Shown: in pieces, positions 1-64,000 of the stretch
Layout of the letters: each line of letters starts with the position of its first letter
Position numbering within the stretch: position 1 is the first letter of the stretch
Assembly (NCBI GenBank): GCA_950097015.1
Contig: CATNEN010000004.1
Coordinates: 1 to 64,000 of the forward strand
DNA: 64,000 bases
Source: Macrostomum hystrix
Lineage: Eukaryota; Animalia; Platyhelminthes
Direction: 5' to 3'
Notes under the pieces: generated by a model
Databases searched by the model: none
Told to the model about the DNA's origin: nothing
The model's input: only the letters and a program-made list of their open reading frames with translations
Program-made: the position numbers and the translations under genes

Positions 1-1664
1 TTCAGCCTGAAGCTGGTTAATCTCTACCGCAAGAGCAGCAAGTATGAGCGCAACTATGAGGAACCGTGAGCACAGTATTTTTCTGTTTTTTAGGGGGGGA
101 GGGAAGTTACTAAAACACGTGTAGGATTGTTTGTGGATAAGATTGAGGATTAAAATAGATCTCCGACTTAGACCTTTTTGAAAGTTAGTTCGTATTTGAA
201 ATACCCCTTTGCTCTTTCTACTGTTAAGGGAATAATGGATTAGATAAGAACTTTCAGTGTCAATGTGATGGAATTTCTAATTGGGAAGAAGCTGATTAAA
301 TTGGACGTGATCACGCAAAGGGAAGGAATGTCTGGAATATATATTTGGAAACAAATGGATAGGTTAAGTCACTGATAACGAGTGGATTAGATATCGTGAT
401 CGATAGGATGGGATGATTTGATGGGATGGGATAACTTAAAGGGATAGAATGGGATGGGATGGGATGGGATACCTTTATTGGATAGTATGGATAACTTGAT
501 GAGATTCGGTGGGATAACTAACTCATAATGAGTGGATGAGATAGCTTGATGGGATAGGATGGAATAACTTGACGGGATCGTAAAGGATGGGATAACTTGA
601 TGGGGTGGGATTGGATAACTTGAGGGGTGGGATTGGATAACTTGATGGGGTGGGATTGGATAACTTGATGGGTGGGATTGGATAACTTGATGGGGTGGGA
701 TTGGATAACTTGATGGGGTGGGATTGATAACTTGATGGGGTGGATTGGATAACTTGATGGGGTGGGATTGGATAACTTGATGGGGTGGGATTGGATAACT
801 TGATGGGGTGGGATTGGATAACTTGATGGTGGGATTGGATAACTTGATGGGGTGGGATGGATAACTTGATGGGGTGGGATTGGATAACTTGATGGGGTGG
901 GATTGGATAACTTGATGGGGTGGGATTGGATAACTTGATGGGGTGGGATTGGATAACTTGATGGGGTGGGATTGGATAACTTGATGGGGTGGGATTGGAT
1001 AACTTAATGGGATTCGATGGGATAATTTGATGGGGTGGGATTGGATAACTTGATGGGATGGGATTGAATAACTTAATGGGATTCGATGGGATAATTTGAT
1101 GGGATAGGATGTGATAACTTGATGGGATAGGATGTGATAACTTGATGGGATAGGATGTGATAACTTGATGGTATAAAATGGGATAGCTTGATGCGATAAA
1201 ATGGGATAAATTGGGATAAATTGATGGATAAAATAGGATAACTTGATGGGAAGGATTATTTGTCATCTCGATAAATTAAATTAAATATTCCCTGTACTCC
1301 TATTTGTTCCCGCAGGGACTACATGACCTACCAGGGATTCTGCCCGAGTGACACGGTACCTCTGGACGGGTGAGTTATGAATCCACATGCCAATTGTGGC
1401 TCTAGCTGCAGTTTGCCGATGTACTTTTATACCTCCGTCGCCCGCCCTACAATTTTCGCATGGCTTGACATTCTTTATTAACGGCTCCGGAATTTAAATA
1501 GCAATCTTTGCCTCTCAGTTCTGGATTCCGCCTTCTATGCCGATTCTTTTTCTGGGCAATCAAAGCATTGCTTTCCGAGAAACAGTGCTTCAATGTTGTA
1601 AGCGCATACGGCAGGTTATCTATTCTATCTCTGACCCCTGGCATGACTGACTGACTGACTGACT

Positions 1665-1696
<32 letters not shown>

Positions 1697-3606
1697 TATT
1701 TTTTTAAAGCTGACAAAACTAAACAAAAATCGTCATAACCGCAGGCGGCATAGGCGAGGCAAAGCGACCGCTTCCGCCAAAGGTACGTCTTGAATCGCTC
1801 TAGAATTTAAAATCACAAGATTCGAGCATTTTCCTGACGCCTACTAACAGTAGTCATCGTGCGCATATTAATTATAATATAATCAAGTTTCATGAACAAT
1901 TTAATGTCGCACGTGGCTGTAATCGCTTTTTCTTCTAACTGTTCTTCTGAATGTTTTATATCGATCTCATTCCTTTTTTATGCTTCACTTGGGCCACTGT
2001 TTCGGCCTTTGAATTTAGAGTCCTATATGGGTTTATCACAATACGTCCACAGTTAGAAAATAGAGAAATTGACTGAATTCACCAAGATCTACATTACTTC
2101 GAGAACTTTAGTACAATATACTCCAGAAAAGCTATTTTATTTGGCTAAGCCCTTTGGCCTGCATAGCTCAGCTCTTGTAAGTTATTTTAGTTAGCTTTTT
2201 CCTCTATGGTTGTGTTCTTGGAAATTTTCTGGGTTGCCAATTTTTCCTCTAGACTAAATAACTTTGTTTTTACCTCAAGCACTTTAAACAGGGAGTAGCC
2301 AACATAGGGAATTTCAGCTGAGAAGGAGCACTACCCAAATAAGCGGAAGTGAGGTGGGCACTACCCAAATAAGCGGAAGTGAGTTGAGCACTACCCAAAT
2401 TAGCGGAAGTGGGGTGAGCACTACCCAAATTAGCGGAAGTGAGGTGAGCACTACCCAAATTAGCGGAAGTGAGGTGAGCACTACCCAAATAAGCGGAAGT
2501 GAGGTGAGCACTACCCAAATTAGCGGAAGTGAGGTGAGCACTACCCAAATTAGCGGAAGTGGGTGAGCACTACCCAAATTAGCGGAAGTGAGGTGAGCAC
2601 TACCCAAATTAGCGGAAGTGAGGTGAGCACTACCCAAATAAGCGGAAGTGAGGTGAGCACTACCCAAATTAGCGGAAGTGAGGTGAGCACTACCCAAATA
2701 AGCGGAAGTGGGGTGAGCGCTACCCAAATTAGCGGAAGTGAGGTGAGCACTATCCAAATTAGCGGAAGTGAGGTGAGCACTACCCTAGGCTTGCTAAAAT
2801 TAGCGGAAGTAAGGTAATAGTAGATAATAATTAGTACTCGTAATTGTATGTGTTTTTCGCATGGTTTTTTTTAAAGGTTTTATTAAAAAATCGAAGTTTT
2901 TGCAATTTGCTCGTCAGTGCTTGAATGTCGCTTAATGTAATCAGACGTCATACTGTAGAACTATCGCTTGCGTTAGGTAATGAAACTTGAAACTATTAGA
3001 TTTTATTTTCTGAGCAGTTGGCAGGGGCATAAATAGACCCATTGTTTTATCCGGCTGCACCGAATGCACTTACTGGTAGATTTAGTGCCACTTTTACCCG
3101 TAACTTTCGAAGTCATTCAACTGTGCGTCAGTGCAGCTTTGTTGTCTATTTAGCTTCAAATATTGTTATGTTTAACGATGCAACTGTCCTAACTTCAATA
3201 TTATAGGGCGTAGAAATCGAGGAATTCACAGAATTTCGAGAATTTCACAGATTCGTTACTACTACGTTACATAAGATACTTAGTCCATAGCAATGAACTC
3301 TTTTCTCACGCACTCGCGCAAATCACAGGAGGAGGAAAGTCCCGCGCCGAACGGGCGTCTAGGGGCGGCGGAGGCGGCAGGCGGCTACAGAATCAGCAGC
3401 AGCAGCAGGCTCTGGCTCATCCTCGCGATTCAGAGGCGGCCGCAGTCGCTGTAGCCAGCTCTAATAGGCGCTGTCAGCAGTTGCAAATGCAACAGTTGCA
3501 ACTGCAGCATATGCAACAACAGCAGCAGAATCCGCATCAGCATTTGCCACAGCAGCAGCGCTATAGCCAACTGCCACCCTACGCTTTAGAGGCATATGAC
3601 TATTAA
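1..3606 (+). CDS. 3' end of a spliced gene (exons <1-65, 1316-1369, 3291-3606); C-terminal tail of an unidentified protein, weakly prominin-like
   Basis: GT-AG junctions (cc|gtgag, cgcag|g, gg|gtgag, catag|c) are all phase 2. They give a continuous frame FSLKLVNLYRKSSKYERNYEEPDYMTYQGFCPSDTVPLDGNELF...Q-rich...YALEAYDY*. FSLKLVNLYRK resembles the post-TM5 prominin motif FAVKLAKYYRR, judged by eye only. Confidence 0.7.
380..1255 (+). repeat. Intronic minisatellite, 23-nt unit TGGGGTGGGATTGGATAACTTGA, with degenerate GGGAT-rich flanks
   Basis: Direct tandem periodicity at about 580-1150, inside intron 66-1315. Confidence 0.95.
1644..1697 (+). repeat. (GACT)n microsatellite
   Basis: About 12 tandem GACT units; possibly the 3' tail of a retroposon fragment. 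Confidence 0.9.
2325..2812 (+). repeat. Intronic minisatellite, 30-nt unit GAGCACTACCCAAATTAGCGGAAGTGAGGT
   Basis: About 15 tandem units inside intron 1370-3290. Confidence 0.95.
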
Positions 3607-4924
3607 AGTTGACTTATTTTATAGAGTTAAGAGTAATGAGAATGGGTACGAATTTATGTTTATAAGTCTTTGTTTATGCTTTATTAAGCAATCACGTAAT
3701 TTTCTCGTGTTTTTTAAGGCCAGTTGTTGGTTCATAGCATACAAGTCATGTGTTGTAATCACCAGAAATGCAGAATATGTAAATGAATTGGTAAGCAAAT
3801 GAAGCTAATAAATAGATAGACCAGAAGAAGGCAGTGAAGGTCAGCTAAAATAGATCAGTATGACGTCAGTGACAGTTAGCTAAAAATAGATTAGGTTGAC
3901 GTCACTAAGTGATAGCTAAAATAGATTAGGATGACGTCACCGAAGGTTAGCTAAAATTAGACTGAATGATGTGAAAAATGTATTCAGACAAAGTTGATGT
4001 TACTTGGTTTTTGTAATTATCTTTTTTTGTTCGCCGCATTGAGTTATTAAGCTTAATTAATTTATTGTTTTTTTTTTTTTACCTGTCGTACTTTATTGCC
4101 TACATTTTTATGCAATGAAAATTTTCCAAATCTATGATAATTCAAACAGAGTAGATTTGTAATGTATATTACCAGATTGTGAAAGCTTGTGATTTGTTCC
4201 TTAATCAACGTATTTTATTATCAGTGCAAGTTTTAAACAACAACAACAACAATAGACTTGATCAGTTTTGCCTCTTTCGCGCATAGCACGATATTATTTT
4301 AATAAAGCGAATAGCTCTTGTTAATCTAGTATTATTATTTATGCAGCTTGTTTTGAATACTCCCATCGATTGGCTTTATACCTGCATGCCTATTTACTTA
4401 GATAATGCTTTATTAGTTATAAATATTAAAGCAATCAAGCAGTCTATTATTCTGCAATCAGTTTTTTAAATGTTACATTTTTCTTCTAGTCAGACAGACT
4501 GTAACTAAGTGGATTAAATGACGTTATTGTTAACGAATAGGGCTCGTTCTTCTAAAGGAAAAAATTTTTATCATCTGCCTTCACCGCTTCGACAGTCAAG
4601 TCAAGTGTTTTTAATCATTTTTCTGTTTCCAAAGCCTTTTTTCCTGTTTCATCAGCAGCTTAATGTTGGGTGATTATACCAATATTGTCTTTTTGGCTAC
4701 CTTTTTGCTATATAATACTCGAAAGCGATATGCACTACTTAGTTTTGTTGTAATCAGTAGTGCAATATGTGTATATAATTGCTTGGCAATAGCTGCTTAT
4801 CGCGCTTTTTTTAATGCGATCTCGTTAGTTCATTAAGTCAGTTTTGAGTAATTATTTTTCATATTCATAGCACTAGGTTTTTTGTTGTTGTTTTATGTGC
4901 AATAATTATATTTACACTGCAATA

Positions 4925-5198
4925 ATTTGATAATAATAATAATTAATTATCACACCTGCCCCATTGGGCCAGATATGCAGCCGACAGCACGGCTGTTCAG
5001 TCCATGGACTGGGGGGACGCCACACCCACCTTTAATTATCCCAGCAAATTCTGTTACCCATTTAACAGCTGGGTGAACTGAAGCAATGCAGAGTTAAGTG
5101 TCTTGCTAAAGGACACAAATTGTTTCAGTGGAGTCAGGAATCGAACCCCCGACCTACAAGTCCTGAGTCCGCCGCTCTAACCTCAAGGCTACAACAGC
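4925..5198 (-). mobile_element. tRNA-headed SINE with a CORE-like central domain (family A)
   Basis: The minus strand shows an A-box-like TAGCCTTGAGGTTAGAGC, B box GGTTCGATTCC, CORE-like GTGTCCTTTAGCAAGACACTTAAC...CAGTTCACCCAGCTGTTAAATGGGTA, and an (ATT)n tail. Confidence 0.75.
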
Positions 5199-5624
5199 AT
5201 ACTTTTTTAATTACAAAAAATATTTTTTACACTACAAACTACTGCATGAAAGGGTAGAGTAGCACATATCTCTCGATTTTTGTGTGTGAAGTTAATACCA
5301 TCCACTTGATAAATAGAACTTAAAAACATTGCTATCTGTTTGACTCTTTATGTTGTCTCCACCTTGCCAGTTATAAGATACCCCTGGCAACACTTATCCT
5401 AACCCTGTCTATATTTGATTTGCTATTTTTCAAAATACATACATACGCAGTGTTTCTTGCACTTCTAAATAAATTTATTCGGCCGTAAGAATTTCCCAGT
5501 TTCCAGTTTGAATGCACCGCGGATGGTTACAGCATCTGTTCTGCAATTCATTGCCTCATCAACAAAACTAAATTGTATTTTTCTCTACCTCTGCCTTTAT
5601 TTTAAGGCCTTTTGACTATTACGG

Positions 5625-8600
5625 GGCTTACTAAAATTAGCGGAAGTGGGTTGAAGAACTAGGCTTGCTAAAATTAGCGGAAGTGGGTTGAGAACAAGGC
5701 TGACTAAAGTTAGCGGAAGTGGGTTGAGAACTAGGCTTACTAAAGTTAGCGGAAGTGGGTTGAGAACTAGGCTTGACTAAAGTTAGCGAAGTGGGTTGAG
5801 ATCTAGGCTTACTAAAATTAGCGGAAGTGGGTTGAGAACTAGGCTTACTAAAGTTAGCGGAAGTGGGTTGAGAACTAGGCTTACTAAAGTTAGCGGAAGT
5901 GGTTGAGAACTAGGCTTACTAAAGTTAGCGGAAGTGGGTTGAGAACTAGGCTTACTAAAGTTAGCGGAAGTGGGTTGAGATCTAGGCTTACTAAAATTAG
6001 CGGAAGTGGGTTGAGAACTAGGCTTGCTAAAATTAGCGGAAGTGGGTTGAGATCTAGGCTTACTAAAATTAGCGGAAGTGGGTTGAGAATCTAGGCTTAC
6101 TAAAATTAGCGGAAGTGGATTGAGACTAGGCTTGCTAAAATTAGCGGAAGTGGGATTGAGAACTAGGCTTGCTAAAATTAGCGGAAGTGGGTTGAGAACA
6201 GGCTTGCTAAAATTAGCGAAAGTGGTTGAGATCTAGGCTTGCTAAAATTAGCGGAAGTGGATTGAGAACTAGGCTTGCTAAAATTAGCGGAAGTGGGTTG
6301 AGAACTAGGCTTGCTAAAATTAGCGGAAGTGGGTTTGAGATCTAGGCTTACTAAAATTAGCGAAGTGGGTTGAGATCTAGGCTTACTAAAATTAGCGGAA
6401 GTGGGTTGAGATCTAGGCTTACTAAAATTAGCGAAGTGGGTTGAGATCTAGGCTTACTAAAATTAGCGGAAGTGGGTTGAGAACTAGGCTTGCTAAAATT
6501 AGCGGAAGTGGGTTGAGATCTAGGCTTACTAAAATTAGCGGAAGTGGGTTGAGAACAGGCTTACTAAAATTAGCGGAAGTGGGTTGAGATCTAGGCTTGC
6601 TAAAATTAGCGGAAGTGGTTGAGAACTAGGCTTGCTAAAATTAGCGGAAGTGGGTTGAGAACTAGGCTTACTAAAATTAGCGGAAGTGGGTTGAGATCTG
6701 GCTTACTAAAATTAGCGGAAGTGGGTTGAGAACTAGGCTTGCTTAAAATTAGCGGAAGTGGGTGAGAACTAGGCTTGCTAAAATTAGCGGAAGTGGGTTG
6801 AGAACTAGGCTTGCTAAAATTAGCGGAAGTGGGTTGAAGACTAGGCTTGCTAAAATTAGCGGAAAGTGGGTTGAGAACTAGCTTGCTAAAATTAGCGGAG
6901 TGGGTTGAGAACTAGGCTTGCTAAAATTAGCGGAAGTGGATTGAGAACTAGGCTTGCTAAATTAGCGGAAGTGGGTTGAGAACTAGGCTTGCTAAAGTAG
7001 CGGAAGTGGGTTGAGATCTAGGCTTGCTAAAATTAGCGGAAGTGGGTTGGAACTAGGCTTGCTAAATTAGCGGAAGTGGGTTGAGAACTAGGCTTGCTAA
7101 AATTAGCGGAAGTGGGTTGAGATCTAGGCTTGCTAAAATTAGCGGAAGTGGGTTGAGAACTAGGCTTGCTTAAATTAGCGGAAGTGGGTTGAGAACTAGG
7201 CTTGCTAAAATTAGCGGAAGTGGGTTGAGAACTAGGCTTGCTAAAATTAGCGGAAGTGGGTTGAGAACTAGGCTTGCTAAAATTAGCGGAAGTGGGTTGA
7301 GAACTAGGCTTGCTAAAATTAGCGGAAGTGGATTGAGAACTAGGCTTGCTAAAATTAGCGGAAGTGGGTTGAGAACTAGGCTTGCTAAAATTAGTGGAAG
7401 TGGGTTGAGATCTAGGCTTGCTAAAATTAGCGGAAGTTAGTTGAGAACAAGGCTTGCTAAAATTAGCGGAAGTGGGTTGAGAACTAGGCTTGCTAAAATT
7501 AGCGGAAGTTAGTTGAGAACAAGCTTGCTAAAATTAGCGGAAGTGGGTTGAGAATGAGACTTGCTAAAATTAGCGGAAGTGGGTTGAGAATGAGGCTTGC
7601 TAAAATTAGCGGAAGTGGGTTGAGATCTAGGCTTGCTAAAATTAGCGGAAGTTAGTTGAGAACAAGGCTTGCTAAAATTAGCGGAAGTGGGTTGAGAATG
7701 AGACTTGCTAAAATTAGCGGAAGTGGGTTGAGAATGAGGCTTGCTAAAATTAGCGGAAGTGGGTTGAGAACTAGGCTTGGTAAAATTAGCGGAAGTGGTT
7801 GAGAACTAGGCTTGCTAAAATTAGCGAAGTGGGTTGAGATCTAGGCTTACTAAAATTAGCGGAAGTGGATTGAGAACTAGGCTTGCTAAAATTAGCGGAA
7901 GTGGGTTGAGATCTAGGCTTGCTAAAATTAGCGGAAGTGGGTTGAGAACTAGGCTTGCTTAAATTAGCGGAAGTGGGTTGAGAACTAGGCTTGCTTAAAT
8001 TAGCGGAAGTGGGTTGAGAACTAGGCTTGCTAAAATTAGCGGAAGTGGGTTGAGAACTAGGCTTGCTAAAATTAGCAGAAGTCGGTTGAGATCTAGGCTT
8101 ACTAAAATTAGCGGAAGTGGATTGAGAACTAGGCTTGCTAAATTAGCGGAAGTGGGTTGAGATCTAGGCTTGCTAAAATTAGCGGAAGTGGGTTGAGAAC
8201 TAGGCTTGCTTAAATTAGCGGAAGTGGGTTGAGAACTAGGCTTGCTTAAATTAGCGGAAGTGGTTGAGAATAGGCTTGCTAAAATTAGCGGAAGTGGGTT
8301 GAGAACTAGGCTTGCTAAAATTAGCGGAAGTGGGTTGAGAACTAGGCTTGCTAAAATTAGCGGAAGTGGGTTGAGAACTAGGCTTGCTAAAATTAGCGGA
8401 AGTGGGTTGAGAACTAGGCTTGCTTAAATTAGCGGAAGTGGGTTGAGAACTAGGCTTGCTTAAATTAGCGGAAGTGGGTTGAGAACTAGGCTTGCTAAAA
8501 TTAGCGGAAGTGGGTTGAGATCTAGGCTTGCTAAAATTAGCGGAAGTGGGTTGAGAACTAGGCTTGCTAAAATTAGCGGAAGTGGGTTGAGATCTAGGCT

Positions 8601-9083
8601 TGCTAAAATTAGCGGAAGTGGGTTGAGAACTAGGCTTGCTTAAATTAGCGGAAGTGGGTTGAGAACTAGGCTTGCTAAAATTAGCGGAAGTGGGTTGAGA
8701 ACTAGACTTGCTAAAATTAGCGGAAGTGGGTTGAGAACTAGGCTTGCTTAAATTAGCGGAAGTGGGTTGAGAACTAGGCTTGCTTAAATTAGCGGAAGTG
8801 GGTTGAGAACTAGGCTTGCTAAAATTAGCGGAAGTGGGTTGAGAACTAGGCTTGCTAAAATTAGCGGAAGTGGGTTGAGAACTAGGCTTGCTTAAATTAG
8901 CGGAAGTGGGTTGAGAACTAGGCTTGCTTAAATTAGCGAAGTGGGTTGAGAACTAGGCTTGCTTAAATTAGCGGAAGTGGGTTGAGAACTAGGCTTGCTA
9001 AAATTAGCGGAAGTGGGTTGAGAACTAGGCTTACCAAAATTAGCGGAAGTGGGTTGAGAACTAGGCTTGCTAAAATTAGCGGC
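5625..9083 (+). repeat. Minisatellite, 36-nt unit GAGAACTAGGCTTGCTAAAATTAGCGGAAGTGGGTT (~3.4 kb)
   Basis: Roughly 95 tandem units with scattered 1-nt indels; shares the core AAATTAGCGGAAGTG with the 30-nt array. Confidence 0.97.
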
Positions 9084-9864
9084 TTATAAGCCTCTTATTT
9101 GAGGCTTACTAAAATAAGAGTAGGTAAAGTTTCGCTAGTTCTGTTAGAGTCCCTGATTTGCTACTTTAATACCCTGCATCTAAAGTGTGAAGTGCAGACC
9201 AGTAATTAGTTTAAACCTTACTAAAAGCAAGCCCTGGTCATGTGTGCTCTGAGTGTGCTTAGGCAGTTTTTATCATTCTGTGTCGCTTCTCCGTTAGAAA
9301 AATCTGTTGCTGCATAATTCATGGCTGGCATGCTGCTTTGCTGACCAGCACAGTCGCTGTTGCTATGCGACCAAATGTCATTAGGCATTCCTGTGCGTCC
9401 TGAAGTACCTACTTCTCTGTCCCTAGCTGATCTTGTGCACTGCATGATAAAGCCCGGACTGAAAGAACCACGACGATTTTTTGCTGAATGTGAACTGGAC
9501 ACAAAAGCTTAGACTTTTCACTGTGGTTTCATTGCTAACGACACCCGGAGATACGACCACCGATTGGAGCACCTGTTGCTGCTGCTCAATCCCTTCAACT
9601 GCTAGCTGGGATTTTATCGCTAGACTTCCATCGAAGTTATGACTGACTGAAACTCAATAAATAATGTAAGCTGTTTTTCTCATTACTTCAGTTTTTCGAA
9701 ATCACATGATCGCAAATTATTAATTTCTTTGGTTGAAGATTAAAAAAGACTTAGCTAAAACAAAACATTAAACTGTCATGATACTGGTGATGCAATTTCA
9801 TTATTCCCAGATACTAGAAAATAGAAGAAGGGAGGCAAATTGATGAGACCAAGATGGGAACTAG

Positions 9865-11185
9865 TGGGATAAGCAAGGGAACTAGACTGAAGGTATAAAG
9901 AAGGCAACTGGTGGGATAAAGCAGGCAACTGGTGGGATAAAGCAGGCAACTGGTGGGATAAAGAAGGAAACGGGTGGGATAAAGAAGGCAACTGGTGGGA
10001 TAAAGAAGGAAACGGTGTGATAAAGAAGGCAACTGGTGGGATAAAGAAGCAACTGGTGGGATAAAGAAGGCAACTGGTGAGATAAAGAAGGCAACTGGTG
10101 TGATAAAGAAGGCAACTGGTGTGATAAAGAAGGCAACTGGTGGGATAAAGAAGGCAACTGGTGGGATAAAGAAGGCAACTGGTGGGATGAAGAAGGCAAC
10201 TGGTGGGATAAGCAAGGGAACTAGACTGAAGGTATAAAGAAGGCAACTGGTGGGATAAAGAAGGAAACGGGTGTGATAAAGAAGGCAACTGGTGGGATAA
10301 AGAAGGCAACTGGTGGGATAAAGAAGGCAACTGGTGAGATAAAGAAGGCAACTGGTGTGATAAAGAAGGCAACTGGTGTGATAAAGAAGGCAACTGGTGG
10401 GATAAAGAAGGCAACTGGTGGGATAAAGAAGGCAACTGGTGGGATAAGAAGGCAACTGGTGGGATAAGCAAGGGAACTAGACTGAAGGTATAAAGAAGGC
10501 AACTGGTGGGATAAAGCAGGCAACTGGTGGGATAAAGCAGGCAACTGGTGGGATAAAGAAGGAAACGGGTGGGATAAAGAAGGCAACTGGTGGGATAAAG
10601 AAGGAAACGGGTGTGATAAAGAAGGCAACTGGTGGGATAAAGAAGGCAACTGGTGGGATAAAGAAGGCAACTGGTGAGATAAAGAAGGCAACTGGTGTGA
10701 TAAAGAAGGCAACTGGTGTGATAAAGAAGGCAACTGGTGGGATAAAGAAGGCAACTGGTGGGATAAAGAAGGCAACTGGTGGGATAAAGAAGGCAACTGG
10801 TGGGATAAAGAAGGCAACTGGTGGGATAAAGAAGGCAACTGGTGAGATAAAGAAGGCAACTGGTGTGATAAAGAAGGCAACTGGTGGGATAAAGAATTGG
10901 CAACTGGTGTGATAAAGAAGGCAACTGGTGAGATAAAGAAGGCAACTGGTGTGATAAAGAAGGCAACTGGTGGGATAAAGAAGGCAACTGGTGGGATAAA
11001 GAAGGCAACTGGTGGGATAAAGAAGGCAACTGGTGGGATAAAGAAGGAAACGGGTGGGATAAAGAAGGCAACTGGTGGGATAAAGAAGGCAACTGGTGGG
11101 ATAAAGATGGCAACTGGTGGGATAAAGAAGGCAATTGGTGGGATAAAGAAGGCAACTGGTGGGATAAAGAAGGCAACTGGTGGGA
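9865..11185 (+). repeat. Minisatellite, 21-nt unit GATAAAGAAGGCAACTGGTGG
   Basis: Tandem units interrupted three times (about 9868, 10208, 10466) by the same spacer GATAAGCAAGGGAACTAGACTGAAGGTATAAA. Confidence 0.95.
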
Positions 11186-11464
11186 TATATAGCGCTTTAT
11201 ATATCTCTTCCGGGTTCGTACCTCGGGATCAAATCAAGAAGGAACTCAAACACAGTTAGTTTCCTAATTAGTTAGCTTAATAGAGCTCAAAGATACGTCT
11301 CTCTCGCGCTCGCGGGCGCTTTTTTCCGCGCTCAACTGGTGGGAAAACCAATGGAGCTAAACTGATGGGATATAGAAGGAATCAGGAAGAGAATGCGATA
11401 CTGATGAAGTCAGTCACTTGGCTTTAATTTCACCGGCAGATGAACCGCGGCCTATTGCGTCACG

Positions 11465-11770
11465 ATGCAGCAGCCCAGCCTCAGCCTCATCATTGGCCTG
11501 TCACTGCTTGGATTTATCCTGGGACTAGCCGGTGTGGGACTGGCCTGCAGTGTTCACTGGCACCGAAAGGCCAACCGCATGGGTTCAAGCCCGCAGCCTC
11601 CGCCGTCGATGCCACCACCAACGCCGACCTCACCGCCGCCGCAGGCCCAACCGCCTCCTCAGCCCTCGAAGCTGCTTTTGACTAAGCCCCCGGAGACAAT
11701 TATAATTGTTGAGCATTGTGATGAAATTGGGCGCGCATTAGCAGTGGCCTCTGAATTTCGCACTTTTTAA
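11465..11770 (+). CDS. Small ORF or terminal exon: one hydrophobic helix, basic stop-transfer and Pro-rich tail
   Basis: GC-rich island in AT-rich DNA. SLIIGLSLLGFILGLAGVGLAC is followed by HRKANR and a poly-Pro tail. No family recognised. Confidence 0.45.
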   Translation: MQQPSLSLIIGLSLLGFILGLAGVGLACSVHWHRKANRMGSSPQPPPSMPPPTPTSPPPQAQPPPQPSKLLLTKPPETIIIVEHCDEIGRALAVASEFRTF

Positions 11771-12944
11771 AGCAGGCTTAACGAATTTTGTTTTTTCAAT
11801 TTTTTCCTTAAAGTCTTTCATTATTTTTCGCAGTATGCAGATTTATTTTTTGTTCTAAAGTACAATTATTCCTCATCGCATGCTCTGCTTAATTGGAGTT
11901 TCACCGGCAGTCTCTTTCATTTGTTTTTTATAAATACCGATGATTTATATTAAAAAAGCACGCGTCGTCGTAAAGGTTTTTACGTCACAGCAAAATTTTG
12001 TAAGAAGCGTCTGCAGCTAATTTATGCACGATTTACCAGGGAATGGGTTCCACGAAGTTTTGGTTAAGTTGAGCCCATCATATAATTCTAAAAAGTGTAG
12101 CTAATAATTAAGCTTCTTGCCCTGATTCAGCAAACATCATACGAGTACATAAGAAAAGGCTGGATATGTGCGTAACTATAAAAACTATTGGTACAATATA
12201 ACTTAATATAGCTTCATGGTTTTAATGTTTTTTTTCGCAGATGCACTGTATGTTTTCAGTGGCACTCAAATTGAGGTGACATTTTCTTATTGGCCCCAGC
12301 TGCAATCCTGCATATATAGCCACCGCAATTAATCTAAGACTTCGTTTTGTTATTTTGTACGTATATGCATGGTATAATGCGGTTTCATTTCATTTCGTGG
12401 GGTATGAATGCAAGTTCATTTGTGGGGGTACGACGAGCTAAATTATTGTAATTTACTACTTGCAACCCTTCGGGCGTATAAAAGGGAATCCAAACGGATT
12501 AGCTTTCGTGTGTGCATGCACCGCGCCTTCGTGTTTAGACGTGTGTTTGGGTGGCTTTCATGTATGCGTCCGACTTGTGAGCTATTTTCTATGGTCCGCT
12601 CCGTGGCTGGGTTAAACCATAGATCTTATATAATATTTATGGTTAAACTGCTCACTTTTATCGGAAAATGTGCGCGAGACAGTTCTATATAAACTTCTGA
12701 TTTTTAAAAAACTTCTCTTGAAATATTATGAAAACTAATGAATCCACGTTCAAAAGCATCTTTAGGCAAAAATCTTCTGAATAATCAAATTATGTTAGCA
12801 TTTGTTTAAATACAATATACCATGCCTACAAAGCATTTACAAGTTTTAAATTCAACTCAGTTGCCATTTTTCGTGTGAGAATAACGCCGTACAAACGTTA
12901 ATAATCCTAACGTACGTAGAGCTACATTTTGAGCTATTCATACC

Positions 12945-14242
12945 ATGGCAGAGGAAGGAGAAAAAAAGCAAGAGGAGAGCCGACGTGTGCATACTTATCC
13001 ACTAGTCCGGGTGAGATTACCATGGTCTTGTAGTACTGCTGCTGCAACAGCTGAGAAGCATTTATATATTATTTTAGTGTAGATGAATCTTCAGTTATTT
13101 TTATTTTGGAGAGCCAAAAATTATTTCAAGGAATCTGGATCTGATAATTATTTTTTAACATATTTATTAGATCTCAAGATCAAGTGTTCAAAATTTTGTG
13201 TAGAAGTCGATTTTATTTAGATTTGGAAATAATATTTTAACAGCTATGATCATCCAAAAGGCGATCCAAAAATAGATAAATATTTTTACAGATTTGATTG
13301 AGTTGAAATTAGGATAGAATTAGTAAAAAGTTGTTTAATTAAATACCGATTTTGTGGGACTTTATGCTATGACAAGGTAAAATATTAGGTTTTAGTAATT
13401 CTTTATTACAACAATAAAGTTAAATCAATTATCCTTAAATTAGGCTATCCTGAAAAAATCTTGTTTCAGTTTTGAAAGACATTTTAACACTGTTTTCTTT
13501 CTTTGTTGAAACTTTGAACAAATTGAAAAATACATAATTTCACTTTAGTTAATTCACTATATTGTTAGAAAATAAAAACTTTCTTCTAACTTTGGTGCAT
13601 TCTTTATGAGTAAGTAAACATATATCACAAATCATTTTTTACTAAGGCGCATTCAAAAAAATTATAAGGACAATAACAAATTAAATACATGCTTAAATGA
13701 ATATTCGACAAGCAGCCACTGGTTTCAAATACTTGTCTTGACTAAATATTTTAGTCAAGACAATAATAGTATGTTTTTTTTCACACATTCGCTTTATAGA
13801 TTAGGCAAACTAATTGGACATTATAATTTTAATTATGAAATACATATTCTCCTTTCTTTAAATTATTTTACTTCACTTTTCCTTTCCCATTCAATCAACA
13901 GTATTCGGACATGAACGAGGAGATGCGAACAGAAGCAATGGAACTCTGCGTCACCGCCTGTGAGAAATTCGCTTCTAATAACGAGGTAATTTCTCAACAT
14001 GTCTACTATAAGTATGGCTAATAGCGAATTTGAATACAAAACATAATCAACTCTGAAAAGGTGTTGAATTATAGTCCGGCGGCACGCATGATTAAGGACA
14101 GCATGGACAAGAAGTTCGGGCCGGCCTGGCACGGCGGTGGTCCGGCGAAGGCTACGGATTCGAGATCACTCACGAATTGAAAAACATCATGTACATGTTC
14201 TTCGGCGGTAACATGGCCATCATTCTGTGGAAATGCGCGTGA
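12945..14242 (+). CDS. DNAL4: Dynein axonemal light chain 4 (exons 12945-13010, 13902-13985, 14075-14242); exon 3 carries three 1-nt insertions
   Basis: MAEEGEKKQEESRRVHTYPLVR|YSDMNEEMRTEAMELCVTACEKFASNNE|SAARMIKDSMDKKFGPAWH..VGEGYGFEITHELKNIMYMFFGGNMAIILWKCA* matches vertebrate DNAL4 along its length. Exon 3 is 168 nt versus 165 expected. Confidence 0.93.
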
Positions 14243-14702
14243 TTACTGAGCGCTGACATGCACAGTATCTGGCCGCCACGTGGCGACAACCTTTGATTTC
14301 TGTCCTTTGATCATAAAGTGATTTGTATTTTATAAGAAATTTCGTTAAACATTTTATGTCTGTCTTATAAAGTTTTCTAATGCTTCGCAACCATACTACT
14401 TATTCGTCGCATGGGAGAGCATATTTTTGCAACATTTAAGCAAATTGGAATAAAAGTAGGTCAAGACTGTGATATTCGTTTATATTGGTTTAGGAAAACT
14501 ATTAAATACACGAAAATAAATGTTCATTTTTACCGAAATCATTTTCTCTACAGCTAATCGGGATTAAATATAATTAAAGAAATAATTAATAATTAATAAA
14601 AAAAAAATTAATTAAATATAAAATTAGCCTTTTCATTTAAAATTAAAGCCACGGCAGTGCTTGACTGAACTAAACTTCAAGTAGCTATACTAAACCTCTA
14701 TT

Positions 14703-15252
14703 ATTCACTGGAAAGATGGCGCTAGATTCACTGGAAATGGCAACTCATTCACTGGAAATGGCAACTCATTCACTGGAAATGGCACTTAATTCACAGGAAA
14801 TGGCGCTAGATTCACTGGAAATGGCAACTGATTCACTGGAAATGGCGCTAGATTCACTGGAAATGGCAACTGATTCACTGGAAATGGCACTTAATTCACT
14901 GGAAATGGCAACTCATTCACTGGAAATGGCACTTAATTCACAGGAAATGGCGCTAGAATTCACTGGAAATGGCAACTCATTCACTGGAAATGGCGCTAGA
15001 TTCACTGGAAATAGCACTTAATTCACTGGAAATGGCGCTAGATTCACTGGAAATGGCAACTCATTCACTGGAAATGGCGCTAGATTCACTGGAAATAGCA
15101 CTTAATTCCTGGAAATGGCGCTAGATTAACTGGGAAATGGCAACTCATTCACTGGAAATGGCACTTGATTCACTGGAAATGGCAAATCATTCACTGGAAA
15201 TGGCGCTAGGATTCACTGGAAATGGCACTTGATTCACTGGAAATGGCAACTG
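14703..15252 (+). repeat. Minisatellite, 21-nt unit ATTCACTGGAAATGGC followed by variant pentamers (AACTC/AACTG, GCTAG, ACTTA)
   Basis: Direct tandem periodicity with alternating variant ends. Confidence 0.93.
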
Positions 15253-15915
15253 ATTTTTCTTCAAGCCACAAGAAACCAACAAAAAGTATAACTTAAAATA
15301 TGAAGATTTCCTTGCAGGACAGACAACCAGCGGAGAGACAGGAGGGCGGGAGTCAGAAATGCTGAGCCAGCAGTTTGAGTGATGCTATTGAAAACTCGAA
15401 TGAAAAAGTGAGTCCATATATTTTATTTTCTTCAGCTGCAGGCTACACAATATTAGAAAAAGTAATATATTTACAAAATGTATCAATTTAAAAAGCAAAA
15501 CGCACACAATGAAACAAGCTAAAATACATGGAATATAATACAAGCATAGCATTTCACAGAGCCAATGACACAAAAGCAGGGATTTTACAAAAACGGCATA
15601 GCTCACGATATAACTGATTTCAAAAAATGTAATCTCCATTATAAAAAACGCTGTCACAAACCATTGGACAGAGTAAGTATAACAACTTTGCTTGTTAGCA
15701 AAAATACGCAAAAATACTTAGATTATGAGCTGCGAAACAAAGTTCAAGTGCACCTCCCGCTTGAAAATGTAAATTTTGGAAACGCGAGGTGGGCATTTGC
15801 GGAAATTAAGCAGGTTCAAGCGAAAGCTGAGGCAGAACTAATTGGTAAAAAAGAAAGAAGACAGAATACAATTTTCAGACAAGAGGGACTCTTCGCGTTC
15901 CGCAGAAGGGTTTGA

Positions 15916-16550
15916 GAAGTAGAGTGGGGATGATAGGTAGAGTGGGGATGATAGGCAGAGTGGGGATGAGAAGGAGAGTGGGGATGGGAAGGAGAGTGGG
16001 GATGAGAAGTCGGTGGGGATTATAGGTAGAGTGAGGATTAGAGGTAGGTGGGGATGATAGGTAGGTGGGGATGAGAGGTAGGTGGGGATGAGAGGTAGGT
16101 GGGGATGAGAGGTAGGTGGGGATGAGAAGTCGGTGGGGATGAGAAGTAGAGTGGGGATGGGAAGGAGAGTGGGGATGAGAAGTCGGTGGGGATTATAGGT
16201 AGAGTGAGGATTAGAGGTAGGTGGGGATGATAGGTAGGTGGGGATGAGAAGGAGAGTGGGGATGGGAAGGAGAGTGGGGATGAGAAGTCGGTGGGGATTA
16301 TAGGTAGAGTGAGGATTAGAGGTAGGTGGGGATGATAGGTAGGTGGGGATGAGAGGTAGGTGGGGATGAGAGGTAGGTGGGGATGAGAGGTAGGTGGGGG
16401 ATGAGAGGTAGGTGGGGATGAGAAGTCGGTGGGGATGAGAAGTAGAGTGGGGATGAGAGGTAGAGTGGGGATGAGAAGTAGATTGAGGAATGAGAGGTAG
16501 AGTGGGGATGAGAAGTAGAGTGGGGACGAGAAGTAGAGTCGGGATCAGAG
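15916..16550 (+). repeat. Degenerate purine-rich minisatellite (17-18 nt, GTAGGTGGGGATGAGAG-like)
   Basis: Repeated GTGGGGATGA cores. Confidence 0.88.
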
Positions 16551-17186
16551 GGTTAACGTAGGCAGCAAAAATAACAAAGTAAAGAAGAAATCTAGACAAA
16601 CAAACGAATAGGATATTGAAAAAGGTAAACATGGGATATGATATTTCTGGATTTACAATAAGCCAAGTAGATAGATATGGCGAATGCAGAGGCACACACG
16701 CATACACAATTTAAACATCAACCGACAATGCTTAAAAAAAACCCGATTCGTTCAAACGGGGTAGAGTTTGAATACTGTTCTAAACAAAGCAGATAAATAA
16801 GCAGAACAACAAATAAATAAAACAAGCTTGGCTTGGCTTGGTAAAAAGACGAGCTTAAAAAAGTATAACACACTTAATAATAATGACTAGTTAGCGTTGA
16901 TAAAAAAGCAGTGAATTTTTGCTACCAGTTGCACACAATGCTTTCAAAAAAGCAAGCCTGGGTTAGCCCTAGGGGTTGTCTATGGTTAAAATTGCGATTA
17001 ATAGGGTTTTAGAGGCTCAAAATCTGTCTTTAAACAAAGGTACCAAAGTTACTCAGAGGACAATAATTTAGTTAAACCGCTTTGTGTGAGCTATAAATAT
17101 TAACTTGAGTACCTTCTTATAGGCAAAAATATATTTAAGCACCAGACAAGGAAATCTTTTTGCAGTTATTTTCTGTCGACTGCAGT

Positions 17187-20100
17187 TCACAGCATTCGAA
17201 GATCCAAAATGACTACCTGAAATTCATGGGAAAATAGAATGTTTCTCAGCTTATGCACTCCGATTTGAACTTCCTGCTGGCCTGTATACGTAACTAATGG
17301 CTTATCTACTACAATGCTGGCCCATCTACTTATCAACTGCTTATCTAATTATCAACTGCCTAATCTACTTATCAACTGGCTTATCTAATTATCAACTGGC
17401 TTATCTAATTATCAACTGCCTAATCTACTTATCAACTGGCTTATCTACTTATCAACTGGCTTATCTAATTATCAACTGGCTTATCTAATTATCAACTGGC
17501 TTATCTAATTATCAACTGGCTTATCTAATTATCAACTGCCTAATCTACTTATCAACTGGCTTATCTAATTATCAACTGGCTTATCTAATTATCAACTGGC
17601 TTATCTAATTATCAACTGCCTAATCTACTTATCAACTGGCTTATCTACTTATCAACTGGCTTATCTAATTATCAACTGGCTTATCTAATTATCAACTGGC
17701 ATATCTACTTATCAACTGGCTTATCTGCTTATCACAACTGGCTAATCTACTTATCAACTGGCTTATCTAATTATCAACTGCCTAATCTACTTATTAACTG
17801 GCTTATCTAATTGCTTACAGTGCCGTCCGCCGCGCTGGCTCCAACCCTGTCGCCGGTGCTGTTCCAGCACACTTCAAATATGCCGCCTGTGCCCTGGTAT
17901 TTGTGCGCCAGTGTGCCAGTCTGCCAAGGAGTGGGGCGAGTGAATTTCTATGTACTAATGCTCACTGACAGCAGAGCGATATAGGATGCAATATAGAAAG
18001 GATGGATGGTAGGGAAGAGAGGAAAGAACGGGGAAGGGGTGGCAGGGTAGGGAAGAGAGGAAAGAACGGGGAAGGGGTGGCGGGGTAGGGAAGAATGGGG
18101 AGGTGGTATTGCGTAAGGGAAGAATGGGGAAGTGGCATTTGGTAAGGGAATAATGGGGAGGGGTTTTAGGTTAGGGAAGAGCGTGGGAGGGAAGAAAAGG
18201 AGGGTAGGGAGGCAGGCAAGCGCACAGCAGTTCCTTCCTCACCTCGATACTCCCATATGAGGACGCATTTGTCGAAGCTGCCAGAGGCAAGATAACGGCC
18301 GCAGGGCGAAAAGGCGACACTGTAGACTGGCTCGCGATGATTGGAGAACACGCGAGCGCAGGCGCCGGCCTCCACGTCCCACAGGCGTACAGTGGCATCG
18401 AAGCTGGCGCTGCAAAGCAAGAGTTTTGGGAACTCAAGCTGAGGATCTGGTAGAATGGCTGGTAAATCTGAAGATCTGGGAGAATGGCTGCTCAACCTGA
18501 AGATCTGGGAGAATGGCTGGTCAATCTGAAGATCTGGAGAATGACTGCTCAATCTGAAGATCTGTGAGAATGGCTGGTCAATCTGAAGATCTGGAGAATG
18601 GCTGCTCAACCTGAAGATCTGGGAGAATGGCTAGTCAATCTGAAGATCTCGGAGAATGGCTGCTCAACCTGAAGATCTGGGAGAATGGCTGGTAAATCTG
18701 AAGATCTGGGAGAATGGCTGCTCAACCTGAAGATCTGGGAGAATGACTGCTCAATCTGAAGATCTGGGAGAATGGCTGGTCAATCTGAAGATCTGGGAGA
18801 ATGGCTGGTCAATCTGAAGATCTGGGAGAATGGCTGCTCAATCTGAAGATCTGGGAGAATGGCTGCTCAATCTGAAGATCTGGGAGAATGACTGCTCAAT
18901 CTGAAGATCTGGGAGAATGGCTGGTCAATCTGAAGATCTGGGAGAATGGCTGCTCAACCTGAAGATCTGGGAGAATGGCTGCTCAATCTGAAGATCTGGA
19001 GAATGGCTGCTCAACCTGAAGATCTGGGAGAATGGCTGGTCAATCTGAAGATCTGGGAGAATGGCTGGTCAACCTGAAGATCTGGGAGAATGGCTGGTCA
19101 ACCTGAAGATCTGGGAGAATGGCTGGCCAATCTGAGGATCTGGGAGAATGGCTGGCCAATCTGAGGATCTGGGAGAATGACTGCTCAACCTGAAGATCTG
19201 GGAGAATGGCTGGTCAATCTGAAGATCTGGGAGAATGGCTGGTCAACCTGAAGATCTGGGAGAATGGCTGGTCAACCTGAAGATCTGGGAGAATGGCTGC
19301 TCAATCTGAAGATCTGGGAGAATGGCTGGTCAATCTGAAGATCTGGGAGAATGGCTGGTCAATCTGAAGATCTGGGAGAATGGCTGGTCAATCTGAAGAT
19401 CTGGGAGAATGACTGCTCAATCTGAAGATCTGGGAGAATGGCTGCTCAACCTGAAGATCTGGAGAATGGCATGTAAATCTGAAGATCTGGGAGATTGGCT
19501 GCTCAACCTGAGGAATCTGGTGATACTGTAAGACTAATTAATTTGATTTATACCTGGCCAGATAGAGATTGCCATTGGGATTTCTAGTATTATATCCCGC
19601 AGGACTCCACTTGATAGTGTAGATCTCCTTTTGGTGAGCCTTGAAGTCGTGCACCAGAGTGCCTCGATCCACCGACCACAGCTTGAGGGTCATATCATCG
19701 GAGCAGGAGGCCAGCAGCTGGCCACGGGGATCCCACTTGATTGCGTTCACTTCGTTTGTGTGGCCGCGAAATGTTTTAACCGGATAGTCGCAGCCGAGGC
19801 GGCACACCTGGATGCTCTGGTCCGTGGAACAGCTGGCGAAGGTGACGTCATCCTTCCAGTCAACGTCCAGGGCTGGAGCTGTGACAGTGGGGGATGCGAC
19901 TCACTATCGTTTCTGAATCCTCCAATCTTTGTACACCCCCTCCTGTCTCTCTCTTCCAATCTTTGTGCACCCCCTCCTGTCTCTCTCTTCCAATCTTTTT
20001 GCACACCCCCTCCTGTCTCTTCCAATCTTTTTGCACACCCCCTCCTGTCTCTTCCAATCTTTTTGCACCCCCTCCTGTCTCTACCAATCTTTGTACATCC

Positions 20101-23100
20101 CTCCTGTCTCTTCCAATCTTTGTACATCCCCTCCTCTCTCTTCCAATCTTTGTACATCTCCCTCCTGTCTCTCTCTTCCAATCTTTGTACATCTCCCTCC
20201 TGTCTCTCTCTTCCAATCTTTGTACATCTCCCTCCTGTCTCTCTCTTCCAATCTTTGTACATCTCCCTCTTCTCTCTCTTCCAATCTTTGTACATCTCCC
20301 TCCTGTCTCTCTCTTCCAATCTTTGTACATCTCCCTCCTGTCTCTCTCTTCCAATCTTTGTACATCTCCCTCTTCTCTCTCTTCCAATATTTGTACATCT
20401 CCCTCCTGTCTCTCTCTTCCAATCTTTGTACATCTCCCTCCTGTCACTCCCTCCTGTCTCTCTCTTCCAATCTTTGTACATCTTCTCCTGTCTCTCTCTT
20501 CCAATCTTTGTACATCTTCTCCTGTCTCTCTCTTCCAATCTTTGTACATCTTCTCCTGTCTCTCTCTTCCAATCTTTGTACATCTTCTCCTGTCTCTCTC
20601 TTCCAATCTTTGTACATCTTCTCCTGTCTCTCTCTTCAATCTTTGTACATCTCCCTCTTCTCTCTCTTCCAATCTTTGTACATCTCCCTCTTCTCTCTCT
20701 TCCAATCTTTGTACAACTCCCTCCTGTCTCTCTCTTCCAATCTTTGTACATCTCCCTCCTGTCTCTCTCTTTTAATCTTTGTACATCTTCTCCTGTCTAT
20801 CTCTTCCAATCTTTGTACATCTTCTCCTGTCTCTCTCTTCCAATCTTTGTACATCTCCCTCTTCTCTCTCTTCCAATCTTTGTACATCTCCCTCTTCTCT
20901 CTCTTCCAATCTTTGTACACCTCCCTCCTGTCTCTCTCTTCCAATCTTTGTACATCTTCTCCTGTCTCTCTCTTCCAATCTTTGTACATCTTCTCCTGTC
21001 TCTCTCTTCCAATCTTTGTACATCTCCCTCTTCTCTCTCTTCCAATCTTTGTACATCTCCCTCTTCTCTCTCTTCCAATTTTTGTACATCTCCCTCCTGT
21101 CTCTCTCTTTTAATCTTTGTACATCTTCTCCTGTCTCTCTCTTCCAATCTTTGTACATCTTCTCCTGTCTCTCTCTTCCAATCTTTGTACATCTCCCTCT
21201 TCTCTCTCTTCCAATCTTTGTACACCTCCCTCCTGTCTCTCTCTTCCAATCTTTGTACATCTTCTCCTGTCTCTCTCTTCCAATCTTTGTACATCTTCTC
21301 CTGTCTCTCTCTTTTAATCTTTGTACATCTTCTCCTGTCTCTCTCTTCCAATCTTTGTACATCTCCCTCTTCTCTCTCTTCCAATCTTTGTACACCTCCC
21401 TCCTGTCTCTCTCTTCCAATCTTTGTACATCTTCTCCTGTCTCTCTCTTCCAATCTTTGTACATCTTCTCCTGTCTCTCTCTTCCAATCTTTGTACATCT
21501 CCCTCTTCTCTCTCTTCCAATCTTTGTACATCTCCCTCTTCTCTCTCTTCCAATCTTTGTACACCTCCCTCCTGTCTCTCTCTTCCAATCTTTGTACATC
21601 TTCTCCTGTCTCTCTCTTCCAATCTTTGTACATCTTCTCCTGTCTCTCTCTTCCAATCTTTGTACATCTCCCTCTTCTCTCTCTTCCAATCTTTGTACAT
21701 CTCCCTCTTCTCTCTCTTCCAATTTTTGTACATCTCCCTCCTGTCTCTCTCTTTTAATCTTTGTACATCTTCTCCTGTCTCTCTCTTCCAATCTTTGTAC
21801 ATCTTCTCCTGTCTCTCTCTTCCAATCTTTGTACATCTCCCTCTTCTCTCTCTTCCAATCTTTGTACACCTCCCTCCTGTCTCTCTCTTCCAATCTTTGT
21901 ACATCTTCTCCTGTCTCTCTCTTCCAATCTTTGTACATCTTCTCCTGTCTCTCTCTTTTAATCTTTGTACATCTTCTCCTGTCTCTCTCTTCCAATCTTT
22001 GTACATCTCCCTCTTCTCTCTCTTCCAATCTTTGTACACCTCCCTCCTGTCTCTCTCTTCCAATCTTTGTACATCTTCTCCTGTCTCTCTCTTCCAATCT
22101 TTGTACATCTTCTCCTGTCTCTCTCTTCCAATCTTTGTACATCTTCCTCCTCGTTTTTCCAATCTTTGTAGATCTCCCTCCTGTCTCTCTCTTCTAATCT
22201 TTGTACATCTTCTCCTGTCTCTGTCTTCCGACATTTGTACACCCGCCCGTCTCTCGCCTCCTAGTTACTAACAGGTCAACAGCCTGGATGCGGACAAACC
22301 TGTGTGAAAGCCAAACTGTTGCTGTGCTTTGCCAGACAATGCGTCCCAAATGATTGTCGTCTAAAAGCAAAAGTAACAAGAAATGTTTATGAACAGAGAT
22401 GAATGGCGTTGAACGATGTTTAACTAGCAGACAACTGACCTTGTCCACTCCGGCGCTAAGTACATAGGTGCCAGCTTTATTCCATTTCAGCGCAAATATT
22501 GGACCCTTGTGCTGGCCCAAAGTGCACAGCAGACTGCCTGGGTTGGTGCAGAAATAATTGAAATAAAGCTAATTTTATAGCATTATAGCATTTTTAGGAG
22601 CAAAATAGACTAGACAGAGCCGCTTTAGCTCACCATCGGTGGACCAGAGTCGGGCGAATCCATCATAGGATCCAGTGGCTAGGCGGTTTCCGTCGCACTG
22701 TCAAAGGATAGGACTGCTCAGTAAAAAAATATAATAGTAAAATGATTGACAGTTGCGTACAAAGTCATATTTTCAGGGCAGCTTTGGGCAATGGCAGAGC
22801 GGTCTAACACGTTTGCCTCTCGCACCAAGGTCCCGGAGCTCGATTCCGTGGCGAGGCCGTGTTCATTTGTGGGCACGGTCGCGGAGATAAGGCTTGGGGG
22901 ATTGTCGTACAATGTACGCCCTTGAGGGTCAACCTCTAATGCACAGTGAGTGTACACTGCCTGACGATGAGAAATCAGGGCAGATGTACACACCTGTGTG
23001 AGCGTGTGCCTGCGTGGAGTATCTGTGCCAGGAGTCAGTGGAATTGGCAGAATTGGAACTCGCTGGCTGTGGGTCTAGTGTCACCAAATAATGTGCCAGT

Positions 23101-23928
23101 GCAATTCCCCAGTATCCCATGAAAGGCAGACAAGCAGAAGGGTAAACACATTAGAAAGAGGGACTCACATTCCAGTCCAGGGAGGTGACATCCTTGTTGC
23201 TAGGCACATCCATGCCGCCCTTGTTAATGCAGTGCTTCAGCACCAGCTGCTTCTTGGCGTCGCCGGCCGCAGCTAGATCGCAGGCGTCCCAGATTCTGGC
23301 TGTTGAATCGCCCGAGCCCGATGCCAGCAGGTCCGTCTTGGGATTCCAGGCGCAGATGAACACCTCTGATTCGTGGCCGCGCAATACCGTCACCCGGCTA
23401 GCCGGAAAGTCGATAGCTTCGGCAGAGTCCATGGCAACGCCAGCCGACTGGTGATGATTGTTGTTGCTGGTGCTGTGGTCCTCGCCGAGCCTGCCATTGT
23501 GGTCTGGTCGACTCTCCGGCTTGTTGGCGCCAATTCGATTTCGTTCAGTCTCGCTAACCTGCTTCTTGCGCATGTCAATCACCTCCGGCATCACGGAGTC
23601 GATGAGTGACAGGGATTCAACAACTCGCTCGCAGCCGCCCTCCCCGATACTGATCTCGGCCTCCGTGTACTGCAGGCCCTTCTGGATGATCTGCAGCAGC
23701 GCGGCCGGTGGCACCATGGAGCCGTTAATGTTGGTGCTGGAGATGTGGCTCTCGACGCCAAACAGGTAGGCGGAGTGCAGGTAGCCTGGCATGAAGAACA
23801 GTGAGATGGTATAAATCTCTGAAAGCCTATGTGACTAGTTAAAACTCAATAGACATCTAAGCTCACTTACCAGACTCCTGTAGATATCTAAATACAAGAA
23901 AGTTCACCTCATCGCTGCTAAAACTCAT
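17187..23928 (-). CDS. TBL1X: TBL1/ebi LisH-WD40 corepressor subunit, 9 exons (23871-23928, 23169-23785, 22634-22697, 22440-22537, 22300-22360, 19554-19878, 18243-18409, 17819-17920, 17187-17216), ~506 aa
   Basis: N-terminus [26 protein letters not shown] (LisH). WD40 repeats include [62 protein letters not shown] and [10 protein letters not shown]; C-terminus GGIFEVCWN...VVILDLRML*. All junctions are GT-AG and in phase once one extra base at 18252-18254 is removed. Confidence 0.96.
17300..17812 (+). repeat. Intronic minisatellite, 20-nt unit ATCAACTGGCTTATCTAATT (variant ATCAACTGCCTAATCTACTT)
   Basis: Fills TBL1 intron 8 (17217-17818). Confidence 0.93.
18440..19515 (+). repeat. Intronic minisatellite, 29-nt unit GAAGATCTGGGAGAATGGCTGGTCAATCT
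   Basis: Fills TBL1 intron 6 (18410-19553). Confidence 0.95.
19915..22255 (+). repeat. Intronic pyrimidine-rich minisatellite, 33-36-nt units (CCAATCTTTGTACATCTTCTCCTGTCTCTCTCTT), with a ~644-nt higher-order repeat
   Basis: Fills TBL1 intron 5 (19879-22299). Repeat-derived ORF starts recur at 21117/21761 and 21321/21965, a 644-nt offset. Confidence 0.93.
22786..23110 (+). mobile_element. tRNA-headed SINE, family B (copy 1, in TBL1 intron 2)
   Basis: Head GGCAATGGCAGAGCGGTCTAACACG...GCTCGATTCCG; body matches the copies at 58250-58552 and 59690-59850 on the opposite strand. Confidence 0.75.
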
Positions 23929-24510
23929 TGCACATCAGCTTCTGTTATTAATCAACTGGCCAATAGCTGATACTGTTTGTCTGTTTGTCTAGTCCTGAAA
24001 TATATAATGACGATATATATCAAGTTATAGTTAACTCATATAGTTAACGAGTAGCTGGTGTATCAAATCAATGATTTGGGTTCTAGTACACAAATTAGTT
24101 GATTAATTTGGAGGAGCCCTATTTCACAACAAAATATTAAGGTGTAATTTTACACCGTCACATGGTTTTTCTATTGGAAAAATTGCTCAGAAAGACACCC
24201 CTAATGTGATGTCTATGGTCCAAAGTTGCGGAGTCTAACAAATTATTATGTTGTGTAATTATGTATGTATTATGTTGTGTTGGCCCTATTCTAGAGTTTC
24301 TGATGTCTAATATGTTTCCTACACTTGCCAATAAAAGTTAGTTATGGTGCTATGGCCTCGGCTAACTTACAAGAACACATTTTCATAAACTAACATACAT
24401 TTGTTGCATCACTTTAGTCATGATCATGAAATATGTAGTAATGTGATATGAAATATCACATCATATGAAATATGAAATATGTAATATGTAGAAATATGTA
24501 TGAAGTAAGA

Positions 24511-24910
24511 GGGCGGATAGCTCAGTCAGTAAGGTGTCGGACTCTGGATCAGATGGTCCTGGGTTCGACTCCCGACATAGTCTAGAACTATTTGTGCAGC
24601 CTTTGGCAAGCTGCTTTGCCCTGATGTGCACACAGTCTGCTCAGCTGCAAATGAGTACCGACATTTCGTTGGGTAATAATAATTCCAGCTGGCTGGCGTG
24701 GAATAAAGCAGTTCTGTGCGGCAATTCTGTGGAGTTTGGATGCTGCCCATATGTTTGGAAAAATAAATTCCATTGCTGACACGCGGCTGTCAACCAGTGT
24801 CTGAGAGAGCCGGGGAGTACAATAGGTGTGCAGTCCCCACCTGCTAGTGTGCCTGACACACAACACCTGCACTGGCCCTTGGTTCTAGTGTCAATTATTA
24901 TTATTACTAT
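24511..24910 (+). mobile_element. tRNA-headed SINE with a CORE-like segment and (ATT)n tail
   Basis: A box TAGCTCAGTCAGTAAGG, B box GGTTCGACTCC, central CCTTTGGCAAG...CAGCTGCAAATGAGTACC, tail TTATTATTATT. Confidence 0.72.
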
Positions 24911-27330
24911 ACCAATAACAGTATTATTGCAATTAGGCCTACACATGGCCATAGAAGACTAGACAGATAAGACAGATAGGCTTATCTTCTACAATGATGC
25001 CATGGAAATAAGATGATAAATTAAAACATTTTAAAAAGTAGATCATTGTTTGAAAATGATTTTAGAAAAAAATAAGCATTTTGCCTAGCAATCTTTATAA
25101 TGAACAAATTGTTGTGCATTTGTTTTAATTGTTATAAGTACTTCAATGTAGGACAAATTTTCAAACAAATCAATCATGTCTATCAGTTTATTTTTTTAGT
25201 TGGGCCTATTCAAGAATCAAATCTTATTTGGGGCTTATTTGTTGATTTTTTCAGTGATTATTTATAGCTTGCTTTAAATGAAACTAAAATAGACAAACTG
25301 GGCTTATTTGCTTTATTTTGTGTCATTTCATGCTTTATGAAAGAGATTCTATATATCCTTACAATAGCATTGCTCTCTTGTAATTGTTTACAATCATTAA
25401 AATACAAGAGATACATTTAAATGATAGTGAACCAAAGCTGAGGGGTAGGCCTGATAGAGATGTGCAATAGTATACTAATTAATTTGTCTCATCCATCTAG
25501 CCTAGCTAGACAGGACAGGATGGATGTAGGCCTAGCAGTTTCTGACTGCTGTCTGTTCAACTTGGACTCAACAATTGACTTTTCTTACACTCTAAACTAA
25601 CTTGCCATTACTCTCTCTCTCTCTGCTTAAGTTCATGATCATTTAGTGATTTACATGTATTCTGTCATTTAAATGGTAGTAAACAGAAGTAGATACATAT
25701 AGGATCCTTTTGATAGAACAGTCCTGTAACATTAATTGAAACACTAAAACCCCCTGGCCCTACCTTCAATTTACAATCTTTTACATATGTTTCTGCCATT
25801 TAAATTATTATAAACCAAAGTGAATACATGTGCTTGATGTGTATATATGTTTGAACAAATGTTTCTACATAAGTTATGACAATTTTACATGTATTTTGAC
25901 TGCTGGTTTAGAATGTAATTAAAAACACAAAATTTTACTCTTTTGTAGGCCTACCTTTGGCTTTTCTTAGAAGATTTTCACTAATTTCAGGGATTGTAAA
26001 CCAAAGGCAAAAGAATGCCACAAAAATATATTAGGGATTTGTAGATAAAGAATAAATAGTTATGTCTAAAATCATTGGCATAGTAAAATCGTATAGCTAG
26101 GCTATATGTTAAAAACTAGTTGGCCCTAGTTTTAGATAGAAGTGAGGCCAAAGCCCAATAAAAAATTCTTATTCACACACTGCTCAATCATTGAATTCAC
26201 TTTTGGCTTCCTTTGTGTGACTTGCTTTTTTAATTCAACTTAACTTAAGGTTAAATCTTTGCAAAATAGAAAAGTTATATTTGTATTTTTCATTAAAAAT
26301 TGTGAATAAAGAAAAAAAGAAATATGACTTTTAATTCGCAAAAAATGAAACAACTTTGTTTGTTGCCTTGATTATCTGGATTCCATTCGACAGGACACAA
26401 TCTTGCCGTCTGAAATGAAGTTTAAATAAGAAAGTTTAGTTGAAAAATTACGAGGGTGTCAAGATATAAAAGTAAGAATAAATTTGCAAAATTTGTCATT
26501 ATTAGTTTTTGGTTATCCAGTTTTATGACTATTAGACTATCGAGAAATGTTTGGCTTCCAGTATAACTGTATAATTAATCAATGACAACCTTGCCAGACA
26601 ATTTAAGCGTACTTTCGAAAGCAAGAGGGAACGAATATACATGTAGATTGGCAGATTTTTTATCTAGATTTATACCAAAAAACTCAATTAGGTTACGCGA
26701 CGACGCATGCGAAGCAAAGTAAAAGTTAAGTGGATTTTCTGTATAAAGTTTTATTTCTTACATTTAATCAACTTTAAAGTACCTGCCTTACAATGACTGC
26801 GTCTTCTATAACTAGAAGCCAATTAAGAGTTGTAACATATATTATAAGTATAAATGGTCAGAAAATCCTAAAAATGCTGTACCATAATTTCTACTGACAT
26901 TTATTATAATGCTCTATTTCACGCTTTAAGAACACTCCGAGAGGCATGTCCTTAAGAATAAAACTCATGCATACCATAATGAAATACTTTATATTTCATA
27001 CATGAGAAAATATGAGAAAAGCAATAAAAATAGTCCTGAGGAGCTATCCTGTGGAAAAAAGAACTTTGGTATTAGTAAATTCATACGTATGCAACAGTTT
27101 AATACAATTTATATTTCCCTGGCTTAAACATCGGACAGATTGGTTTTGTAAGGTCACAATCCAACATTATGAAACGATTTACCACTAGGTAATGTGACTC
27201 CCCGTTACTAACCTTAACTGTGCCGATGGCCAGGACCTCCCTCGAGATTCTGTATCATCGATATTGTTATTCACCTGCGGAATCGGCTGCGATGGGTCTT
27301 TGCAGCTTCGCGCGGCTTTTCGACGTATTC

Positions 27331-28796
27331 TTAGTAACGCTGGCGCAGAACTCGAGTCAGCCTTTTTCTCGCGACATCAATGTCGCGATTCATACGCGCT
27401 TTCTCGATAGTCTCCCACATCTCCTCCAGCTCGTTGGCAAATTCGAGAGTGTCGGCGCGCATTGCTTCGCGACATGCAGTCACTCGGTGCCGACGACGTA
27501 GTTGGTTGGCTACGTTTGGGCCGTCGCCGTCAGTTGGTAGAATCATGCGGCCATAGCTGCAATCGCGCGCAACGGATGTTGGATTGATTTGACTCCGTGA
27601 TTTAGCGAATTCTCCATCGATAACGGTGTCCAGTAGTCAATTTTTCGTAAAAATCGTATCTTAGAAGCATCATGGGCTTCACGCAAGCTATACTACATTA
27701 GCTACAAACAATTTACCCTATTAGCTATATTAGCTCACAAATATCAGTAGGCCAAGCGTGAAATTACCTGTGCTTTTTTCCAGTGCAGCTGACATTAAAT
27801 ATTGAATCACCAATGAGCGCAGCTCTGGAGTGCTTCACTTGTTGGACTACGGGGTCACGCTTGCGCTGCTGCCCAGCTTGCAGCGTCTGCTGCTGCTGCT
27901 GCTTCTGACAAAAATCACAAACGTTGAAATCCGACTTATTGTTAGGAAGGCGCAAAAACAATCGTTCGCTTTCGCAAGAGTAATCGCCATTGACGCTGTC
28001 GACGCATTTGAGACGAGCATGCGTCTGCTGCATCCGATCTATCAGGCGACGTAGGGCGTCTGCTCTCTGCGCCAACTGCGTTTCAGCGCAGTTAAATTTG
28101 ACGCCGCCTCTGGCTTTGACTGTCGGATTGCAAGCGAGAGCAATGTTTTGCAGTTGCTGGGTGAGTTTCTGAGAGTGCTGCACCAGGTGGTGATGTTCTG
28201 GTGCGATGTTACAAGGTTGAGCTTCAGGCGTCTCTGTACCGGCATTGGTGTTGCTGGCGAATTTCAAGGCTATCGGGGCTTTGAATCCAGACATTTGATC
28301 CAGAGACGCGATGGCGTCTAACAGTAGACCGCGTCTCTGCAACTCAACGCTCGGGGCAGTCTCTAAAGGGCAACAATTAAAGAGTTCAGTGAAGATGATT
28401 AGCTTCAATAAAGTACAATTTTGAAAATATCCCTAGAAATGAAATAGGGGGATGCAGCCTAGTCGGTAGAACGCCAGACTCCACGACACAACTGACTTGA
28501 GGTCAGGGGTTCGATTCCCAGCTCTTATTGAATGATCTGCATCTGCCCCATAGCCTTGCTGTGGACAACGCCAGCTCGCTCTTACTGTGTTTATCGCTCT
28601 CGTATCGACTAGAATCCACTATCTTAGGCGCTGCAGCTGAACGTTTGTCATCCAGAAATCGGTAGAGTTTCGCTTGCAGCACGCGTTGTCGATCGCTGCC
28701 GGGCGTTTTGCCGAGTCGTCTGGCGTACATATGTCGCCACAGCATCTGGCGCTGGCGCTGCTGGCTACCGCCGCAGTCGGCTCGGGCTGGCTGCAT
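27331..28796 (-). CDS. Unidentified spliced gene (candidate exons 28586-~28796, 27768-28362, 27331-27659)
   Basis: Donor cac a|gtaag and acceptor ctttag|ag are phase-matched (phase 1). A 595-nt open middle exon ends at cacag|gtaatt. The last exon is in frame only if one extra base near 27630 is removed. The start codon is uncertain and no family was recognised. Confidence 0.5.
28447..28560 (+). mobile_element. tRNA-derived SINE head fragment inside an intron
   Basis: A-box-like GCAGCCTAGTCGGTAGAAC and B box GGTTCGATTCC; no convincing cloverleaf or poly-T terminator. Confidence 0.55.
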
Positions 28797-29114
28797 ATCA
28801 GCGTCCAATATACTTCACCGCTAGAATGATTCTCTCCTTTCAAGTGTTCCTCATGGAAAATTCCACTAGCAAAACTTGTAAATATTGCAATTCAACGTCT
28901 ATGGTATAGAGAGAACAGAAGTCAATCGAGATGCAAGACCGCACATAGAATATATCATATTCAAAAGGGATGCACTGCAATCTAAATTTTACAACACTCA
29001 ACTTTTCACGAAATGCACTTTGCTCAATCAGTTCTTGATGTTTAAAGCATTTGAATGTCTCCAAATACCCATTGGCTTTGAAAGTATCTCGTAACACGAC
29101 GTGGTTAATTCTCC

Positions 29115-32100
29115 TTTTGGTAGCTTTGAGTGTCTCCTAATACCTCTGCTTTGAGTGTCTCCTAATACTTATTGGTAGCTTTGAGTGTCTCCTAATACTT
29201 ATTGGTAGCTTTGAGTGTCTCCTAATACTTATTGGTAGCTTTGAGTGTCTCCTAATACTTATTGGTAGCTTTAAGTGTCTCCTAATACTTATTGGTAGCT
29301 TTGAGTGTCTCCTAATACTTATTGGTAGCTTTGAGTGTCTCCTAATACTTATTGGTAGCTTTGAGTGTCTCCTAATACTTATTGGTAGCTTTGAGTGTCT
29401 CCTAATACTTATTGGTAGCTTTGAGTGTCTCCTAATACTTATTGGTAGCTTTGAGTGTCTCCTAATACTTATTGGTAGCTTTGAGTGTCTCCTAATACTT
29501 ATTGGTAGCTTTGAGTGTCTCCTAATACTTATTGGTAGCTTTGAGTGTCTCCTAATACTTATTGGTAGCTTTGAGTGTCTCCTAATACTTATCGGTAGCT
29601 TTGAGTGTCTCCTAATACTTATTGGTAGCTTTGAGTGTCTCCTAATACTTATCGGTAGCTTTGAGTGTCTCCTAATACTTATTGGTAGCTTTAAGTGTCT
29701 CCTAATACTTATTGGTAGCTTTGAGTGTCTCCTAATACCTCTTGGTAGCTTTGAGTGTCTCCTAATACTTATTGTAGCTTTGAGTGTCTCCTAATACTTA
29801 TTGGTAGCTTTGAGTGTCTCCTAATACTTATTGGTTGCTTTGAGTGTCTCCTAATACTTATTGGTTGCTTTGAGTGTCTCCTAATACTTATTGGTAGCTT
29901 TGAGTGTCTCCTAATACTTATTGGTAGCTTTGAGTGTCTCCTAATACTTATTGGTAGCTTTGAGTGTCTCCTAATACTGATTGGTAGCTTTGAGTGTCTC
30001 CTAATACTTATCGGTAGCTTTGAGTGTCTCCTAATACTTATTGGTAGCTTTGAGTGTCTCCTAATACTTATTGGTAGCTTTGAGTGTCTCCTAATACTTA
30101 TCGGTAGCTTTGAGTGTCTCCTAATACTTATCGGTAGCTTTGAGTGTCTCCTAATACTTATTGGTAGCTTTAGGTGTCTCCTAATACTTATTGGTAGCTT
30201 TGAGTGTCTCCTAATACCTCTTGGAAGCTTTGAGTGTCTCCTAATACTTATTGGTAGCTTTGAGTGTCTCCTAATACTTATTGGTAGCTTTGAGTGTCTC
30301 CTAATACTTATTGGTTGCTTTGAGTGTCTCCTAATACTTATTGGTTGCTTTGAGTGTCTCCTAATACTTATTGGTAGCTTTGAGTGTCTCCTAATACTTA
30401 TTGGTTGCTTTGAGTGTCTCCTAATACTTATTGGTAGCTTTGAGTGTCTCCTAATACTGATTGGTAGCTTTGAGTGTCTCCTAATACTTATCGGTAGCTT
30501 TGAGTGTCTCCTAATACTTATTGGTAGCTTTGAGTGTCTCCTAATACCTCTTGGTAGCTTTGAGTGTCTCCTAATACTTATTGGTAGCTTTGAGTGTCTC
30601 CTAATACTTATCGGTAGCTTTGAGTGTCTCCTAATACTTATTGGTAGCTTTGAGTGTCTCCTAATACTTATTGGTAGCTTTGAGTGTCTCCTAATACTGA
30701 TTGGTAGCTTTGATTTGTCTCCTAATACTGATTGGTAGCTTTGAGTGTCTTCCTAATACTTATTGGTAGCTTTGAGTGTCTCCTAATACTGATTGGTAGC
30801 TTTGAGTGTCTCCTAATACTGATTGGTAGCTTTGAGTGTCTCCTAATACTTATTGGTAGCTTTCATTTGTCTCCTAATACTTATTGGTTGCTTTGAGTGT
30901 CTCCTAATACTTATTGGTAGCTTTGAGTGTCTCCTAATACTTATTGGTAGCTTTGATTTGTCTCCTAATACTTATTGGTAGCTTTAAGTGTCTCCTAATA
31001 CTTATTGGTAGCTTTAAGTGTCTCCTAATACTTATTGGTAGCTTTGATTGTCTCCTAATACTTATTGGTAGCTTTGAGTGTCTCCTAATACTTATTGGTA
31101 GCTTTGAGTGTCTCCTAATACTTATTGGTAGCTTTGAGTGTCTCCTAATACTTATTGGTAGCTTTGAGTGTCTCCTAATACTTATTGGTAGCTTTGAGTG
31201 TCTCCTAATACTTATTGGTAGCTTTGACTGTCTCCTAATACTTATTGGTAGCTTTGAGTGTCTCCTAATACTTATTGGTAGCTTTGAGTGTCTCCTAATA
31301 CTTATTGGTAGCTTTGACTGTCTCCTAATACTTATTGGTAGCTTTGAGTGTCTCCTAATACTGATTGGTAGCTTTGAGTGTCTCCTAATACTGATTGGTA
31401 GCTTTGAGTGTCTCCTAATACTTATTGGTAGCTTTGATTTGTCTCCTAATACTTATTGGTAGCTTTAAGTGTCTCCTAATACTTATTGGTAGCTTTGAGT
31501 GTCTCCTAATACTTATTGGTAGCTTTGATTGTCTCCTAATACTTATTGGTAGCTTTGAGTGTCTCCTAATACTTATTGGTAGCTTTAAGTGTCTCCTAAT
31601 ACTTATTGGTAGCTTTGAGTGTCTCCTAATACTTATTGGTAGCTTTGAGTGTCTCCTAATACTTATCGGTAGCTTTGAGTGTCTCCTAATACTTATTGGT
31701 AGCTTTGAGTGTCTCCTAATACTTATCGGTAGCTTTGAGTGTCTCCTAATACTTATTGGTAGCTTTGAGTGTCTCCTAATACTTATTGGTAGCTTTGAGT
31801 GTCTCCTAATACCTCTTGGTAGCTTTGAGTGTCTCCTAATACTTATTGGTAGCTTTGAGTGTCTCCTAATACTTATTGGTAGCTTTGAGTGTCTCCTAAT
31901 ACTTATTGGTTGCTTTGAGTGTCTCCTAATACTTATTGGTAGCTTTGAGTGTCTCCTAATACTTATTGGTAGCTTTGAGTGTCTCCTAATACTTATTGGT
32001 TGCTTTGAGTGTCTCCTAATACTTATTGGTAGCTTTGAGTGTCTCCTAATACTGATTGGTAGCTTTGAGTGTCTCCTAATACTTATTGGTAGCTTTGAGT

Positions 32101-35100
32101 GTCTCCTAATACTTATTGGTAGCTTTGAGTGTCTCCTAATACCTCTTGGTAGCTTTGAGTGTCTCCTAATACTTATTGGTAGCTTTGAGTGTCTCCTAAT
32201 ACTTATCGGTAGCTTTGAGTGTCTCCTAATACTTATTGGTAGCTTTGAGTGTCTCCTAATACTGATTGGTAGCTTTGAGTGTCTCCTAATACTGATTGGT
32301 AGCTTTGATTTGTCTCCTAATACTGATTGGTAGCTTTGAGTGTCTCCTAATACTTATTGGTAGCTTTGAGTGTCTCCTAATACTGATTGGTAGCTTTGAG
32401 TGTCTCCTAATACTGATTGGTAGCTTTGAGTGTCTCCTAATACTTATTGGTAGCTTTGATTTGTCTCCTAATACTTATTGGTTGCTTTGAGTGTCTCCTA
32501 ATACTTATTGGTAGCTTTGAGTGTCTCCAAATACTTATTGGTAGCTTTGATTTGTCTCCTAATACTTATTGGTTGCTTTGAGTGTCTCCTAATACTTATT
32601 GGTAGCTTTGAGTGTCTCCTAATACTGATTGGTAGCTTTGATTTGTCTCCTAATACTTATTGGTTGCTTTGAGTGTCTCCTAATACTTATTGGTAGCTTT
32701 GAGTGTCTCCTAATACTGATTGGTAGCTTTGAGTGTCTCCTAATACTGATTGGTAGCTTTGATTTGTCTCCTAATACTGATTGGTAGCTTTGAGTGTCTC
32801 CTAATACTTATTGGTAGCTTTGAGTGTCTCCTAATACTGATTGGTAGCTTTGAGTGTCTCCTAATACTGATTGGTAGCTTTGAGTGTCTCCTAATACTTA
32901 TTGGTAGCTTTGATTTGTCTCCTAATACTTATTGGTTGCTTTGAGTGTCTCCTAATACTTATTGGTAGCTTTGAGTGTCTCCTAATACTTATTGGTAGCT
33001 TTGATTTGTCTCCTAATACTTATTGGTAGCTTTGAGTGTCTCCTAATACTTATTGGTAGCTTTGAGTGTCTCCTAATACGGATTGGTAGCTTTGAGTGTC
33101 TCCTAATACTTATCGGTAGCTTTGAGTGTCTCCTAATACTTATTGGTAGCTTTGAGTGTCTCCTAATACCTCTTGGTAGCTTTGAGTGTCTCCTAATACT
33201 TATTGGTAGCTTTGAGTGTCTCCTAATACTTATCGGTAGCTTTGAGTGTCTCCTAATACTTATCGGTAGCTTTGAGTGTCTCCTAATACTTATTGGTAGC
33301 TTTGAGTGTCTCCTAATACTGATTGGTAGCTTTGATTTGTCTCCTAATACTGATTGGTAGCTTTGAGTGTCTCCTAATACTTATTGGTAGCTTTGAGTGT
33401 CTCCTAATACTGATTGGTAGCTTTGAGTGTCTCCTAATACTGATTGGTAGCTTTGAGTGTCTCCTAATACTTATTGGTAGCTTTGATTTGTCTCCTAATA
33501 CTTATTGGTTGCTTTGAGTGTCTCCTAATACTTATTGGTAGCTTTGAGTGTCTCTTAATACTTATTGGTAGCTTTGATTTGTCTCCTAATACTTATTGGT
33601 AGCTTTGAGTGTCTCCTAATACTTATTGGTAGCTTTGAGTGTCTCCTAATACTTATTGGTAGCTTTGAGTGTCTCCTAATACTTATTGGTAGCTTTGACT
33701 GTCTCCTAATACTTATTGGTAGCTTTGAGTGTCTCCTAATACTTATTGGTAGCTTTGAATGTCTCCTAATACTTATTGGTAGCTTTGAGTGTCTCCAAAT
33801 ACTTATTGGTAGCTTTGAGTGTCTCCTAATACTTATTGGTAGCTTTGACTGTCTCCTAATACTGATTGGTAGCTTTGAGTGTCTCCTAATACTTATTGGT
33901 AGCTTTGATTTGTCTCCTAATACTTATTGGTTGCCTTGAGTGTCTCCTAATACTTATTGGTAGCTTTGAGTGTCTCCTAATACTTATTGGTAGCTTTGAT
34001 TTGTCTCCTAATACTTATTGGTAGCTTTAAGTGTCTCCTAATACTTATTGGTAGCTTTAAGTGTCTCCTAATACTTATTGGTAGCTTTGATTGTCTCCTA
34101 ATACTTATTGGTAGCTTTGAGTGTCTCCTAATACTTATTGGTAGCTTTGAGTGTCTCCTAATACTTATTGGTAGCTTTGAGTGTCTCCTAATACTTATTG
34201 GTAGCTTTGAGTGTCTCCTAATACTTATCGGTAGCTTTGAGTGTCTCCTAATACTTATTGGTAGCTTTGAGTGTCTCCTAATACTTATCGGTAGCTTTGA
34301 GTGTCTCCTAATACTTATTGGTAGCTTTAAGTGTCTCCTAATACTTATTGGTAGCTTTGAGTGTCTCCTAATACCTCTTGGTAGCTTTGAGTGTCTCCAA
34401 ATACTTATTGGTAGCTTTGAGTGTCTCCTAATACTGATTGGTAGCTTTGAGTGTCTCCTAATACTTATTGGTAGCTTTGAGTGTCTCCTAATACTTATTG
34501 GTTGCTTTGAGTGTCTCCTAATACTTATTGGTAGCTTTGAGTGTCTCCTAATACTTATCGGTAGCTTTGAGTGTCTCCTAATACTTATTGGTAGCTTTGA
34601 GTGTCTCCTAATACTGATTGGTAGCTTTGATTTGTCTCCTAATACTTATTGGTAGCTTTGAGTGTCTCCTAATACCTCTTGGTAGCTTTGAGTGTCTCCT
34701 AATACTTATTGGTAGCTTTGAGTGCCTCCTAATACTTATCGGTAGCTTTGAGTGTCTCCTAATACTTATTGGTAGCTTTGAGTGTCTCCTAATACTTATT
34801 GGTTGCTTTGAGTGTCTCCTAATACTTATTGGTAGCTTTGAGTGTCTCCTAATACTTATTGGTTGCTTTGAGTGTCTCCTAATACTTATTGGTTGCTTTG
34901 AGTGTCTCCTAATACTTATTGGTAGCTTTGAGTGTCTCCTAATACTTATTGGTAGCTTTGAGTGTCTCCTAATACTTATTGGTTGCTTTGACTGTCTCCT
35001 AATACTTATTGGTAGCTTTGAGTGTCTCCTAATACTTATCGGTAGCTTTGAGTGTCTCCTAATACTTATTGGTAGCTTTGAGTGTCTCCTAATACTGATT

Positions 35101-38100
35101 GGTAGCTTTGATTTGTCTCCTAATACTTATTGGTAGCTTTGAGTGTCTCCTAATACCTCTTGGTAGCTTTGAGTGTCTCCTAATACTTATTGGTAGCTTT
35201 GAGTGTCTCCTAATACTTATCGGTAGCTTTGAGTGTCTCCTAATACTTATTGGTAGCTTTGAGTGTCTCCTAATACTTATTGGTTGCTTTGAGTGTCTCC
35301 TAATACTGATTGGTAGCTTTGATTGTCTCCTAATACTTATTGGTAGCTTTGAGTGTCTCCTAATACTTATTGGTAGCTTTGAGTGTCTCCTAATACTTAT
35401 TGGTAGCTTTGAGTGTCTCCTAATACTTATTGGTTGCCTTGAGTGTCTCCTAATACTTATCGGTAGCTTTGAGTGTCTCCTAATACTTATTGGTAGCTTT
35501 GAGTGTCTCCTAATACTTATTGGTTGCTTTGAGTGTCTCCTAATCCTTATTGGTAGCTTTGATTTGTCTCCTAATACTTATTGGTAGCTTTAAGTGTCTC
35601 CTAATACTTATTGGTAGCTTTGAGTGTCTCCTAATACCTCTTGGTAGCTTTGAGTGTCTCCTAATACTTATTGGTAGCTTTGAGTGTCTCCTAATACTTA
35701 TTGGTTGCTTTGAGTGTCTCCTAATACTGATTGGTAGCTTTGAGTGTCTCCTAATACTGATTGGTAGCTTTGAGTGTCTCCTAATACTTATCGGTAGCTT
35801 TGAGTGTCTCCTAATACTTATCGGTAGCTTTGAGTGTCTCCTAATACTTATTGGTAGCTTTGAGTGTCTCCTAATACTGATTGGTAGCTTTGATTTGTCT
35901 CCTAATACTGATTGGTAGCTTTGAGTGTCTCCTAATACTTATTGGTAGCTTTGAGTGTCTCCTAATACTGATTGGTAGCTTTGAGTGTCTCCTAATACTG
36001 ATTGGTAGCTTTGAGTGTCTCCTAATACTTATTGGTAGCTTTGATTTGTCTCCTAATACTTATTGGTTGCTTTGAGTGTCTCCTAATACTTATTGGTAGC
36101 TTTGAGTGTCTCTTAATACTTATTGGTAGCTTTGATTTGTCTCCTAATACTTATTGGTAGCTTTGAGTGTCTCCTAATACTTATTGGTAGCTTTGAGTGT
36201 CTCCTAATACTTATTGGTAGCTTTGAGTGTCTCCTAATACTTATTGGTAGCTTTGACTGTCTCCTAATACTTATTGGTAGCTTTGAGTGTCTCCTAATAC
36301 TTATTGGTAGCTTTGAATGTCTCCTAATACTTATTGGTAGCTTTGAGTGTCTCCAAATACTTATTGGTAGCTTTGAGTGTCTCCTAATACTTATTGGTAG
36401 CTTTGACTGTCTCCTAATACTGATTGGTAGCTTTGAGTGTCTCCTAATACTTATTGGTAGCTTTGATTTGTCTCCTAATACTTATTGGTTGCCTTGAGTG
36501 TCTCCTAATACTTATTGGTAGCTTTGAGTGTCTCCTAATACTTATTGGTAGCTTTGATTTGTCTCCTAATACTTATTGGTAGCTTTAAGTGTCTCCTAAT
36601 ACTTATTGGTAGCTTTAAGTGTCTCCTAATACTTATTGGTAGCTTTGATTGTCTCCTAATACTTATTGGTAGCTTTGAGTGTCTCCTAATACTTATTGGT
36701 AGCTTTGAGTGTCTCCTAATACTTATTGGTAGCTTTGAGTGTCTCCTAATACTTATTGGTAGCTTTGAGTGTCTCCTAATACTTATCGGTAGCTTTGAGT
36801 GTCTCCTAATACTTATTGGTAGCTTTGAGTGTCTCCTAATACTTATCGGTAGCTTTGAGTGTCTCCTAATACTTATTGGTAGCTTTAAGTGTCTCCTAAT
36901 ACTTATTGGTAGCTTTGAGTGTCTCCTAATACCTCTTGGTAGCTTTGAGTGTCTCCAAATACTTATTGGTAGCTTTGAGTGTCTCCTAATACTGATTGGT
37001 AGCTTTGAGTGTCTCCTAATACTTATTGGTAGCTTTGAGTGTCTCCTAATACTTATTGGTTGCTTTGAGTGTCTCCTAATACTTATTGGTAGCTTTGAGT
37101 GTCTCCTAATACTTATCGGTAGCTTTGAGTGTCTCCTAATACTTATTGGTAGCTTTGAGTGTCTCCTAATACTGATTGGTAGCTTTGATTTGTCTCCTAA
37201 TACTTATTGGTAGCTTTGAGTGTCTCCTAATACCTCTTGGTAGCTTTGAGTGTCTCCTAATACTTATTGGTAGCTTTGAGTGTCTCCTAATACTTATCGG
37301 TAGCTTTGAGTGTCTCCTAATACTTATTGGTAGCTTTGAGTGTCTCCTAATACTTATTGGTTGCTTTGAGTGTCTCCTAATACTTATTGGTAGCTTTGAG
37401 TGTCTCCTAATACTTATTGGTTGCTTTGAGTGTCTCCTAATACTTATTGGTTGCTTTGAGTGTCTCCTAATACTTATTGGTAGCTTTGAGTGTCTCCTAA
37501 TACTTATTGGTAGCTTTGAGTGTCTCCTAATACTTATTGGTTGCTTTGACTGTCTCCTAATACTTATTGGTAGCTTTGAGTGTCTCCTAATACTTATCGG
37601 TAGCTTTGAGTGTCTCCTAATACTTATTGGTAGCTTTGAGTGTCTCCTAATACTGATTGGTAGCTTTGATTTGTCTCCTAATACTTATTGGTAGCTTTGA
37701 GTGTCTCCTAATACCTCTTGGTAGCTTTGAGTGTCTCCTAATACTTATTGGTAGCTTTGAGTGTCTCCTAATACTTATCGGTAGCTTTGAGTGTCTCCTA
37801 ATACTTATTGGTAGCTTTGAGTGTCTCCTAATACTTATTGGTTGCTTTGAGTGTCTCCTAATACTGATTGGTAGCTTTGATTGTCTCCTAATACTTATTG
37901 GTAGCTTTGAGTGTCTCCTAATACTTATTGGTAGCTTTGAGTGTCTCCTAATACTTATTGGTAGCTTTGAGTGTCTCCTAATACTTATTGGTTGCCTTGA
38001 GTGTCTCCTAATACTTATCGGTAGCTTTGAGTGTCTCCTAATACTTATTGGTAGCTTTGAGTGTCTCCTAATACTTATTGGTTGCTTTGAGTGTCTCCTA

Positions 38101-41100
38101 ATCCTTATTGGTAGCTTTGATTTGTCTCCTAATACTTATTGGTAGCTTTAAGTGTCTCCTAATACTTATTGGTAGCTTTGAGTGTCTCCTAATACCTCTT
38201 GGTAGCTTTGAGTGTCTCCTAATACTTATTGGTAGCTTTGAGTGTCTCCTAATACTTATCGGTAGCTTTGAGTGTCTCCTAATACTTATTGGTAGCTTTG
38301 AGTGTCTCCTAATACTTATCGGTAGCTTTGAGTGTCTCCTAATACTTATTGGTAGCTTCAAGTGTCTCCTAATACTTATTGGTAGCTTTGAGTGTCTCCT
38401 AATACCTCTTGGTAGCTTTGAGTGTCTCCTAATACTTATTGGTAGCTTTGAGTGTCTCCTAATACTTATTGGTAGCTTTGAGTGTCTCCTAATACTTATT
38501 GGTTGCTTTGAGTGTCTCCTAATACTTATTGGTTGCTTTGAGTGTCTCCTAATACTTATTGGTAGCTTTGAGTGTCTCCTAATACTTATTGGTAGCTTTG
38601 AGTGTCTCCTAATACTTATTGGTTGCTTTGAGTGTCTCCTAATACTTATTGGTAGCTTTGAGTGTCTCCTAATACTTATTGGTTGCTTTGAGTGTCTCCT
38701 AATACTGATTGGTAGCTTTGAGTGTCTCCTAATACTGATTGGTAGCTTTGAGTGTCTCCTAATACTTATCGGTAGCTTTGAGTGTCTCCTAATACTTATT
38801 GGTAGCTTTGAGTGTCTCCTAATACTTATCGGTAGCTTTGAGTGTCTCCTAATACTTATCGGTAGCTTTGAGTGTCTCCTAATACTTATCGGTAGCTTTG
38901 AGTGTCTCCTAATACTTATTGGTAGCTTTGAGTGTCTCCTAATACTTATTGGTAGCTTTGAGTGTCTCCTAATACTTATCGGTAGCTTTGAGTGTCTCCT
39001 AATACTTATCGGTAGCTTTGAGTGTCTCCTAATACTTATCGGTAGCTTTGAGTGTCTCCTAATACTTATTGGTAGCTTTGAGTGTCTCCTAATACTGATT
39101 GGTAGCTTTGAGTGTCTCCTAATACTTATTGGTAGCTTTGAGTGTCTCCTAATACTGATTGGTAGCTTTGAGTGTCTCCTAATACTGATTGGTAGCTTTG
39201 AGTGTCTCCTAATACTTATTGGTAGCTTTGATTTGTCTCCTAATACTTATTGGTTGCTTTGAGTGTCTCCTAATACTTATTGGTAGCTTTGAGTGTCTCC
39301 TAATACTTATTGGTAGCTTTGATTTGTCTCCTAATACTTATTGGTAGCTTTGAGTGTCTCCTAATACTTATTGGTAGCTTTGAGTGTCTCCAAATACTTA
39401 TTGGTAGCTTTGAGTGTCTCCTAATACTTATTGGTAGCTTTGACTGTCTCCTAATACTTATTGGTAGCTTTGAGTGTCTCCTAATACTTATTGGTAGCTT
39501 TGACTGTCTCCTAATACTTATTGGTAGCTTTGAGTGTCTCCTAATACTGATTGGTAGCTTTGAGTGTCTCCTAATACTGATTGGTAGCTTTGAGTGTCTC
39601 CTAATACTTATTGGTAGCTTTGATTTGTCTCCTAATACTTATTGGTTGCTTTGAGTGTCTCCTAATACTTATTGGTAGCTTTGAGTGTCTCCTAATACTT
39701 ATTGGTAGCTTTGAGTGTCTCCTAATACTTATTGGTTGCCTTGAGTGTCTCCTAATACTTATTGGTTGCTTTGAGTGTCTCCTAATCCTTATTGGTAGCT
39801 TTGATTTGTCTCCTAATACTTATTGGTAGCTTTAAGTGTCTCCTAATACTTATTGGTAGCTTTGAGTGTCTCCTAATACCTCTTGGTAGCTTTGAGTGTC
39901 TCCTAATACTTATTGGTAGCTTTGAGTGTCTCCTAATACTTATCGGTAGCTTTGAGTGTCTCCTAATACTTATTGGTAGCTTTGAGTGTCTCCTAATACT
40001 TATCGGTAGCTTTGAGTGTCTCCTAATACTTATTGGTAGCTTTAAGTGTCTCCTAATACTTATTGGTAGCTTTGAGTGTCTCCTAATACCTCTTGGTAGC
40101 TTTGAGTGTCTCCTAATACTTATTGGTAGCTTTGAGTGTCTCCTAATACTTATTGGTAGCTTTGAGTGTCTCCTAATACTTATTGGTTGCTTTGAGTGTC
40201 TCCTAATACTTATTGGTTGCTTTGAGTGTCTCCTAATACTTATTGGTAGCTTTGAGTGTCTCCTAATACTTATTGGTAGCTTTGAGTGTCTCCTAATACT
40301 TATTGGTTGCTTTGACTGTCTCCTAATACTTATTGGTAGCTTTGAGTGTCTCCTAATACTTATTGGTAGCTTTAAGTGTCTCCTAATACTTATTGGTTGC
40401 TTTGAGTGTCTCCTAATACTTATTGGTAGCTTTGAGTGTCTCCTAATACTGATTGGTAGCTTTGAGTGTCTCCTAATACTTATCGGTAGCTTTGAGTGTC
40501 TCCTAATACTTATTGGTAGCTTTGAGTGTCTCCTAATACTTATCGGTAGCTTTGAGTGTCTCCTAATACTTATTGGTAGCTTTGACTGTCTCCTAATACT
40601 TATTGGTAGCTTTGAGTGTCTCCTAATACTTATTGGTAGCTTTGAGTGTCTCCTAATACTTATTGGTAGCTTTGAGTGTCTCCTAATACTTATTGGTTGC
40701 TTTGAGTGTCTCCTAATACTTATTGGTAGCTTTGAGTGTCTCCTAATACTGATTGGTAGCTTTGAGTGTCTCCTAATACTTATCGGTAGCTTTGAGTGTC
40801 TCCTAATACTTATTGGTAGCTTTGAGTGTCTCCTAATACTTATCGGTAGCTTTGAGTGTCTCCTAATACTTATTGGTAGCTTTGAGTGTCTCCTAATACT
40901 TATCGGTAGCTTTGAGTGTCTCCTAATACTTATTGGTAGCTTTGAGTGTCTCCTAATACTTATTGGTAGCTTTGATTTGTCTCCTAATACTGATTGGTAG
41001 CTTTGATTTGTCTCCTAATACTGATTGGTAGCTTTGAGTGTCTCCTAATACTTATTGGTAGCTTTGAGTGTCTCCTAATACTGATTGGTAGCTTTGAGTG

Positions 41101-42640
41101 TCTCCTAATACTGATTGGTAGCTTTGAGTGTCTCCTAATACTTATTGGTAGCTTTGATTTGTCTCCTAATACTTATTGGTTGCTTTGAGTGTCTCCTAAT
41201 ACTTATTGGTAGCTTTGAGTGTCTCCTAATACTTATTGGTAGCTTTGATTTGTCTCCTAATACTTATTGGTAGCTTTGAGTGTCTCCTAATACTTATTGG
41301 TTGCTTTGAGTGTCTCCAAATACTTATTGGTAGCTTTGAGTGTCTCCTAATACTTATTGGTAGCTTTGACTGTCTCCTAATACTTATTGGTAGCTTTGAG
41401 TGTCTCCTAATACTTATTGGTAGCTTTGACTGTCTCCTAATACTTATTGGTAGCTTTGAGTGTCTCCTAATACTGATTGGTAGCTTTGAGTGTCTCCTAA
41501 TACTGATTGGTAGCTTTGAGTGTCTCCTAATACTTATTGGTAGCTTTGATTTGTCTCCTAATACTTATTGGTTGCTTTGAGTGTCTCCTAATACTTATTG
41601 GTAGCTTTGATTTGTCTCCTAATACTTATTGGTTGCTTTGAGTGTCTCCTAATACTTATTGGTAGCTTTGAGTGTCTCCTAATACTTATTGGTAGCTTTG
41701 ATTTGTCTCCTAATACTTATTGGTTGCTTTGATTTGTCTCCTAATACTTATTGGTAGCTTTGATTTGTCTCCTAATACTTATTGGTTGCTTTGAGTGTCT
41801 CCTAATACTTATTGGTAGCTTTGATTGTCTCCTAATACTTATTGGTAGCTTTGATTTGTCTCCTAATACTTATTGGTTGCTTTGATTGTCTCCTAATACT
41901 TATTGGTTGCTTTGATTTGTTTTCTAATACTTATTGGTAGCTTTGAGTGTCTCCTAATACTTATTGGTAGCTTTGAGTGTCTCCTAATACTTATTGGTAG
42001 CTTTGATTTGTCTCCTAATACTTATTATTTGCTTTGAGTGTCTCCTAATACTTATTGGTAGCTTTGATTGTCTCCTAATACTTATTGGTAGCTTTGATTT
42101 GTCTCCTAATATTTATTGGTTGCTTTGATTTGTCTCCTAATACCTCTTGGTAGCTTTGAGTGTCTCCTAATACCTCTTGGTAGCTTTGAGTGTCTCCTAA
42201 TACTTATTGGTAGCTTTGAGTGTCGCCTAATACTTATTGGTAGCTTTGATTGTCTCCTAATACTTATTGGTTGCTTTGAGTGTCTCCTAATTCCTCTTGG
42301 TAGCCTTGAGTGTCTCCTAATACTTATTGGTTGCTTTGATTTGTCTCCTAATACTTATTGGTAGCTTTGAGTGTCTGCTAATACTTCTTGGTAGCTTTGA
42401 TTTGTCTCCCAATACTTATTGGTAGCTTTGAGTGTCTCCTAATACTTATTGGTAGCTTTGAGTGTCTCCTAATACTGATTGGTAGCTTTGAGTGTCTGCT
42501 AATACTTATTGGTAGCTTTGATTTGTCTCCCAATACTTATTGGTAGCTTTGAGTGTCTCCTAATACTTATTGGTAGCTTTGAGTGTCTCCTAATACTTAT
42601 TGGTAGCTTTGAGTGTCTCCTAATACCTGTCTCCTAATCT
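29115..42640 (+). repeat. Large satellite (~13.5 kb), 30-nt unit TTGAGTGTCTCCTAATACTTATTGGTAGCT, with higher-order structure
   Basis: Roughly 450 units. 31-nt variant units recur at an exact 2558-nt offset between 33.3-35.9 kb and 35.9-38.4 kb. Confidence 0.98.
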
Positions 42641-42739
42641 GAATTAATTTTTTTCGAAGATGTCAGCAAGACCTGAATCAGATGCATATAGAAAGCTGAT
42701 CCCAAGCCCTAGAATTTTCTTCCAGTGTGGTTAGCGTCG

Positions 42740-42753
42740 GTTGTCATAGCAAC
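42740..42753. promoter_or_regulatory. RFX X-box-like palindrome GTTGTCATAGCAAC
   Basis: Matches GTTNYCATRGYAAC and is extended by the flanking CG...CG inverted repeat; target gene unclear. Confidence 0.5.
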
Positions 42754-43499
42754 CGTTCGGCAAGGAGACAATCACAATCAGACCTGCCTACTAATGCCTG
42801 AGTACAACGGAGAGGCAGTGAAGAAAGCCTTGAGTCTGCTTTTGCAGAGAATTGGATCAGAGATTGGCACAGAAACTCCTTACAATAGCATTGCTCTCTT
42901 GAGTGCACACTAACTCACTCACACTAGCACAGCTTCATGCCGTATATTAGGAATTTTAATCCTTCTATCCAAACGACTATATATTTCTTTGGAACCAACA
43001 AAACCCCCACCTCAATCCCATTGTGCTTTTCCAACAACTCACTTCCACAGCCTCCAATACCTTCCCCTCTGCTTTTACCTATCTCTCGTTGGTTTATATT
43101 GGCGAAAATTATAGTTTATAGCACTAGCTGGCAATTGAACTGGTCACTTGCATTGTTGAGACACTGAACAGCTCAACTGAGCAGCGTCTGTTTAGCGCTC
43201 ACCTTCTCTATCTATCTCGCAAACTTTGTGTGCTTCTCCACTCCGCCTTGGCAACAAGGCGCGCTAACTTCTAGCCTCTCACCTATCCATACACCCGCCC
43301 AACCTCCTACGGCTCTACGGCGAGAGGTAGATAGGCAGACTCAAAACTACTAAAATATTGTTGTTCTTTTTCTGCCAGTCTGCGTTTGCTTTTGCTAAGC
43401 AAAGGATTGCTTGGTTGCATTGTGAAAAATTGCCTCACGGTTAAGTTAGTTCATTTTATCGATTGATCTCCCGGTAAGTTTCTAAAGTCAACTTACTTA

Positions 43500-44270
43500 T
43501 ACACTCCTGTCTAACATCTTATCTGCTTAACAATGTACAAATCTAACATCTTATCTGGTTACTAATCTACAAATCTAACATCTTATCTGGTTACCAATCT
43601 ACAAATCTAACAGCTTATCTGCTTACCAATCTACAAATCTAACAGCTTATCTGCTTACCAATCTACAAATCTAACAGCTTATCTGCTTACCAATCTACAA
43701 ATCTAACAGCTTATCTGCTTAACAATCTACAAATCTAACAGCTTATCTGCTTACCAATCTACAAATCTAACAGCTTATCTGCTTACCAATCTATAAATCT
43801 AACAGCTTATCTGCTTACTAATCTACAAATCTAACATCTTATCTGCTTACTAGTCTACAAATCTAACAGCTTATCTGCTTACCAATCTACAAATCTAACA
43901 GCTTATCTGCTTACTAATCTACAAATCTAACAGCTTATCTGGTTACCAATCTACAAATCTAACATCTTATCTGCTTACCAATCTACAAATCTAACAGCTT
44001 ATCTGCTTACCAATCTACAAATCTAACAGCTTATCTGGTTACCAATCTACAAATCTAACAGCTTATCTGCTTACCAATCTACAAATCTAACAGCTTATCT
44101 GCTTACCAATCTACAAATCTAACAGCTTATCTGCTTACCAATCTACCAATCTAACAGCTTATCTGCTTACCAATCTACAAATCTAACAGCTTATCTGCTT
44201 ACCAATCTACAAATCTAACAGCTTATCTGCTTACCAATCTACCAATCTAACAGCTTATCTACTCAAATAT
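43500..44270 (+). repeat. Minisatellite, 32-nt unit CTACAAATCTAACAGCTTATCTGCTTACCAAT
   Basis: About 23 units lying between a strong donor (cccg|gtaag, ~43454) and an acceptor (ctgcag, ~44631); probably a 5'-UTR intron. Confidence 0.92.
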
Positions 44271-44683
44271 CTACTAATCTAACAATTTTACTACTAACCA
44301 ATCTACAGCTTTGGTTAGAATAATCTAACCATTTTCTGCTCAGCTATCTACCAATCTAACAATTTATTCAAGCTAAATTTACCGCCTTACCTAGTTAATC
44401 TATCTACTAATCTACCTGCTGCTTATCTACTTACCGATCGCCCAATCTACTAACTTATCTTCTGGCGTGTCTACCAATAAACTATGAATCTAGTTGAAAA
44501 GATGCACTAAATTTGACGCCAATCGAGTTTAACGATTTCTGAAGCCCTCAACTGACCTGTCAATTTACCTAATAACCAAATTAGTTATTTCAGTGAAATT
44601 CAGTCAAATGACACCATTAATATCACTGCAGACCACCTAGCAGCCGAGCCAGCGGTGCTGCAATCGAACTGAAAATCCAATTA

Positions 44684-44697
44684 GTTGCCATGGCAAC
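44684..44697. promoter_or_regulatory. Perfect RFX X-box palindrome GTTGCCATGGCAAC overlapping the ATG
   Basis: Exact 14-nt palindrome of the canonical X-box type. Confidence 0.65.
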
Positions 44698-47600
44698 CTT
44701 CAGCCAGCCGCCGGGCGTGCCGTCGCCAATCATGCAGGTGGTGCGCCAGCCGCCGCCGCCGCAGCCGCGCCGCTGCCAGGTGCACACGGAGGCCGCCCGC
44801 ATCCCAGTGCCGTCAGTCTACGAAGCCTACCCGCCAGATCCGCCAGTGGATGTGCCGATCCCGAAGCGGGTGAATCCGCTGCGACCTGAGCCACCTGGAC
44901 GCATGACCTGCGTGACGGAGACCTCGGAGCCGCACTTTCACAATCAGCAGCGCCTGGCCATGCTGGAGCGCAAGCAGTTCCACCGGTTTCACAACGCCTG
45001 GAGCCGCTACTACTACGGCTCGGTGGCTGAGAAAGAGTTGCACAAGTGAGTTCAATCGCTTTGCCTTATTTGCTCATAGATAACGTCTAGAATTGGAGCA
45101 GCGTCATTGACGCCATTCCGTCTCATCTTCGCCTTCCAGTCGCTACTTCCGCGAAGGCCTCAAACAGCAGATGCGAGACAGTGACGAGAAAAATCAACGA
45201 ATGTTCCGCGAAAAGGCTCAAGGTGCGACTGGGCTGGGGAAATGCATAATTTGTGAATCTGCTTGATTCTGAGATCTTGTAGCCCTCTGGTTAGAGCTTC
45301 GGACTTGTGACCGCGAGTGGTCGGGAGTTCGAATCTCAACTCAAACTCCCGAGTGCTCAATTCACCCAGCTGGAGTAGAAATTTCGGTGTTTGTGGTGTA
45401 GCTGACTTGCTACAAATGTTGCTGTTAAATTTAAGAGTCGGCAAAAGCTTGGGCTTGTTTATTTAGTTTTGTCGTGGGGTTACATTTAAGTCTTAACCGG
45501 GCAACTGTACCTATCGATAACAAGGGTCATAGACAAATTAGCGGTAAGGGGGGAAATAAAAGTACCATTTGAATCTTTAAATATTAAGAGTTAAAAGAAA
45601 GAAGTGAATTTGCTGCTACAAGATACTCCCCCCACCCAAAACGGAGTTTATGCAAAGGTTTTGATTGTTGTTATGAAACAGTTAGAAAACGATTTTCAGT
45701 TAGGTTAATAATGGCTCAGTTGCGTAAAACAGTTTAACAGATGGTTCTGTAGAAAAACGAACGTGGGAAGCGGTTTTAGCAAGTATGTTTGCTGCCGGTG
45801 GGTTTTCCGGTGTTACAGTAGTTGCTGGTGCTTTGCTAATTGGTACCGGTGCTGGGAGTGTAGCTGGTTTCACTCGATCGATAGACACTACAGAAGGCTT
45901 GCCGTTGATTTCCAATGTAAATGTCGTTTCGTGTCTCTCCAACACTGCATAGGGTCCCTGGTAGGGTGCTTCTAGGGGACGTCGAACTCGATCTAGTCGC
46001 AACCAGACGTGGGTGCATGCAGCCAAGTCTGCTGGCAGATGAATTCTTACCTCGCGCGTTCGTGGTTGGCGATACGGAAAAAAAAAGTTGGTGCAGTCTT
46101 GTGGAAAGTTCCTTGACAGAGGAGGTGTCGGCAACTACAGGTGGGACTAATGGTTGTTCACCGGTAACGATAGAGAATGGCGATGCACCTGTCTCGTCTG
46201 CAAAAATGCGCATTCCGAGAAGCACGATGGGTAGCTGCTGCAGCCAGTTCTTGCCACGTGCTTTCAGCCCGGACTTTAATGTTCGGTGGGTTCGCTCGAC
46301 GATGCCATTTGCCCTCGGATTGTAGGCTGAAGTGCGGATGTGATGGATTCCGAGCAGTGTCGCCAGGTTTTGCATGAGCTCCGCGCGGAACTGCGCGCCT
46401 TGATCGGTCACCAGCGTCAATGGTGGGCCAAACCGAGAAATCCAGGATTCTAGGAAGGCGCACGCGACTGAAGTGGCGGTGATGTCAATGAGAGGGGCAG
46501 CTTCAATCCAACGTGAATATGCATCGACCATTGTGAGCAAGTAGCGAGGTCTGGGACTAACGTCGGTCGACTCTGGGGGTGGCAGTGGTCCGACTAAATC
46601 GATATGGACCGTCGTGAAGCGTTGAGAGGGTGCTGGAAGCTGTTGCAACGGGCGTTGGACGTGACGACCTGTCTTGCACTGCTGGCACTGTTGACATTCG
46701 ACTACCCACCTTTGGATGTCGTTAGCCATACCTAGCCAGAAAAAACGATAAACGATGAGTCGTTGCGTGGCTTTGCGGCCAGGATGTGCGAATGCATGCA
46801 GCGAGTCAAAAACAGCGCGTCGGAGAGTCCTAGGGATGACGGGACGTGGGTTTGTCTGCGAGATTTCGCATCGCAGTGGGAAGTCCTTGATTCCAATGTC
46901 GAAGTTGCTGAAACGGCCTGTCTGGGGTTCATCATCCGGGTTTTCCTTCTGTGCTCGTGCAACGGCTGGCAGGTCCACACATTGAGGAAGGTCAGACAGC
47001 AGTCGAATTGTGGTTGGTGGCGGGTTCTGGGATGGGTAAACCGGTCGTGATAGCGTGTCGGCTACGATGTTGTCCTTGCCGGAAATGTGGATGATGTCGC
47101 TCACAAACTCCGTGATGACGGATAGCTGGCGTTGTTGTCGATCGGAAAACCGTTCTTTCTTATTTCTAAACGCTCCGCTGATGGGCTTGTGGTCGCAGAA
47201 CACTGTGGTTTGTTGGCCTTGGATCATGTATTTCCATGTCTTGACCGCAGCAAAAATAGCCAGCAGTTCCCGATCAAAAGTGCTGTAAGCTGCTTCCGTG
47301 TCAGAGAGCTTGCGAGAGTAGAATGCCAATGGGGAAGATTGCTCGGCTACCACCTGATGCAATGCTGCGCCGATGGCAGTGGCGCTGGCGTCGGTTGTGA
47401 TTGTGAATGTGGCATTGGCTTGAGGAAAAGTCAGGGTGACTGCGTTCGCCAGACTGTCCTGGAGTTCTTTCCAAGCATCGTCGTGTCGCTTCGTCCAATT
47501 GAATGGCGCCGTGACGAGTTGTCGTAGCGGGGTGGCGATCTCAGCATAATTAGGAATGCACCGCTGATAAAAACCGAACATGCCAAGGTAGCGCCGTAGT

Positions 47601-50600
47601 GATTGCATGTCAGTGGGAGCCTCGAGTTTCCGCAGTGCTTCGACACGGTTCGGAAGCGGTCGGATGCCGTCAGCAGTGACGAAGTACCCAAGAAACTCCA
47701 CTGAATCGCGAAAGAAATGGCACTTTTCAGAGTTGACGCCCAAGCCTTTGTCGCTTAGACGTCGCAGCACCTCTTCGATGTGCGCTTGATGTTCTTCGCG
47801 TGACTGGCTGTGTACCAAGATGTCGTCGATGTAAGATGTTACGAACGGGAGGTCGCTAAAGACGGAATCTACGTATCGCTGGAATGTGCTGGCGGCGTTT
47901 CTCAGGCCGAATGGCATGCGAATGTATTCGAAAGAACCGAATGGCGTGCAAATCGCTGTTTTCTCAACATCTTCGTCTGCAATCGGGATGAAGTGGTAGG
48001 CCTTAACCAGGTCAAGGGTGCTGAACACTTTCGCTCCATGTAGACGATGGTGAAAATGATTGATGTTCGGAATAGGGTAACGGTCTGGTTTGGTTGCCGC
48101 GTTCAGTGCTCGATAATCTCCACATGGTCGCCAGGAGCCGTCCCTCTTCTTCACCATGTGAAGCGGGGAGGCCCAGGGACTGGCCGAGGGGCGAACGATA
48201 CCGAAGCGGAGGAGCTTGTCGAATTCCAACTTTGCGATTTCGTACTTCGCTGGGGATAATGGGCGAGGTCGACAGAATACAGGTTCACCTGTCGTCTCGA
48301 TGCGGTGTCGCACAGATGTGGCGGGTGGCGCGGTGTAGTCCGGTGCCTCCAGTAATCGCGGGAAATTTTTGAGTGGTGTGGTCGGTTCCAGTTGAGTTGT
48401 GGCGTTGATTTTGGGAAGTTGCACACTCGATGGACTGAGGTTGGCGTAAAGAGATGTCGCTGGGTCTTGTATGCGTCGTGTGTTCAGATCGATGAGGAAC
48501 CCAAACTTGAGGAAGAAGTCGGCTCCGAGAATTGGCGCAGTGTCGGTAACGATAAATGATGCAGGGTAGGGTCTACGGAGACCAGGAATTGTAAGAGTGA
48601 CGCAGCATTGGCCGAAAGTTGGGATTTCTCGACCATCGATGCTACAGAGTTTCACATGTGTGGTTGTCAACAGATTTTGAGGAGCGAATTTTAGTGGGAG
48701 CAGTGATCGCTCAGCACCGGTGTCAACTATAAAGGAAACGGGTGAACGGAGAATTTGACACAACAGTAATAACGTGTTGGCCTGGGAGGGGTCGCGGCTC
48801 GGCCGAGGCACGTGACCCACTAGTTTGACGCCGCTGTCGGCATTGGGCTGCTTGAGCGGGATTGAGTCGGAGTAGGTTGGCGGCTGGCGAGTGTTATCGT
48901 CGGCTTCGGTCCAGGCCACTGACACCACGGTCGGCATGTGCGAGCTTCCGCGGCGTAGTACAGGTGACCGTTGCAGATTTTTGGGCGGCGGAGAGAATTT
49001 CGGTTGGCTTGAAAATCATCGCGTCTAGCTCCTCGAAACGGACTTTTCTTGTTTCCTGCGGACAACTGGCCGGGTGCGATGGCCCGGTTGATTGGGGCGA
49101 ACGGCGTTGTGCTGGCTGACACGGCCAGCATGCTGTCGGCGATTTTAGAGAAAGCATCCAGCGGCGCGTCTTCGTGTCCGACTAATGCGGAACGGATGTG
49201 GGTCGGGAGTGCCGACAGGAGCCGAGACTTGACGATGCTATCATCGACTTGCAGACCGACTTCGCCGAACTTGCGCTTGATGTCGTTAACCAGTTGCGAT
49301 GGACGGCGGTCGCCGAGTTCAACTGCAGCCAGTGCCTCTTCGATGCGCTGGTGCCGGTTTACGCGTAACGATTCGAGCACCGCCGACTTAAGTGAGGCAT
49401 AGTCTCCCGTATCCAGATCGATTGAGCAAGCCACGTCTTCGGGTAGAGCGGCCAGTGTGTGGTGGAACTTGGTTGTCGGATTGACGATGCCGGCTAACGT
49501 GAACTGGGATTCTAACTGACGGAACCATATTTCTGGGGACTTGCGATAGAACGCGGGCGGTTTGACTGCGTGCTGTGTGATTTGTCGCTCGGGCATTTGA
49601 GGCGTTTCATCGGGTTGCCGCTGTTGACGCTGGGCTTCTGCTGTGCCTGGTTCGTGTCTCCTGGTTTTTGGCATGATGAAACGCTCTGCTACCAATTTTG
49701 TAGCTGACTTGCTACAAATGTTGCTGTTAAATTTAAGAGTCGGCAAAAGCTTGGGCTTGTTTATTTAGTTTTGTCGTGGGGTTACATTTAAGTCTTAACC
49801 GGGCAACTGTACCTATCGATAACAAGGGTCATAGACAAATTAGCGGTAAGGGGGGAAATAAAAGTACCATTTGAATCTTTAAATATTAAGAGTTAAAAGA
49901 AAGAAGTGAATTTGCTGCTACAGTGGTGCCACACCCCAGTCCACGTACTGAGCAGCTGTACGCAGTGTTTGGTGGACTTTAGATAATCCTATTGCTTTTG
50001 AGGATGGCTGATCGATTTCCCACAAAATAGTGAATTTTTGTTCGCTCCGTCATTCACAGAGAGCTCCGTGGCCTTTGCCCGCGACCGACAGGACATCGAG
50101 AGCGACCAGGTGCAGAGGGCTAGCCGGCACCAGTTCCTGACGCAGTACCGGGACGCCAACAAGTCGGTGGGTGGAGGCGAGGAAATGAGTCACTGTGATT
50201 TCCTGTCGGTGATTGAGACTCTTGATTAGACATAGAGACTCTTGATTAGTCATTGAGACTCTTGATTAGACATTGAGACTCTTGATTAGTCATTGAGACT
50301 CTTGATTAGTCATTGAGACTCTTGATTAGTCATTGAGACTCTTGATTAGTCATTGAGACTCTTGATTAGTCATTGAGACTCTTGATTAGTCATTGAGACT
50401 CTTGATTAGTCATTGAGACTCTTGATTAGTATTTGAGACTCTTGATTAGTCATTGAGACTCTTGATTAGTCATTGAGACTCTTGATTAGTATTTGAGACT
50501 CTTGATTAGTATTTGAGACTCTTGATTAGTCATTGAGACTCTTGATTAGTATTGAGACTCTTGATTAGTCATTGAGACTCTTGATTAGTCATTGAGACTC

Positions 50601-52690
50601 TTGATTAGTCATTGAGACTCTTGATTAGTATTTGAGACTCTTGATTAGTCATTGAGACTCTTGATTAGTCATTGAGACTCTTGATTAGTATTTGAGACTC
50701 TTGATTAGTATTTGAGACTCTTGATTAGTCATTGAGACTCTTGATTAGTATTTGAGACTCTTGATTAGTCATTGAGACTCTTGATTAGTCATTGAGACTC
50801 TTGATTAGTATTTGAGACTCTTGATTAGACATTGAGACTCTTGATTAGTCATTGAGACTCTTGATTAGTCATTGAGACTCTTGATTAGTATTTGAGACTC
50901 TTGATTAGTCATTGAGACTCTTGATTAGTCATTGAGACTCTTGATTAGTATTTGAGACTCTTGATTAGTCATTGAGACTCTTGATTAGTCATTGAGACTC
51001 TTGATTAGTCATTGAGACTCTTGATTAGTATTTGAGACTCTTGATTAGTATTGAGACTCTTGATTAGTCATTGAGACTCTTGATTAGTCATTGAGACTCT
51101 TGATTAGTATTTGAGACTCTTGATTAGTATTTGAGACTCTTGATTAGTCATTGAGACTCTTGATTAGTCATTGAGACTCTTGATTAGTCATTGAGACTCT
51201 TGATTAGTATTTGAGACTCTTGATTAGTCATTGAGACTCTTGATTAGTCATTGAGACTCTTGATTAGTCATTGAGACTCTTGATTAGTATTTGAGACTCT
51301 TGATTAGTCATTGAGACTCTTGATTAGTCATTGAGACTCTTGATTAGTATTTGAGACTCTTGATTAGTCATTGAGACTCTTGATTAGTCATTGAGACTCT
51401 TGATTAGTCATTGAGACTCTTGATTAGTATTTGAGACTCTTGATTAGTCATTGAGACTCTTGATTAGTCATTGAGACTCTTGATTAGTATTTGAGACTCT
51501 TGATTAGTCATTGAGACTCTTGATTAGTCATTGAGACTCTTGATTAGTCATTGAGACTCTTGATTAGTATTTGAGACTCTTGATTAGTATTTGAGACTCT
51601 TGATTAGTCATTGAGACTCTTGATTAGTCATTGAGACTCTTGATTAGTCATTGAGACTCTTGATTAGTATTTGAGACTCTTGATTAGTCATTGAGACTCT
51701 TGATTAGTCATTGAGACTCTTGATTAGTATTTGAGACTCTTGATTAGTCATTGAGACTCTTGATTAGTATTTGAGACTCTTGATTAGTCATTGAGACTCT
51801 TGATTAGTATTTGAGACTCTTGATTAGTCATTGAGACTCTTGATTAGTCATTGAGACTCTTGATTAGTATTTGAGACTCTTGATTAGTCATTGAGACTCT
51901 TGATTAGTCATTGAGACTCTTGATTAGTCATTGAGACTCTTGATTAGTATTTGAGACTCTTGATTAGTATTTGAGACTCTTGATTAGTCATTGAGACTCT
52001 TGATTAGTCATTGAGACTCTTGATTAGTCATTGAGACTCTTGATTAGTATTTGAGACTCTTGATTAGTCATTGAGACTCTTGATTAGTCATTGAGACTCT
52101 TGATTAGTATTGAGACTCTTGATTAGTCATTGAGACTCTTGATTAGTCATTGAGACTCTTGATTAGTCATTGAGACTCTTGATTAGTCATTGAGACTCTT
52201 GATTAGTCATTGAGACTCTTGATTAGTCATTGAGACTCTTGATTAGTATTGAGACTCTTGATTAGTCATTGAGACTCTTGATTAGTCATTGAGACTCTTG
52301 ATTAGTCATTGAGACTCTTGATTAGTCATTGAGACTCTTGATTAGTCATTGAGACTCTTAATTACTCACGAGGATTTTATGATGGGTCATGGGGATTCTT
52401 GATGGTTCATAGGGATTCTTGATGGCTCATGGGGATTCCTGATGAGTCATGGGGATTCCTGATGGGTCATAATTGTGACACAGTGTGTTAATGTGCCGTA
52501 TCTTAACCGTTCTACTCACAAGTAGCCACAGCAGAAAATGAGCGCCCATTTTTGCACTTCCAAAAATCCAATATTGCAGATGATGGAGGAGCGAGAGCAG
52601 CGCCTGAGGGACCAGCGAGAGCGGGAGCTGCGGTTCGATCGTGAGCAGCTGAAGTACAACCCCATCAACTGGAGCTGCTCGCTGAAATAA
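44690..52690 (+). CDS. Unnamed 218-aa protein (exons 44690-45045, 45140-45222, 50060-50166, 52580-52690): Pro-rich N-terminus, helical/charged C-terminus ending [12 protein letters not shown]
   Basis: All three GT-AG junctions are phase-consistent (2, 1, 0), totalling 657 nt with no correction needed. Intron 2 hosts the LTR element and intron 3 the 20-nt array. Confidence 0.85.
45700..48830 (-). CDS. pol: Pol (PR-RT-RNaseH-IN with GPY/F tail), -1 frame relative to gag; tail offset by one base at a T9 run
   Basis: VDTGA (protease), YIDD (RT), TDAS (RNase H), H-x3-H...C-x2-C, HIDLVGP, TDQGAQF and NGIVER (integrase). LEAPYQGPY lies in the adjacent frame (ORF 45700-46134). Confidence 0.95.
48820..49674 (-). 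CDS. gag: Gag of the LTR element
   Basis: [21 protein letters not shown]...TKFHHTL and LGDRRPSQL motifs and a C-terminal C-x3-H-x7-C-x3-C cluster. The ATG lies just after the PBS; the track's start at 49746 falls inside the LTR. Confidence 0.88.
50212..52470 (+). repeat. Intronic minisatellite, 20-nt unit TTGAGACTCTTGATTAGTCA (variant ...GTAT), followed by a short second 20-nt array GATGGGTCATGGGGATTCTT
   Basis: About 105 units inside intron 50167-52579. Confidence 0.96.
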
Positions 52691-53204
52691 ATTGGACTCA
52701 AACTCAAACCGCACTCAGGAGAAGTCTGTGAAACAGAGACAATTATAGATAAATTTGTACTTTCAGCTGTGCAAATTTACACAGAACGATCCAGACTGGA
52801 CAGTGGCTCGTCCGCAGATTCGCCCTGCTACACTCGATTTGTATCAGAAATCCCACAATGTCCTTCTTTATCTAGACTTTCCTTGTGCGGAAAAGTTTGA
52901 CAAATTGCTTGTATTTTATTATTATTTCAACTTAGATACCTGAAAAGTGCTTTAGATGTTGAAGCCAGTAGGTACTTTAGAGGCTATCAATGGTACGTGT
53001 AATCATATTTAAAATAAATTGTACTAATTGAGTGCATTGAGAACCAAGCCTAATTTAAAAATATATATCACACTTTCTGCAACTTTTTAATTAATTTTTT
53101 TACTAGAACAAACAAAATTCGGCACTTTAAATTCTGCTTAGCAATTAATATGCGCTTCAAACACCTGCGTCTCCTCTATCTTTCCAAGCCCAAGTTGCCA
53201 ATCT

Positions 53205-53430
53205 CACTCCACACCCACCTTACTCCTCACCCACCTCACTTCTCACACTCCCCACTCAGCACCCACCTCACTCCTTACTCACATCAATCCTCACCCACCT
53301 CACTCCTCACCCACCTCACTCCTCACCCACCTCACTCCTCACCCACCTCACTCCTCACCCACCTCACTCTTCATGCACCTTATCCTTCTTAGACCTTATC
53401 CTCCTCACCCACCCCACTCCTCACCTGCTA
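53205..53430 (+). repeat. C-rich low-complexity repeat (CACCCACCTCACTCCT-like)
   Basis: Repeated CACCCACCTCACTC motifs. Confidence 0.8.
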
Positions 53431-53872
53431 GGAGCAAAACAGGAGCGAGATAGGCAGGAAAAAGGTGCACACACAGAATAACCGCCTTGACGCATTAGTT
53501 AATTTTTACCATCTGCTCAAACACATACACAGACTCAATTTTTAATTTAATTCTCAGTCCTAAAGCTCTCTCCATTCAAACGAAAAAAAGTTTTTTTTCT
53601 TAGAATGCAAGAAGCTGAGAAGGAAAGACAGGGGGTTGAGTATAGCAGACAGACGGGAAGGCATTATCTCTCAGGCATTCACGGAGAGACCCAGTTGGAG
53701 CCACTAACCATTTTATGACAAGGCGAGTCCCCGACGGCCATACGGCAGCCAACCCCAGCATTCTCACCCCAACCACACCACCCTACACCTGATGGAGACA
53801 AGAAAAAACGTAATGAGCTCAGAGACTAAGCTAGCTGACACCAAAAAACGAACTGAGCAACGCCGTCGCAGT

Positions 53873-53886
53873 GTTACCATAGCAAC
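53873..53886. promoter_or_regulatory. RFX X-box GTTACCATAGCAAC, ending 12 nt upstream of the ATG at 53899
   Basis: Matches the GTTRCCATRGYAAC consensus. Confidence 0.65.
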
Positions 53887-53898
53887 CAGGTTAACACC

Positions 53899-55844
53899 AT
53901 GGCCAGCGGCCTGTTCCTTCGGCTGCAGGCGCAGCAGTTGCCAGTGAAGATGTACGGCTTCGACTCGGTGGATCGGGATCGCGAGAGGGACATTGTGGCC
54001 CGCCTGACGGCGCCTCCGAGGGCTTCGTCGGCTGCTTCGAATCGGCAGTATCGCGACGGTGGGGTCGGCGGCAACAAAGGAGGACGACCGGTCTCGGCTT
54101 CGTCCAGCAGCAAGGCAGCTGAAGATGTCGACGAGGACGATGGATCCGATGACGGGTCGGTCTGCGAGCGCTACCGGACCGATATGCGGTCCGAGGCGCG
54201 ACCACGGCGACTGCTGGCAGCCGAAGACTATTCTAAGGCGTTGTTCGCCCGCCTAGGCAGGTCGCACACCTTCAGCAGCAGGTGCAAGCAGCGGGGCCTG
54301 GATCCGCACCGCCTGTGCAGCCGGGGAGCAGGCGAACTGCCCGACTATGCGCCAATACAGGACATCAACGCAGCCGCGAAGGCGCCACCGCCGCCGCCAC
54401 CGGATAAAAAAAAGCAGCAGCAGCAAGTTAGTTATACAAATATTTGTGAACAATAAACCCTTCAACATTGGATTGCTAATCTAGTCTCTGTGAGTAGGGA
54501 ATAAAAAGATAGTGGATTGCTAATCTAGTCTCTGTGAGTAGGGAATAGAGAGATAGTGGATTGCCAATCTAGTCTCTGTGAGTAGGGAATAGAGAGATAG
54601 TGGATTGCTAATCTAGTCTCTGTGAGTAGGGAATAGAGAGATAGTGGATTGCTAATCTAGTCTCTGTGAGTAGGGAATAGAGAGATAGTGGATTGCTAAT
54701 CTAGTCTCTGTGAGTAGGGAATAGAGAGATAATGGATTGCTAATCTAGTCTCTGTGAGTAGGGAATAGAGAGATAGTGGATTGCTAATCTAGCCTCATCA
54801 ATCTGACGTCGGCCCGCTCCTGTATGCCCTCAGCCGCAGCGCCAAGGCCCCAGTTTGGCCGTAGTTCTCGGCTTCAGCCGGATGGCCAGTCGAGCTTCGG
54901 CACTGGCCGAGGCCAGCAAGGCGCCGGAGCGTCGCCAGGAAGCGGCAAAGCAGCGGGCCAGCCCGTTCGGCCTGGTGTTTCGCACAGCGGAGCAGCGCGA
55001 CCCAGACGGTGGCGGCGGCGCCGAGAAGACGGTGGCCTCCACGGCGGTGTTCGGGGCGCTGGGCCGGCTGCGCTACCGGGCCAAGCGGGAGGAGATTCAG
55101 CAGCGGGATCGGGACCAGCGAGCCAGGCAGCTGCAGTCCAACTGGGAGATCGTCAACGCGACGGAATTCGTGCGCAATTTCGAACGGGAGAACAGTCGAG
55201 GGATGCGACTTGCCATCCTGGGCCGGCCGACCGTCTCCAGCCGATTCAAAGGCAGTGTCGGTGGCGGCGGCAGCAGCAGCGGCGGCTGTCCGTTCTGTCA
55301 GGAGATGCCGGAGTTGGCGCTCGAGTGGCAGCAGAGGTTAGCGTCGGCCCGCGGCGAACGCGACGGCGCCAACGACGAGGACAATTACGACTCGGAATGT
55401 CAACGATGCGGTCGACATCACCGCGTCTGGAAGCTGCCGCCGAAGGAGCAGCCAGACGAAGCCGTGGGCGGCGCGGCTCAGACGACGCTGACAGCGGATG
55501 CGGAGGCGGCGGCGAAAGCGGCTGAAGCCGAGGCGGCCCGGATTGCCAGGCTGCGCGCGCCGACCAGAGCCAGCGAAGGCGGCGTGCCGTTCTGCCAGCG
55601 CGGCCAGTCGGACGCCGGACCATGGCTGGGCAGCGCGCTGCTGGGCTTCGAGGCGCATCGGCCCAAGAGCGCCCTGGAGCGGGTGCGGAGCTCGCAGAGG
55701 AGGCGCGAACTCATCGACGCCATGTCTGTCCGGCTGCATAGCCGCGGCGGAGGCGGAGGCGGAGGCGGAGGTGGGGGCGGAGGCGGAGGCGGAGGCCGCT
55801 TAATTGCTGAACGAAGGCCCGTCAGCGGTCGCGTTCTGTCTTAG
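53899..55844 (+). CDS. Unnamed ~512-aa Ala/Gly/Arg-rich protein (exons 53899-54426, 54834-55844)
   Basis: Donor caa|gttag and acceptor ccctcag|ccg (phase 0, branch-like CTGAC upstream) join the two ORFs. It contains a CPFC...CQRC pair and a C-terminal poly-Gly tract. Confidence 0.72.
54465..54792 (+). repeat. Intronic minisatellite, 44-nt unit GTGGATTGCTAATCTAGTCTCTGTGAGTAGGGAATAGAGAGATA
   Basis: About 7 units inside intron 54427-54833. Confidence 0.93.
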
Positions 55845-56269
55845 CGCCTTGTACTCAATGTCACTTCTGATTTGCTATGTTTTAACAATTGTAACTAAGA
55901 TTAAACGATACTCATTAGAAATACAGATTAGAGGTACTTTAATATCGTGCCTCAAGTAAGTCAGTTTGCTGCTATCACGGAACAACCTAATGTCAAGTCC
56001 AGTCCAGATTATCCAGTCAAGCTTCTCAAAAAGGGTTTGAGATAAGCATAAAAAATACAACAGTTCCTCTGTGACTATAAGCAATGAATAATTAAATTTA
56101 AGGAGCGCTTCTGATTAAATTACGCGACTCAAATAAGCTGAGCAGAATGGATGCAGCTAAGAGCTCGTAAATTGGGATAATAACAGACTTGACAATCTTA
56201 GCAGTACAATGGTTAGTCAGATTTCTTTAGACAGCTTACTGTATTTCGTGTTACCGCTACACCTCAATC

Positions 56270-56360
56270 TTCCATTACCCCAGCTAATACTGATACCCAT
56301 TTGTTCCAGTGGAGTCGGGAATCGAACCCCGGCCTTCAAGTCGTGAGTCCACAACACTAC
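56270..56360 (-). mobile_element. Internally deleted family A SINE fragment
   Basis: Minus strand GGGTTCGATTCCCGACTCCACTGGAACAA is joined directly to AATGGGTA, skipping most of the CORE-like segment seen at 4925-5198. Confidence 0.55.
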
Positions 56361-56476
56361 TAAAACTCATTTAGCGCACTGTTTTGTATTCAAACTGCTC
56401 GAATAAAAAGGGAAAATATATTATGAAAATTAAGAAAGTTAGGAAGGCCAGAAACTACAGCAACTCTTGCTTTTGG

Positions 56477-59232
56477 TTAATGATTAAGTCGGTCACTGTG
56501 AAGATGGCTGGAACAGCTGCCGAAGAGCGTCCTCAAGGCCATTTCGCTCCACCAGCCACCAGCAGAGCATTCAAAGTATGCCAATGCACCGATCTCCGCA
56601 GCCATCTGGCTTCCCTGCTGCTCACTGATGGGATCTAGGCCCTGCGCCTTCAGCTGATCGATTGTTGACTGGTCGATTCTCAGATCCAGCTGGGTACCGA
56701 CAAGCACTATGGGGGCCTCAGGACAGTAGCAGCTCAGCTCAGGGTGCCATCTCAGTTTAACGCTTTCAAAGCTAGCCGGGTTGATTACGCTAAAGCAGAC
56801 AAAAAACACATCCGCTTGGTAATACCTCTGCAGCCGGCAGTTATCAAATGCATCCGAGTTTCTAGTGTCCACAAAATTGAAGCGCCTGAAGCAGTCTCTG
56901 AAACAAACGACTTTAGAATGGAAATCGCTCGCGCCGTGGTTGTACAAGTGTTGCTCCTCCGAGAATGCATTTGCCAGAGAAGTTTTTCCCACAGCCTCGT
57001 CTCCAATCAGGACGATGTTCACCGATGCGATCTCGCTTTTAGAACTCGGTTCCTCGACTGACAAAGTATTCGCGCTGAAAAATTCATCAACGCAATCATC
57101 ATCTTCCGCTGAATAAGTTGGAGCCCCCTCGTGAAACTTGATTTCCATTGAGTCTTGGGGTCTGAAAATCACGAAATGTAATATTTTTGTGCTGTTTAAT
57201 TGGCTATTTAGTTGCTACAATTACCTCGCCTCTGAATCATCTGAGTCCTTGTCCACAGCGGTTTGCAGGGCCACTTCGAGGACAGTCTCCAGACCTGCAC
57301 GTGTCATGGCTGAGCACTCGATGTACATTTTAGCTCCAATTTTGCTGGCCAAATTCATTCCTAAAGAGCAGCTCGCGTCTTTTTCTCGAAGGTCGATTTT
57401 TGTTCCGACCAGAATGACCGGCGTGTTCGGGCAGTGCTGAGTGACCTCCGGGTGCCATCGGGTGAGCACGCTTTCAAACGAGGCAGAACTGACGACTGAG
57501 AAGCAGATGAGAATCACGTCTGCCTGACTGTAGTTATTCGGCCGCATCCAGTCAAAGCTCCTTGATCCGCTGAGGTCCCAGAAGCCGACAGCAACTTTTT
57601 GACCGTCCCACGAGAACTTCCATTCTGAAGCAGTCGTCAGTCTCGGTTGGCGCGTAGCTCAACGAACAGCTGCCTTCAGCGAGTGCACTGAGCAGGCAAG
57701 TCTTGCCTACTTCCTTCGTCACCAATGGCTACTATTTTTAGTATAGCTGCTGTCGCCAGTGACAGGCGTTGGTACAACCTCCTTGTCTGTTCGCAGTCCT
57801 CACTGCTCAGCGAACCTGTTTGCAGGCTTGTGTTTGGAGTTTGTTTGAGGTAATTAGTGAACTTGCTTGCTTGACTAGTCTAGTTGTCACAGATAACCTA
57901 ACTGATCAGTCTAGCACGTCTTTTACCTTGGTTGAGCTTCCACTGTGGAGGTCCTGTCATATTTGACACATTCAATGTCAGATTTCAATAATCTTTCAAG
58001 AGAACTACTCGTAGCTCCATCAGAATAACGTGCAGGTCCAGCAACATTGGGTAGTGACCTGGTATTTGAAGATAGAACAAGCAGCAGTGATAGCCACTCA
58101 GAATAACATCATAAATATTACGAGCCAACTTGATTAGACTCACAATCCAAGCGAATCCTTGTCACGCTTTGTTTTGAAAGAGCGCTTGAAAACCTTGAAA
58201 ATATTTCCTTGGAATCTGAAAGAAAGCAATTATTAATAATTGCAGGAGGGCTGCAGGCAGTGGCACATCATTTGGTGACGCTCGACCCGCAGCCAGCGAG
58301 GAGGCAATTCTGCCCATTCCGCTGACTCCTGAGCACACACGCACATAGGTGTGTACATCTGCCCTGACTTTCTCATCGTCAGGCAGTGTACACTTTCACT
58401 GTGCCTTGGAGCTGGGCCCTCAATGGCGTAAATTGCACACCCAAGCGTTCTCTCCGCGGCTGCGCCCCAAATAAATGTGGCCTCGCCGCGGAATCGAACA
58501 TAGGGACCTTGTTGCGAGAGGCAAACGCGTTAACCGCTCTGCCACCGACCACGAACTTCTGCACTAGAGAAAAAGATTTCCCATTTTAACTGCATCTGCA
58601 ATGAGGCGATCGTAAAGTTAGACTATTTCCCATTGGAAGTACTTTGCTACTCACGATTTATTCTTACGGCCCTTCTTGTTCGTTTCTGGCTTTGAGCCGA
58701 GCGCAGCACGGATGGCTTCGTCAAAAACATTCTTCACACCCTTCTGAGTCTTGGCCGAGCACTCCAAGTACTTCACTGCTTTGATCTCCTTGGCCATCGT
58801 GATGCCCTGCAGTTGCGTTGTCGGAGCCAAGTTTTCCTCCTTAAGCTTGGCGATTTTTACCTGGTCGTCGCGAAGATCCAGCATGGTGCCCACCAGCACA
58901 ATGGGAATGTTCGGACAGCAATGCTCAACTTCTGGGTACCACTTGGTGCGCACATTCTCATAGCTGGTCGGGCTGATGAGTGAGAAGCAGATGATGAACA
59001 CATCCGTATCCGGGTAGCTCAGCAGCCTGAGCCTGTCGTATTGTTCTGCGCCAGCGGTGTCACAAAAGTCCAAGTTGATCTGCTTGTTGTCAATCATGAG
59101 ATTTACAGAGTAGTTGTCGCTTAACGTAGGGGGACACCACCCTTCTTCCCAGCTGTTTTTAATGTATGAAGTGAGCAGGCAGGTCTTGCCGATAGCGCCA
59201 TCTCCGACAACGACGCACTTGATGCGGTCCAT
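56477..59232 (-). CDS. Single 5-exon gene encoding three tandem Rho/Rac-family GTPase domains, ~704 aa (exons 58655-59232, 58144-58215, 57927-58058, 57225-57874, 56477-57161)
   Basis: Domain 1 is Rac-like ([19 protein letters not shown]). Domain 2 has GDEGVGKT, DLSG, TKID, CSA; domain 3 has [19 protein letters not shown]. Donors GTGAGT, GTGAGT, GTAAAA and GTAATT with AG acceptors are all phase 2. Two 1-nt insertions in exon 4 (57711-57712, 57607-57609) must be removed. Confidence 0.78.
58250..58552 (-). mobile_element. Family B SINE (copy 2, in intron 1 of the triple-Rho gene)
   Basis: Reverse-complement match to 22786-23110 (GGCAGAGCGGTTAACGCGTTTGCCTCTCGC...GATGAGAAAGTCAGGGCAGATGTACACACC). 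Confidence 0.75.
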
Positions 59233-59689
59233 GGCCTCGATGTAACTTATTTACTTATTTGAGTTAGGTAATTAGCAGCTTGTTAAATGCTTTTCACCAG
59301 TAGCCAAAGGCGGTGCACAGAAAATTCAGTAATCAGCGTAGCAGAAGTATCTACGCCGATGCTGCGTAAAACCCCAATTTTATATCTTTAAGGACGGGTT
59401 GAAATGGGCTAGAAAGAAAATCCTTAATTACCTTCGAAATCAAGAGACTTTTTGCACCATTTTTCGAGTCAGACTAGGCGGATACGATTAAATAGATGCG
59501 GATGTTTTGAAATGGACTGAATCGGCATCTCTCATTTCACAATTTTCTAACTTTCTTTCGTCTTCTCATCGCTCTACTACTGTGTACAGTGAGCAGTTAG
59601 ACTGAGTTCAGAGTCCGTTCTCTGCATCTGCAGGCAACAATGCAACAATATGCAATAATAGTATTCATATATGCAGGAGGGCACAGGTG

Positions 59690-59850
59690 AGTACATCTGC
59701 CCTGACTTTTTCATTATTAGGCCTTGGTGGTTGGTCGGCGTCAATTGTACGACAAACCCCTAAGCCTTCTCTCCGCGGTTGCGTCCGAAATGAATGTGGC
59801 CTCGCCGCGGAATCGAGCTTAGGGACCTTGGTGCGAAAGGCGTGCATTGT
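59690..59850 (-). mobile_element. Family B SINE (copy 3, partial)
   Basis: Shares ATCTGCCCTGACTTT and AATGTGGCCTCGCCGCGGAATCGA with copy 2. Confidence 0.68.
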
Positions 59851-60109
59851 AATGTGCAATTGTGCATTGTGCATTGTTGTTGCTGCTTTTTATTTTCATT
59901 AGGCCCAACAGTGAGATCTCGTAAGAAATTATTTTTTTAATATAGAGCTGTACAGTACTTTAAATAAATATCTCTATCTGTAAAGTACATTGAAGCCCAA
60001 AGATTAGAGCTTTAGACTTCTTACCAAAAGTTTCGAATTTCGAATCTAAGCCTAATGAAACGTTTTCTCTTGAGTATGACGCTTATAGATTCACAAGCGT
60101 CATTTATTC

Positions 60110-61098
60110 AGAATATCAAAGAGTATCACAGAATATCAAAGAGTATCACAGAATGTCATGTCACAGAGTATCACAGAATATCAAAGAGTATCACAGAATA
60201 TCAAAGAGTATCACAGAATATCAAAGAGTATAACAGAATGTCATGTCACAGAGTATCACAGAATATCAAAGAGTATCACAGAATATCAAAGAGTATCACA
60301 GAATGTCACAAAGTATCACAGATTATCACAGAATGCCACAGAATGTCACAAAGTATCCCAGATTATCACAGAATGCCACAGAATGTCACAAAGTATCACA
60401 GATTATCACAGAATGCCACAGAATGCCAAAGAGTATCACAGATTATCACAGAATGCCACAGAATGCCACAAAGTATCACAGATTATCACAGAATGCCACA
60501 GAATGTCACAAAGTATCACAGATTATCACAGAATGCCACAGAATGCCACAAAGTATCACAGATTATCACAGAATGCCACAGAATGTCACAAAGTATCACA
60601 GATTATCACAGAATGCCACAGAATGCCACAAAGTATCACAGATTATCACAGAATGCCACAGAATGTCACAAAGTATCACAGAGTATCACAGAATGTCACA
60701 GATTATCACAGAATGCCACAGAATGTCACAAAGTATCCCAGATTATCACAGAATGCCACAGAATGCCACAAAGTATCACAGATTATCACAGAATGCCACA
60801 GAATGCCACAAAGTATCACAGATTATCACAGAATGCCACAGAATGTCACAAAGTATCACAGATTATCACAGAATGCCACAGAATGTCACAAAGTATCACA
60901 GATTATCACAGAATGCCACAGAATGCCACAAAGTATCACAGATTATCACAGAATGCCACAGAATGCCACAAAGTATCACAGATTATCACAGAATGCCACA
61001 GAATGTCACAAAGTATCACAGATTATCACAGAATGCCACAGAATGCCACAAAGTATCACAGATTATCACAGAATGCCACAGAATGCCACAAAGTATCA
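60110..61098 (+). repeat. Minisatellite: 40-nt higher-order unit built from four 10-mers (CACAGATTAT, CACAGAATGC, CACAGAATGY, CACAAAGTAT)
   Basis: The 10-nt subunit and 40-nt period are directly visible. Confidence 0.93.
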
Positions 61099-61640
61099 CA
61101 GATTATCACAGAATGCCATATAATTTTACCGGAATGCTCAGTTGCCTAGCTGCATTTAATTTTGTCCTAGGTAGTCATAGACTGGCAACGTTGTTTTCGG
61201 GATAATTTAGCATGGTGATATACTATCGAAATGCAATAACTCGGTAAGAATTACCAGAATCAAACCAGCATCTGGTCGTCTATTTCAAACCAATCTCACT
61301 CACTCAGTGGATCCAAATAGTTATTAACACGAATTCAGTTAGTACAACAAATTTAGCAATAAAACGTTTTTAATCCTACTGGAAGTAGCAATATTAGCGT
61401 TTTAATTCTAACAAACACTAACAAACACGCCATGCTAGTGCATGCATACGATTAGGTTAAAATGAAATCTTTGGTTTATAGCAAGAATTATGAATAGCCT
61501 AATTATCTATTTTAGAAGAATAATATTATAAAATCCCTTTCTCGTTGCTACCTCAGTTCTCACTAATAAGATTTGCTAGTCAAAGCCAAAAACACAACGA
61601 TTAACGAATCGAGCTTTTCTAGAATCCATTCACCTGCGAA

Positions 61641-63606
61641 TCACAGATTCTCCAGGTAGTTCTCACGCTCCCAGGCCAGCCTCTTAGCTTCATCCTTTGG
61701 CTGTCCGGCTTTGATTTTGTCCAAATCAAACTGGCGCTTGATGGCCGTGTAGAACTCAATCAGCTGCGGCCCCACCGCCTGTGTCATCACCGTGTCAGCC
61801 TCCAGAGCTTCGAGAGCCTCCTCCATGGTGGACGGCAGGCGGCCGGCTTCCCGACTGCCCTCCGGTATCAGGGCCAGCTGACGCTCCAGGCCGTCCAATC
61901 CGGCGGCGAGGGTGGCGGCGGCCACGATGTACGAGTTGGCTGCGGAGCTGGGCATTCGGTTCTCAATGTAGCTGCCGCCTGGACTGGCATCGCTGCCCAG
62001 CTTCACGCGGAATGTGGCATTGCGCGACTGCACCGCCCAGTCGGCATAGTCTGGCGTGAACGGCAGGTGAAGCCGGCGGTAGCAGTTCAAGGTTGGCGAG
62101 GTCAGCGCCGCGATGGCTGGCGAGTGATGGATGAGGCCGGCTAGCCAGTGCCGCATCACGGCCGACATTTTGCGCTCATCGGTCGAGTCGAAGAATGCGT
62201 TTGTGCTCCGATCCAGAGACCACAGCGAATGATTGAAGTGCAGCCCGCTGCCAGCTTCATCGGCGCAGGGCACCGCCATGAATGAGACTATGTAGCCGTG
62301 GTTTGAGGCCACCTGGAAACCAGGTAATTGGGAAACTCGATTTAGAGTGATCAGTTCACTAGTCTGACTGTTTGGAGTGATCAGCTCATTCGTGTGACTG
62401 TTTAGAGTGATCAGTTCACTTGTTTGACTGTTTGGAGTGATCAGTTCACTCGTGGGACTGTTTGGGGTGATCAGTTCACTCGTGGGACTGTTTGGGGTGA
62501 TCAGTTCACTCATGGGACTGTTTGGGGTGATCAGTTCACTCGTGGGACTGTTTGGGGTGATCAGTTCATTCGTGTGACTGATTAGAGTGATCAGTTCATT
62601 CGTGGGACTGTTTGGGGTGATCAGTTCATTCGTGTGACTGTTTAGAGTGATCAGTTCCCTTGTTTGACTGTTTTGAGTGATCGGTTCACTTGTGAGACTG
62701 TTTGGAGTGATCAGTTCATTCGTGGGACTGATTGGAGTGATCAGTTCATTCGTGTGACTATTTGGAGTGATCAGTTCACTAGTGTGACTGTTGGAGTGAT
62801 CAGCTCACTTGTGGGACTGTTTGGAGTGATCAGCTCACTTGTTTGACTGTTTGGAGTGATCAGTTCACTCGTGGGACTGTTTGGGGTGATCAGTTCACTC
62901 GTGGGACTGTTTGGGGTGATCAGTTCATTCGTGTGACTGTTTAGAGTGATCAGTTCACTTGTTTGACTGTTTGGAGTGATCAGTTCACTTGTGAGACTGT
63001 TTGGAGTGATCAGTTCATTCGTAGGACTGTTTGGAGTGATCAGCTCACTAGTCTGACTGTTTGGAGTGATCAGCTCACTAGTCTGACTGTTTGGAGTGAT
63101 CAGCTCACTAGTGTGACTGTTTGGAGTGATCAGCTCACTAGTCTGACTGTTTGGAGTGATCAGCTCACTAGTGTAACTGTTTGGAGTGATCAGCTCACTA
63201 GTCTGACTGTTTGGAGTGATCAGCTCACTTGTGGGACTGTTTGGAGTGATCAGCTCACTTGTGGGACTGTTTGGAGTGATCAGCTCACTTGTGGGACTGT
63301 TTGGAGTGTTTGGTTTTAACCACAACCGCAATCTACTATTTATGTAGTCAATCAAATATGTGTTCCCACCTGTTTGACAATGTCCCTATACAGGAAGCCC
63401 TCGTCAGGTCCGCGGATGCCCCACCGCGGTGCCATGGTGACCTCCATCTGGCCGCAGCCGTACTCCGTGTGCAGCGCCTCAACGGACAGACCGGCCGAAT
63501 GCAGCGCCGAGTGAATGTCCAGCAGCAGTGGCTCGTATTTGTGGGCCAGAATGCTGCAGTAGGGATCCACGCGGCTCTCTTGCCAGGTGTAATCCCCACC
63601 GGCCTC
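61641..63606 (-). CDS. 3' part of a class I glutamine-synthetase-fold protein, lengsin/GSI-gamma-like (exons 63370-~63606 and 61641-62312; upstream exons lie outside the window)
   Basis: EALHTEYGCGQME, GSGLHFNHS, NCYRRL, RNATFR and IENRMP motifs. Junction cag|gtggg...ttccag|gtg is phase 0; the upstream acceptor at 63606 is a best guess. Confidence 0.9.
62340..63305 (+). repeat. Intronic minisatellite, 30-nt unit GACTGTTTGGAGTGATCAGTTCACTCGTGG
   Basis: Fills intron 62313-63369. Confidence 0.95.
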
Positions 63607-63667
63607 CTGCGGATCAGGTTTCATGCGACGGGAACAGTTTGCGGGACGAAATCCTATATAGTCCCGT

Positions 63668-64000
63668 GCCATCCAATCCCATCCCATCCCATCCCATCCC
63701 ATCCCATCCCATCCCATCCCATCCAATCCAATCCCATCCCATGCCATCCAATCCAATCCCATCCAGTCCAACCCCATCCCATCCCATTCAATCCCATCCA
63801 ATCCCATCCAATCCCATCCCATCCAATCCCATTCCATTCCATCTCATCCAATCCCATCCAATCCTATCCAATCCCATCCCATCCAATCCCATTCCATCCC
63901 ATCCAATCCCATTCCATCCCATCCTATTCCATCCCATCCCATCCCATACCATCCCATCCAATCCCATCCCATCCTATCCAATCCCATCCCATCCAATCCC
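63668..64000 (+). repeat. (ATCCC/ATCCA)n pentamer satellite, intronic
   Basis: Direct pentamer periodicity running to the window end. Confidence 0.93.

Follow-up and report, generated by a model that had tools for sequence, protein, structure and literature searches.

On the minus strand of the 64,000-nucleotide stretch of Macrostomum hystrix DNA analysed here (the window), positions 59232-56477 very probably hold one five-exon gene, which is transcribed into one mRNA and encodes a predicted 688-residue protein containing three G domains of the Rho family (D1, D2 and D3, counted from the N-terminus), whereas Rho-family proteins normally consist of a single domain of ~190-200 amino acids. A first-pass annotation, made from the sequence alone, had proposed that three apparently separate open reading frames are exons of one message read in a single frame. 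This is borne out by contigs assembled from RNA, in which all four junctions are present and from which both frameshifts that disrupt the genomic reading frame are absent.

The RNA data comprise contigs of 160-690 nt assembled from four public RNA runs, and the exon chain was pieced together from those that overlap: one contig links exons 1, 2 and 3, while others link exons 3-4 and 4-5, with depth being similar throughout (4-8). All four introns are of the GT..AG type on the minus strand and are supported by RNA contigs in three to four of the four independent samples (Table 1). The junctions expected at 58655/58215, 58144/58058 and 57225/57161 lie at exactly these positions in the RNA, so that introns 1, 2 and 4 were predicted to the base; the joint of intron 2 is reported as 58056->58142, and placing the cut at +2 gives 58058/58144. 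The prediction for the remaining intron had to be revised. The 52-nt intron 3 proposed at first (57875-57926) occurs in no contig, and the acceptor used in the RNA lies 48 nt further on, with the frame kept, which makes this intron 100 nt long and starts exon 4 at 57826 instead of 57874. After splicing and base correction, the reading frame runs for 2067 nt (688 aa plus stop) without an internal stop, replacing the earlier figures of 2115 nt and 704 aa. Introns 1-4 are preceded by 578, 650, 782 and 1382 nt of coding sequence, respectively, and the expectation that every intron is in phase 2 also holds for the corrected model.

The sequence itself explains why the gene had appeared to be interrupted, since, as had been pointed out, both apparent stop codons fall inside splice donors: the TGA that seems to end D1 (58651-58653) is part of tc/GTGAGT, and the TAA that seems to end D2 (57221-57223) is part of ag/GTAATT. 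Both linker exons lack stop codons and have AG and GT at their borders. The start codon of exon 1 (ATG, 59232-59230) has a good Kozak context (gccATGG), and this exon carries the whole of the Rac-like D1 (aa 1-193), which ends in the polybasic sequence KKGRKNK. Exon 2 encodes a basic and aromatic linker (a stretch of 23 residues), and the linker encoded by exon 3 has no match in Pfam. In the joined protein, the G domains occupy residues 1-193, 287-465 and 505-679, with a basic, Ser/Thr-rich linker of ~95 residues between D1 and D2 and an acidic linker of ~45 residues between D2 and D3. Intron 1 contains a dispersed repeat at about 58244-58611. ARAGORN and Rfam scans of the 64-kb window returned no matches.

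Table 1. Features of the three-domain Rho gene and its transcript.
Feature	Position	Strand	Description
Exon 1	58655..59232	-	578 nt; ORF; Pfam Ras 1.6e-42; RNA contigs cover 58655-59223
Intron 1	58216..58654	-	439 nt; GT..AG; phase 2; junction 58215/58655 in RNA of 4/4 runs
Exon 2	58144..58215	-	72 nt; open; spliced at both ends in RNA contigs
Intron 2	58059..58143	-	85 nt; GT..AG; phase 2; junction 58058/58144 in 3/4 runs
Exon 3	57927..58058	-	132 nt; open; Ser/Thr-rich linker; RNA contigs
Intron 3	57827..57926	-	100 nt; GT..AG; phase 2; junction 57826/57927 in 3/4 runs
Exon 4	57225..57826	-	602 nt in genome, 600 nt in RNA; end of linker and D2 (about 57750-57225)
Indel site 1	57713..57715	-	genome one base longer than every RNA contig covering the site (runs X1, X3, X4)
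Indel site 2	57607	-	genome run TGGG one base longer than RNA contig of run X1 (the only run covering the site)
Intron 4	57162..57224	-	63 nt; GT..AG; phase 2; junction 57161/57225 in 3/4 runs
Exon 5, coding part	56477..57161	-	685 nt including stop TAA at 56477-56479; acidic linker and D3 (about 57031-56507)
7-nt tandem repeat CTGGTGG x2	56549..56562	-	just after ECSA of D3
3' UTR	56398..56476	-	at least to 56398; RNA contig (run X1) spanning 56398-56617

The same arrangement might be produced by three separate tandem Rho genes, if the bridging contigs were rare read-through products or chimeras and the main products were single-domain proteins, such as a 193-aa D1 made by retention of intron 1. 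Each domain does lie on its own exon and runs into a stop codon where the following intron is retained, an in-frame ATG (MEIKF) precedes the P-loop of D3, and contigs cannot reveal what share of the molecules is unspliced or encodes D1 only. However, only spliced forms were reported at the junctions, in three to four of the four samples and at a depth equal to that of the exons, and exons 2 and 3 serve only as linkers. In addition, the phases are consistent throughout and the linkers run for about 140 codons without a stop, for which a rough estimate gives a chance probability of 1e-4, while D1 read without splicing, which ends in KNKS, itself lacks a CAAX box. Finally, after its initial residue the joined protein lacks Met as far as about residue 327, which leaves D2 without an in-frame start codon ahead of its P-loop, so that it can be made only as part of the fusion. 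Taken together, these data make three separate genes a very improbable reading, and we treat the locus as a single gene in what follows.

Exon 4 had been predicted to need two base corrections, and the RNA contigs do indeed lack the extra bases at 57713/57715 and at 57607. At the first of these sites the RNA contains two variants, GAAGAA and GAGGAA, both of which encode Glu-Glu, and the extra genomic base has the appearance of a heterozygous position miscalled in the consensus. At the second, removal of the base restores the frame (giving a stretch of 15 residues). As neither base is present in the RNA contigs, both D2 frameshifts most likely reflect mistakes in the genome consensus, and the interpretation of D2 as a pseudogene was rejected on the same grounds.

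The assignment of the three domains to the Ras superfamily, which had been anticipated, was recovered in a Pfam search, where Ras (PF00071) matched D1 (1.6e-42), a D2 piece (5.3e-24) and D3 (2.2e-24), all above the gathering score; a custom Rho HMM also finds three domains. D1 shares 65-70% identity with animal Rac1, is matched by Rac1 structures at 3.5e-79 and is similarly close to the Rac proteins of many phyla. In the tree it groups with Macrostomum lignano, Patella and Hydra Rac (69% identity), and not with Rho, Cdc42 or RhoU, with moderate support (SH-aLRT 83-87). The best solved relatives of D3 are also Rac1 (3.5e-36).

To read the motifs, we aligned D1, D2 and D3 with Rac1. As in Rac1, the P-loop (G1) and the ECSA motif (G5) are intact in all three domains, as are the hydrophobic cores, and the Rho insert helix (beta5-alpha4) is present in D1 and D3. 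Unlike Rac1, which is a single domain, the predicted protein has lost the insert from D2 (a ~13-residue deletion), has no CAAX box (the C-terminus is ...HSDRLNH, with no Cys in the last 8 residues) and carries a series of replacements at catalytic and nucleotide-binding positions. Gln61 is replaced by Ala in D1 and by Ser in both D2 and D3, and Glu occupies the Gly12 position of D2 and D3. D1 and D2 keep both Thr35 and an intact DxxG motif. D3 has Ser at the Thr35 position and a broken DxxG (DTRN); it has lost Gly60 and carries a 14-residue stretch where DTAGQ is expected. The N/TKxD motif is intact only in D2 (TKID), with Lys116 having been lost from D1 (TMLD) and D3 (TQLD). The signatures of D2 are its GDE-VGKT P-loop, PTETDDC in switch I, WDLSGS and TKID. 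A polymorphism in D1 changes a residue, giving Cys or Trp at the Trp56 position.

An AlphaFold2 model of D3 shows a complete G domain, with a mean pLDDT of 82 and a core above 90. Past the CTGGTGG repeat that follows its ECSA motif, similarity to helix alpha5 is seen in the written frame and in a second one; the second (a stretch of 20 residues) fits alpha5 somewhat better, a possible sign of decay in D3, and the last 27 residues of D3 have no match to Ras or Rho profiles. As two RNA contigs (56398-56617 and 56427-56761) are ungapped relative to the genome across the repeat, and the tail as written is predicted to be helical (pLDDT about 73) and aligns to Rac1 alpha5, with residues matched to about 170, no correction was made for a C-terminal frameshift in D3.

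The alpha5 fit of the second frame bears on a broader possibility, namely that the locus is transcribed and spliced but in decay, with D2 and D3 pseudogenised, the D2 frameshifts real on this haplotype, alpha5 of D3 frameshifted, and only D1, or nothing at all, functional. The presence of two D2 frameshifts in the genome as assembled, the progressive loss of catalytic residues from D1 to D3, and the fact that the D1 polymorphism alters a residue would all fit such a history. Nevertheless, the RNA contigs otherwise show no mismatch to the locus over 170-220 nt and have an intact D2 frame at both indel sites, an assembly error is accounted for by the two variants seen in the RNA at 57713/57715, and the P-loops, ECSA motifs and hydrophobic cores are preserved in all domains. 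The confident model of D3, including its predicted helical tail, also argues against decay, as do the GDE P-loop and the PTETDDC sequence, which are common to M. lignano relatives and are thus conserved family traits. We therefore consider a decaying locus improbable.

These relatives came to light in a search of 1.84 billion cluster representatives with D3, the best matches of which were multi-Rho proteins with 2-4 matched stretches. The M. lignano set includes A0A1I8GCE2 (1207 aa, four Rho domains), the model P0162 (1888 aa, six Rho domains) and BOX15_Mlig000293g2 (757 aa, Rho plus caspase); all are unstudied gene models, and the locus is divided in different ways by two annotations. Identity to M. 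lignano domains is 52% for D2 (with d4) and 47% for D3 (with d2). In the tree, D2 and D3 fall into a clade with M. lignano domains of the d2/d4/d6 type (SH-aLRT 89), a placement that is moderately supported and is less sure for D3, which sits on a long branch. The M. lignano proteins share with the one described here the GDE P-loop (D2, D3), PTETDDC in switch I (D2) and Ser at position 61, and their locus likewise has one exon per domain and GT donors at the domain borders, with a TAG inside one donor. They differ in having more domains and, in some cases, a C-terminal Peptidase_C14 caspase. When M. lignano proteins were compared with the window by tblastn, only the three Rho domains were matched and no caspase; the coding sequence stops at 56477, and Pfam detected no other domains near the gene in the window.

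The existence of these proteins, with D2 and D3 relatives at 47-53% identity in predicted M. lignano multi-Rho proteins, means that the protein had been described too narrowly as lineage-specific. It also speaks against an origin of D2 and D3 by recent local tandem duplication of D1: since each resembles a different M. lignano domain type, the duplications are probably old. A domain-by-domain orthologue search of public protein sets found nothing above 70% identity for D1 or 53% for D2 and D3. Among other unstudied predicted proteins, an ENA protein from another eukaryote (ERZ25039556 contig_22715) has three Rho domains in an intron-less ORF of 786 aa, implying that three such domains can share one ORF without any merging of gene models, and Anaeramoeba ignava M0811_03444 (888 aa) has three or more in one ORF. 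The ENA protein differs from ours in its N-terminal hydrophobic segment and repeat linkers, and in the tree the domains of both proteins cluster within their own protein, pointing to independent internal duplications.

Rnd proteins and RhoH have a single domain and carry a prenyl group, RhoBTB combines one Rho domain with BTB domains, and in p190RhoGAP pseudo-GTPase domains flank the RhoGAP domain. The substitutions at the Gly12 and Gln61 positions recall those of Rnd1-3, RhoH and RhoBTB and predict poor hydrolysis, while D3 resembles the p190RhoGAP pseudo-GTPases in its broken DxxG motif. The RhoGAP domain is absent here, and a BTB domain was not matched by Pfam in any piece. In Miro (RHOT1/2), EF hands lie between two G domains that are unlike each other, and the chain ends in a membrane anchor (PMC4810086). 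Miro thus also has more than one Ras-superfamily G domain per chain; here there are three, all of them Rac-derived, Pfam finds no EF hands in the linkers and the C-terminus is not hydrophobic. Three tandem G domains are known from GIMAP8 (PMC4201521), which, unlike the protein described here, is of the AIG1/GIMAP type, vertebrate and lymphocyte-specific, and is related to it only by the P-loop GTPase fold. The claim that no tandem triple Rho protein has been described agrees with our literature phrase searches (tandem, two, three or multiple Rho, Ras or Rac domain proteins, and Macrostomum with Rho; subscription journals excluded), and has to be qualified by the unstudied predicted proteins with three to six Rho domains in public protein sets. 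The tandem three-Rho architecture is therefore new to the literature searched, while similar, unstudied predicted proteins are already in databases.

What such a protein might do can be approached through its motifs. With Gln61 lost from all domains, Glu at the Gly12 position of D2 and D3, and the losses of Lys116, Gly60 and Thr35, cycling in the manner of Rac is unlikely. D1 and D2 would probably bind GTP and hydrolyse it poorly, as atypical Rho proteins do, and D3 is probably a non-switching, pseudo-GTPase-like domain. Binding to membranes, if it occurs, would most likely involve the polybasic tail of D1 together with the basic and aromatic exon 2 (a stretch of 27 residues), without a CAAX box. 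On the basis of these features, the protein is best read as a non-prenylated, probably hydrolysis-deficient, three-domain scaffold derived from Rac; we propose that it offers the regulators and effectors of Rac a multivalent, constitutively 'on' Rac-like scaffold, or serves as a decoy for them.

Der and GIMAP8 are established cases of proteins with tandem G domains, and other G proteins are known to depend on dimers for catalysis. By these precedents, the three domains might activate one another by dimerising within the chain, in the manner of GADs, Der/EngA and GIMAPs, with one domain supplying catalytic residues to another in trans, so that the protein would be a true cycling switch despite the loss of Gln61. 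The retention of the P-loop, Thr35 and DxxG in D1 and D2 would be compatible with this. We found no sequence sign of a trans-acting catalytic residue, however, and to our knowledge Rho-family domains do not use a dimerisation-activated mechanism, so that we regard this as distinctly unlikely and retain the hydrolysis-deficient scaffold as the preferred reading.

A more far-reaching idea is that of a conserved 'poly-Rho' family, whose members would use hydrolysis-deficient Rac-like domains in tandem as a platform for regulation or oligomerisation, fused to a caspase in M. lignano, with the caspase-less M. hystrix protein acting as a regulator or decoy of that pathway. As a whole this appears rather unlikely; if true, it would represent a new form of GTPase-domain-based caspase control, with a logic comparable to that of NOD/ROCO-type platforms. 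The 'poly-Rho' family may be confined to flatworms or spiralians.

Rho GTPases are textbook single-domain switches, yet here three Rac-derived domains are strung together in one transcribed gene. With its stop codons embedded in splice donors and its consensus indels, this gene resembles three separate or broken ORFs, and annotation pipelines will split or discard genes of this kind. The absence of both Gln61 and a lipid anchor suggests a further route by which non-switching scaffold or pseudo-GTPase proteins may have arisen within the Rho family. More generally, the finding points to an unstudied family that includes the Rho-caspase fusions of M. lignano, a laboratory flatworm in which their function could be tested by RNAi.

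A combined search for open reading frames and Pfam domains found three minus-strand open stretches with Ras-family matches in the window, corresponding to the Rho-type GTPase domains D1, D2 and D3 of the gene at 59232-56477. The first-pass annotation had proposed that these are spliced into one protein, with two small linker exons between D1 and D2 (exon 2, 58215-58144; exon 3, 58058-57927). When read in the sequence, the D1 stop (TGA, 58651-58653) indeed lies hidden within a donor, tc/GTGAGT, as does the D2 stop (TAA, 57221-57223) within ag/GTAATT, and each linker exon is open, with AG before it and GT after it.

Open stretches and splice junctions of the triple-Rho gene
Feature	Position	Strand	Support
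D1 open stretch	59232-58654	minus	Ras-family match, 1.6e-42
D2 open stretch	57658-57224	minus	Ras-family match, 5.3e-24
D3 open stretch	57214-56480	minus	Ras-family match, 2.2e-24
Intron 1 junction	58215/58655	minus	RNA contigs, 4/4 runs
Intron 2 junction	58058/58144	minus	RNA contigs, 3/4 runs
Intron 3 junction	57826/57927	minus	RNA contigs, 3/4 runs
Intron 4 junction	57161/57225	minus	RNA contigs, 3/4 runs

Between 43 and 54% of words sampled from 56400-59300 were present in four public runs of one study. Contigs from these runs covered the exons at a depth of 4-8 and left intergenic DNA uncovered, indicating that they derive from RNA, and all their joints read CT..AC on the plus strand, that is, GT..AG on the minus strand. 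Introns 1, 2 and 4 matched their predicted boundaries exactly. Intron 3, predicted to be 52 nt, was instead 100 nt long, its acceptor lying 48 nt beyond the expected one, a shift that preserves the frame. Exons 1, 2 and 3 are joined in one 689-nt contig, and other contigs carry the exon 3-4 and exon 4-5 joins. In the D3 region (56863-56925 and 56957-56974), one contig from run X2 omits 61 nt at a non-canonical AG..AA, with six mismatches close by; this probably reflects an allele or paralogue that has diverged, not a splice form.

In the genome as assembled, the five exons first predicted sum to 2117 nt and D2 requires three successive frames, hence the two base corrections earlier invoked in exon 4. 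The RNA contigs confirmed both: one base is absent at 57713 or 57715 (three runs) and one at 57607 (the single run covering the site), with zero further mismatches over 170-220 nt. The genome consensus carries two single-base insertions in a coding exon relative to the RNA. At 57713-57715 the RNA contains two synonymous variants, GAAGAA and GAGGAA, which together account for the assembled GAAGGAA: the site is heterozygous and the consensus is in error there. Similar artefacts may underlie other 'frameshifted' genes of the assembly. With the RNA corrections (the two affected codons were masked with X in our scripts), the coding sequence comes to 578+72+132+600+685 = 2067 nt, a single open frame of 688 codons plus stop, rather than the 2115 nt and 704 aa originally calculated, and every intron is in phase 2, as predicted. 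We consider it improbable that the locus is decaying.

The spliced translation contains no Met from after residue 1 to about residue 327, so that the D2 P-loop is translatable only from the D1 ATG; that these are separate Rho genes with read-through transcripts is very improbable. Approximately 140 linker codons are stop-free, with both domain-to-domain phases agreeing (rough chance estimate, 1e-4), and exons 2 and 3 have no purpose besides linking. A single predicted protein encoded by the three ORFs, pieced together from short contigs that each cover part of the gene, is supported.

Copies of a dispersed repeat, tRNA-like by eye and with no ARAGORN or Rfam call, lie in intron 1 (58244-58611) and at 59716-59899 and 56220-56403. 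Their RNA contig depth reaches ~11,000, versus 4-8 for the gene, and many contigs link copies or continue into unrelated sequence. A tandem repeat at 60055-61205 has all three plus-strand frames open, with HRMSQSITEY-like peptides repeated, and is not covered by RNA in any of the four runs. The ~12 kb at 30000-42000 have a near-constant composition (GC ~0.37, AT skew ~-0.38), suggestive of a long tandem array. A GC-rich segment (0.60) at 54800-55850 has overlapping long ORFs on both strands, with RNA contigs 1.3-1.5 kb in length covering it, indicating an expressed neighbour gene just downstream of the triple-Rho gene.

Using a Rho HMM built from 40 Rac/Rho sequences, we located Rho domains at aa 1-193, 287-465 and 505-679, and read their motifs from an alignment with Rac1. 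The P-loops of D1, D2 and D3 are GDGAIGKT, GDE-VGKT and GDEAVGKT, and position 35 is Thr, Thr (PTETDDC) and Ser, respectively. In the same order, DxxG plus position 61 reads DTAGA (Gln61Ala), DLSGS (Gln61Ser) and DTRNS (Gly60Asn, Gln61Ser), and N/TKxD reads TMLD (Lys116Met), TKID and TQLD; the Rho insert is present in D1 and D3 and absent from D2. A polybasic tail, KKGRKNK, follows D1. CAAX is missing from the end of every domain, and the last residues of the protein are HSDRLNH. Linker 1, which begins [27 protein letters not shown], is Ser/Thr-rich (21 K+R and 24 S+T in 112 residues), and linker 2 is acidic (12 D+E in 48 residues). At window 59062, A>C in one RNA run turns a D1 Cys into Trp (LDFCDTAG to LDFWDTAG) at the conserved Trp56 position, the unusual residue being the reference allele.

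An AlphaFold2 model of D3 (64-sequence alignment) has a complete G-domain fold (mean pLDDT 82, core 90-98). The last 27 residues have no match to Ras or Rho profiles; as written, the tail is alignable to Rac1 as far as ~residue 170 and is predicted to be helical (pLDDT ~73). A 7-nt tandem repeat (CTGGTGG x2, 56562-56549) marks the start of a second frame, [20 protein letters not shown], with a better alpha5 alignment than the frame as written. RNA and genome agree in this region.

Rac1 proteins of many animals share 65-70% identity with D1, and the collection searched contained no protein identical to D1. Among 1.84 billion cluster representatives scored with D3, the best matches were multi-domain proteins, including Macrostomum lignano A0A1I8GCE2 (1207 aa, four matched stretches) and an ENA protein (786 aa, three), with two to four matched stretches in each of the others. 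With the 1207-aa M. lignano protein as query, we recovered an 1888-aa M. lignano model with six Ras domains and a partial caspase domain, and BOX15_Mlig000293g2 (757 aa; Ras and Peptidase_C14). Compared with Rho domains of predicted M. lignano multi-Rho proteins, D2 is 52% identical to d4 and D3 47% identical to d2. A quick maximum-likelihood tree of 41 domains placed D1 among Rac proteins and put D2 and D3 in a clade with M. lignano d2/d4/d6 (SH-aLRT 89), the long D3 branch making the placement of D3 less certain. The tandem domains of the Anaeramoeba and ENA proteins cluster within each protein, so these arose by independent duplications; the ENA triple-Rho gene is intronless. The M. lignano genome encodes its domains colinearly, each in an exon of its own, with GT donors at their borders, one of which contains a TAG. 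This predicted design is the same as that of the window gene; two annotations divide the M. lignano locus differently. On M. lignano NIVC01001849.1 (178174-194755), several colinear Rho-domain exons lie upstream of a gene that combines Rho with Peptidase_C14 (caspase). In one annotation, 4-6 Rho domains and the caspase form a fusion; in another they are split (proteins P0163, P0001 and P0162, the last being the 1888-aa model). Such a predicted Rho-caspase fusion appears previously undescribed; there is no caspase within the window.

Phrase searches covering 8.4 million open papers and preprints turned up no account of proteins with tandem Rho domains; known multi-G-domain proteins include Miro, with two domains (PMC4810086), and GIMAP8, with three AIG1 domains (PMC4201521). 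Since similar predicted proteins are already in databases, unstudied, the triple-Rho architecture is not categorically new.

In the light of established Ras and Rho biology, the loss of Gln61 from D1-D3, Glu in place of Gly12 in both D2 and D3, and the lack of CAAX speak against both normal GTPase cycling and the prenyl-dependent cycle of membrane and RhoGDI binding. As D1 and D2 appear from their motifs to retain the requirements for binding GTP and Mg, both are probably loaded with GTP and hydrolyse it slowly, like Rnd, RhoH and RhoBTB. D3 is probably a pseudo-GTPase, its DxxG being broken. The segment that follows D1, basic and aromatic, could plausibly anchor the protein to membranes electrostatically. 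A GTPase activated by intramolecular dimerisation seems unlikely; we propose that the whole protein would be a scaffold or decoy, multivalent, Rac-like and constitutively 'on'.
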